Virus record (IMG/VR): IMGVR_UViG_3300045988_016945
Coordinates: 1-38,049 of that record
Strand: one strand, 5' to 3'
Length of the DNA: 38,049 bases
Source of the DNA: a virus
Below are positions 1-38,049 of the stretch, piece by piece (the first letter of the stretch is position 1; the number at the start of each line of letters is the position of its first letter). Position numbers and translations under genes: made by a program. The notes under the pieces were generated by a model, which searched no databases, had not been told where the DNA came from, and worked only from the letters and a program-made list of their open reading frames with translations.

Positions 1-47
1 AGATGTAGACGGTAAAACGCACATAAAGTTACTAAAGTTTACACTTA

Positions 48-67
48 TTGCCCCTTATTTGCCCCTT
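48..67 (+). repeat. TTGCCCCTT-at-TTGCCCCTT double 9-mer (also at 37978-37997 through the terminal repeat)
   Basis: The same 9-mer pair occurs at the 3' end of int (37762-37781). It reads as LPLICPFL-stop, compared with LPLSCPLE-stop at the int C-terminus. Confidence 0.7.
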
Positions 68-72
68 TTTAT

Positions 73-103
73 AAAAAAAGACTTGGCAGCATGAGCTACC
101 AAG
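73..103 (-). terminator. Hairpin plus U-tract terminator (cassette 6)
   Basis: Minus strand CTTGGTAGC-tcat-GCTGCCAAG forms 9 bp, then TCTTTTTTT. One pair is G:U on the minus strand and would be C:A on the plus strand. Confidence 0.55.
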
Positions 104-197
104 CGGCATGAAAAAAAACAAAAACATTGAACGTGAAAGTCCGTCTATAGTGTACCTTTACTTAGATTAAATGTCTAATGCTATACACAGAAGACAC

Positions 198-223
198 AAA
201 AAAGCCCGACATAAAGCCGGGGC
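198..223 (-). terminator. Hairpin plus U-tract terminator (cassette 5)
   Basis: Minus strand GCCC(C)GGC-tttat-GTCGGGC forms 7 bp with one bulged C and one G:U, followed by TTTTTTG. Confidence 0.55.
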
Positions 224-266
224 AGTTCGAGAAATTATCGAAATGATACCAAGTATTCCACTGACT

Positions 267-295
267 ATAGTATCACTTATCTATTGAAATCACAA
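267..295 (-). promoter_or_regulatory. Sigma-70-like promoter (cassette 5)
   Basis: Minus strand TTGTGA (290-295), a 17-bp spacer, then TGaTACTAT extended -10 (267-275). Confidence 0.4.
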
Positions 296-330
296 ATAAA
301 AAAAGAGCTATGAGACTAACTCATGGCTCT
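293..330 (-). terminator. Hairpin plus U-tract terminator (cassette 4)
   Basis: Minus strand AGAGCCATGAG-ttagt-CTCATAGCTCT spans 11 positions with one C:A mismatch, followed by TTTTTTTATTT. The mismatch would be G:U on the plus strand, so this hairpin does not support the strand assignment. Confidence 0.5.
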
Positions 331-351
331 TTGCCTATGATGGATAATAAC

Positions 352-362
352 ATTATAACACA
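352..362 (-). promoter_or_regulatory. Extended -10 box TGTGTTATAAT (cassette 4)
   Basis: Perfect TGnTATAAT on the minus strand directly after a T-run. There is no clear -35. Confidence 0.4.
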
Positions 363-391
363 AAAAGGGCCCTCTCTCAAATAGCCTTTTT
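362..391 (-). terminator. Weak A/U-flanked hairpin, possible end of cassette 3 RNA
   Basis: Minus strand AAAAAGGC-tatttgagagag-G(C)CCTTTTT. The stem is mostly A:U with one bulge. Confidence 0.25.
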
Positions 392-501
392 CGGTGGGCG
401 CAACGGCACCCGTTCCATAAAATTCCATCGGGCTACGTGCACATAGCTTGCATGGCGCTGAACTTAATCAGTCTTTGGAACAGTCAAGACTTACTTGCTG
501 T
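366..501 (-). ncRNA. Candidate structured small RNA of about 135 nt (cassette 3)
   Basis: It lies between the -10 box at 508-518 and the T-run at 362-366. Local hairpins are at 470-491 (AGTCTT/AAGACT), 425-455 (inner stem GCTATG/CGTAGC with a minus-strand-only G:U) and 402-414 (AACGG-gtg-CCGTT). No ORF has an RBS. Confidence 0.3.
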
Positions 502-507
502 GGATAT

Positions 508-518
508 ATTATAACACA
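508..518 (-). promoter_or_regulatory. Extended -10 box TGTGTTATAAT (cassette 3)
   Basis: Identical 11-mer to 352-362 and preceded by the same T-rich block. Confidence 0.4.
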
Positions 519-545
519 AAAAAATAAAAACCGCTCGAAAGCGGT
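519..545 (-). terminator. Hairpin plus U-tract terminator (cassette 2)
   Basis: Minus strand ACCGC-tttcga-GCGGT followed by TTTTATTTTTTT. Confidence 0.45.
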
Positions 546-568
546 ACTTATTCATCAAAACCAATAAC

Positions 569-577
569 ATTATAACA
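569..577 (-). promoter_or_regulatory. Extended -10 box TGTTATAAT (cassette 2)
   Basis: TGnTATAAT on the minus strand after a T-run. The downstream 14 nt (GTTATAATGTTATT) are shared with cassette 4. Confidence 0.4.
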
Positions 578-619
578 AAAAAATAAAAAACGCACCAGAC
601 CCCGTAGAGTTACTGGCAC
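575..619 (-). terminator. Hairpin plus U-tract terminator (cassette 1)
   Basis: Minus strand GTGCCAG-14 nt-CTGGTGC forms 7 bp, then GTTTTTTATTTTTTT. Two pairs are G:U on the minus strand and would be C:A on the plus strand. Confidence 0.45.
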
Positions 620-631
620 TTTCCTAGATGT

Positions 632-640
632 ATTATACCA
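632..640 (-). promoter_or_regulatory. Extended -10 box TGGTATAAT (cassette 1)
   Basis: TGnTATAAT on the minus strand immediately after the lysin terminator U-tract. Confidence 0.4.
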
Positions 641-670
641 AATAAAAAAAGCCCCAGCAAACGCTGAGGC
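641..670 (-). terminator. Rho-independent terminator of the late (lysin) operon
   Basis: Minus strand GCCTCAGC-gttt-GCTGGGGC forms 8 bp with one minus-strand-only G:U, followed by TTTTTTTATTT. It lies about 95 nt after the lysin stop. Confidence 0.7.
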
Positions 671-764
671 TCGACCACTACTGCCATGGTATCCCTACTG
701 CAGTGTGAGGGGAGGTGATATACTCCTTTTCGTTTTATAGTTTTCGCGGTCTGTTAATTACAAT

Positions 765-1424
765 TTAAGCGAATGAACCGAATGACGTTACACGGCGACC
801 ATTCTCTGATTGACCGACTGCGACATAGCGACGATTACCAGAACCGCCAATGTAACTGATCCAGATATAGCCATCAACGTCGCACCAGCCGTCATAGTTG
901 ATAGTTTCACCAGCTCCATAGACTGCCACGATTTCAGCACCTAGACCGGCACCAGCTCGAACGTTAAGAGCTGAGACTTCAACCGTGAATGTTCCGGTTT
1001 CCTCGGTAATAGTAATTATACCATCAAACGGGGTTGGGGTTGGTGCAGGGGCTTGTGATTGGTTGTCTGTTGGGAAATAGAACCAGCCCACAATACCGTC
1101 AAAATTGCGTGTATTGTAACGAGCAGGGCCGCCAATGTATAGGCTATCAGCGTTGCCGTCAATATTCTGCTCGATAGTTCGCATGGTGTAGCCGTCTGAA
1201 TCTTCGATAACCAGGCCAGTGTGGCCGTATGAATGCCCTGCGATGTAAGTAGTATCCATGACGAATGCAGCCCCACGGCGTGGGCGACTATCAAGGTTGC
1301 CTTCTTGGTTATACTCGACCTCATAGCCTGCTGCTGCCGCTGAGTTTAGTAAGTCAATGGCGTTACCCCAAAGAGCACGGCCAAAGAAGTTAATTGAGAT
1401 AGAGTTAGGCAGGTCAACGCATTG
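765..1424 (-). CDS. Endolysin exon 2: CHAP core from QCVDL onward, Pro/Thr linker and SH3b-type wall-binding domain
   Basis: The tracked ORF starts at M-QCVDL, right at the CHAP catalytic Cys motif, so its N-terminus is missing. GHTGLV and EQN motifs are present, then linker QAPAPTPTP and a C-terminal SH3_5-like WCDVDGYIWISY. Exon 1 supplies the missing N-terminus in frame. Confidence 0.85.
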   Translation of the reverse strand, partial: QCVDLPNSISINFFGRALWGNAIDLLNSAAAAGYEVEYNQEGNLDSRPRRGAAFVMDTTYIAGHSYGHTGLVIEDSDGYTMRTIEQNIDGNADSLYIGGPARYNTRNFDGIVGWFYFPTDNQSQAPAPTPTPFDGIITITEETGTFTVEVSALNVRAGAGLGAEIVAVYGAGETINYDGWCDVDGYIWISYIGGSGNRRYVAVGQSENGRRVTSFGSFA

Positions 1425-2467
1425 CATTATCTTAAAAGCACGTCTCTCCTCAAAACAATTTCTTGGATTGACTGTATAACGTGCTCCCTCTTTTATGAGC
1501 TTACGCTTTCACGTAAGATGAGACTATATCTTCGTTTTGTGACATTCTTCGAATTCTATATATTTTAAGTTGGCATTATTTTCTTTATTGTATTTTTTTA
1601 TCGCTTCAATTCTGGCTTTGTATGCTTCTTCTGGAGTTGAGAAAGTTCCAACTTGGATATGTTTTCTATTTACACAAAAATAAGACGAATACCGACCAGC
1701 CTTGCTAGTATTTTCACTAACGCCGGTGTAACCAGTTTTATTTTTGTAAACACCTCTATTATTGCAGTTTTCTTGAGGTAGAGCCCATCTGCAATTTTCT
1801 TTGCAGTAGTTCCCATTATTGTCTATTCTGTCCAGTTGATGCTTGCTAGAAGGCGGTTCTCCCATGTCTTTATAGAACTGGGAGAAGTCTTCCCATTCAT
1901 CAGCATAAGTTATACCACGGCCGCCGTATCGGTGAAAACTTGAATAGTTTGGATTTGTGCATCTTTGTCGCATCGCTTTCCAAGCGCTATGGGTTTTCGT
2001 TCCAGTCAGCCCGTGCTTTTTCAGTCTTTCTTTGTTTTTGAGTTTTGAAAGACACCCACAAGATTTTGAATATCCGTTCCTTACTTCGGTTATCCTCATT
2101 TCTTTTTCATTTCCGCACAAAGTACATTTGAATATCCCAAGTTTCTTCCCGTTTTTATCTTTGCCAGATATTTTTAGCAATTTTAAATAATTGAAAGTAA
2201 CGCCAATCTCTTTATTTTCAATCGTCTGCATGGGTTAGCCCTCCTTTGTCGTCTAACTCCATTATACCACAAACGTCCCGTGCTGTCTTGCGATTGCAAG
2301 CACTTAGTCGTTGAACCTTCCTCCTCTTTTACCAAGGAGGCTCGGCTGCTGATTGCCCAACTATGAATGTTTTTAAGCGTGTCACGTTTACCGTTACCGG
2401 TTGCGTTGTAGCCTTCATAGCTTCAGGGTGTCCCAGCAATTCTCGGGATTAGGAACCCAGTTTGTTA
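1425..2467 (-). mobile_element. Group I self-splicing intron (1043 nt) interrupting the endolysin gene
   Basis: The 5' exon ends in U and the intron ends in G (plus-strand c1425). P1 pairs exon GGAACU with intron GGUUCC (2452-2457), giving a U:G at the splice site. The core elements are P AAUUGCUGGGA (2431-2443), Q AAUCAGCAGCC (2344-2355), R GGUUCAACGACUAAG (2303-2317) and S AAGAUAUAGUCU (1521-1532). GACUA pairs with UAGUC to form P7. Confidence 0.85.
1524..2231 (-). CDS. Intron-encoded HNH homing endonuclease with AP2-like DNA-binding domain
   Basis: HNH motif HQLDRIDNNGNYCKENCRWALPQENCNN, and an AP2-like YTGVS...RKHIQVGTFSTPEEAYKARIEAIKKYN. The RBS is AAAGGAGGG 7 nt upstream. The stop codon lies inside the intron S element. 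Confidence 0.85.
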   Translation of the reverse strand: MQTIENKEIGVTFNYLKLLKISGKDKNGKKLGIFKCTLCGNEKEMRITEVRNGYSKSCGCLSKLKNKERLKKHGLTGTKTHSAWKAMRQRCTNPNYSSFHRYGGRGITYADEWEDFSQFYKDMGEPPSSKHQLDRIDNNGNYCKENCRWALPQENCNNRGVYKNKTGYTGVSENTSKAGRYSSYFCVNRKHIQVGTFSTPEEAYKARIEAIKKYNKENNANLKYIEFEECHKTKI

Positions 2468-2554
2468 AGTTCCCCAACTTCCATCTGCATCAGTACCGAC
2501 ACCAGCGTTAGCTAGGTCTTCTGCAAATTGAATGATGTCGTTATTCATTACCAT
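2468..2554 (-). CDS. Endolysin exon 1 (29 codons, MVMNNDIIQFAEDLANAGVGTDADGSWGT)
   Basis: RBS GAAAGAAGG lies 8 nt upstream of the ATG at 2554. The frame hits TAA immediately after ...SWGT, and that TAA is the first triplet of the intron. Joined to exon 2 it gives DGSWGT-QCVDL, a typical CHAP N-terminal motif. Confidence 0.8.
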
Positions 2555-2623
2555 GTTTTAAGCCTTCTTTCTAAAATCAAAGGCAACCATCCCAAAAAAA
2601 GACGGTTACCAGTAAAAAATATA

Positions 2624-2887
2624 TTAATCTTCGTTAGGCTCTTCATATCCGAGCGCACGAGTTGAGTCGCCCAATCCAGTAGTGGTTGGGTCGTTTACCA
2701 CTCCGACAAGCACAAGAGAGGCAAAGAGTACATTGATAAAAACCAAGATTTTATCAATTGTTTGTCCAAATTCCAATTTGACACCAAAGATATCAGCGAA
2801 TGCTTGGAAAAGCAATGCCAAAGCTGGCACTACTGCCAACCAAAAGTTTTTATTTTTTAAACGCACAGACCAGTTAATTTTATTCAT
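2624..2887 (-). CDS. Holin (two-TMD, phage_holin_1/LL-H-like)
   Basis: MNKINWSVRLKNKNFWLAVVPALALLFQAF...VVNDPTTTGLGDSTRALGYEEP. The ATG overlaps the upstream stop (TGATG). The longer tracked ORF start is an Arg-rich extension with no support. Confidence 0.85.
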   Translation of the reverse strand: MNKINWSVRLKNKNFWLAVVPALALLFQAFADIFGVKLEFGQTIDKILVFINVLFASLVLVGVVNDPTTTGLGDSTRALGYEEPNED

Positions 2888-3531
2888 CAGTTGATTTTTC
2901 CTTTCAATTCTTCGATTTCTTTTTTTAATTCTATTATTGTATCGACCAAGCGCTGGAAGTGCCCGTCGTCGTCTACATACCACAAGCCTTGTTGCTTGGA
3001 ATCGCCAAACGTGCGAGCAAATAACCTACGTTCATTGCCCTCCGCTTTGTTCCTTCGTTCGTTATACGAGTCCCAGATATCTTCTTGCATAGGAGGTAAT
3101 TCAAAGCCTAGCAAGTTCTCGACAGTGATTGAATTAATCCACTCGTAATCACCAATCCAAGCAGCTTCTTTGGTTTCTGGGTCAATATAGAAGGGTGGAT
3201 TATCTAAACCGTATAGATTAATACTGCCATCTCCTTTATTTTTAAAAAAATAAAATGGCAAGTTTGTATTCGGAGTCCCGACATCGCCCGTTGCCTCTTC
3301 CAATTCCTTCCAAACGTGTGGTTTATCTGGACCATAGTTAGACCACGAGCTCGAATCTTTAAACCATTTCAAGCTCTTTAAATCGTTGATATCCTGCTTG
3401 ATTTGAGTCATGTCAACGCTACCATCTGAGGTTGTGTTTAGACCATCAACCTTTTTTTCAATCGCATCAGTTCGCTTAAATAGCTCTTTAATATCTCGAC
3501 CGATGCTTCTAATTGTCTCTACAAGATTCAT
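2887..3531 (-). CDS. Hypothetical protein, 214 aa (coiled-coil ends, globular centre; possible fibre or adhesion component)
   Basis: The ATG at 3531 overlaps the upstream stop (TGATG), and the RBS is AAGAGGA. No motif is recognised. Confidence 0.7.
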   Translation of the reverse strand: MNLVETIRSIGRDIKELFKRTDAIEKKVDGLNTTSDGSVDMTQIKQDINDLKSLKWFKDSSSWSNYGPDKPHVWKELEEATGDVGTPNTNLPFYFFKNKGDGSINLYGLDNPPFYIDPETKEAAWIGDYEWINSITVENLLGFELPPMQEDIWDSYNERRNKAEGNERRLFARTFGDSKQQGLWYVDDDGHFQRLVDTIIELKKEIEELKGKIN

Positions 3532-3860
3532 CACTGTTCCTCTTTTGCTTGATTATATGCAGATAGATAATCTACATCAGTCACAGCGTCAATCTTTTGA
3601 CCAAGTTCTGTCAACTTAGCTACGATTGCTTCGCTGGTATCGTTGTTTAGAGTACCAATCTTATCTGTGATCTCTTTGAGCGTGTCAAGATTCTCTGGAA
3701 CTCCTTCACCGAGAATCTCTGCTTTTAGCTGCTTGATCGCCCCGTTTAGTTGCTGTTCAGTGATCCCTGCGCTTGTTTCCTTGTCATTGATTGCTTTACG
3801 CAAGTTCTTGATATCTGTACCAATCGCAACGACTACCGCTTCAAGTTTATTTTCTGCCAT
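3531..3860 (-). CDS. Hypothetical tail-fibre-like coiled-coil protein, 109 aa
   Basis: RBS AAAGGA. It contains GVPENLDTLKEI, which resembles the xPExLDTLxEL motif common in phage fibre N-termini. Confidence 0.7.
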   Translation of the reverse strand: MAENKLEAVVVAIGTDIKNLRKAINDKETSAGITEQQLNGAIKQLKAEILGEGVPENLDTLKEITDKIGTLNNDTSEAIVAKLTELGQKIDAVTDVDYLSAYNQAKEEQ

Positions 3861-3966
3861 ATTTCATCCTTTCATATTTTAGCTAAGTTGTAAATTGTTA
3901 CTAGGTCTGGAAGCTCATCTACATTATCGTTGACTAAGCGCTTCCGTACTTCCTCAGCCAACGCTT

Positions 3967-4326
3967 TTATTTTGGGTCTTCTGTATTGCTAGGGATGTTA
4001 GCGGATGGATTGAACGACGGACGAACACGTATTTTAAATTCGTCTGTTGGGAAAATGAACCCATCTAATTTTAATTCCAACTTGTAGTGTCCAGGGGTTA
4101 CTGCGTCTTTGAATTTGAAGCTGAAACGACCTGATTCTACAGATACATCTTCATACAGAATTACTTTTTTTGCATTGAAAATAGCAAGCTTGCCTGTGCC
4201 AGACAGGTCTTTTTTCAAGCCGTCATCGCCCAAAATCTCAAATTCAAATGCCGATGCGGTGTCTCCTGATTTGATTACACAACCGCCGTCAACTTGTCTA
4301 ATGCTTGTCATGATATCGTTCATCAT
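3967..4326 (-). CDS. Hypothetical protein, 119 aa (possible Ig-like/BppU-N-like fold)
   Basis: RBS AAAGGAG. The sequence pattern is beta-rich (FEFEILGDDGLKKDLSGTGKLAIF...HYKLELKLDGFIFP). It overlaps the end of the upstream holin by 29 nt. Confidence 0.65.
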   Translation of the reverse strand: MMNDIMTSIRQVDGGCVIKSGDTASAFEFEILGDDGLKKDLSGTGKLAIFNAKKVILYEDVSVESGRFSFKFKDAVTPGHYKLELKLDGFIFPTDEFKIRVRPSFNPSANIPSNTEDPK

Positions 4327-4738
4327 TCTCGTCAGTCTCCTTTAGAAAAAACTTCTCTTTATCGATATTTTTCTTAACATACTTATCAAAGTATGGGATT
4401 TCCACCCCTAGAGATGACAAGCTAGCTAAGATACTAGAGCCGTATGCTGCAATCATGGCAAAGATAAATGTATCTAGGACACCTACCAAGTTCATGAAGA
4501 CTGCAAACGGGTAGAAGATTGCTACGAATGTAATCATGGCTGTATGGCTGACAAGCCCCTTGCGAAATTTAGAGCTTGAAAATTCATGGTAAGCCCACGC
4601 CCTGGATACGCCTACGACGATATCGCAAGCAATGATTACCATTAATAGAAACACCCATAAATGCTCATCGATACCGTGTGCGTAGAAGTCTCTGACCACA
4701 TCGAAGACACCAAAAATGCCGTCTGGTTTCTGTACCAT
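4298..4738 (-). CDS. Holin, family 4_1-like (multi-TMD)
   Basis: ACDIVVGVSRAWAYHEFSSSKFRKGLVSH plus three or four hydrophobic helices and a charged C-terminal tail. The start MVQKPDG has RBS AAGGAGGGG and overlaps the upstream stop (TAATG). Confidence 0.75.
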   Translation of the reverse strand: MVQKPDGIFGVFDVVRDFYAHGIDEHLWVFLLMVIIACDIVVGVSRAWAYHEFSSSKFRKGLVSHTAMITFVAIFYPFAVFMNLVGVLDTFIFAMIAAYGSSILASLSSLGVEIPYFDKYVKKNIDKEKFFLKETDENDERYHDKH

Positions 4739-5337
4739 TACCCCTCCTTCGGTTTGAATAGCCATGCAGTTGCAATCCCATTGTTTTCTAACTTGCCACC
4801 TTTTGCGAAATCAGCGAATGGCTGATTTTCGTAAGTGAAAGAACCATTAACTTGGATAAGTACCAGTTTGCCTTCTCCATCCACTTCTTCGTGGTTCGGG
4901 TCTTCGATAGCGAAGATATCCCCGGCGTTGAATACATCGCCTTTTTTAGCGACTGGCAACAATTCCAAATATTGCTTGTAGATTGTGCCATACTGGATAT
5001 TCTGACTCATTACCGCATTGAGGATGGACACGTTGGCAATTTTACGAGTCAATTCGCCTTGTTCAGCGACTTTCTCAGCTAAATTCAAGCGGTTGTCAAG
5101 GTCTTTAATAGATTCTTCTGACTTGGCTTGATAGCGTGCCAATGCCCCTGCAGGGTCCAGCTCAGTCGCTAAGATATCCAGAATAAGCTGAATTTTAGCT
5201 TCATCCGTCTTGCTTGTGTGGTCGCCTGGAACGTCTCGTGTCAACCACGTCGAGCCATCTTTGGACTGGATGGCAATCCGTGTTGTTGTTGGATTGGTCA
5301 GATAACTCGATGTAACACTGAAATTAGACTTATTCAT
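4738..5337 (-). CDS. Hypothetical protein, 199 aa (conserved streptococcal-phage post-fibre protein, DUF1366-like from memory)
   Basis: RBS AAAGGAG. The start overlaps the upstream ORF end (ATGAATAA). Confidence 0.75.
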   Translation of the reverse strand: MNKSNFSVTSSYLTNPTTTRIAIQSKDGSTWLTRDVPGDHTSKTDEAKIQLILDILATELDPAGALARYQAKSEESIKDLDNRLNLAEKVAEQGELTRKIANVSILNAVMSQNIQYGTIYKQYLELLPVAKKGDVFNAGDIFAIEDPNHEEVDGEGKLVLIQVNGSFTYENQPFADFAKGGKLENNGIATAWLFKPKEG

Positions 5338-5551
5338 TAGTCGCTCCTTTCTGTGCTACCTCATTGAAGAGGTCGTTAAGGTCTGAATCAGACGCTAGTA
5401 CATTTTGATAATGCTCTAGTTGCGATTTGACCTGCTCAAGTTCGCTAATAGTTGCCTGCAATCGAGCCTTAAATTCAGCTTTTTCAATCGTCAAATTAGC
5501 GTTCTGACTTGCGATGTCTTGAATCATTGAAGTGTAAATTTGTTCGTTCAT
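5330..5551 (-). CDS. Hypothetical coiled-coil protein, 73 aa
   Basis: RBS AAAAGGAGA. The sequence has heptad character. Confidence 0.7.
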   Translation of the reverse strand: MNEQIYTSMIQDIASQNANLTIEKAEFKARLQATISELEQVKSQLEHYQNVLASDSDLNDLFNEVAQKGATNE

Positions 5552-5562
5552 AAATTCTCCTT

Positions 5563-8500
5563 TTACCAGTGGGCAATTTTGCCGAAAGTGGCTTGCTCGT
5601 TTTTTAAAGCGTTAATAAATGCTGGATCTCTCCCGTTTCCGCCTACATTTAGAAAATGCTGCCAAACCCTTGCGAGAGCTGCGGCAGCAAATCCTAGATT
5701 GGTGACATTTATCCAGCGGCCTTTTGGAAGCGAAGCCGGGTGGAAAGAGAACCCCCGATCGAGATAAAAGTCGTCCTTTAGCAATATTCTGTCCCCATAG
5801 AGTTCAGCTTGGTCGATAACCGCATGATGCTCCAACCCTCTTGCGGCACGATACACTCGAAGACCAGAGAAACGCCCGGATGACGCTGAATTGACTCCGT
5901 CCCCTGATGATGTGACGCCTATTGCAGCAAACAGCGAACCAATGCCCTGGTCCTCGTCTGGCGGGGTGTCGTTGAAATGCACAAACGCCGTGTGCGTCCC
6001 TTTGCGTCGAACTATCGCATTGTCTTTGTTATGAAATTCGATCGTTGCATTGTCGTAGAAATGAATCTCAGATTGGTTTAAGTCAACTCTCATTGATCCG
6101 TTAAGCCCTTCCATTCTGCCCCCTCGATAGTTCAAGCCGGTAAACGTACCACTTGTGACACTCTCGGCGTTCAGATTGACAACGTCAACCAGTGAAGCGT
6201 TTAAGCGTCCGCTAGTGATTTTACTTGCAGACAATTCTCCGATTTTGGCTGAGCTAATGACACCATCTTCGATGTAAGTAGAACCAGTGATTTGAACCAG
6301 TTTACCGTCGATTTTAACTGAGCCGTCCTTATTGAGATTGATTTGGTTGAGGACGTCGCCGGACCTTGTCAAATTCTTGACCGCCCATGAACCGGCAATC
6401 TGCGACATTTCGGACTTGGTAGCTTCAAGCCCAGTGTCTAGCTTGTCTAGTTGCTTGTTAGTGACACCGAGATTAAACGCCCACTTATCCTCTAGGTTCT
6501 CCACTTTCCAAACTGTCCTCTTGGCATCTTGGATAATCTGAGAAATAGACTGCCCATGTTCGCCAATAGTACGACTGAAACTGTCAACGGTTGACTTGAT
6601 TTCGTTGAACTTGACTGTTACCTCTTGACTTGCGTCTTTTGGAGACGGTTGCCAAGCACGGTCCATAGTTCCCTCGTAGCAATCAAGCTCGGTGAAGAAT
6701 AGCAACGACTGACTGCCGTTTGTCGTACCAGTATTATCGACACGGATGAAACCTTCATCACAGTCTCCGGAGTTAAAAGTGAAGTGAAATTTCTTAACAC
6801 CGCTTGTTGATGGCGAACCGTCAAAGTGTTTGACATTGACAACCTTGCTAAAATCTTTGGTTTCGTTTGACTTGCGCCCAAGGAAATAGATATCCATCCC
6901 CTTTAGGTTGCCGCCTGCCAAAATTGAAATATTAAGAGAATAGTTAGTATTTCGCTTCACTGGAAATCTCAGCGTAGAGCTAGGCGTTGTTGTTATTGTT
7001 GTTGTTGAAAGCAAAAACAACGGCTTAGAACCGTTGTAATAGAGTGAATGACTTGACACAGATAAATTCGAGTTAGGTTGAGTAGCTAACCAATACCCCC
7101 AATTATCCAGATTATCCGGGAACGCTGAGTTACGGATCAAGTTCTCACCGCCAACGGAAAGTGTGTCAATTGACGGAATCTGTTTCTTGACCTCGCTAAT
7201 AAGCTGCGTTGTCCCTTGTTCTGATTGTTGGATAAGGTTTGTTACAACCGTAGCTGTCGCAAATCCTTTGTTATCGACCAATCTATTGACATCGGACTCT
7301 TTCAAGAAACCTTTGCTATCAATAGCGCTATCTAGGTCAACCCTAGAGATTTTAGTTTCAATCTTGCCAGCTAACGTGCTGATTTGCGTTTCAGCGTTTG
7401 TGACTTTATTTCCAAGATTGTCAAAATCAACTCTTGAAACCTTTTGAGCGATAGAATCCGCTGTAACACGTAATTCTGCATTAGTCTGGTTGATTTTTCG
7501 CTCTAATTCTTGGCCTTTAGACACTGCACTGTCAGCCGTGGCTTTAGCAGTTTGGACTTCTGTCCGGTCTGCTTTCAAACTGATTTTGTTATCAGTCTGA
7601 GCGATTGCGGTGCTATTAGCCGCTACGCTCTTAGAGAGTTTGTCAAAATCAGTCTTAGACACTTTTGATGATACTTCATCGACCAAGTGATTGACCGTAG
7701 TTTCAGCGTTAGTGATACGGCTATCTGTTTCAGATTGTTTCTGAGATAACTGACTGACACCCTGCTCGGTTTGTGTTATCGTCGTTTTAACCGTGCTGAT
7801 TTCAGCTTCGGTGTCCTCTGGTGCTACTGTGTGCTGCAAAGGGATAAGCGCCCCTCTGACCAACATAGGCGGCTTGATTTTCAAATAGCCGTTTCTAATA
7901 ACTGTAATATAGAACGGCCATTCACCGAGGGTGATGCCCTTGCCGGCAGTGAAAATCAGCTTAACATCAAACCACTCATTTTTGAGGTCTGTCGGGATGT
8001 TGTAAGCAACTAGATTGTCATTGTTTTTATGATTTTTAATGATAATCATAGCGCCACGGTCAATGTCTACCCCGCTGTCAATGTAAACCGGAACCAAGAG
8101 CGAGAATGTTTCGCCGGCTTTGATTTCTGGAATAGCCATGTTCCATGAGATGCCACCATAAACATCATTTGAATAGCTGTGAGACTTGATTAGGAAAGAT
8201 TGCCCGTCAGTAGTAGTAGTAGTAGTATTTCCACTTCCTCCAGGCTGTCGGTGTAGATTCTCGAAATCTGCTGATTTCAAAATCAAGTTACGACTGCCAA
8301 AGTCTGTCGGAATCTTACTGTCCACACGGCTAATCTCAGTAGTGATTTTATTTCCTAACTGAGTAATCGAACTTTCAGCCGTCGCAAGTCTCTGAGTAGC
8401 ATTGTTAAAATCGCTTGTCTTCACTCGTTGGCTAATCTCGTTAGCTTGTTGAGTGATACGACTTTCGGCGTTGATTACTCGATTATTGACATTATCAAGC

Positions 8501-10599
8501 TCTTGTTTGTTAGCTTTGGACGCAATCATGTCCGCTTGTTGAGTGATAGACGTTTCGGCACGGTTCACACGCCCTGTCAGCGTGTCTACGTCCTGCTTGT
8601 TGGCTTTCTGGCTGATTTGCCCAGCCTGCACCGTCAACGAGCTCTCAGCCTTGTTTAAACGCCCAGAAACAGCATTAACTTCCTCTTTGCTAGCCTTGGC
8701 TGAAATCTGCCCTGCTTGCTGTGTCAAAACCGTCTCAGCATTAGACACGCGCTGGCTGATTTTGTCAACGTCTTGCTTGCTAGCCACTGAAATTAAAGCG
8801 TTATTGATTTTGGCAAACTGTACTGACGTGTCATTTGACAGTGTACCAATAGAACCCTTTAGAGCTTCAACTCTCTTTTCAGTCTCTGATAAGTCCGTGT
8901 TTAGCGTACTTTTAGCATTATCAACCAGTTTGACAGCTTCTGAAAGTGCATCTTTTTTAGACGCAGCAATCTTCTTCTCTGTCTCTGCACGCTCGACGGT
9001 GTCCAAGTATCGAGCTTCTGCGATAGCTTCACTCTTAACATCGTTTAGACGGTTAAAAGCGTCCTCTGCAGTTGATTTAGCTGAATTAGCTAATGTTTCC
9101 GCATTAGTAGCCTTGGCTGTAATTTCAGCAACCACTCTGTCGTGTTCCGATTGCTGTTTGGCCATGTTAGCTGCGACTTTTTCAAATTCTTTCTTGATTT
9201 TGTCTTGAAGCCCCGTGCCGTCCCATGTTCTCAAAACCTCTTGCCACATTTCACCAGTCCAGCGATACATGATAGTGTGTCCCTCATGTTCTGGGTCTGG
9301 TTTGTACCAAGAATCGTTGATTAAAACTTGCCCAGGGTGAGATTCTGTTGGATCAGTGCTTGTGTACCAGTTATGGTTAAAACCATTAGCTGACGGGATA
9401 AACTCTGGCAGTTTCTTGACAAATTCAGTGAACTCACCAGCTTTAAACTCATCAAGAGCCTTGTTGACGGTACTCTGTACCTTTGCGTCATTGCTCTCAC
9501 TAACTCGGTCCCCTAGCTTAATGTCGCTAGACTCGTTGTTTAAACGGTTGAATGTGATTTCAAAGATACGTGTATCGTAATCAAGGTGTCTATCGTGTCG
9601 AACTACTCGGATAGTGTCGCCAATTCGGGCACCTTTCAGATAGACCGTTGTTGTTTTAAGTGTGAGTTTAGGTCTTGAAGACTCAATCAAAGCCTCATAA
9701 GTCTGTTTGACAAGCTCGTTTTTGTCTTCTTCCTCGCTAAATTCGACAAAGCCAATCTTAGGGCGCATCTTGCCGTCCGGTTGTTTAATGCCGTATTTAG
9801 CGGTCATTTCTGGAATTTCAAGGTATTTCTGGCCAAGGGGCTTGTCTAGTGGGTCCCCTTTGGCTTTCGACCAGACAATTTCCTCGAAGTTGATTTTTCG
9901 GCCATACCCGTCAGCGTCTTTTCCAGTATCTTCCGCTGAGCTGACTTGTTCACCTTTACCGCGACCAACTAAGGCGGTGTATAGGTTTGTCTTCTCAACC
10001 TCTTGCAGAATTTCAAGGGCGTTATGCCCATAAACTACACGCTTACCGACTGCTTCACCTATTTTGCGCTTGAAATCAATGTATCTAGCACCAATCTGAC
10101 TGCCGTTCATTTCAACAAAGAACTGCATTTCTAAGCCCCACACCTTGCACACTTTTTTCAAAGCGTCAAACGTGGAAATGTAATAGAAATTAGTGCTCTT
10201 TGGGTTTGTTTCAGCAACGAAGCGAGGGGACCAGTTCGTCCCGGTTAAAAGCCATTCAATGACCGGTCTGGCACGTTGGTCCGTTGGACGCTTGTCGTAA
10301 ACGACTGTCTTGCGTAATTCCTCAATACCAGACTGAACACCGATAAGCGTTGTGATATCCCCTTTGGTATTCCCTTGGGCGATATAGAAGTAATGGAATT
10401 TATGGGTATCGTCGATTGACTGGATAGCCATGTATTCCAATTTTGCCAGCTCGTCATCCCTCAAGGCTTTCATTTCGACAGTCAAGCGGTCTGAAACGTA
10501 ATTTTCAGTGGTAAGACTGAATTTTTGCAAAGCCGTCTTAATTGCAGGTTTGCGAATAATCTTGATAAGTTTTTCGTCCTTATCGAATAAATAGATCAT
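5563..10599 (-). CDS. Tail-associated lysin / host-specificity (antireceptor) protein, 1678 aa
   Basis: It sits directly after Dit with an ATGA overlap. The N-terminal 380 aa or so are Tal/prophage-tail-like. Residues about 606-760 and 940-1090 carry coiled-coil repeats of about 23 aa (NAExxxTQQAxxIS-type). Two CBM-like modules begin NLILKSADFEN and ENLIRNSAFPDNLDNW. Confidence 0.85.
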   Translation of the reverse strand: MIYLFDKDEKLIKIIRKPAIKTALQKFSLTTENYVSDRLTVEMKALRDDELAKLEYMAIQSIDDTHKFHYFYIAQGNTKGDITTLIGVQSGIEELRKTVVYDKRPTDQRARPVIEWLLTGTNWSPRFVAETNPKSTNFYYISTFDALKKVCKVWGLEMQFFVEMNGSQIGARYIDFKRKIGEAVGKRVVYGHNALEILQEVEKTNLYTALVGRGKGEQVSSAEDTGKDADGYGRKINFEEIVWSKAKGDPLDKPLGQKYLEIPEMTAKYGIKQPDGKMRPKIGFVEFSEEEDKNELVKQTYEALIESSRPKLTLKTTTVYLKGARIGDTIRVVRHDRHLDYDTRIFEITFNRLNNESSDIKLGDRVSESNDAKVQSTVNKALDEFKAGEFTEFVKKLPEFIPSANGFNHNWYTSTDPTESHPGQVLINDSWYKPDPEHEGHTIMYRWTGEMWQEVLRTWDGTGLQDKIKKEFEKVAANMAKQQSEHDRVVAEITAKATNAETLANSAKSTAEDAFNRLNDVKSEAIAEARYLDTVERAETEKKIAASKKDALSEAVKLVDNAKSTLNTDLSETEKRVEALKGSIGTLSNDTSVQFAKINNALISVASKQDVDKISQRVSNAETVLTQQAGQISAKASKEEVNAVSGRLNKAESSLTVQAGQISQKANKQDVDTLTGRVNRAETSITQQADMIASKANKQELDNVNNRVINAESRITQQANEISQRVKTSDFNNATQRLATAESSITQLGNKITTEISRVDSKIPTDFGSRNLILKSADFENLHRQPGGSGNTTTTTTDGQSFLIKSHSYSNDVYGGISWNMAIPEIKAGETFSLLVPVYIDSGVDIDRGAMIIIKNHKNNDNLVAYNIPTDLKNEWFDVKLIFTAGKGITLGEWPFYITVIRNGYLKIKPPMLVRGALIPLQHTVAPEDTEAEISTVKTTITQTEQGVSQLSQKQSETDSRITNAETTVNHLVDEVSSKVSKTDFDKLSKSVAANSTAIAQTDNKISLKADRTEVQTAKATADSAVSKGQELERKINQTNAELRVTADSIAQKVSRVDFDNLGNKVTNAETQISTLAGKIETKISRVDLDSAIDSKGFLKESDVNRLVDNKGFATATVVTNLIQQSEQGTTQLISEVKKQIPSIDTLSVGGENLIRNSAFPDNLDNWGYWLATQPNSNLSVSSHSLYYNGSKPLFLLSTTTITTTPSSTLRFPVKRNTNYSLNISILAGGNLKGMDIYFLGRKSNETKDFSKVVNVKHFDGSPSTSGVKKFHFTFNSGDCDEGFIRVDNTGTTNGSQSLLFFTELDCYEGTMDRAWQPSPKDASQEVTVKFNEIKSTVDSFSRTIGEHGQSISQIIQDAKRTVWKVENLEDKWAFNLGVTNKQLDKLDTGLEATKSEMSQIAGSWAVKNLTRSGDVLNQINLNKDGSVKIDGKLVQITGSTYIEDGVISSAKIGELSASKITSGRLNASLVDVVNLNAESVTSGTFTGLNYRGGRMEGLNGSMRVDLNQSEIHFYDNATIEFHNKDNAIVRRKGTHTAFVHFNDTPPDEDQGIGSLFAAIGVTSSGDGVNSASSGRFSGLRVYRAARGLEHHAVIDQAELYGDRILLKDDFYLDRGFSFHPASLPKGRWINVTNLGFAAAALARVWQHFLNVGGNGRDPAFINALKNEQATFGKIAHW

Positions 10600-11387
10600 A
10601 GACTTTCATCCCTCCACTGAACTTCACGAATCGCCACGTTTTTCCCGCTCAATCTGTCACCGTCTTTCACATAAAACTGCTCTAGTGGGCTAAAACGTTG
10701 TAATTCACTTAGGATATTACGACCATCATAAGTAGCAGTCACTTCTTCGTCGCCAAATTTAATGACAATTTCCTTGTTGGCTGCATAACTACCCTTAAAC
10801 GATAGCTTGGTTTGACCGTTGATGATTTCGAATTCTGTTGACGTTGTCGTTGTCGTGGCTGCAATCTTCTCAGGTATCACCTTCTTAGCGTAAGTTAGAT
10901 AAACAACACCGTTAGAACGCTCTGGAACTCGTTTTTTATAGCCGTCTGGCACTAACAATACAAAGCTGCTAACAATTGAAAGCCTGTCTTCCTCCACTTC
11001 GTCCGCTTCTTTGAAGATAGCGTAGTAAGTAAAATCCGGCTCATCATCAAACGTAACTTCGAGATAGCCGCTAGGCCCTACTTCTCTCAAAATGCGGTTA
11101 AGCTCTCGGAAAGAGGTCCTCATGACTTGGCTGGTGACTGTCGTTAACTGATATTTAACTTCAATCTCACGCTCTGAGTCATTAACACTGTCCACCCAGA
11201 CACCACGGCGCCCAGGGACACGAGTAGTTGAAATTTCACGGTTAAGCAACGAGCGCCCCTTAACTGTAAGTTGTCGATACCCTTGGATGATATCCTCTAT
11301 AGGCGTCCCGTTGATACGCATGTTATCAACCGGTGCTCTTTGCAGCACTGTTGATTCCGTGCGCTTCAATGAAGCATAATCATACAT
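10596..11387 (-). CDS. Distal tail protein (Dit)
   Basis: 263 aa, positioned between the tape measure and Tal, which is the usual synteny. Confidence 0.75.
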   Translation of the reverse strand: MYDYASLKRTESTVLQRAPVDNMRINGTPIEDIIQGYRQLTVKGRSLLNREISTTRVPGRRGVWVDSVNDSEREIEVKYQLTTVTSQVMRTSFRELNRILREVGPSGYLEVTFDDEPDFTYYAIFKEADEVEEDRLSIVSSFVLLVPDGYKKRVPERSNGVVYLTYAKKVIPEKIAATTTTTSTEFEIINGQTKLSFKGSYAANKEIVIKFGDEEVTATYDGRNILSELQRFSPLEQFYVKDGDRLSGKNVAIREVQWRDESL

Positions 11388-11409
11388 TAGCTAAAACCTC
11401 TTTTCTCTC

Positions 11410-14400
11410 TTAATAGTTATCAAGCATTAATTCCATTGATTGAGCGTTAGTGATGTCATTAGTAAATGCTCTGTAAGTTGTATCGCCCATTTTAAGCACG
11501 ATATCCGCTGCCTGTTGAGTAACTGACATCTTGCCGCCATTGAACGAAACAGATGGGTCATACCCTGCCAAACGACCTAACTGGCCATCCATGCTACCAA
11601 GTTCATCATTGATGGCTCCGTTGATATCTTGACCGGTAAATGCGTCGATAGCTCCTTGGGCCATATAACGCATTGAGCGGGCTACTTGGTCCGCTTTGCT
11701 GTCGATACCGATGATGAAACCTTTATCTGTATAGATACCGAATTGACGGAACACACGGGATGGTGATTTGATACCAAGTAAGGCTTTAGCTCCATTAATC
11801 GCATTACTTACAGCACCTTTAACCGCTGAAATCAGCTTGCCGGCTGCGGATGTAACCCCGCTAACGAAACCGCTAATCAATTGAGAACCGACGCTTGCAG
11901 CTTGTCCAACGAATCCACGGGCTGCACTAAGTGCACCGCTGAACGCTGAACGAACCGCTGAGATAATACGCTGACCAGCACTTGTTACCGCAGATACCAC
12001 GGCACTGAATCCGCTAGTGATAGCTGATTGGATTGAGCTCATGGCACTTGATACCGCTGACCTAACAGCACTCCAAGCTGAGCTGATAATGCTCTGAACA
12101 GAACTCATGGCGCTTGAAACAATTGACTGGATAGCTGACCATGTACTTGATACAGTGCTAGCTATTGCACTCAATACGCTGCTGATAAGCGACAAAATAG
12201 CGTTCCAAATTGCGCTGATAGTTGCTTGAATAGCTGACATGATTGACGTGATAGCTGATTGAACTTGTGAGAAGTTTCCAGTCACCAAACCAACAATAGC
12301 CGCCAATACACCAGCTAAAACAGCTTGGATTCCAGTCCAGATAGCGTTCCAAATTGCGCTGATAGCTGAAAGCGTGCTTGAAATAATGCTTGAGATACCA
12401 GCCATGATAGGTGACAGAATGGACATGATTGTGTTCCAAACCGTTGAGAAAACAGTCTGGATAACCGTCCACGCCGCTGACCAAATAGACTGAATCACAG
12501 CAATACCAGCGCTAATAACGCCACTAATGGCTGACATGGCCCCCCCAGCGATAGATTGAAGCAATGCCCAAAGTGCTTGGAATGGAACAGCTAACAATGC
12601 CCATGCTGCGTTCCAGATTGCGAGAATGAACTGGATACCCGCTTGGATAATCGGGCCGATAGCATTAATACCGATTGAAACAAGGGATTTGATACCTTCC
12701 CAAACAGTAGACAAGATGGTTTTGAACGTTTCCCACGCCCCAGACCAGTCGCCTTGCAAAATCTGCATCCCCATCTTGATGATGTTTAAGATAACCTCAA
12801 TGACTGTTGAAATAACAGTCGTAATCATTTGCCAGCTTGTTGAGAACAACGTGATTAACAAATTCAATCCAGTTTGAACCACTGGAAGAATTGCGTTCAT
12901 GACGTTTTCAATCATGCTCTTAAACATATTCCAGTAAGTTGTTGCTGTCTGCATAATCAAGGCGTGGTTTTCATTCCAGAAGGAAGTCAACTGGCCCCAT
13001 ATTGACATAACAAACGACACAATGGCTTGAACGGCGTTAGTGATTGCGCTCTTGATAGTTTCCCAAATTGCAATGACTTGCGAACGGAAATTCTCGTTAT
13101 GGTTCCACAAATCAACGAGCGCAGCTACTACCATCCCGACTGCTAACGCAATCCCAGCAAATGCAGCAAGAGCTGCGGCTGAAACCCCGCTGGCAGCACT
13201 ACCAAATGAAACCATCATAGCTTCACCGCCTTCGAAAGCCATTGAAAAACCTTCTACCACTGCCGTCCCGCTAGAGAAGAACCCTGCAAGCGAGCTGATG
13301 GCACCACCAATTGTGCTTAGTGCAGAAACGACGTTTCCGACCCAAATGATTAATGTCCCAAGTATTGCAATAATGGGCCCTGCTGCTCCAACGATAAGTG
13401 CTGCCCATTTAACCCAGCCGTCAACTGGCAGATTGTCCCAGATAGTTCCTAGAACACGCACCACATTGTCTTTGAATGTGATGATAGTCTGCTTCATGTT
13501 TTCCATTAGCTGCTTGATATTAGCTTCGTTATTACCAAGACCGGCCACTAAGTTTTCAGCGGCTGCCTTCATGGAATTGAACGACCCCGAAACGGTTGTA
13601 CTTGCTTCTTTTGCGGTCGTTCCGGTTACTCCAAGTCTATCTTGAGTAATACCGATGGCATCAATCAAGGTATGGAATGGGATATCACGGATATTGTCAG
13701 CCGTAGCTTCAAATTCACCATTTAAGACACCAGATTCATTGACCAAACGAGCCATTTCGGACATGGTACCGCCGTAACCAAGTTTCAAGTTATCCAGCAT
13801 TGAATAGTTGTCTTTGGCGAAGCCTTGATAAGCGTTTTGAATGTCCGTCATGTTAGTACCGAACTTGTTCGCATTATCTGACATTTGGACAAGGGCTTTA
13901 TCCCCGTATTTCGCAGCTTTGGCAGTATCACCGCCTAGACCTTGTAACAAGGTAGCTGAGAACGACGTTACCTGCTCCATGTATCGGTTAGCAGACACAC
14001 CAGCCGTCCTATAGGCTCGGTTGGCGTTCTCGATGACGTTGGTTCCCTCACGGTCCATTGTGTTATAGAGCGCTTGGGCTTGTTGTCTGGTCATGCCGTA
14101 GTCTCTGGCTAGCGTATTAACACTTGAACCATTCTGTTTGAATAGCGTAGAGACACCACCCAACGATTGCTCAAGGTCTGCATAACCTTTGATGACGGCA
14201 GTTAACCCTCCAACCATTGGCAATGTGAAAGCTGTGGTCATTCCAGCTCCGACTGATTGCATGGCACTACCGACTGACTTTAAACTGCTACCAACTTGAG
14301 CAAGCATACCCCCAGACTGATTTTTCAAATCAGCAAGGGCAGACTTGGCAGCATTGACGCCGTTTGTGAAGTCACTTGAATTGGCACGAAGTATGGCCGT

Positions 14401-14421
14401 AACGTCAAAAGATGCTCCCAT
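11410..14421 (-). CDS. Tape measure protein, 1003 aa
   Basis: Large size and long hydrophobic, Ala/Ser/Ile-rich repeats (AIWNAIW, SAISAIWNA). It follows the chaperone pair. RBS AAAGGGGG. Confidence 0.9.
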   Translation of the reverse strand: MGASFDVTAILRANSSDFTNGVNAAKSALADLKNQSGGMLAQVGSSLKSVGSAMQSVGAGMTTAFTLPMVGGLTAVIKGYADLEQSLGGVSTLFKQNGSSVNTLARDYGMTRQQAQALYNTMDREGTNVIENANRAYRTAGVSANRYMEQVTSFSATLLQGLGGDTAKAAKYGDKALVQMSDNANKFGTNMTDIQNAYQGFAKDNYSMLDNLKLGYGGTMSEMARLVNESGVLNGEFEATADNIRDIPFHTLIDAIGITQDRLGVTGTTAKEASTTVSGSFNSMKAAAENLVAGLGNNEANIKQLMENMKQTIITFKDNVVRVLGTIWDNLPVDGWVKWAALIVGAAGPIIAILGTLIIWVGNVVSALSTIGGAISSLAGFFSSGTAVVEGFSMAFEGGEAMMVSFGSAASGVSAAALAAFAGIALAVGMVVAALVDLWNHNENFRSQVIAIWETIKSAITNAVQAIVSFVMSIWGQLTSFWNENHALIMQTATTYWNMFKSMIENVMNAILPVVQTGLNLLITLFSTSWQMITTVISTVIEVILNIIKMGMQILQGDWSGAWETFKTILSTVWEGIKSLVSIGINAIGPIIQAGIQFILAIWNAAWALLAVPFQALWALLQSIAGGAMSAISGVISAGIAVIQSIWSAAWTVIQTVFSTVWNTIMSILSPIMAGISSIISSTLSAISAIWNAIWTGIQAVLAGVLAAIVGLVTGNFSQVQSAITSIMSAIQATISAIWNAILSLISSVLSAIASTVSSTWSAIQSIVSSAMSSVQSIISSAWSAVRSAVSSAMSSIQSAITSGFSAVVSAVTSAGQRIISAVRSAFSGALSAARGFVGQAASVGSQLISGFVSGVTSAAGKLISAVKGAVSNAINGAKALLGIKSPSRVFRQFGIYTDKGFIIGIDSKADQVARSMRYMAQGAIDAFTGQDINGAINDELGSMDGQLGRLAGYDPSVSFNGGKMSVTQQAADIVLKMGDTTYRAFTNDITNAQSMELMLDNY

Positions 14422-14424
14422 TAA

Positions 14425-14757
14425 CTACCCCCTTTCTTTTTGTTGATTTATGATTCTATTCTTATCAGCTAACGAGAGTATTCGATTCTTAGGCGCAGTG
14501 TCCTCCGGTTTAAATATCTTGCTGAACTCTTTTTCATGGTCATAAAACTCATTAAAGGCCCTGTAAGCTGAGCGAACACTCTTGCCCTTGCCCTTGGTAG
14601 CTTGGACGGTCTGGTTATACCATGCTTGAATTGCTGCGTTAAAGCGGAGGTCCTCTTGTTTAATTGCGTAAGCGGTATTGTACACCTCAAACTCAACAAG
14701 CGTCGTCCTAGCAGCTTCTATGTAGCTCATACCATGCCTCGCAATCAAGAGAGCCAT
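14425..14757 (-). CDS. Tail assembly chaperone, downstream (gpT-like) segment
   Basis: The tracked ATG has no RBS. The frame stays open upstream to 14862, in the -1 frame relative to the gpG-like ORF, so it is probably made as a frameshift fusion. Confidence 0.6.
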   Translation of the reverse strand: MALLIARHGMSYIEAARTTLVEFEVYNTAYAIKQEDLRFNAAIQAWYNQTVQATKGKGKSVRSAYRAFNEFYDHEKEFSKIFKPEDTAPKNRILSLADKNRIINQQKERG

Positions 14758-14798
14758 TGCGTCGTCATAGCTGAAATCATAATCTGGTTGACTGTGCC

Positions 14799-15140
14799 CT
14801 ACTCTTGAACGTTCATTGCGAGTTTGAGTAGGGATGACGCTTTTAACTCGTCGATAATTGACTCAATCGTCTCCTTGTATTTGCCTTTGTCAATCAAATC
14901 AGCAAGATAGGCTTCAATGTCAGCGTCACTTGGTTTTTGTGGCGCCGTAATCGTACCAGCTTTGATGATATCCACGAATGCAAGAGGGTCGTTGATAGCA
15001 ACACCGGCTGAAATCAATGTCATGGCACCGTAGCCAGTCTTCATGCCTTCGAGTTCTGCTGAGTGCAATTTGTTGATCTCACGCAAGAACGCAAGTCCGA
15101 AAATCAAATTAAAGTCTCGTCCGTTGATAGATAGAATCAT
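14799..15140 (-). CDS. Tail assembly chaperone (gpG-like)
   Basis: 113 aa, lying between the major tail protein and the tape measure. RBS AAAGGAGAAA. Confidence 0.75.
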   Translation of the reverse strand: MILSINGRDFNLIFGLAFLREINKLHSAELEGMKTGYGAMTLISAGVAINDPLAFVDIIKAGTITAPQKPSDADIEAYLADLIDKGKYKETIESIIDELKASSLLKLAMNVQE

Positions 15141-15160
15141 GTTTTATTTCTCCTTTATAC

Positions 15161-15188
15161 AAAAAAAGCAAGGGCACAAAGCCCCTGC
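15161..15188 (-). terminator. Intra-operon terminator after the major tail protein gene
   Basis: Minus strand GCAGGGGC-tttgt-GCCCTTGC forms 8 bp with one G:U, followed by TTTTTTT. Confidence 0.7.
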
Positions 15189-15194
15189 AATAGA

Positions 15195-15737
15195 CTAGAT
15201 AGATGACACTAGGCCGTCTTCTTTGGCAAGAGTGTGGTAGTCGTATTGAGCGCTTGCGACTGCTTTCTTCTGAGCTTCTGTCAAGCTGTCAGTTGAAATA
15301 ATACCGTTGCCGTCGATAGCCATTTCATAAGAGAGCTCGACTTTGTCGTCAGCGGGTGCTGCGATTTCAAAGTTTTTAAGATAGCCTTGGTAATATTCAA
15401 CATCATAGACATCTTTACCACCAGAATTGCGTTTAGAAGCAAGGTCAACTTGCCAGCACTCTACCTTGTCGCCTGCGATGAACCATTTACGCATTTCACG
15501 CCACATTTCTGTGGTAGTTCCATCTTCACGATAGGCGAGAGATACGAATTCCCCAGACACTTCCCCGTCTGAAATAGAGTTAACTACACCGTCTTTGGTT
15601 TTCGTAGTTTCGACCTCTTTTTCAGCATTGATAGTGTGTTCTGTTTGGAAACGTACTTTAGCAGCATCTTGCGTCTTTTGGTCTTTCACACGACGGAAAA
15701 AGACCATTAGGTCTTTACCCAAAATAAGTTCTGCCAT
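15195..15737 (-). CDS. Major tail protein
   Basis: 180 aa with strong RBS AAAAGGAGGA. It is upstream of the chaperones and followed by a terminator. Confidence 0.8.
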   Translation of the reverse strand: MAELILGKDLMVFFRRVKDQKTQDAAKVRFQTEHTINAEKEVETTKTKDGVVNSISDGEVSGEFVSLAYREDGTTTEMWREMRKWFIAGDKVECWQVDLASKRNSGGKDVYDVEYYQGYLKNFEIAAPADDKVELSYEMAIDGNGIISTDSLTEAQKKAVASAQYDYHTLAKEDGLVSSI

Positions 15738-16118
15738 TTATTCCTCCTTTTTGGTATATGTAAATGTAAAATCCAGCACAATGTGAATCAATGGCTGGAC
15801 GTCTGTATTATCTGGTAAAACTTGCTTGTCTGTACCAGTCTTCAATAAGTTGTATTCAAACCCTTTAATTCGTTCGCTAGCTCGTTCTAACGCTTGGCAG
15901 TGAGCGTCTAGCTCTGCACGCTGCACTCTAGTCCCGTAGATATGGACGGTTTGTCTTATCGTTCCAAAGTTTTCGTTATTGGGTGTAGGTGCTGAACTAT
16001 TCTCACCGATGAAAGCGAATGGATAGCTGGCGGATGAATCGGGTAAGTAGTCGTAAGTTGCCAATTTCTCACTAGCAATAGCAAATAGATTTCTGAATAA
16101 GTCGTGGCTAGGTGTCAT
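15738..16118 (-). CDS. Tail terminator / tail completion protein
   Basis: 126 aa, assigned by synteny. ATGA overlap with the upstream gene. Confidence 0.6.
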   Translation of the reverse strand: MTPSHDLFRNLFAIASEKLATYDYLPDSSASYPFAFIGENSSAPTPNNENFGTIRQTVHIYGTRVQRAELDAHCQALERASERIKGFEYNLLKTGTDKQVLPDNTDVQPLIHIVLDFTFTYTKKEE

Positions 16119-16468
16119 TTAAAGGCTCCTTCCATAACTTTACGGATTTGTTCTGTGAAGTAAGGCTCGATTTGGTGCATCATAGGACGCATAAACGGCT
16201 TACCAGGCTGATAGCGTGTGCCAAACTCTTGGAATCCACTATAAGAGGCGGCTGAATGGATGTGCGATTCTTCGCCTAAATGCCTAGTGGTGATATTAGC
16301 TCTCAAGAAACCGGTATCCACTGGCGCAAGACCTTTTGAAATTCTCTTGCCCTTCTCAGCTGAGTTTTTAAGAGCGTTTTGAGCTTGTGTTCTAACTCCT
16401 TGACTTGCTTTGTTCAAAGCAGCAGCGAGGACTGTGTCACCTCTCCACTCGATTGTGAAATTAGCCAT
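16115..16468 (-). CDS. HK97 gp10-family tail component
   Basis: FQEFGTRYQPGKPFMRP motif and synteny. Confidence 0.7.
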   Translation of the reverse strand: MANFTIEWRGDTVLAAALNKASQGVRTQAQNALKNSAEKGKRISKGLAPVDTGFLRANITTRHLGEESHIHSAASYSGFQEFGTRYQPGKPFMRPMMHQIEPYFTEQIRKVMEGAFK

Positions 16469-16769
16469 TTAGCTCACCTCTTTTCAACCTGATTGCGCCC
16501 TTAATCGGTGCGTCAATCTGTTCGATAGGGTAATACTTCTTGCCCTCATATAGAGCGTAGTCAAATGGCTTCTGCTCTTGACTGAATCGGCATATCATGA
16601 CAACGTCTGACCTGCTCCCGTAGGCTTCAAATGCACGCTGTTGGTCAATGAAGTTAACCAAACAAGGCACAATCTTACTAGACTGTGCCTTTTCTTCGTG
16701 CTTATCAGTAATTGGGTTGTAAGTCGAGACGCCCTGTTTCACTAACTTGATGCGGTGCGGTGTTTTCAT
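16461..16769 (-). CDS. Head closure / head-tail adaptor protein
   Basis: 102 aa, assigned by synteny, with translational coupling. Confidence 0.6.
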   Translation of the reverse strand: MKTPHRIKLVKQGVSTYNPITDKHEEKAQSSKIVPCLVNFIDQQRAFEAYGSRSDVVMICRFSQEQKPFDYALYEGKKYYPIEQIDAPIKGAIRLKRGELNG

Positions 16770-17113
16770 AGAAACTTCACCTTACCTTTTCGAGCTAACG
16801 AGCCATCCAGGCCGAAATCTTTATCCAGAATCTTTCTGTAAGGCTTGAACATATCATCCCAATCCTCGTAAGTGACTGAATAGCCGTCTACGTTCTCGGT
16901 TTTGACACCCTCTGAGCCCTTACGACCATAGAGCTTGTAAACAACATTTTCGATGATGAAATGATACTTTTTGTCAATCTCGGTTGTTCCAACTAGCGCT
17001 TTGAAGTAGCTCTCAGCGTCGTTGACTAGGTCTTCAATCAATTCATCCTCAAGATCGTCTTCAACGTCGATACCCAACCGACGCTTAATCTTTTCAAGTT
17101 GGATATCGTTCAT
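16766..17113 (-). CDS. Head-tail connector (gp6-like DNA-packaging protein)
   Basis: 115 aa and acidic. RBS GGAGGGGG. Assigned by synteny. Confidence 0.6.
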   Translation of the reverse strand: MNDIQLEKIKRRLGIDVEDDLEDELIEDLVNDAESYFKALVGTTEIDKKYHFIIENVVYKLYGRKGSEGVKTENVDGYSVTYEDWDDMFKPYRKILDKDFGLDGSLARKGKVKFL

Positions 17114-17114
17114 T

Positions 17115-17387
17115 TTAGACCCCCTCCGCAGCCTTTAGAAGTTCTTCTAAATCTGCTTTCTTTGCTTTGGCATCGTACTCGACACCAGCTTCATCAAGTT
17201 TTGCTTTGAGCTCTTTGACTGTAAGCTCTTTTGACGGCTCGACTTGTTCGATACCGCCTTTTTCGAGAACTTCTGCTACTCGCTCTTTTGATGGCTCGTA
17301 GCCTTCTCGTGGATACACATCCCCGACTTGATAGATATACTCGTTATCTTGCAAGTCACGGAATGTAATCTTAGCTTTATAGGTCAT
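17115..17387 (-). CDS. Hypothetical head protein with HeH/SAP-like motif
   Basis: LTVKELKAKLDEAGVEYDAKAKKADLEELL. RBS TAGGAGG. Confidence 0.65.
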   Translation of the reverse strand: MTYKAKITFRDLQDNEYIYQVGDVYPREGYEPSKERVAEVLEKGGIEQVEPSKELTVKELKAKLDEAGVEYDAKAKKADLEELLKAAEGV

Positions 17388-17400
17388 TTAAACCTCCTAA

Positions 17401-18333
17401 CTAGACTCCTACCGGTTGGATCGCTGCAAATGCTTCGTCGTTTGGAATCGCTACGGCAATTTCAAATATGGCACGGAGCGCTTGCATGTCTTGTTCAAAC
17501 AAGTGAACATCACCAGAATCAAGTGTGCCATCATTTTGGACTTTAGACAAAGTAGCTTGGTCTGCGATTTTAAGACGCAAGTTAGTGCCGTTTGGAATAC
17601 CGTAAACCAAACCATTGAAGTTACCAGTAATCAATGTACCTGCTGGGTAAGTTTGCCCATCTTGCAATTGAAGTTGAGAATATGGAAGGCCATCAAGCTC
17701 ACCGATTGCGTTAGGGTTAGCTGGTTTAGTGAAGATGTGTTGACCGCCGTTAACATTGTCCACAATCCCACGAAGTGTGCGGTTGATTGTGCGGTGACCT
17801 ACGAATGCGTTAGGTTCTTTTTCTGACTTGTCCTCAACGTCATAGATGTTGTTAAGGTTGATATCCCCAGACACGATGTTTTGAGCACGTTTAGCAGACG
17901 CCAAAACGTTGGCACCGAATGGGTTGTTATACAAACCGAGGAACGCAGCCCCGTCGATTTTCTTGTTAAACAAGTCAACAATCTTGTCCTTGATTGACTC
18001 AAAGAAGTCAGTCCAAGTGTAGTTAAGGACTTCTTCTGTCACTGGCAAGATAACTGCCAATTTACGAGATTCAAGAACGTAAGATTTAGTTTGTACTTTT
18101 GCAGTACCGATTTTTTGACCTTCACCAACGAAGTAAGCGTCTGTCAATTGACCAACTTCTACGCCTTTACGAACCATTTTACCGTTCATTTCAACTTTTT
18201 GACCAAGCTGAATAACTTTTGAAGTTTTAACGAGTTCGTCAGTGAATAGATCAGTGATTTGTTCTGATGTGACCTCTTTCCCAAGAGAATCAGACAAGAG
18301 GACTGTGTCCGGATTGAATTTTTGTTGAGCCAT
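17401..18333 (-). CDS. Major capsid protein
   Basis: 310 aa, directly after the scaffold gene. RBS AAAGGAGAG. Confidence 0.85.
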   Translation of the reverse strand: MAQQKFNPDTVLLSDSLGKEVTSEQITDLFTDELVKTSKVIQLGQKVEMNGKMVRKGVEVGQLTDAYFVGEGQKIGTAKVQTKSYVLESRKLAVILPVTEEVLNYTWTDFFESIKDKIVDLFNKKIDGAAFLGLYNNPFGANVLASAKRAQNIVSGDINLNNIYDVEDKSEKEPNAFVGHRTINRTLRGIVDNVNGGQHIFTKPANPNAIGELDGLPYSQLQLQDGQTYPAGTLITGNFNGLVYGIPNGTNLRLKIADQATLSKVQNDGTLDSGDVHLFEQDMQALRAIFEIAVAIPNDEAFAAIQPVGV

Positions 18334-18351
18334 GCGCTCTCCTTTCTTAAT

Positions 18352-18903
18352 TTAGAAATTAGTGATTTTGGCTTTGTCAAACTTGTCTTTTCCACGATGT
18401 GAACGTCCTTCCTCTCCGCCGCTTGTGCGAGGTGGTAGAGCTTTGGCTTCTTCTCGTTTCTGCAAGTTTAAGATGTTAGCCATGTTTGAAACAGCGAGCT
18501 TAGTAGCTTCCTCATCGCCTTTAACAACGAAAGCAAGCGTTGACTCATTGACGGGCACGCCTTGAGCTTCGAGCTCTTTAATAGCGATATCCTGCATTTG
18601 ACGTTGAGCGATTTGGGCTTGAAGTGCTGCAATTGTGCTCTGGGCTTCTTCGAATTCTTTATCCCGCTGTTTCTGTTGCAGCTCTTGAAGTTCTTCTTCG
18701 CTCATTTTAGCTTTAGCAACGGCTTCCTCGATTTGAGTTTGAATACCGGTTTGCATTTCAGCAATTTCAAGAGTATGTTTCTCTTCCATCTGTTTGATTC
18801 TACGCTGCATCTCAGCAACTGACACCGTCTTCTCCTCTTTTTCTGGTTGGCTAGCTTCAACCTCTTGAGGATTCTCAACTGTTTCAAGTTCTTTTTCTGC
18901 CAT
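18352..18903 (-). CDS. Scaffolding protein
   Basis: 183 aa, Glu/Gln/Ala-rich coiled coil, upstream of the capsid gene. Confidence 0.8.
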   Translation of the reverse strand: MAEKELETVENPQEVEASQPEKEEKTVSVAEMQRRIKQMEEKHTLEIAEMQTGIQTQIEEAVAKAKMSEEELQELQQKQRDKEFEEAQSTIAALQAQIAQRQMQDIAIKELEAQGVPVNESTLAFVVKGDEEATKLAVSNMANILNLQKREEAKALPPRTSGGEEGRSHRGKDKFDKAKITNF

Positions 18904-18989
18904 GATAGGCTCCTTTCTTTACGCTTTTACGAGCAACCCCCTCGAACTCATGCAGCTTTTTACGTCCTCAGCACGGTCTGGACAAGGGT

Positions 18990-19946
18990 TTACTCACCCC
19001 AAACGCCGTTAACAGCTTCTTCATCAAGAGTGCTGCCACCGGCTTTATATTCCATTTTGATATGTCCATACGCTGAACAACGACAGTTAGGGTGCATTGG
19101 GTACATGTTAACCCCTTTCTCTGCCTTGTTAATCGGTATGGCTTTTCTATCCAAAGGCTTACAGATATCGCAAGCCCCACTTTCAGCGACATAGATTAAA
19201 TGCGTGAAGTCATTTTCCTTCAACATCATCAATTCTGTATCAGCATTAATGCGAGCTATTTCGGTTTTGAGCAATCGTTGGGCGTTGGCTTGGCTTGTGT
19301 TATATTTCTTAGCTAATCGCTGCCGTTCCTGCTTAAAACCGTCCATGTCGGTGAAGATACGTGCTAGCGAGCTAAACACATCCTTCTGCATACTTGCATG
19401 AAGTCCGTTCCTGCCCCAAACTCTGCGACTAAAATTCTGTCCGTAGAAATCAGCGTCTAAGATGGCTCTCATGCGGCTTACTGCATTGACGGCAGAATTG
19501 CCCAAAATACCCGCTTGGCGCTTAAATTCGGCTAAATATTCACTCTCACGCGCTTCGTCGAAGACCTCGTTAACGTCTGATATAAGACTAGCTATTTCAA
19601 GCCTTAATTCTGCTTTGAGCAGCTCCAAGCGACTGACTTTCATTTTGAGGTTGAACAGTCTTAACCATTGGTTAGTGCCGTGTGAGAAATCTTTCTCGAC
19701 TACTGCCTTTCGTGCTCGGTCCTTGTACTCAACGACGTCGAATTCACTAGCTCGCCTCATTGCTTCGGCACGACTTAGCCCTTCTTTGTCAGCGTAGCGC
19801 ATGTAAAACCCGTTAATTTGGCTCTGCATACGGTTATAAGATGCTTGATAAAGCTCTTTTAAAACCTTGTCACGCTCTATATCACGCTTGATTAGGTCTG
19901 ATTGTGCTTTCCGTTCAGCATTGTAGCGTTCATTATTCGTCATCAT
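18990..19946 (-). CDS. Minor head protein (SPP1 gp7 / Mu F family)
   Basis: C-terminal motif CDICKPLDRKAIPINKAEKGVNMYPMHPNCRCS. The ATG at 19946 is preferred over the tracked GTG at 19955. Confidence 0.8.
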   Translation of the reverse strand: MMTNNERYNAERKAQSDLIKRDIERDKVLKELYQASYNRMQSQINGFYMRYADKEGLSRAEAMRRASEFDVVEYKDRARKAVVEKDFSHGTNQWLRLFNLKMKVSRLELLKAELRLEIASLISDVNEVFDEARESEYLAEFKRQAGILGNSAVNAVSRMRAILDADFYGQNFSRRVWGRNGLHASMQKDVFSSLARIFTDMDGFKQERQRLAKKYNTSQANAQRLLKTEIARINADTELMMLKENDFTHLIYVAESGACDICKPLDRKAIPINKAEKGVNMYPMHPNCRCSAYGHIKMEYKAGGSTLDEEAVNGVWGE

Positions 19947-21432
19947 CCTCAACACCTACAATCTGGCTAACTTCTAGATCAGTAGCCCCGCCTTCTTTGA
20001 GCAAACGGCTCTTTTCTTTGCGTGCATCGGTGAAACTAGCTGATTCCATAAGTGTTTCTTGTGAGATTTCCATGCCAGAATTGATAGCTGATTGAATCTC
20101 AGCCCATACATCCGTTGGTAAGTTCTCATGAAATGTAAATGTCAGCATGTCAGCGTCCACTGGTTCGATACCTTTGAGATTGGTAGACAGCAACTCAAGC
20201 AACTTATATCGTCGTCTAAGTGCCTTGACAAAGAACCCACGTTTGACTGCTGTAACTTGCTGCAAGTCAACGAGCTTATAGCGGATAGCGATCCCAGACG
20301 TAGCTGAGAATGTCGAGTCGTCCTGCAAATTAGGCAACCCGACGATTCGGAAGAAGTCTTTAATCAGGCGTGACTTATACGCTTCAACACCGCTCACATC
20401 GTATTGCTTGTAGATATAGCCGGCATCTAGTGACGTTTGTTGTCCGTTGTGACCGACACCACTTTCAAGAACAAGCATGTTAGCGTGTTTCATTTTCATA
20501 ATGTCAGACGCATTCATGCCGGTGCTTTCGACATCACCTTTGATAACCAACATGGCGTCATTAAGGTCTGACATATAGTTAGCCGTGTCAGATTCCGCTG
20601 CGTCGTAAGCGTCAATGATTGGAATACCTTTTTCCCAGTCCCCTGAACGCTCACGGTTATTCTGCCATTCAACCACTGGCGCCATTCCGAACGGGTTTTC
20701 TTTGCGTTCGATTTCCTGCCAGTTTGGATCATAACTAACAATTTTGCTATCTGTGTAGACTGTGACAAACATCTCGCCGTTATACACCGGGCAATGGACA
20801 GCCGCAATGATATCCTTTCGGACGTCTGCGCTACGAATAGTGAACATTTCCCTTGCGTCAATCAAGACCACTGCGGGATTGCCAAACTCGTCATAGTAAT
20901 GCAGCTCAAACGCTCGACCAAAGCGTGAAGCGTCATAGACTAACTCACGGTTAAGGGCTTCAATGTCGTTGTAAGCATTGAAATCATCAATAGCTGTCAA
21001 GTCGCTGTTAGTATCAGTGGCACCGATTGAAATAGGCTGGCCTACTGTGTATCCAGTGAAGAAACGACTAGCTTGTCCGCCCAGGTCATGCCTAATGCGG
21101 TAGTCAGCCTTTTCTGGCTCCAATCGCTTACGACCATTTAGAATCGTGTAGTTGTTCCCGTTTGAGTAGCTCTCTAGGATATTCAAGCGGTCTATCTGTT
21201 CGTCTTGAAACTGAGCTACCATCTTCTCTAACTTCTCACGTCCTTGGAACGTGTCCACTAGGTCGTCTGCTGACTGAGCCATGAAGTGCGTGTTAGCTTC
21301 TTTTGGGAAATGAAGGAAATCTTCACGTTTCTGCAAGCTAGTTGGTTCCATATCACGCTCGAATTGGTATGATCTAGGAATGTACTGGCCTTCATGTAAG
21401 ATATCGTCAGCACTATGTGTTGTGTTCGTCAT
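19933..21432 (-). CDS. Portal protein (SPP1 gp6-like)
   Basis: 499 aa, directly after TerL. RBS AAGGAGA. Confidence 0.85.
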   Translation of the reverse strand: MTNTTHSADDILHEGQYIPRSYQFERDMEPTSLQKREDFLHFPKEANTHFMAQSADDLVDTFQGREKLEKMVAQFQDEQIDRLNILESYSNGNNYTILNGRKRLEPEKADYRIRHDLGGQASRFFTGYTVGQPISIGATDTNSDLTAIDDFNAYNDIEALNRELVYDASRFGRAFELHYYDEFGNPAVVLIDAREMFTIRSADVRKDIIAAVHCPVYNGEMFVTVYTDSKIVSYDPNWQEIERKENPFGMAPVVEWQNNRERSGDWEKGIPIIDAYDAAESDTANYMSDLNDAMLVIKGDVESTGMNASDIMKMKHANMLVLESGVGHNGQQTSLDAGYIYKQYDVSGVEAYKSRLIKDFFRIVGLPNLQDDSTFSATSGIAIRYKLVDLQQVTAVKRGFFVKALRRRYKLLELLSTNLKGIEPVDADMLTFTFHENLPTDVWAEIQSAINSGMEISQETLMESASFTDARKEKSRLLKEGGATDLEVSQIVGVEDDDE

Positions 21433-21433
21433 T

Positions 21434-22714
21434 CTATCTCCTTATCAGTTTGTTAACCCGTCTTATCTTAGCGTCTACGTCCTGTCTATCTTTGACAAAA
21501 ATAAGGTTTTGTAACGCATATCTAATAGCGTCGATACAGTGGTTATAACTATCACACGGCTTGTTGATATACTCGTTTGTATGTTTATCTTTCTGCCATG
21601 TATAGTTCTCAAGCTCCTCAATCGTCTTGACGCATCTCTCATCGACAATGATGTCGAATTGCTGCAAGAACTGAATCCCTTGAAGAACTGAGCCTTTTCC
21701 CTTATCTACTGGAATAGCTCGACGCAAGCCTAGTGTTTGAAGTTCAGCAATAGACTTCTGCTCCGCTGAGTCGGCCATAAGCACCTCTTTTGAATAGCCA
21801 AGGCTAGTGATAGCTTCTGCTATCTGGTTGTTAAGCAGCCCCTTCTTAACGTATTCCTCAAGGATGTATAGCCGCTTGTTCTCTCGGTCTATTTTGACGT
21901 GCACAAATGCTGTGGGGTCGTTAGTGAAACCAAAGTCAAGACCAAAAAAGGACGGTAACTGTTTAAGCTCGTCCTTGTTAAGTAATCTCTTTTCGTATTT
22001 TGGAAAAACTAGTTTGTCGAGCGTTGCGAATTCACCCAAAGCATATATTTTGTAGTAGGCTTCGTTTCGATTTGCTAACTCCTCGATATTCTCCTTGGTC
22101 AAGTCGTCCAGGAACCGATTATCCTTGTACGTTGTTTGGTAAACCACTGTATTCTTAGGGTTCTTCACAAAGAACGCATTATATACCCAATTAGCTTTAG
22201 AAACAGGGTTAAACATCAAATAGATTTGTTTCTGCTTGTGTGCTTTATCCCTCAAACGAAGTGTCAGCTGTGTATAATCGTCAAGCGTAAACTCTGACGC
22301 TTCTTCCATAACCACGTCAGAAATGCCTTTGATAGACTTGATTTTCTCTGGGTTATCCATTCCTTTGAAAATCAGCTCAGCTCCGTTTGGTAATTCAATA
22401 CGGAATGCGCTCATGTTAACCTTGCATAGATTAAGCACACCGAAATAAGACAAGGCTGCTTGAACGTCCGCAAATACCGAGTCACGAACAGTGGAACCTA
22501 CTTTTCGCAATATCAATATCTTTCGGGGTTTGTCCCACTTTTTAAGAGCTTTGAGGACTATCTTCTGAAAAACCCCGTGGCTCTTTCCGCTTGACGCTCC
22601 ACCGTAATGTACCTCAGTGAACGTGTCATAATCAAACAAATGGTCATAGATATGCCGATTAAACACCTTGCTTGGATTGATATCAAGATTAATCGTCATT
22701 CCATTCACCGACAT
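21434..22714 (-). CDS. terL: Terminase large subunit (PBSX-type)
   Basis: Walker A YGGASSGKSHGV, Walker B-like DVVMEEASE and a C-terminal nuclease region. Confidence 0.9.
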   Translation of the reverse strand: MSVNGMTINLDINPSKVFNRHIYDHLFDYDTFTEVHYGGASSGKSHGVFQKIVLKALKKWDKPRKILILRKVGSTVRDSVFADVQAALSYFGVLNLCKVNMSAFRIELPNGAELIFKGMDNPEKIKSIKGISDVVMEEASEFTLDDYTQLTLRLRDKAHKQKQIYLMFNPVSKANWVYNAFFVKNPKNTVVYQTTYKDNRFLDDLTKENIEELANRNEAYYKIYALGEFATLDKLVFPKYEKRLLNKDELKQLPSFFGLDFGFTNDPTAFVHVKIDRENKRLYILEEYVKKGLLNNQIAEAITSLGYSKEVLMADSAEQKSIAELQTLGLRRAIPVDKGKGSVLQGIQFLQQFDIIVDERCVKTIEELENYTWQKDKHTNEYINKPCDSYNHCIDAIRYALQNLIFVKDRQDVDAKIRRVNKLIRR

Positions 22715-23132
22715 TAATATTGATATCTTGCGTTACATCGGCTTCGACCTTGTCTGTCCACATTCTATACCGTTTACCGATATCGACCGCCGCAGCTCGA
22801 CGGGTAGCAACGTTCGGCTTAGCTTGAGCAATGCGCTGCATACCTTCGCCATCGAGGACAAGCAGGGGTTCTTCAACTTCTCCGCGCATGACAGCAGTGA
22901 GAAATTCCATGACCTCTTGTTGATCCGCAACACGTTCCGACTTTAATTTTTCAAGCTGCTCGTCTATATAAGCCTTGATGTTAGCTTTGGCAAGCAGTCT
23001 GCTTCCGTTAGCTTTCGCAACATCATTGTTCTTAATATTAGGATAAGCCTTCTTATACGCTTGCGAAGCATTTAGGCTGATGATGTACTCATCGGCAAAC
23101 TTCATTTGTTTCTCGGTCATCCCATTTTCCAT
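22689..23132 (-). CDS. terS: Terminase small subunit
   Basis: MTEKQMKFADEYIISLNASQAYKKAYP is a Terminase_4-type N-terminus. It overlaps the terL start. Confidence 0.85.
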   Translation of the reverse strand: MENGMTEKQMKFADEYIISLNASQAYKKAYPNIKNNDVAKANGSRLLAKANIKAYIDEQLEKLKSERVADQQEVMEFLTAVMRGEVEEPLLVLDGEGMQRIAQAKPNVATRRAAAVDIGKRYRMWTDKVEADVTQDININVGEWNDD

Positions 23133-23260
23133 CAACTCCTTTCTGATACTGAAAAAGACAACCCACAAAGTGAGCTGTCTCTGATTTTCTTCGATAATAT
23201 AATAATACCACTTTAAACAGTTGTAAGATACCGTGCTTTATCCGTCAAAATACCGTCATT

Positions 23261-23677
23261 TCAACATTCTACAACTAATTTGCCATCTCTATACAATTCA
23301 GCAAATGCTAGGATAGCATTATTTAGCAGTTCTTGAAACGTTGTTCTCTCAAAGCCGATTCCTTGGGCGATTTGCCAGTTTGGTTTAGGTGGATAAGCTA
23401 GATATTTCTCTATCAAGATTCTGCGATAATCTGGACGATATAGCCCGCTAACTGCTTGCTCTATGGCTTCTAGCTCGTTCATTGCATCAACCCGCCTTAC
23501 TGCAATATTCTCCACAGGTCTACTTACTCCACTGCCACCTCTGGGCATAAATGTGAATTCCTGTGTTATTTTCTGCTCAGCGCTATCGTGTGCAATCTCT
23601 CGCCAGCGTGGATATTCTCGAAGTTTGCGCTTGCAACGTTTGATTGTTGCTTTTTCATCAATTTCCGGCAATAGCAT
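23261..23677 (-). CDS. arpU: ArpU-family late transcriptional regulator
   Basis: MLLPEIDEKATIKRCKRKLREYPRWREIA...ILIEKYL is ArpU-like. The internal ATG at 23677 is preferred; the 54-codon upstream extension looks non-coding. Confidence 0.75.
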   Translation of the reverse strand: MLLPEIDEKATIKRCKRKLREYPRWREIAHDSAEQKITQEFTFMPRGGSGVSRPVENIAVRRVDAMNELEAIEQAVSGLYRPDYRRILIEKYLAYPPKPNWQIAQGIGFERTTFQELLNNAILAFAELYRDGKLVVEC

Positions 23678-24032
23678 TGTTCTGCCCTCTCTGGTATAAT
23701 AGTAGTGTTGACTTTCAGAAAGTGCCGGCCATTGTGTCGGTCTTTTTTTATTTTTATCCGGCTCAAGTATTAAGAGATATGAAAAGATTGAGTTTGTGAG
23801 CCTTGGTGTCACCTCCTTCCTAGCCATCGACACCAGCAAGGTCTTTGGCTTTGTTTTTGTAACGCAATGATATCAATAAGAAAGAGGCTTTTTTCACATC
23901 CTTTTTTCTTAAATTTGCTGGGTTTTGTTTGGACAAGGTCTGTCAGCTTGTCCGGTGTTGAAAAAGTGTTAAAAAGTGTCCAAGTCACTAAAAATCTTTA
24001 TTCATTTTTTATTTTTAGTGATGACAGACAAT

Positions 24033-24075
24033 GACTGGCAAGAGGAATCGAACCTCTTATACAACCATTCCAGCC
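24033..24075 (-). ncRNA. tRNA-like minihelix B (acceptor-like stem plus T-arm, no D or anticodon arms)
   Basis: Minus strand GGCTGG-AATGGTTGTAT-AAGAGG-TTCGATT-CCTCTT-G-CCAGTC. The T-loop TTCGATT is canonical. Confidence 0.4.
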
Positions 24076-24095
24076 TGCGATATAGAAATCATCTT

Positions 24096-24116
24096 GGAGG
24101 TTTTCCTCCTTTTTTT
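24096..24116 (+). terminator. Plus-strand rho-independent terminator inside minus-strand territory
   Basis: GGAGG-tttt-CCTCC followed by TTTTTTT on the plus strand. Confidence 0.55.
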
Positions 24117-24371
24117 GAAATAATACAAGAATAAAGTAGTGTGAATTATGGAGATTTCTGACCTATATCTAATTAAGTGTGCAGGCATAAAGCCTTGAAT
24201 AATCACGCCACCAGCAATGCGCTTTAGATTGGTAAACGAAATAAAAAAGGTTCCTCGATTCTAATTGTTTATTTACTGGATTTGGTTGCATCCACGACCA
24301 GTCACGCTTCAGCGATTTGAATGAAAAAATACAAAAGGATTCCTCTTTTCCGTATATAGATTGACTGGTAA

Positions 24372-24413
24372 TAGCTAGCAAGGGAGTCGAACCCTCATAA
24401 ACCGTTCTAGCTA
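24372..24413 (-). ncRNA. tRNA-like minihelix A (paralogue of B)
   Basis: Minus strand TAGCTAG-AACGGTTTAT-GAGGG-TTCGACT-CCCTT-G-CTAGCTA. The 5' stem strand includes the TAG stop codon of the upstream ORF. Confidence 0.4.
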
Positions 24414-25121
24414 CACGCCTAACGCATAGGCTGTATAAAGAGCTTTTCTGACCGTGGTCTTCTCACGTCCTACCCTGCCTTTGTTACGATATTCTAGGGT
24501 TATGCGATCAACTTCATCGTCCAACCTCTCGCTCCATTCATAGTTATTAAATACATAATCAATAATCTCACTAAATAACCCTCTCGAAAGTAGCCCTTCC
24601 ATTTGAATAGCTTTCAAAGGCGTTAGAGCAGCTTTTTCCGCATAGCACACATTAAGGGCGTTTTGGGTTCTGTTAGCATTTTTCTGGTCGCAGTCCTTAA
24701 CGTCTCTAATATAGTTGTTTAGGTTGTTAGGGTGTTCCTTGCGTAGTTCTTCCACTTCCTCTTGAAATCGCTTAAACAAGTTTTCTGGCAGTCCTGCGTT
24801 GATTTTATCCAAAACCGGTTTAGTGGTTTTCCCTCTTGTATAGTGCGTAGACAGATAGTCTTGGAGGTCGTCGAACAGTTCATCAGAAATGATGCCTTCT
24901 AGTCTGTCGACAGTCGCTGGCGATATCCTCGCACGCTCAACAACCGCACTGTTAAACGCTTGATAAATGATGCGGGCTTGCAATTCACTGCATTGTTTCA
25001 CATCTTGGAAAAACTGCTTATAAGAGCCCTTTTGGTGTGCTTTTCTAAGCTCTGCATGTTCATCAACCAGTCTCTGATACAGCTCTGGTGTCAGTCCGGA
25101 ATGTTTGTATTTCACGCTCAT
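24411..25121 (-). CDS. Hypothetical protein with an internal two-fold domain duplication, 236 aa
   Basis: ATGA overlap with the yopX stop. The two halves align: LTPELYQRLVDEHAELRKAHQKGSYKQFFQDVKQC against LPENLFKRFQEEVEELRKEHPNNLNNYIRDVKDC. Confidence 0.75.
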   Translation of the reverse strand: MSVKYKHSGLTPELYQRLVDEHAELRKAHQKGSYKQFFQDVKQCSELQARIIYQAFNSAVVERARISPATVDRLEGIISDELFDDLQDYLSTHYTRGKTTKPVLDKINAGLPENLFKRFQEEVEELRKEHPNNLNNYIRDVKDCDQKNANRTQNALNVCYAEKAALTPLKAIQMEGLLSRGLFSEIIDYVFNNYEWSERLDDEVDRITLEYRNKGRVGREKTTVRKALYTAYALGV

Positions 25122-25504
25122 GAGCTTACCTCTGCCAGCTTTGGATGTTCCCATGTATTTCCGATAATTTTCCTTGAGCTGGCAACATTGCATAAACGTT
25201 CGAAGTTGTTATACTCTACCAAATCACTAACGAACATCCCTAAACTTACTCTAAATTCAATTACGCCAGTAAGGAATCCGTCTGTCGAGTCAATAATGTC
25301 CCCCTCGAAGATTTCTCTATCGTTTTTGTCTCTCATTCCAGTTGATTGCATTAAAACGATATCGTCGAAATTGTAGCGGTTCGTCTGGTCGAAAAAGAGT
25401 GTTTTAACGCCAATTTCGCTTTTCCCAAAATCAATAGACATAATATCATCAACTTCGTACATTATTTTATGAATTTTATCCCATGCTCTATATCTTGGTA
25501 TCAT
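25118..25504 (-). CDS. YopX-family protein
   Basis: MIPRYRAWDK...LMQSTGMRDKNDREIFEGDII...IIGNTWEHPKL. Confidence 0.8.
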   Translation of the reverse strand: MIPRYRAWDKIHKIMYEVDDIMSIDFGKSEIGVKTLFFDQTNRYNFDDIVLMQSTGMRDKNDREIFEGDIIDSTDGFLTGVIEFRVSLGMFVSDLVEYNNFERLCNVASSRKIIGNTWEHPKLAEVSS

Positions 25505-25809
25505 TATCCTCGCCCCCTTAGATAGCTAGGGATATCATCCCCAACATTCACCGCATCGTACTGTTCCTTGCTGACAAGGAATTTTCCGTAAGCACCACAA
25601 TCAAGCGTGTAGAGCTTACCAACCATAGATTTTCCAGTTACCTTGCCATGCAGCTCAACGGCATTATCAGCTTTATGGATTACCACGGTCTCGATAGGTC
25701 GGTTAACCACTCGCAAGACAGTGGTCACGTTAATGGCTAGCGATACCACTAGCAGAATCGTTGCGACTGCCAGCTCGTTATAAATCCTCTTCTTTGACGA
25801 ATGTTCCAT
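25504..25809 (-). CDS. Hypothetical membrane-anchored protein, 101 aa
   Basis: One N-terminal TMD (LAVATILLVVSLAINVTTVL). RBS AAAGGAAAG. Confidence 0.7.
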   Translation of the reverse strand: MEHSSKKRIYNELAVATILLVVSLAINVTTVLRVVNRPIETVVIHKADNAVELHGKVTGKSMVGKLYTLDCGAYGKFLVSKEQYDAVNVGDDIPSYLRGRG

Positions 25810-26143
25810 TTACCATCTTTCCTTTCCGATTCTTAATTTCCTCGTATGCAATACCAAGGCACTCAGTAACATCGAGGTCTAATTGATGTGCTAGCACGAT
25901 AATTGTTACCAACGTGTCACCTATTGCGTCCTTAAGCGCTGCTTGCGGTTGCGTGAATTTAGTTGGTTTCAAGAGCACATCTCGAATTTCTCCGACTTCT
26001 TCCGTGATACGCATCCACTGAATCTTAGGGTCAGCTTGCTTCAAATTGCGTTTGTCAGCCCAATGGTTAATTTTATCGATAAGTGCTGGGATGCCGTCAT
26101 ACGTCGGTTCTTCAGGCTCTGCGATAAATACGACTCTTACCAT
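25778..26143 (-). CDS. MazG-like nucleotide pyrophosphohydrolase
   Basis: RITEEVGEIRD...AIGDTLVTIIVLAHQLDLD...AYEEIKNRKG. The start is ATG at 26143 (TGATG overlap, RBS AAGGAGG). Confidence 0.75.
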   Translation of the reverse strand: MVRVVFIAEPEEPTYDGIPALIDKINHWADKRNLKQADPKIQWMRITEEVGEIRDVLLKPTKFTQPQAALKDAIGDTLVTIIVLAHQLDLDVTECLGIAYEEIKNRKGKMVNGTFVKEEDL

Positions 26144-26646
26144 CACTCCACCTCCTTAACTTCCACGCCTTCACAAGAGAATACCCAGCCGAAGCCGTTC
26201 GCTTCAAGCTCTTTGCGGGTGTGTCTAACTCTAAAACCGTCAATTCTTTCATTTGATGCAAAAAACCATACTTGATTGTCTAAGTTTTGATTAAGGTGAG
26301 TAGTGTATCCATCAATCCCTTTTACTCGGACCGTGTAACGTTTTCTTCCCTCGACCTCATAGCCGAACTGGTGCATGTTGACGAGGGTTGTGAGTGCGTG
26401 GCTATCATCAGCCATCAACCAATCCGCAAATTCACCTAAATTGTCACCGGGATAGACATTCGAAATATTGTAGATATCGTTAAACAAATTCGTTTCAAAA
26501 TCCTCTTTGTTCTCCTCATACCAATCCGCCACGTATTGTGGTACGACTGGTTTAGGGAAGAAAGAGTCATATAGGTCTTCTGCATACGATACTGAAATGC
26601 GTGCTATCTTTGATAAATTCTGTATTTGTTCATCTTTATTCATCAT
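26143..26646 (-). CDS. Hypothetical protein (DUF1642-like from memory), 167 aa
   Basis: The start MMNKDEQ follows RBS GGAGG. It is translationally coupled on both sides. Confidence 0.7.
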   Translation of the reverse strand: MMNKDEQIQNLSKIARISVSYAEDLYDSFFPKPVVPQYVADWYEENKEDFETNLFNDIYNISNVYPGDNLGEFADWLMADDSHALTTLVNMHQFGYEVEGRKRYTVRVKGIDGYTTHLNQNLDNQVWFFASNERIDGFRVRHTRKELEANGFGWVFSCEGVEVKEVE

Positions 26647-26797
26647 CGCTAATTTCCTCCATCCAGACAGTTGCATCATCTACTGCCATGCTTAACTTCT
26701 TCAATGCTTCAATGTGTTTCAGTGCCTTGTCCTTATCTGTGAAATGACACTCTTTAACATCATCCATCGTGCGTGCTACTCTTACTATCCACCGCAT
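26636..26797 (-). CDS. Hypothetical protein, 53 aa
   Basis: The internal ATG at 26797 has RBS AAGGGAG. The longer tracked ORF overlaps the upstream gene. Confidence 0.55.
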   Translation of the reverse strand: MRWIVRVARTMDDVKECHFTDKDKALKHIEALKKLSMAVDDATVWMEEISDDE

Positions 26798-26810
26798 TCG
26801 ACCAACTCCC

Positions 26811-27041
26811 TTAATCAACATTTTTAAGTTTTGCAGGCACCCACATTTTAGGGTTGTAATTGATCTCATATTTGTATTTTGAAACATTCGGTACTTCAAC
26901 ATCTTCTACCACATAAGAGACATTATCTGACAAACCGATAATATGCTTTTGATATTTGTTCTTACCGTTTTCTACAACAATTTCAAGTTGTTTATCATGA
27001 GTATCAGCCTTGATGGACATCCTACCGCTCATTTGGAACAT
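26811..27041 (-). CDS. Hypothetical protein, 76 aa
   Basis: TAATG coupling to the upstream ORF. Confidence 0.6.
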   Translation of the reverse strand: MFQMSGRMSIKADTHDKQLEIVVENGKNKYQKHIIGLSDNVSYVVEDVEVPNVSKYKYEINYNPKMWVPAKLKNVD

Positions 27042-27259
27042 TACGTCATTAGTAATTCTTCATCCGGCAACTGCTCCAGTGTCAGAATGCGATTGAGCTT
27101 CTTTGCGTTGATTCCTAGCTTAGCACTGATAAATTCCATATCTTCGTGATTAGCCCAAAACCATCTTGAAAACTCTTGCGTTTGACCTAACACACTTGTA
27201 TGGTCGTAACTGCCTGGAGCATATACACCGACTAGCTTGTCTTTGTACTTGCTGTTCAT
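27041..27259 (-). CDS. Hypothetical protein, 72 aa
   Basis: ATGA coupling to the rusA stop. Confidence 0.6.
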   Translation of the reverse strand: MNSKYKDKLVGVYAPGSYDHTSVLGQTQEFSRWFWANHEDMEFISAKLGINAKKLNRILTLEQLPDEELLMT

Positions 27260-27717
27260 CCAAGCTCCTTGATTTCTAATTCAATGCGTGGGTTAGGGCT
27301 GTACTTCTTGCGAGCTCTTAAATCGCAAACGATACTGTCATCCGTCCACACGATACCCTTCTTGTCAACCTTGTTATATCCAGCGGTTGAGATGCTATCG
27401 AACAACGATTTGACAAGATTGTCAATATCGGGTTTTCTGGAATGCCAAAGTCTTTCATCCATGAATTTCTTGAATGTGTCCCACGTTTTAGCTCTAGCTT
27501 TTGGCGTGGGGTTTTTTGATACGTTCAGCGGGGCTTTCATGTAGAATGTGACATCAACCATAATCGGGCCGTCAAAGAATTGCCCATCATATTCTTGTTC
27601 GATAAGCTGCGAGCATTGACGCCGCCAAGCCTTCATTTTTGGGTCTTCATAGGTTCCAAACTTGCTGAATCGTGGCCTTGTTTGAGGTTTAGGCTCAATA
27701 TTTAAAGTCATTTTCAT
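27256..27717 (-). CDS. rusA: RusA-family Holliday junction resolvase
   Basis: PKPQTRPRF...VDVTFYMKAP...KPDIDNLVKSLFDSI...DDSIVCDL. Confidence 0.8.
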   Translation of the reverse strand: MKMTLNIEPKPQTRPRFSKFGTYEDPKMKAWRRQCSQLIEQEYDGQFFDGPIMVDVTFYMKAPLNVSKNPTPKARAKTWDTFKKFMDERLWHSRKPDIDNLVKSLFDSISTAGYNKVDKKGIVWTDDSIVCDLRARKKYSPNPRIELEIKELG

Positions 27718-27729
27718 GTTTTTACCCGA

Positions 27730-28197
27730 TTAGAATGGCAAATCGTCACTGCTGATGTCAATAGGGTTTGCGTTACCGAATGGGCTGCCACCTTGTGCAA
27801 ATCCTTGGTTTTGCGGTTGTGGTGCTTGCTGACCGTAAGGCCCTGCATAGCCGTTGCCATTGCCACCTTCACGCGCCGCTCGGCTTTCCAACATTTGAAA
27901 GTTCTCAGCGACAACCTCGGTTACATACACTCTTTGATCTTGCTGATTCTCGTAGCTACGGGTCTGAATGCGCCCAGTGATTCCAATCAATGCGCCTTTT
28001 TTAGCCCAGTTAGCCAAATTTTCAGCTTGCTGGCGCCAGATAACACAGTTAATAAAGTCTGTTTCACGCTCACCGTTAGCGTCTTTGAAGTTACGGTTAA
28101 CCGCAAGGCTGAATGTGGCTACTGCGATGTTACTGGTCGTGTATTTTAGCTCTGGGTCACGGGTTAGGCGACCAACAAGGCAGACCGAATTTAACAT
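27730..28197 (-). CDS. ssb: Single-stranded DNA-binding protein
   Basis: [20 protein letters not shown] is an OB fold, followed by a Gly/Gln-rich tail ending DDLPF. Confidence 0.95.
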
Positions 28198-28212
28198 AGT
28201 TTCTCTCCTTTT

Positions 28213-29049
28213 CTACTCACGATTTAAGAAATCGTCCAATGTTAGAACCTCATGTAGCTTTTTCTGTGACTTGCAATAATCGCAGTGCCCACACTTCTTA
28301 GGTTCTTCGTTTCCAAGCGATACTTGGTACACTCTAGGGGCGTGCTCTGTGATGTATTTAAGCCCTTCGTCCAGCCATTCTTCAGTCAACTCGATAATTT
28401 CCTTATCTGGCTGCTTCTCTTTCGATACGGCCACGATAAACGGCTTGAATGTTGGATAATCCATTTGTCGTAACAACTCTAAATAAGTCCCTAGTTGGAC
28501 ATGGTATTGAAACCCTAGAATGTTATTAACTGCCGTTGGTACTTTGGCCCGCAATTCCTCTGACCATTCCTTGGCCCAGATAGATTTCATGGTTTTTAAA
28601 TCGACCACATAGCCTTTTGAAAAATTGATACTATCCAATTTGCCCTTGAATGGCACTCCAGCGATGAAACCAGTAACAATCTTTTCTTTTTCGACTTTGT
28701 CACCTTTCTTGCCGTGGTATAAGTTATTGAAAAGCGTGTCATCCTTGAGCGTGTCGATAACTTTCTCAGCAAGTTTGAAATCCGCTAGCAATCCATAAGG
28801 CTTGCGACTAGAGAACAACGCTTTTTTGTTGTCTTCTTTGAATTTTTCGTGAGCTTCTTCACTTTCAAAGTAGCTATGAACATAGTTCCCAAATAGTAGA
28901 GGTTTTTGATCTCGTTCATCATCCCAAACACCATCGTCGATAGCTTTAGCTCTAGCCTCGCATTTCACGTATTCCTTGAAACGACTTACAGACATATAGG
29001 TTTTGTCAGAATAATAATTATCATCCGTCAAGATTGTTAGTTCAGTCAT
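28213..29049 (-). CDS. PD-(D/E)XK-family exonuclease with C-terminal Cys cluster (Cas4/RecB-like)
   Basis: GYVVDLKT motif and C-terminal CGHCDYC. It is adjacent to recT. Confidence 0.65.
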   Translation of the reverse strand: MTELTILTDDNYYSDKTYMSVSRFKEYVKCEARAKAIDDGVWDDERDQKPLLFGNYVHSYFESEEAHEKFKEDNKKALFSSRKPYGLLADFKLAEKVIDTLKDDTLFNNLYHGKKGDKVEKEKIVTGFIAGVPFKGKLDSINFSKGYVVDLKTMKSIWAKEWSEELRAKVPTAVNNILGFQYHVQLGTYLELLRQMDYPTFKPFIVAVSKEKQPDKEIIELTEEWLDEGLKYITEHAPRVYQVSLGNEEPKKCGHCDYCKSQKKLHEVLTLDDFLNRE

Positions 29050-29875
29050 TTTCTACCTCCTTGATTTTGGTTGAATCACCTTCAAACAAGCTGACTTCTT
29101 CGACGATTTCACCGGTCTCAGAATCTACACTTTTTTCTGTTTCAGATTCAGCTTCATCGCTCATGAGGTCGCCTAAAAGTGTTTGGGTGTCCTCGTTTTT
29201 TGGTGTAACATCGATAGGATCAGATTTAACTTCTTCAGTTTGATTATCCGAGATAAGCCCTTCTTGCATTTCAGTTGAAAGTGGGGCATATTTGCTCAAA
29301 ATGCTCTTGAGTACGGTTTTTTGAGCCATAGCGTCAAAATCTGTTGACCAAGGCCCTCTTGCATAGGTCTTCGAAAAGCGTTTACCGTGTGATTCTGCTT
29401 GTTCTTTCGTCCAGAATGTCAGCTTTTTAAAGCCATTTACAAGCTCGAAAGTTGCAAAGTAGCCATAAACTTCGTCTTCTGGTTGGGTAAAATCAATGTC
29501 CAACGTTTCAAATAATGGGTCGTATGATTTGAATTGCGCTTTGTAGACCTTGCCAGAATTGATGGCCTTAAACTGACCAGAGCGGATAGCTAGCTGGATA
29601 AGTCCTTTGTAGCCTAATTGAAATTGTGCATCTTGCTTGTATGGCACGATGTAAGCAAAGCCCAAACTTGGCTCAATAGGTAGATTCAATACCGCTGCTT
29701 TCATTGCTGCCGTCATAATCGAAGTGTTACTTGCTCTTGCCAGTAAGTTGTTGTTGTTAACGATTGACAGTAGACTGGCCGTAAATTGTCGTTCATTGCC
29801 ATTCAACACCTCTTGAAATTTCTGTTTGACTGCTGGTGTGTTAAAAAAATCTTTGTGTGCAAGTTGATTTGTCAT
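29042..29875 (-). CDS. recT: RecT-family single-strand annealing protein
   Basis: SIMTAAMKAAVLNLPIEPSLGFAYIVPY...FQLGYKGLIQLAIRSGQ. Confidence 0.9.
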   Translation of the reverse strand: MTNQLAHKDFFNTPAVKQKFQEVLNGNERQFTASLLSIVNNNNLLARASNTSIMTAAMKAAVLNLPIEPSLGFAYIVPYKQDAQFQLGYKGLIQLAIRSGQFKAINSGKVYKAQFKSYDPLFETLDIDFTQPEDEVYGYFATFELVNGFKKLTFWTKEQAESHGKRFSKTYARGPWSTDFDAMAQKTVLKSILSKYAPLSTEMQEGLISDNQTEEVKSDPIDVTPKNEDTQTLLGDLMSDEAESETEKSVDSETGEIVEEVSLFEGDSTKIKEVEND

Positions 29876-29985
29876 GTTTTGTCTTCCTTTTTGTTTTGAA
29901 TACCCTTTTTTCGCATTTTAAGGGTGCATAGTGCAATTTTAACGGTGTCGTAGTCTATTTATACCACCGAGTAAAACACACGCCT

Positions 29986-29999
29986 TAAAATCGATTTTA
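29986..29999. promoter_or_regulatory. Perfect 14-bp palindrome TAAAATCGATTTTA upstream of the recT operon
   Basis: Read directly from the sequence. Related GCA(A)TTTTAA(G/C)GG copies lie at 29912-29923 and 29932-29944. A minus-strand TGGTATAAA box is at 29958-29966. Confidence 0.35.
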
Positions 30000-30009
30000 G
30001 AGGTGTTTT

Positions 30010-30192
30010 CTAGTGTGCGCTAAAAATCTGCGTTGATTTCTTAGCGAAATACATATATTCGTTAATTTTCTCGATGAACGAATACAAATCTAAATCATCC
30101 ATCATTTTCTGTTTGTGCTCTTGTGAGAATACAAGGCCGTGAATGCGCTCGTAGTCTTCAAAGAGCTTTAGTTTTACTTCAATCTCTGTCAA
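30010..30192 (-). CDS. Hypothetical protein, 60 aa
   Basis: ATGA coupling with the loader gene stop. Confidence 0.55.
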   Translation of the reverse strand: MTEIEVKLKLFEDYERIHGLVFSQEHKQKMMDDLDLYSFIEKINEYMYFAKKSTQIFSAH

Positions 30193-30971
30193 AGCATCAT
30201 CCTCTTGTCTTGTTGCGTTTTAAACTGGTAAACGTGCTCGTTCGTGGTTCCAAGTCCTGTCTTTTTGAATATCCTCGAATACACACGCTTGCCATAAGTA
30301 CCCATGACATCCCGTGGGCTTAAGTTGGTTGTGATAATAGTCTTGGTACGCTTGTTCAAAATACTGTACAAGATGCCATTAGACCACTCTGTCACTTTTT
30401 CGGTTCCCAAATCATCGAGCACTAGCCATTCAGCTTCAGATATACGTCGGATATACTCAGCTTCGAGACTGAAATCCTCTTTGATTTTGGCTAATAGGTC
30501 AACCACATTGATGAATAGCCCCATCTTTTTCGTGTGATCAGACAATTCCTTAAGTGCTGAATAAGCTAGATGACTCTTGCCCACGCCAGTATCACCAATC
30601 AAAACAATGTTGTAGTCTTGACCGTCAAGATAGCCTTTGAGCTGGCTTCTAACGTTTTTCAAGTCCTCTTTTTGCTCTCTGGTAACTGCCTTGTAATTAT
30701 CGAAGCTAGCATTTTTCAAGTCATCATCCAGTAAGCTGAAATCTTTGAGGAAGTATAAGCGTTTTTGTTCTTGCTCACGCTCATACTGCTCTTGTGCCTT
30801 GGTGGCATTCAACCGCTCTTGTTCTTCCCTATGGCACAGCTCACACACTGTGTAGGGTTTTGAGTTCGGAAACTGAATCGTGACATAGTGCCTCTGGTGC
30901 TTGTCGCAGTATTTATCGCTAGGCTTCATGTATTGCCTTCGCATTTGCTTGGCAGTGCTTTCTAAACTCAT
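30189..30971 (-). CDS. DnaC/IstB-like AAA+ helicase loader
   Basis: Walker A GDTGVGKSH, Walker B LVLDDLGTE and an N-terminal Cys pairs zinc motif. The ATG at 30971 with RBS GAGGTG is preferred over the tracked GTG. Confidence 0.8.
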   Translation of the reverse strand: MSLESTAKQMRRQYMKPSDKYCDKHQRHYVTIQFPNSKPYTVCELCHREEQERLNATKAQEQYEREQEQKRLYFLKDFSLLDDDLKNASFDNYKAVTREQKEDLKNVRSQLKGYLDGQDYNIVLIGDTGVGKSHLAYSALKELSDHTKKMGLFINVVDLLAKIKEDFSLEAEYIRRISEAEWLVLDDLGTEKVTEWSNGILYSILNKRTKTIITTNLSPRDVMGTYGKRVYSRIFKKTGLGTTNEHVYQFKTQQDKRMML

Positions 30972-30982
30972 AGACTTCACCT

Positions 30983-31762
30983 CTAGTATTTGCTACAAGC
31001 TGGGCCAAATTTAACTGGTTGGTCGTCAAAACTTTTACGACTGTCAAATTGACGTTGTTCTTCATCTTGCTGGGCAACAGTACGAATCCCGTTTTGTGCC
31101 CAAGTTTTTAAGATAGAGTTGACATATCCAAATGAGCGTTTTGAGTTATCAGCGGCTCTATCTATGGCACGTTTGACCAACATGATTTCTAACTTATCGA
31201 AATCGATATAGCCTTTTAGTTTTTCCATTTGGTATCCGTCAATAGGTCCGATTCGTTCTTGATAATGTCTAAAAATATTAAAATCTGTTTGGTCATCAGC
31301 AGCAGAAGAAGAAAATTGACTAATTTCTGATGTTTCATCCTCTCTACTGTTAGATTTACTTAAATTAGATTTACTTATATTATCTTTACTTATATTGGGT
31401 AAACCAGTGGTTGCCGTTTGGTTTACCAGTGGTTTACCAGTGGTTTCATCGGTAGTTTCGTCTAGCAATTCTTTGTAAATGCTAGGTATATATCTGTCTT
31501 TTCTGACAGTGTTTTGTTCGTGGAAATCGACCACAAAATAAACCATTTCATCATTAAGAGGTTTTACAAATTGTTTGATCACTAGAAGCCCTAAGTTATC
31601 CTCGTTAGCTCCTATCATTCGTAGAATTGGGAATGCTTCCACCACTCCATCGTCATCGCAATTTTGGATGAGGTGAAAATAAAGAGCTTGTGCTTCTAGG
31701 GGCAATCGTAAGAATCGATGCGTTTGGGTAACGGTTTTGCTTATCATTCTACGGTTTCCCAT
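30983..31762 (-). CDS. Replisome organizer (N-terminal phage replisome-organizer domain plus C-terminal DnaD-like domain)
   Basis: HRFLRLPLEAQALYFHLIQNCDDDGV at the N-terminus and FGYVNSILKTWAQNGIRT at the C-terminus. The linker contains repeats. Confidence 0.8.
   Translation of the reverse strand: MGNRRMISKTVTQTHRFLRLPLEAQALYFHLIQNCDDDGVVEAFPILRMIGANEDNLGLLVIKQFVKPLNDEMVYFVVDFHEQNTVRKDRYIPSIYKELLDETTDETTGKPLVNQTATTGLPNISKDNISKSNLSKSNSREDETSEISQFSSSAADDQTDFNIFRHYQERIGPIDGYQMEKLKGYIDFDKLEIMLVKRAIDRAADNSKRSFGYVNSILKTWAQNGIRTVAQQDEEQRQFDSRKSFDDQPVKFGPACSKY
31351..31441. repeat. Putative replication origin iterons inside the organizer gene
   Basis: TA(G/T)(A/C)TTTACTTA occurs three times with a 15-bp period (31351, 31366, 31381). 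GGTTTACCAGT occurs twice in tandem (31420, 31431), with a variant at 31398-31410. Confidence 0.55.
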
Positions 31763-31843
31763 TTTTACCTCCTGCGTAATAGTATTTCTGATTATCTGCC
31801 ATATTTAATGCCTACCCTCCCACCACTTCAATTATTTAATTAA

Positions 31844-33553
31844 TTATTCTTCCTCGCCTTCGTTGTATTTCTTAAAGCTCAATCCCAAAGTTGTGATGCC
31901 TGCTGCGATAACCAAGAGACCAAGAGTTGACATGATGCCCTCTTTCTCGCCAGTATGTGGGAGAACACCGCCGTAAACCGTCGTATTTGCCACCTCTTGT
32001 GGCTCAGAATCGTTTTTATATACGACCTCGGTAATTTCTACCTCTTTTGTCTTTGGAGCGTCTACGGGCTTGTTAGAAACCTTTTTAGGCTCTACTGGGA
32101 TTTCAAGCTCTGGCAAATCGAGGATAGGTGCGTCATTTGGAATCACACCGCCGTCAAATGGTGGGAGTTCACGGACTTCTGGGATTCCAGGAATGCCGCC
32201 TTGGAACTCAGGTTTTTCATATTTCGGAGCGTCGTTTGGAACCGTACCGATAGGTTCGGTATACTCCGGAAGTTCACGGACTTCGGGAATGCCAGGGATA
32301 CCACCCTTAAATTCCGGTTTCTCGTATTTAGGGGCATCGTTTGGCACCTCGTAAGTTGGTTCTGGTTTGTTTTCGCCGGACGCATCACCACGTCCACCGA
32401 CAAGTTGAATCTTCGTATATGAAACAGCACCGTCTGATTCAGCCTTGAGTTCAATCTTGTTAGTAGGATTGGTTGAGCCCTTAACAGCGTTTACAAGCTT
32501 AGTCTTGTAGTACAAGTAAACCATTCGGTCTAGTCTATCCATTTTGATTTCAAATCCATGATCAGATTTTGAGATAGACTTAACTAAGTCCATAGCTGAA
32601 CCTTTGTCAATCCAAGGATCTAAACTTTCAATGTTCTTAATTTCAAAGTAATCATCAACTAACTTTTGATTATCGCTCATGGTATCAATGATTGATACAT
32701 AGTTTAGTACACGTTTGGCATAGTTAACACGGGCTGTCCAATTAATCACAGTAGGGTCTTCTTTGTCTTGGAATCCCCATTTAGCAATAAGCTCATCCTT
32801 GCCAATAACTCCCTCTTCACCTACATTAGCCGTTACCACAGTACCGTTAAAGTTGACATTTACTGGCTTGCCAGATACAACTTTATCTGTCCAACTTGCA
32901 TCTAGTTTCAAGTTCATGATCTTATTCAAAGGGTGTGATTTGAAATAGCCATTGAATACAGTTGTCACCTTGTTAGTGGTAGCATCCGCTGTAGCTTTCC
33001 CAACCACTGCTTTATCTGGATTGTGCACATCGAACTCGTAAGAGGTTTGGAATTTCACTTCTTCGGGCAAGTCAAAAGTAACTTTGTCCCCCTCATTCAC
33101 CGGAACATCATCCGGGATTTTAATGTCTTTATACTCAACCTCGAACGGGCTATACTTTCCGTTACCGTTCGGGAAAGTAACCTCAACGTTTGGGTTTTCA
33201 ACGTTGATTGTGTCGCCCGTTTTAGTCACTGTAGTAGGTGCTGCTGGTGTTTCCACTACTGGTTGAGCTACTTCTGTAGTTGTTGCTGGTGCTGATTCGG
33301 TAGCAACCGCTGGTGTTTCTACTGGTGCCACCGTTTCGCTAGGTGTTACTGTCACGTTGCCAGCATTGTCAGCCGTATAGACATTAGACACCGCCGGTTG
33401 AGCGTCAACTACTGGCTGTGTTGTTTCATCCGCTGATACTGACCCAGCTCCAATCAATAGAGCTGTAGCAATGGCAAGTGTGCCACACAAGCCAAATGCT
33501 TTAGTTTTTACGTAGCTAGGTTTTGAAGTTGTTTGAGTATTGAAGTTAGACAT
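31844..33553 (-). CDS. LPXTG cell-wall-anchored surface protein (adhesin-like), 569 aa
   Basis: Signal peptide ...LLIGAGSVSADE, a beta-rich A-domain, Pro-rich repeats, then LPHTG plus a hydrophobic helix and KKYNEGEEE. RBS AAGGAGA. Confidence 0.9.
   Translation of the reverse strand: MSNFNTQTTSKPSYVKTKAFGLCGTLAIATALLIGAGSVSADETTQPVVDAQPAVSNVYTADNAGNVTVTPSETVAPVETPAVATESAPATTTEVAQPVVETPAAPTTVTKTGDTINVENPNVEVTFPNGNGKYSPFEVEYKDIKIPDDVPVNEGDKVTFDLPEEVKFQTSYEFDVHNPDKAVVGKATADATTNKVTTVFNGYFKSHPLNKIMNLKLDASWTDKVVSGKPVNVNFNGTVVTANVGEEGVIGKDELIAKWGFQDKEDPTVINWTARVNYAKRVLNYVSIIDTMSDNQKLVDDYFEIKNIESLDPWIDKGSAMDLVKSISKSDHGFEIKMDRLDRMVYLYYKTKLVNAVKGSTNPTNKIELKAESDGAVSYTKIQLVGGRGDASGENKPEPTYEVPNDAPKYEKPEFKGGIPGIPEVRELPEYTEPIGTVPNDAPKYEKPEFQGGIPGIPEVRELPPFDGGVIPNDAPILDLPELEIPVEPKKVSNKPVDAPKTKEVEITEVVYKNDSEPQEVANTTVYGGVLPHTGEKEGIMSTLGLLVIAAGITTLGLSFKKYNEGEEE
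32114..32347 (-). repeat. In-frame tandem repeats in the LPXTG gene (VPNDAPKYEKPEF(K/Q)GGIPGIPEVRELP, 2.5 copies)
   Basis: The repeats are seen at residues about 403-480 of the ORF translation. Confidence 0.8.
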
Positions 33554-33585
33554 GATATAATCTCCTTGGTAATTAATTTATCTAG

Positions 33586-33610
33586 CACGGGCCCTTACCC
33601 GTGTTTTTTT
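33586..33610 (+). terminator. Plus-strand hairpin plus T7 at the 5' end of the LPXTG gene
   Basis: Plus strand CACGGG-ccctta-CCCGTG followed by TTTTTTT. On the minus strand the same hairpin lies about 20 nt upstream of the LPXTG RBS, preceded by A7. Confidence 0.45.
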
Positions 33611-33780
33611 GTGCCTTCAACGTGCACCCATAGCCCCACCGTGTCATGTTTTTCAATGTTTTATTAGACTTTTTGGGGAAGATTAGGAAAAAAGTAATTT
33701 AGTAAAGTTTTTTGGGGAAAAATTATGGGTATAAGTTACACTCCACGGCAGGGCCGTGGCTGCACGCTGAAAGATTGACG

Positions 33781-33900
33781 TTAGTTTGTATATTTCTGCT
33801 CGAGCCTTTTGCTCTTTTCCTCTGGGGTTTCGACCACCTCGAAAAAGCATTCTGGCTCTTTCGGTTTCTTCTTGGAAAAAAGTTTTCTTAGTAGCTTCAT
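33781..33900 (-). CDS. Hypothetical small protein, 39 aa
   Basis: MKLLRKLFSKKKPKEPECFFEVVETPEEKSKRLEQKYTN. The RBS (GGGG) is weak. It lies below the ORF-track cutoff. Confidence 0.4.
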   Translation of the reverse strand: MKLLRKLFSKKKPKEPECFFEVVETPEEKSKRLEQKYTN

Positions 33901-33903
33901 GAG

Positions 33904-34050
33904 TTACCCCACTAACTGATCTAATGGCAATCCGTGGTCAGCGTTAAACTCTCGGACCTTTTCATCAATCATTCGATGTGGACGAACTTCAAATACTTCC
34001 ACTCGCTCGTTTTGTTTTTTAGACCAAATCCAATTAATAAGTTTTTTCAT
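33904..34050 (-). CDS. Hypothetical small protein, 48 aa
   Basis: Strong RBS AAAAGGAGAAG 5 nt upstream. MKKLINWIWSKKQNERVEVFEVRPHRMIDEKVREFNADHGLPLDQLVG. Confidence 0.55.
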   Translation of the reverse strand: MKKLINWIWSKKQNERVEVFEVRPHRMIDEKVREFNADHGLPLDQLVG

Positions 34051-34068
34051 TTTGCTTCTCCTTTTTGA

Positions 34069-34332
34069 TTAAAATACATGGACACCACGCTCAGCCCATT
34101 TGTCACGCAAACGGTTTTGAGCGTCACCGTTATAGCTGCAGATATAGAACGCCAAACCAAGATTTTCATTGCTGTGGCGTTTGTTGATGAGTTCTTCTTT
34201 GTAAGCCTCAGCGAACGCTTTGACCTCGTCCAAGTTTTCACCGCATGGGTAGAATAACCAGTCGTTATCTACCACAACGTGCCAGTTATTACCGAGTACA
34301 GTTTCGATTTTCTTATATTCAAATTCAGACAT
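34069..34332 (-). CDS. Hypothetical acidic protein, 87 aa
   Basis: The internal ATG at 34332 (MSEFEYKK) has RBS AAAGGAAAG. The tracked upstream extension has no RBS. Confidence 0.65.
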   Translation of the reverse strand: MSEFEYKKIETVLGNNWHVVVDNDWLFYPCGENLDEVKAFAEAYKEELINKRHSNENLGLAFYICSYNGDAQNRLRDKWAERGVHVF

Positions 34333-34504
34333 GATGTTGCTTTCCTTTCTTCTTTTCCCTAACCGCACTAGAGAACTAGTGAGGATTTTTTTCATAGATT
34401 TATATATTTAAGGAGACAATTATGAATATCAAATCGTTGTAGTTTCAGGTAGGTATTGCTTATATCTCCTCACTAGCTCACTTCTGCGGCCAGGGATGTT
34501 AATG

Positions 34505-34744
34505 TTATTTGAATCTGTTTCTGGTTTTCCATTCTATGAAGGATTTAAAACCTTCGTAGTTGATGAAAACTAGTTTATGTGTCGGGTTGAATACGTAGTC
34601 CCGAAAATCTTTGTTATCCCTCATTTCTCTAATGAGGTTCTTTGCCATCGACTTCCCTAGACCTTCCCACCGTTGCATGAGGTGGTCGTAATCTCCCCAC
34701 TCAGCCGTTTCATTGATTCCGACCGCTTTGTAGGTTATTTTCAT
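34505..34744 (-). CDS. Hypothetical protein, 79 aa (possibly an excisionase-like DNA binder)
   Basis: It is the second gene of the early operon. The resemblance to Xis-type proteins is only vague. Confidence 0.6.
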   Translation of the reverse strand: MKITYKAVGINETAEWGDYDHLMQRWEGLGKSMAKNLIREMRDNKDFRDYVFNPTHKLVFINYEGFKSFIEWKTRNRFK

Positions 34745-34767
34745 TTGTTTAAGCTCCTTTCATAATT

Positions 34768-35004
34768 TTAATTATGAAGTTCAAGCTCTTGAACTTTGTA
34801 GTTAAAAAAATATTCTACAATCTCATTAGGTGAGATTTCTAATAGTTCAGCAGCTTTTGCAATTTCATCGTTTTTCCAACTTGACTTCCCGTTAATCTTA
34901 AACGAAAACGTTGTCGGAGTTAAGCCGATGGCTTTTGCGAAATCTTCTTGCGTTCCATATTTTTCAATGATACGCCCTTTTAATTTAGCGTAGTTAAATC
35001 TCAT
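34768..35004 (-). CDS. Cro-like XRE-family HTH regulator
   Basis: GTQEDFAKAIGLTPTTFSFKINGKS. It is divergent from the repressor gene. RBS GAAAGGAGA. Confidence 0.85.
   Translation of the reverse strand: MRFNYAKLKGRIIEKYGTQEDFAKAIGLTPTTFSFKINGKSSWKNDEIAKAAELLEISPNEIVEYFFNYKVQELELHN
34777..34796. promoter_or_regulatory. Operator palindrome AAGTTCAA-GCTC-TTGAACTT (within the cro 3' end)
   Basis: Perfect 8-bp arms, the same consensus as 35020-35039. Confidence 0.6.
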
Positions 35005-35019
35005 CGAGTTCTCCTTTCT

Positions 35020-35039
35020 AAGTTCAATCTCTTGAACTT
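35020..35039. promoter_or_regulatory. Operator palindrome AAGTTCAA-TCTC-TTGAACTT
   Basis: Perfect 8-bp arms. It lies between the cro -10 and the cro RBS. Confidence 0.7.
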
Positions 35040-35048
35040 TATGGTTTT

Positions 35049-35077
35049 ATTTTAATCCTTCTCTTTTTATTTGTCAA
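35049..35077 (-). promoter_or_regulatory. Early lytic promoter (cro)
   Basis: Minus strand TTGACA (35072-35077), a 17-bp spacer, then TAAAAT (35049-35054). Confidence 0.75.
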
Positions 35078-35085
35078 CAGTTTTT

Positions 35086-35101
35086 GTTCAATTTTTTGAA
35101 C
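35086..35101. promoter_or_regulatory. Operator palindrome GTTCAA-TTTT-TTGAAC
   Basis: Third copy of the half-site pair. An extra half-site CTTGAACTT at 35117-35125 overlaps the repressor -35. Confidence 0.65.
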
Positions 35102-35117
35102 TTTTTTTCGATTTTTC

Positions 35118-35146
35118 TTGAACTTTTTTATTTTCTACTATATAAT
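35118..35146 (+). promoter_or_regulatory. Lysogenic promoter (repressor operon)
   Basis: TTGAAC (35118-35123), a 17-bp spacer, then TATAAT (35141-35146). Confidence 0.75.
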
Positions 35147-35172
35147 GTACTCATAAAGGAAAAGGAAAAAAT

Positions 35173-35556
35173 ATGAAAAATACTACTGCTTCACGTTTGC
35201 AACAAGTGATGAGCGAACGAAATTTAAAACAAGTTGACGTAATTTCCCTTTCAAAAGCACACCAAAAAGAATTGGGCGTAAAACTTGGAAAGAGTGCTTT
35301 GTCTCAATATATCAACGGGAAATCAACACCAGACCAAGAAAAGTTAGTGCTACTCGCTAGAACTTTAGGGGTATCTGAGGCGTGGCTCATGGGGTATGAT
35401 GTCCCTATGACTAAAGATTCACAACCAACCCACGCCCACGACATCGATAACATCATCGATAATGCAATGATGTTCGACGGTAAACCATTGAGCGAACATG
35501 ACAAGCGTGCCATTCGTGGCATAATTGCCGGCTATATGAACAGCAAAGAGAAGTGA
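35173..35556 (+). CDS. cI-like XRE-family repressor (ImmR-type, no S24 peptidase domain)
   Basis: HTH KQVDVISLSK...KSALSQYINGKSTP. It is followed by an ImmA-like protease gene. Confidence 0.85.
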   Translation: MKNTTASRLQQVMSERNLKQVDVISLSKAHQKELGVKLGKSALSQYINGKSTPDQEKLVLLARTLGVSEAWLMGYDVPMTKDSQPTHAHDIDNIIDNAMMFDGKPLSEHDKRAIRGIIAGYMNSKEK

Positions 35557-35562
35557 GGTGCT

Positions 35563-35928
35563 ATGACTGAAAATGAATTGCTTGAGCAGTTCAATGTCTC
35601 TATCTGCGAGTTTAGCTCTAACGAGTGGCCTCGAAACGGCTTTCTCGACCCAATAAACAGGGTGGTTTATATCAATAAGGATTTAGCCCCAGAAATACGT
35701 TTAAAGGTAATTCTGCATGAGTTGGGCCACCTAGAGCACAATTCTAAAGACTATGAGCGTTTGCGTGAGAAATACGAAGCTCACGCCAATAGAGACATGA
35801 TCCGTGGATTGCTCGAAAACGAATCCCTGGACGATTTTAATTACGTCCGTTTTATGAACAAATATAATCTCACCACGATTTGCGATGAGACTTTTGTAAA
35901 GGATGAATTTCTAAAAATGATGAGGTAA
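35563..35928 (+). CDS. ImmA/IrrE-family metalloprotease (anti-repressor protease)
   Basis: HELGHLEH zinc motif. It is the operon partner of the repressor. Confidence 0.8.
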   Translation: MTENELLEQFNVSICEFSSNEWPRNGFLDPINRVVYINKDLAPEIRLKVILHELGHLEHNSKDYERLREKYEAHANRDMIRGLLENESLDDFNYVRFMNKYNLTTICDETFVKDEFLKMMR

Positions 35929-35932
35929 CATT

Positions 35933-36481
35933 ATGAATTTATTAACAGTTCAAACTCAATTAATGCAGGCGGGCGTCCCTAAGATGTTTGGCACTCGAAA
36001 AGAGGTTAACTACCTACCGCAATTACTATCAGACGACGAGGTGATACAATATGCCGCATCTGGATTTTATGACGGCAACACTGTCTTAATTGTTTTAACT
36101 CAAAAACGCATTATGTTTGTCGACAAAGGAATGATTTATGGTGTTCAAACTTCTGAAATCCCTCTTGATATGGTCAATGGGGTATCGGATAAATGCGGGG
36201 TTCTCTTAGGTGAAATTTCAGTCATGAATGGTGTGTCCTGGGCGCATATCAAGAATATCCCAAAAATCGCCGTACCAGTTCTATCTGACAAGATAAAACG
36301 TGCGTCAGAAGCATACAAACAAAGTCTATATAGACCTCAAATAGAAGTGAGCCAGAACAGTCAGCCACTATCGCAGAATTTAATCGCTGACGAATTGATT
36401 AAATTAAAATCATTGGTTGATAACGGCGTACTCACTGAGGAAGAATTTCAAGCACAGAAAACTAAATTATTATCACAATAA
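35933..36481 (+). CDS. Bacterial PH-domain protein with C-terminal SHOCT domain
   Basis: LLSDDEVIQYAASGFYDGNTVLIVLTQKRIMFV is bPH-like. ADELIKLKSLVDNGVLTEEEFQAQKTKLL is SHOCT. Confidence 0.7.
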   Translation: MNLLTVQTQLMQAGVPKMFGTRKEVNYLPQLLSDDEVIQYAASGFYDGNTVLIVLTQKRIMFVDKGMIYGVQTSEIPLDMVNGVSDKCGVLLGEISVMNGVSWAHIKNIPKIAVPVLSDKIKRASEAYKQSLYRPQIEVSQNSQPLSQNLIADELIKLKSLVDNGVLTEEEFQAQKTKLLSQ

Positions 36482-36614
36482 AAAAAGCCCTATAATCTCC
36501 CTCGCCAAAGTTAGATTATAGAGCTTATGCATCACAGAAAAAATCATGTAAACTGAGAGCAGTCTTACAAGCCTTTTTCTGTACCCATTTTACCAAAATT
36601 AAGGAGTTATGACA

Positions 36615-37787
36615 ATGTGGGTAGAACAATTACCAAACGAGAAATATAAATATTTCGAAAGATACAAGGATCCTTACACTGAGAAATGGAAACGAGTGTC
36701 TGTAACGCTTAACAGTGCGTCTAATCGAGCAAAGAAAGAAGCTCAACGCTTGCTTGATGATAAGATAGCTGAGAAGATGTCTGGCTTAAACACTACCGAC
36801 GCATCATTTAACGATGTGTTGAACGAGTGGTGGGAATTTCACAAGAAAGGTATTCGAAGAACCTCGATTAGTTCCATGACTAGCAATGTCAGATATGTTG
36901 CAGAGAATTTCGCTGTAGATGTCAAAATAGCAAACATTGATACACACTATATCCAACGCTTTATTAATGATGCCGATATTCCACGTTCAATCCTTGAGCG
37001 TGTTAAATCTATATTGAATCTAACCTTCGATTACGCTTGCACCGTTGGTTATATTCCTAGCAATCCTGCAAGGCAAGCAAAACTTCCCAAGAAACAACAA
37101 ACGATGGAAGATTACGACAAGATAAGAAATAAGTTTCTAGAGATAGACACTGAACTACTACCACTTCTGGCAGAATTACGAAAACAGAAACGCACCTACA
37201 GAAACGCAATCCTTGCCGAGTTCCTTTTTGTTAGTGGTGCAAGGATTGGCGAAGCGGTAGCTCTTGAGACATGCAACTACAGGAGGGAGGATGGCTACCT
37301 TGATATTTTTGGCACTCTGGATAGCGTCCAGGGCTACAAGAGAGCGAAAAAGGAACCACCTAAAACGCCAGCCGGCTACCGTAGCAATAAGCTGACTAAA
37401 CGCGAAATAGAATTGCTGGATGAAGCTATACAGATTCGTGATCTAAACAAGTCGCTATCAGACGATTGGGTGGCCATGGATAGAGATTATATTTTTGTGA
37501 CCGACAAAGGAGTGCCACTTCAACGGAACTCCTTCAACAACTCTATTCAAGCTGCTAACAAGAGACTGGATAAGCCGATTAATAAACCAATATCATCTCA
37601 CATATTCAGACACACGCTGGTCAGCTATCTGGCTGAGAATGGCGTCCCATTAAAGGCCATTATGGACAGGGTTGGGCATGATGACAGTGATACCACGATG
37701 AAGATTTATACCCACGTCACCAACAAAATGAAAAATAAGGTGGTTGAAATCATTGATAACTTGCCCCTTTCTTGCCCCTTAGAATAA
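36615..37787 (+). CDS. int: Tyrosine integrase
   Basis: GARIGEA...HIFRHTLVSYLAENG...VGHDDSDTTMKIYTH gives the R..HxxR..Y catalytic pattern. The ATG at 36615 is preferred because of RBS spacing. Confidence 0.95.
   Translation: MWVEQLPNEKYKYFERYKDPYTEKWKRVSVTLNSASNRAKKEAQRLLDDKIAEKMSGLNTTDASFNDVLNEWWEFHKKGIRRTSISSMTSNVRYVAENFAVDVKIANIDTHYIQRFINDADIPRSILERVKSILNLTFDYACTVGYIPSNPARQAKLPKKQQTMEDYDKIRNKFLEIDTELLPLLAELRKQKRTYRNAILAEFLFVSGARIGEAVALETCNYRREDGYLDIFGTLDSVQGYKRAKKEPPKTPAGYRSNKLTKREIELLDEAIQIRDLNKSLSDDWVAMDRDYIFVTDKGVPLQRNSFNNSIQAANKRLDKPINKPISSHIFRHTLVSYLAENGVPLKAIMDRVGHDDSDTTMKIYTHVTNKMKNKVVEIIDNLPLSCPLE
37762..37781 (+). repeat. TTGCCCCTT-tc-TTGCCCCTT double 9-mer at the int 3' end
   Basis: The same pair recurs 216 bp downstream at 37978-37997, which is 48-67. 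Confidence 0.7.
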
Positions 37788-37795
37788 AAAAAGAC

Positions 37796-37838
37796 CTATC
37801 CATCAAGGTTAAATTCTTGATATGATAGGCTTTTTATT
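37796..37838 (+). terminator. int terminator
   Basis: CCTATC-c-ATCAAG-gttaaatt-CTTGAT-at-GATAGG followed by CTTTTTATTT. Confidence 0.7.
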
Positions 37839-37930
37839 TGTTTATTATTTTACTGTGCGGGAAAGTTAATCGGTTTTTAAATGCGTATATAATAGGAAGA
37901 AAACCTATTAAATAAGGACATATGCGTGTA

Positions 37931-38049
37931 AGATGTAGACGGTAAAACGCACATAAAGTTACTAAAGTTTACACTTATTGCCCCTTATTTGCCCCTTTTT
38001 ATAAAAAAAGACTTGGCAGCATGAGCTACCAAGCGGCATGAAAAAAAAC
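37931..38049. repeat. Terminal direct repeat, copy 2
   Basis: Identical to bases 1-119. Confidence 0.95.

What the first reader, a model, noticed from the sequence alone, without database searches (positions are those of the whole stretch)
24033..24413. Two paralogous tRNA-like acceptor/T-arm minihelices with compensatory stem changes at the early/late junction
On the minus strand, element A (24413 to 24372) reads TAGCTAG-AACGGTTTAT-GAGGG-TTCGACT-CCCTT-G-CTAGCTA. Element B (24075 to 24033) reads GGCTGG-AATGGTTGTAT-AAGAGG-TTCGATT-CCTCTT-G-CCAGTC. Both share the same architecture: an outer stem of 6-7 bp, a conserved 10-11-nt linker AA(C/U)GGUU(G)UAU, a T-arm with a canonical UUCGAnU loop, a single G, and the 3' strand of the outer stem. 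The outer stems differ completely in sequence yet both pair perfectly or with G:U, and the T-stems also differ while still pairing. That is covariation between paralogues. Neither element has D or anticodon arms, so they are not tRNA genes. A starts on the TAG stop codon of the last early ORF, and B lies about 300 nt downstream. Such minihelices are the minimal substrates of RNase P, RNase Z and the CCA-adding enzyme. A plausible but unproven role is a tRNA-like processing or stabilisation signal that punctuates the early transcript and releases the RNA of about 300 nt between them. The alternative is that they are relics of tRNA-type attachment sites.
Basis: partly seen in the sequence, partly recalled or inferred. 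Interest (0 to 1): 0.7.

Follow-up and report, generated by a model that had tools for sequence, protein, structure and literature searches.

The report
Conserved tRNA-like hairpins in streptococcal phages
Two short RNA hairpins that copy the acceptor/T-arm half of a tRNA sit between the early genes and the late-gene activator of this Streptococcus phage; relatives occur in hundreds of streptococcal phages with compensating base changes, so they are selected RNA structures, but what they do is still unproven.

Summary
Elements A (24413..24372, minus) and B (24075..24033, minus) read as written. They are the only two GGTTCGANTCC sites in 38 kb, and no tRNA or Rfam family is called there. A covariance model finds the same fold once or twice per genome in relatives. 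About 89-91% of pair cells are paired, against 33-53% in slid controls. Seven of 13 pairs change on both sides, and G:U outnumbers A·C by 82 to 24, which points to the sense-strand RNA.

The A-to-B interval is an optional cassette: about 30 of 80 relatives have one minihelix followed directly by the sequence that follows B here. The att-relic idea fails. The integrase lies 12 kb away, and no full tRNA with A's 3' half turned up.

The minihelix marks the 5' edge of a modular structured leader of the ArpU-type late activator. Related phages carry true tRNAs, degenerate tRNA arrays or GOLLD RNA at the same junction.

My best guess, at about 0.4, is a tRNA-mimic processing or boundary signal for RNase P/Z. 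It may also toggle with a long-range pairing near the activator's ribosome-binding site. No such motif is in Rfam 15 or the papers searched.

The parts
24372..24413 (-). Minihelix A: outer stem UAGCUAG/CUAGCUA, linker AACGGUUUA(U), T-arm (U)GAGGG-UUCGACU-CCCUU(G). Its first three bases are the TAG stop of the DUF1340 gene.
   Evidence: 68 bits
24411..25193 (-). Last early gene (DUF1340, phrog_1814). Its stop codon lies in the 5' strand of minihelix A.
24297..24369 (-). Unit U1: long hairpin closed by ACCAGUCA/UGACUGGU, with an internal SD-like box GAAAAGAGGAA.
24211..24279 (-). Unit U2: the same design, CCAGUAA.../...UUGCUGG. The closing stem covaries among units (U:A, U:G, C:G).
24096..24116 (-). 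A-run followed by hairpin GGAGG-AAAA-CCUCC, which sequesters an AGGAGG box. On the + strand it reads as an intrinsic terminator. The stem covaries in a relative (GGGGA/UCCCC in SA-TP2).
24033..24075 (-). Minihelix B: outer stem GGCUGG/CCAGUC with a G:U pair, linker AAUGGUUGUA, T-arm UAAGAGG-UUCGAUU-CCUCUUG.
   Evidence: 49.7 bits
24022..24029 (-). Invariant box GUCUGUCA. It always follows the last minihelix after UU, and it is complementary to the loop of the hairpin at 23931-23953.
23986..24020 (-). A/U-rich hairpin CACUAAAAAU...AUUUUUAGUG. This segment varies among relatives.
23931..23953 (-). Hairpin GGACAAG-CUGACAGAC-CUUGUCC. The loop is invariant and the stem covaries strongly among relatives.
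23833..23921 (-). Unit U3, CCAGCAA.../...UUGCUGG. This copy of the unit is present in most relatives that keep this leader.
23724..23742 (-). Box GACCGACACAAUGGCCGGC, preceded by an A-run. It is complementary to the 3' strand of the last minihelix plus UU plus GUCUGUC. On the + strand it reads as an intrinsic terminator.
23687..23722 (-). Hairpin pairing an anti-SD (CUUUCUG) with the activator's SD (CAGAGAG); 98% paired in 25 diverse leaders.
23261..23677 (-). ArpU-type late transcriptional activator gene (phrog_248), followed by terS at 22689-23168.

Best explanation
A and B are tRNA-derived, or tRNA-mimicking, acceptor/T-arm minihelices made in the sense RNA. Each has a 12-14-bp coaxial helix capped by a canonical T-loop. 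The D stem, anticodon arm and variable region are replaced by a 9-11-nt linker that keeps a D-loop-like AAYGGU.

Shown:
- The fold is under purifying selection in hundreds of streptococcal phages.
- It is specific to the sense strand.
- It always sits at the 5' edge of a modular, structured leader in front of the ArpU-type late activator gene.
- In single-copy genomes its 5' strand carries the stop codon of the last early gene.

Inferred: the host tRNA-end enzymes recognise it as a pre-tRNA-like helix. RNase P would cut on the 5' side, RNase Z after the helix at the conserved R-U-U, and CCA addition might follow. The cut would separate the early polycistronic mRNA from the activator leader. 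In genomes with the extra cassette it would also separate the cassette RNA. The early mRNA would gain a stable structured 3' end, and the downstream RNA a defined 5' end.

The second copy in this window belongs to an optional tandem cassette (minihelix, then two hairpin units), not to a fixed pair of bookends.
For: - T-arm identity: G53, U54, U55, C56, R57, A58, U60 and C61 are nearly invariant, while the stems vary and compensate.
- Strand: 82 G:U cells against 24 A·C cells, so the fold favours the sense strand.
- Specificity: one or two model hits per phage contig in 0.9 Mb, always at this locus, and only two in the window.
- Helix length is kept at about 12-14 layers even where the linker is lost, as in TP-J34, 2972, L080 and L100.
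- R-U-U follows the helix in S. salivarius, S. thermophilus and S. pyogenes versions, including those without the downstream GUCUGUCA box.
- The slot around the ArpU gene holds true tRNAs (S. equinus Javan202 tRNA-Lys, Enterococcus phiFL1A tRNA-Asn), a degenerate tRNA array that includes family-type minihelices (S. pyogenes and S. agalactiae), or GOLLD RNA flanked by T-arm hairpins (S. pneumoniae IPP60).
- GOLLD and ROOL are known to lie next to tRNAs in prophages (PMC12286853, PMC5737381).
- The region separates the early class from the middle/late class in phage 2972 (PMC13575424).
- From established knowledge: acceptor/T-arm minihelices are sufficient substrates for RNase P, RNase Z and the CCA-adding enzyme, and B. 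subtilis RNase Z prefers a U after the discriminator.
Against: - There are no RNA-end or cleavage data.
- The stack is 13-14 bp rather than the canonical 12, and no CCA or fixed discriminator follows it.
- Recombinant A/B chimeras with a weakened outer stem persist in nature.
- The linker is dispensable, and in B-type and S. pyogenes copies it can instead pair with the 3' strand. Its conservation may therefore not be D-loop mimicry.
- The 3' strand is also complementary to a distal box, which suggests a structural switch rather than, or in addition to, cleavage.
- A plain stabilising hairpin would explain the position, though not the T-loop.
Confidence: 0.4

Rival explanations
1. Conformational riboregulator of the late activator. 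The minihelix is one of two mutually exclusive folds. Its 3' strand plus UU-GUCUGUC can instead pair with the box GACCGACACAAUGGCCGGC, which lies 2 nt upstream of the anti-SD that masks the activator's ribosome-binding site. Whatever opens the minihelix would free the 3' strand and re-set activator translation, so timing the early-to-late switch. One candidate is a ribosome terminating on the stop codon inside its 5' strand; another is binding or cutting by a tRNA enzyme. This can coexist with processing.
For: - RNAalifold on 25 diverse leaders picks this 14-bp long-range helix and the SD/anti-SD hairpin, at 98-99% paired.
- Twelve distinct 3'-strand decamers, all R-Y-Y-N-G-Y-Y-R-U-U, give 87% paired cells with the nearly invariant box, against 9-57% in slid registers and 42% for shuffled decamers.
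- The window duplex is -20.1 kcal/mol.
- The stop codon overlaps the 5' strand in S. salivarius, S. thermophilus and S. pyogenes versions.
Against: - The variation is one-sided and wobble-tolerated, with no two-sided compensation.
- The box and its A-run also read as an intrinsic terminator on the opposite strand, with G:U pairs valid only there. A second leader type has a different box built the same way.
- The A insertion before GUCUGUC does not associate with the box type.
- S. pyogenes copies lack GUCUGUCA and this box.
- A switch does not explain the strict T-loop sequence.
Confidence: 0.25
2. A decoy or binding site for a protein that binds tRNA T-arms, either host or phage. It would sequester or recruit that factor rather than be cut. 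Candidates are a tRNA-modifying enzyme, EF-Tu after CCA addition and charging, or a tRNA-targeting defence nuclease.
For: - The T-loop is strictly conserved, which implies recognition by something that reads tRNA elbows or T-arms.
- Copy number varies, with one to two copies and arrays in pyogenic streptococcal prophages.
- Some B-type copies have a G:U pair near the helix end.
Against: - No partner is identified, and no defence or tRNA-enzyme gene is linked.
- DUF1340 has no informative match in the PDB.
- One or two copies per transcript is few for a sponge.
- The G:U position is not fixed as 3:70.
Confidence: 0.12
3. A DNA-level feature. The repeated T-arm core and the flanking inverted repeats (GUCUGUCA/UGACAGAC, and the 3' strand against the distal box) would be recombination or module-boundary sequences, or relics of a tRNA gene or att site, and the RNA fold would be incidental.
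For: - The A..B cassette is present or absent with breakpoints exactly at the minihelix 3' end, and A/B chimeras exist.
- True tRNA genes occupy the neighbouring slot in related phages, so an origin from a tRNA gene is likely.
Against: - Two-sided compensatory changes maintain the stems, and G:U exceeds A·C 3.4-fold, which points to one transcribed strand.
- The integrase and att end are about 12 kb away.
- No full tRNA with A's 3' half was found in the metagenome collection.
- ARAGORN finds no tRNA in 60 related loci.
Confidence: 0.08

Closest known systems
tRNA acceptor/T-psi-C minihelix (the minimal substrate of RNase P, RNase Z and the CCA-adding enzyme) and 'armless' tRNAs
   Same: A coaxial helix of about one turn, capped by a loop with the full tRNA T-loop consensus (GGUUCGAnUCC). 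The D stem and anticodon arm are absent. There is a D-loop-like GG in the connector.
   Different: It is natural and embedded in a phage mRNA or leader. The stack is 13-14 pairs rather than 12. No CCA or fixed discriminator follows. It cannot decode. Processing has not been shown.
tRNA-like domain of tmRNA
   Same: An acceptor stem plus T-arm, joined by a stemless D-loop-like strand.
   Different: There is no mRNA-like reading frame and no tmRNA-type pseudoknot domain or resume codon. The 5' and 3' strands are 10 nt apart rather than at the ends of a 350-nt RNA. ARAGORN finds nothing, and Rfam scores 6.8 bits against a cut-off of 47.
Viral and cellular tRNA-like processing signals: MHV68 tRNA-miRNA (TMER) units, MALAT1/mascRNA, mitochondrial tRNA punctuation, and RNase P-processed phage RNAs (P1/P7 C4, P4 CI)
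   Same: A tRNA-shaped module is placed directly next to other structured RNA units inside a longer transcript. The cassette layout here is a minihelix followed by hairpin units.
   Different: Those are eukaryotic or proteobacterial systems with mapped cleavage sites. This one is a Gram-positive siphophage leader with no end mapping and a much-reduced tRNA shape.
tRNA islands next to GOLLD and ROOL RNAs in prophages of Lactobacillales
   Same: The genomic niche is the same, around the ArpU/terS junction of temperate streptococcal phages. IPP60 has GOLLD there with T-arm hairpins nearby, and other relatives have true tRNAs there.
   Different: The window region gives no GOLLD or ROOL match. Its modules (minihelix, GUCUGUCA/loop pair, U units) are different and much smaller.
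tRNA-gene 3' halves in phage attP sites
   Same: Contains a T-arm plus the acceptor 3' strand.
   Different: It also carries its own paired 5' strand 10 nt upstream. It lies 12 kb from the integrase. It covaries. No matching full tRNA was found for A.

Membership tests
tRNA gene | Cloverleaf with a D arm and an anticodon arm, detectable by ARAGORN or Rfam RF00005 | tested here: not met
   ARAGORN finds 0 genes in the window and 0 in 60 related loci. There is no RF00005 match even at E<=10.
tRNA gene | T-arm consensus: G53, T54, T55, C56, R57, A58, Y60, C61 | tested here: met
   GGTTCGAnTCC in both elements. These columns are invariant or nearly so in 70 distinct relatives.
tRNA gene | A 7-bp acceptor plus 5-bp T stem (12 stacked pairs), followed by a discriminator and CCA | tested here: inconclusive
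   There are 13-14 stacked pairs. The helix is followed by (A)UU, not CCA. CCA-less tRNA genes do exist in Firmicutes (established knowledge).
tmRNA | A tRNA-like domain formed by the RNA's two ends, plus a tag reading frame and pseudoknots | tested here: not met
   ARAGORN finds no tmRNA. Rfam tmRNA scores 6.8 bits against a gathering score of 47, covering 13 nt of the T-arm only.
RNase P / RNase Z / CCA-enzyme minihelix substrate (functional class) | An acceptor-like helix stacked on a T-arm with a T-loop | tested here: met
RNase P / RNase Z / CCA-enzyme minihelix substrate (functional class) | Actual cleavage or CCA addition at the helix borders | not testable with these tools
   This needs RNA-end mapping or enzyme assays.
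attP / tRNA 3'-half relic | Lies next to the integrase at the prophage end | tested here: not met
   The integrase is at 36609-37787 on the + strand. The elements are at 24033-24413.
attP / tRNA 3'-half relic | Identical to the 3' half of a host tRNA gene | tested here: not met
   For A, the pattern for a full-length tRNA with the same T-arm and acceptor 3' strand gave one hit in the metagenome collection, and that hit is a phage copy without a tRNA. The genome scan was too loose to be informative.
Intrinsic terminator | A G+C-rich hairpin followed directly by a U-run on the transcribed strand | tested here: not met
   The scan finds no minus-strand terminator-like site in 23200-24600. UU-A/G follows the helices.
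Any Rfam 15 family, including GOLLD, ROOL and Y RNA-like | A covariance-model match at the gathering score | tested here: not met
   Only the group I intron at 2180-2510 passes in the window. Nothing passes in 23700-24700 at E<=10 apart from chance-level hits.

The most novel reading that the evidence does not exclude
The minihelix is the sensor arm of a previously undescribed phage riboregulator. It is a tRNA mimic whose 3' strand toggles between the tRNA-like fold and a long-range helix beside the anti-SD of the late-activator gene. The state of the host's translation or tRNA-processing machinery would then set the timing of the early-to-late switch. That state could be read through a ribosome stopping on the codon inside the helix, or through RNase P/Z or another T-arm reader acting on it. 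Extra minihelix-plus-hairpin cassettes would be released as small phage RNAs.
Probability: 0.2. Interest if true: 0.8.

Novelty: new variant of a known kind. Interest (0 to 1): 0.6.

Why it matters
Streptococcus thermophilus phages are the main phage problem of the dairy industry, and they are the model for CRISPR work. S. pyogenes and S. agalactiae prophages carry virulence genes. How these phages switch from early to late transcription upstream of the ArpU-type activator is not understood.

A strongly conserved, unannotated tRNA-mimic at exactly this junction gives a concrete and testable handle. The TP-J34-type region matches 328 phage records. The S. pyogenes-type minihelix region matches 72 records and the tRNA-like array 106. 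More than 180 viral contigs encode the neighbouring DUF1340 gene.

The element also links three things that share this genomic slot: true phage tRNAs, degenerate tRNA arrays, and the giant GOLLD RNA. It may therefore help explain why large phage RNAs sit beside tRNAs. If processing is confirmed, it would be a bacterial-virus counterpart of tRNA punctuation and of viral tRNA-linked small-RNA cassettes.

Tried and rejected
- Genome-collection scan with GGTTCGAYTCC-N3-4-GCYAGYYA. The pattern was too loose. It did yield one family-like element in S. caballi.
- Literature searches found no description of the motif. The TP-J34 paper does not discuss the stem-loops annotated in its GenBank record. 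The Sfi19 transcription-map paper is not held.
- Small ORFs behind the SD-like boxes and upstream of B are not conserved in frame between the window and SA-TP2 (read), so they were rejected as coding.
- The interiors of the U units do not fold better than shuffles. Only their closing stems are supported.
- I tested whether the extra A in UUAGUCUGUC goes with the type of distal box. It does not.
- The DUF1340 protein has no informative relative with a solved structure. I ran no further search on it.
- The AcrIIIA1 protein-RNA anti-CRISPR paper concerns host tRNA fragments in staphylococcal phage infection and is not relevant here.
- The weak Rfam hits (rimP leader, SdsR, CRISPR-DR63) are at chance level. 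The rimP hit merely reflects two hairpin-plus-U-run features on the + strand.

Full report
**What the window is**

The window is a complete temperate Streptococcus phage written in reverse. The integrase is at 36609-37787 on the + strand. The early genes run down the minus strand to a DUF1340 gene at 25193..24411. A non-coding stretch of about 730 nt follows. After it come an ArpU-type late transcriptional activator (23677..23261, phrog_248), terS, terL and the portal gene. The closest records are S. salivarius and S. thermophilus phages of the Brussowvirus type.

**Observation**

Both elements read exactly as reported. GGTTCGANTCC occurs only at these two places in the window, where 0.05 matches are expected. 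RNAfold gives the proposed fold, with 13-14 stacked pairs, but the single-sequence z-scores are unremarkable. ARAGORN and Rfam call nothing there. Element A starts on the TAG stop of the DUF1340 gene.

**Comparative evidence for the fold**

I fetched 80 viral contigs through the DUF1340 protein and 120 more through the pattern T-loop...GTCTGTCA. Nearly every one carries the element on the sense strand.

The stems change in a compensating way:
- A outer stem: UAGCUAG/CUAGCUA against UAGCCAG/CUGGCUG.
- A T stem: GAGGG/CCCUC against GACGG/CCGUC.
- B outer stem: GGCUGG/CCAGUC against GGCGGG/CCCGUC, GGCGAG/CUCGUC and GACGGG/CCCGUC.
- B T stem: AAGAGG/CCUCUU against CAUGGG/CCCGUG.

On 70 distinct sequences, 89% of pair cells are paired, against 33-53% when the partners are slid. 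There are 105 double-change cells against 34+-7 in shuffles (0 of 500 reach it), and 7 of 13 pairs change on both sides. A covariance model built from this alignment finds 125 hits in 0.9 Mb of phage contigs, one or two per contig. It finds only A (68 bits) and B (49.7 bits) in the window. G:U cells outnumber A·C cells 82 to 24, so the fold belongs to the sense strand. The T-loop and the G53:C61 pair are essentially invariant.

**Variants**

- The linker keeps AAYGGU in most copies, but it is missing in some. Examples are L080, L100, and the TP-J34 and 2972 types. In those the element is a continuous or lightly interrupted helix of about 12-13 layers.
- In B-type and S. pyogenes copies the linker can instead pair with the 3' strand plus AUU. 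Its conservation could therefore reflect either D-loop mimicry or an alternative helix.

**The pair is not a fixed pair**

In about 30 of 80 close relatives a single minihelix, with A's 5' side, is followed directly by UU-GUCUGUCA, which follows B in this window. The interval between A and B varies from 214 to 362 nt and contains one or two repeat units. Some genomes have two complete modules. A/B chimeras show recombination across the T-loop. So 'two bookends releasing a 300-nt RNA' describes an optional cassette, not the conserved core.

**The conserved core**

The core is a modular leader with these parts, in order:
- The minihelix.
- UU-GUCUGUCA.
- A hairpin 30-100 nt later, whose stem covaries freely (GGACAAG/CUUGUCC, GAGCAAG/CUUGCUC, GUCGAG/CUCGAC, GCAUCG/CGAUGC) and whose invariant loop CUGACAGAC is complementary to GUCUGUCA.
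- A unit closed by CCAGYMA/UKRCUGG, which has U:A, U:G and C:G variants and contains an SD-like AGAAAAGAGGAA box.
- A box GACCGACACAAUGGCCGGC.
- An anti-SD/SD hairpin over the activator's ribosome-binding site.

The 3' strand of the last minihelix plus UU-GUCUGUC is complementary to that box. Across 12 distinct decamers, 87% of cells pair, against 9-57% in slid registers and 42% for shuffled decamers. The duplex in the window is -20.1 kcal/mol. This pairing would compete with the minihelix.

There is a complication. The same box and its A-run read as an intrinsic terminator on the opposite strand. A second leader type has a different box built the same way. I therefore leave this as unexplained.

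**Breadth**

- The TP-J34-type region matches 328 Streptococcus phage records, across cos-type, pac-type and 987-group S. thermophilus phages.
- In phage 2972 the region lies between early ORF44 and ORF1, the activator gene. This is the border between the early class and the middle/late class (PMC13575424).
- ArpU relatives occur in many streptococcal and enterococcal phages.
- In S. pyogenes Javan454 a family-type minihelix, with linker UAACGGU, again begins at the stop codon of the gene upstream of ArpU. It is again followed by an SD-like UAGAAACGAGGA. Between ArpU and terS there is an array of four tRNA-like elements. One of these is a minihelix with an AAUGGU linker, and one just passes the Rfam tRNA cut-off at 30.7 bits.
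- The two S. pyogenes regions match 72 records (the minihelix region upstream of ArpU) and 106 records (the array); most matches lie on stretches with no annotated feature.
- S. equinus Javan202 has a true tRNA-Lys in the slot downstream of ArpU, and Enterococcus phiFL1A a true tRNA-Asn. S. pneumoniae IPP60 has a GOLLD RNA there (281 bits) with T-arm hairpins nearby.
- GOLLD and ROOL are known to sit near tRNAs in prophages, and tRNAs are sometimes found inside the GOLLD linker (PMC12286853, PMC5737381).

The minihelix thus looks like the reduced end of a series that runs from true tRNA, through degenerate tRNA, to acceptor/T-arm minihelix, all kept at the same junction.

**The att-relic alternative**

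This fails on three counts. The elements are about 12 kb from the integrase. They are selected for pairing. A metagenome-wide pattern for a full-length tRNA with A's T-arm and acceptor 3' strand returned only one phage copy. B could not be tested in the same way.

**Mechanism**

What is shown: a selected, sense-strand, tRNA-like RNA structure sits at the boundary between the early operon and the activator leader.

What is inferred, at about 0.4: it is read by the tRNA-end machinery, RNase P and/or RNase Z, as a processing or boundary signal. The basis is the strict T-loop, the conserved helix length, the conserved R-U-U after the helix even where the downstream boxes are absent, and the presence of real tRNAs and tRNA-flanked large RNAs in the same niche.

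A structural-switch role in activator translation, at about 0.25, is compatible with this and would be the more novel outcome. A decoy role, or a purely DNA-level role, is less likely.

**Novelty**

No match exists in Rfam 15, and the papers searched contain no description. The TP-J34 GenBank record merely marks 'stem_loop' features there. I class this as a new variant of a known kind, namely tRNA-like structures and minihelices used by viruses. Interest is moderate to high because the element is so widespread in well-studied phages and is directly testable.

Noticed in passing
window 2180-2510 (-): A group I intron (Rfam RF00028, 50.4 bits) lies between ORFs 2887-3534 and 1524-2231. From my own knowledge, this is the known lysin-gene intron of S. 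thermophilus-type phages.
   Followed up: no
window 24096-24116 and 23724-23750 (+ strand reading): There are two hairpin-plus-T-run sites on the strand opposite to all genes. Both are conserved among relatives together with their A-runs, with stem changes and with G:U pairs valid only on the + strand. They could terminate antisense RNAs, one covering the activator's 5' region and one covering minihelix B. The only + strand promoter-like site nearby is weak (23268-23297).
   Followed up: partly
L327 (S. pyogenes prophage Javan454) 2066-2512; also L331 (S. agalactiae Javan53) 2088-2400: An unannotated array of about 450 nt lies between the ArpU gene and terS. It holds four tRNA-like elements: a three-way junction with a T-arm, a family-type minihelix, a lone T-arm hairpin, and a degenerate tRNA that scores 30.7 bits. 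The region matches 106 streptococcal phage records.
   Followed up: partly
L330 (S. pneumoniae phage IPP60) 2722-3114: A GOLLD RNA (Rfam 281 bits) sits in the 1.35-kb gap between the ArpU gene and terS, with T-arm-like hairpins at about 2137, 2297 and 3173.
   Followed up: partly
L268 (S. caballi DSM 19004 contig) 5084-5131: A family-like minihelix (25 bits) lies in the 5' untranslated region of a cro/XRE-like gene, in a divergent switch region. It is followed by AAAUAUUUUAGAAAGAGG, which here is the real ribosome-binding site. The element is therefore not tied to DUF1340 or ArpU.
   Followed up: no
L006, L159, L166 and similar loci: These are chimeric minihelices with A's 5' strand and B's T-arm and/or 3' strand. 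They are evidence of deletion by recombination between the two copies. Their outer stems pair only partly.
   Followed up: partly
L323/L324 (phage 2972, NC_007019) record ends: The record is cut inside the first, degenerate, T-loop hairpin (...GGGCTTGTAGT | GGTTCGAAAATTAC...). The element at the DUF1340 stop codon is therefore split across the ends of the deposited sequence and is easy to miss.
   Followed up: no
window 24297-24369, 24211-24279, 23833-23921 (-): Three copies of a 70-90-nt unit share a covarying closing stem and an internal Shine-Dalgarno-like box that is not followed by a conserved ORF. The box could act as a 5' stabiliser or as a ribosome decoy.
   Followed up: partly
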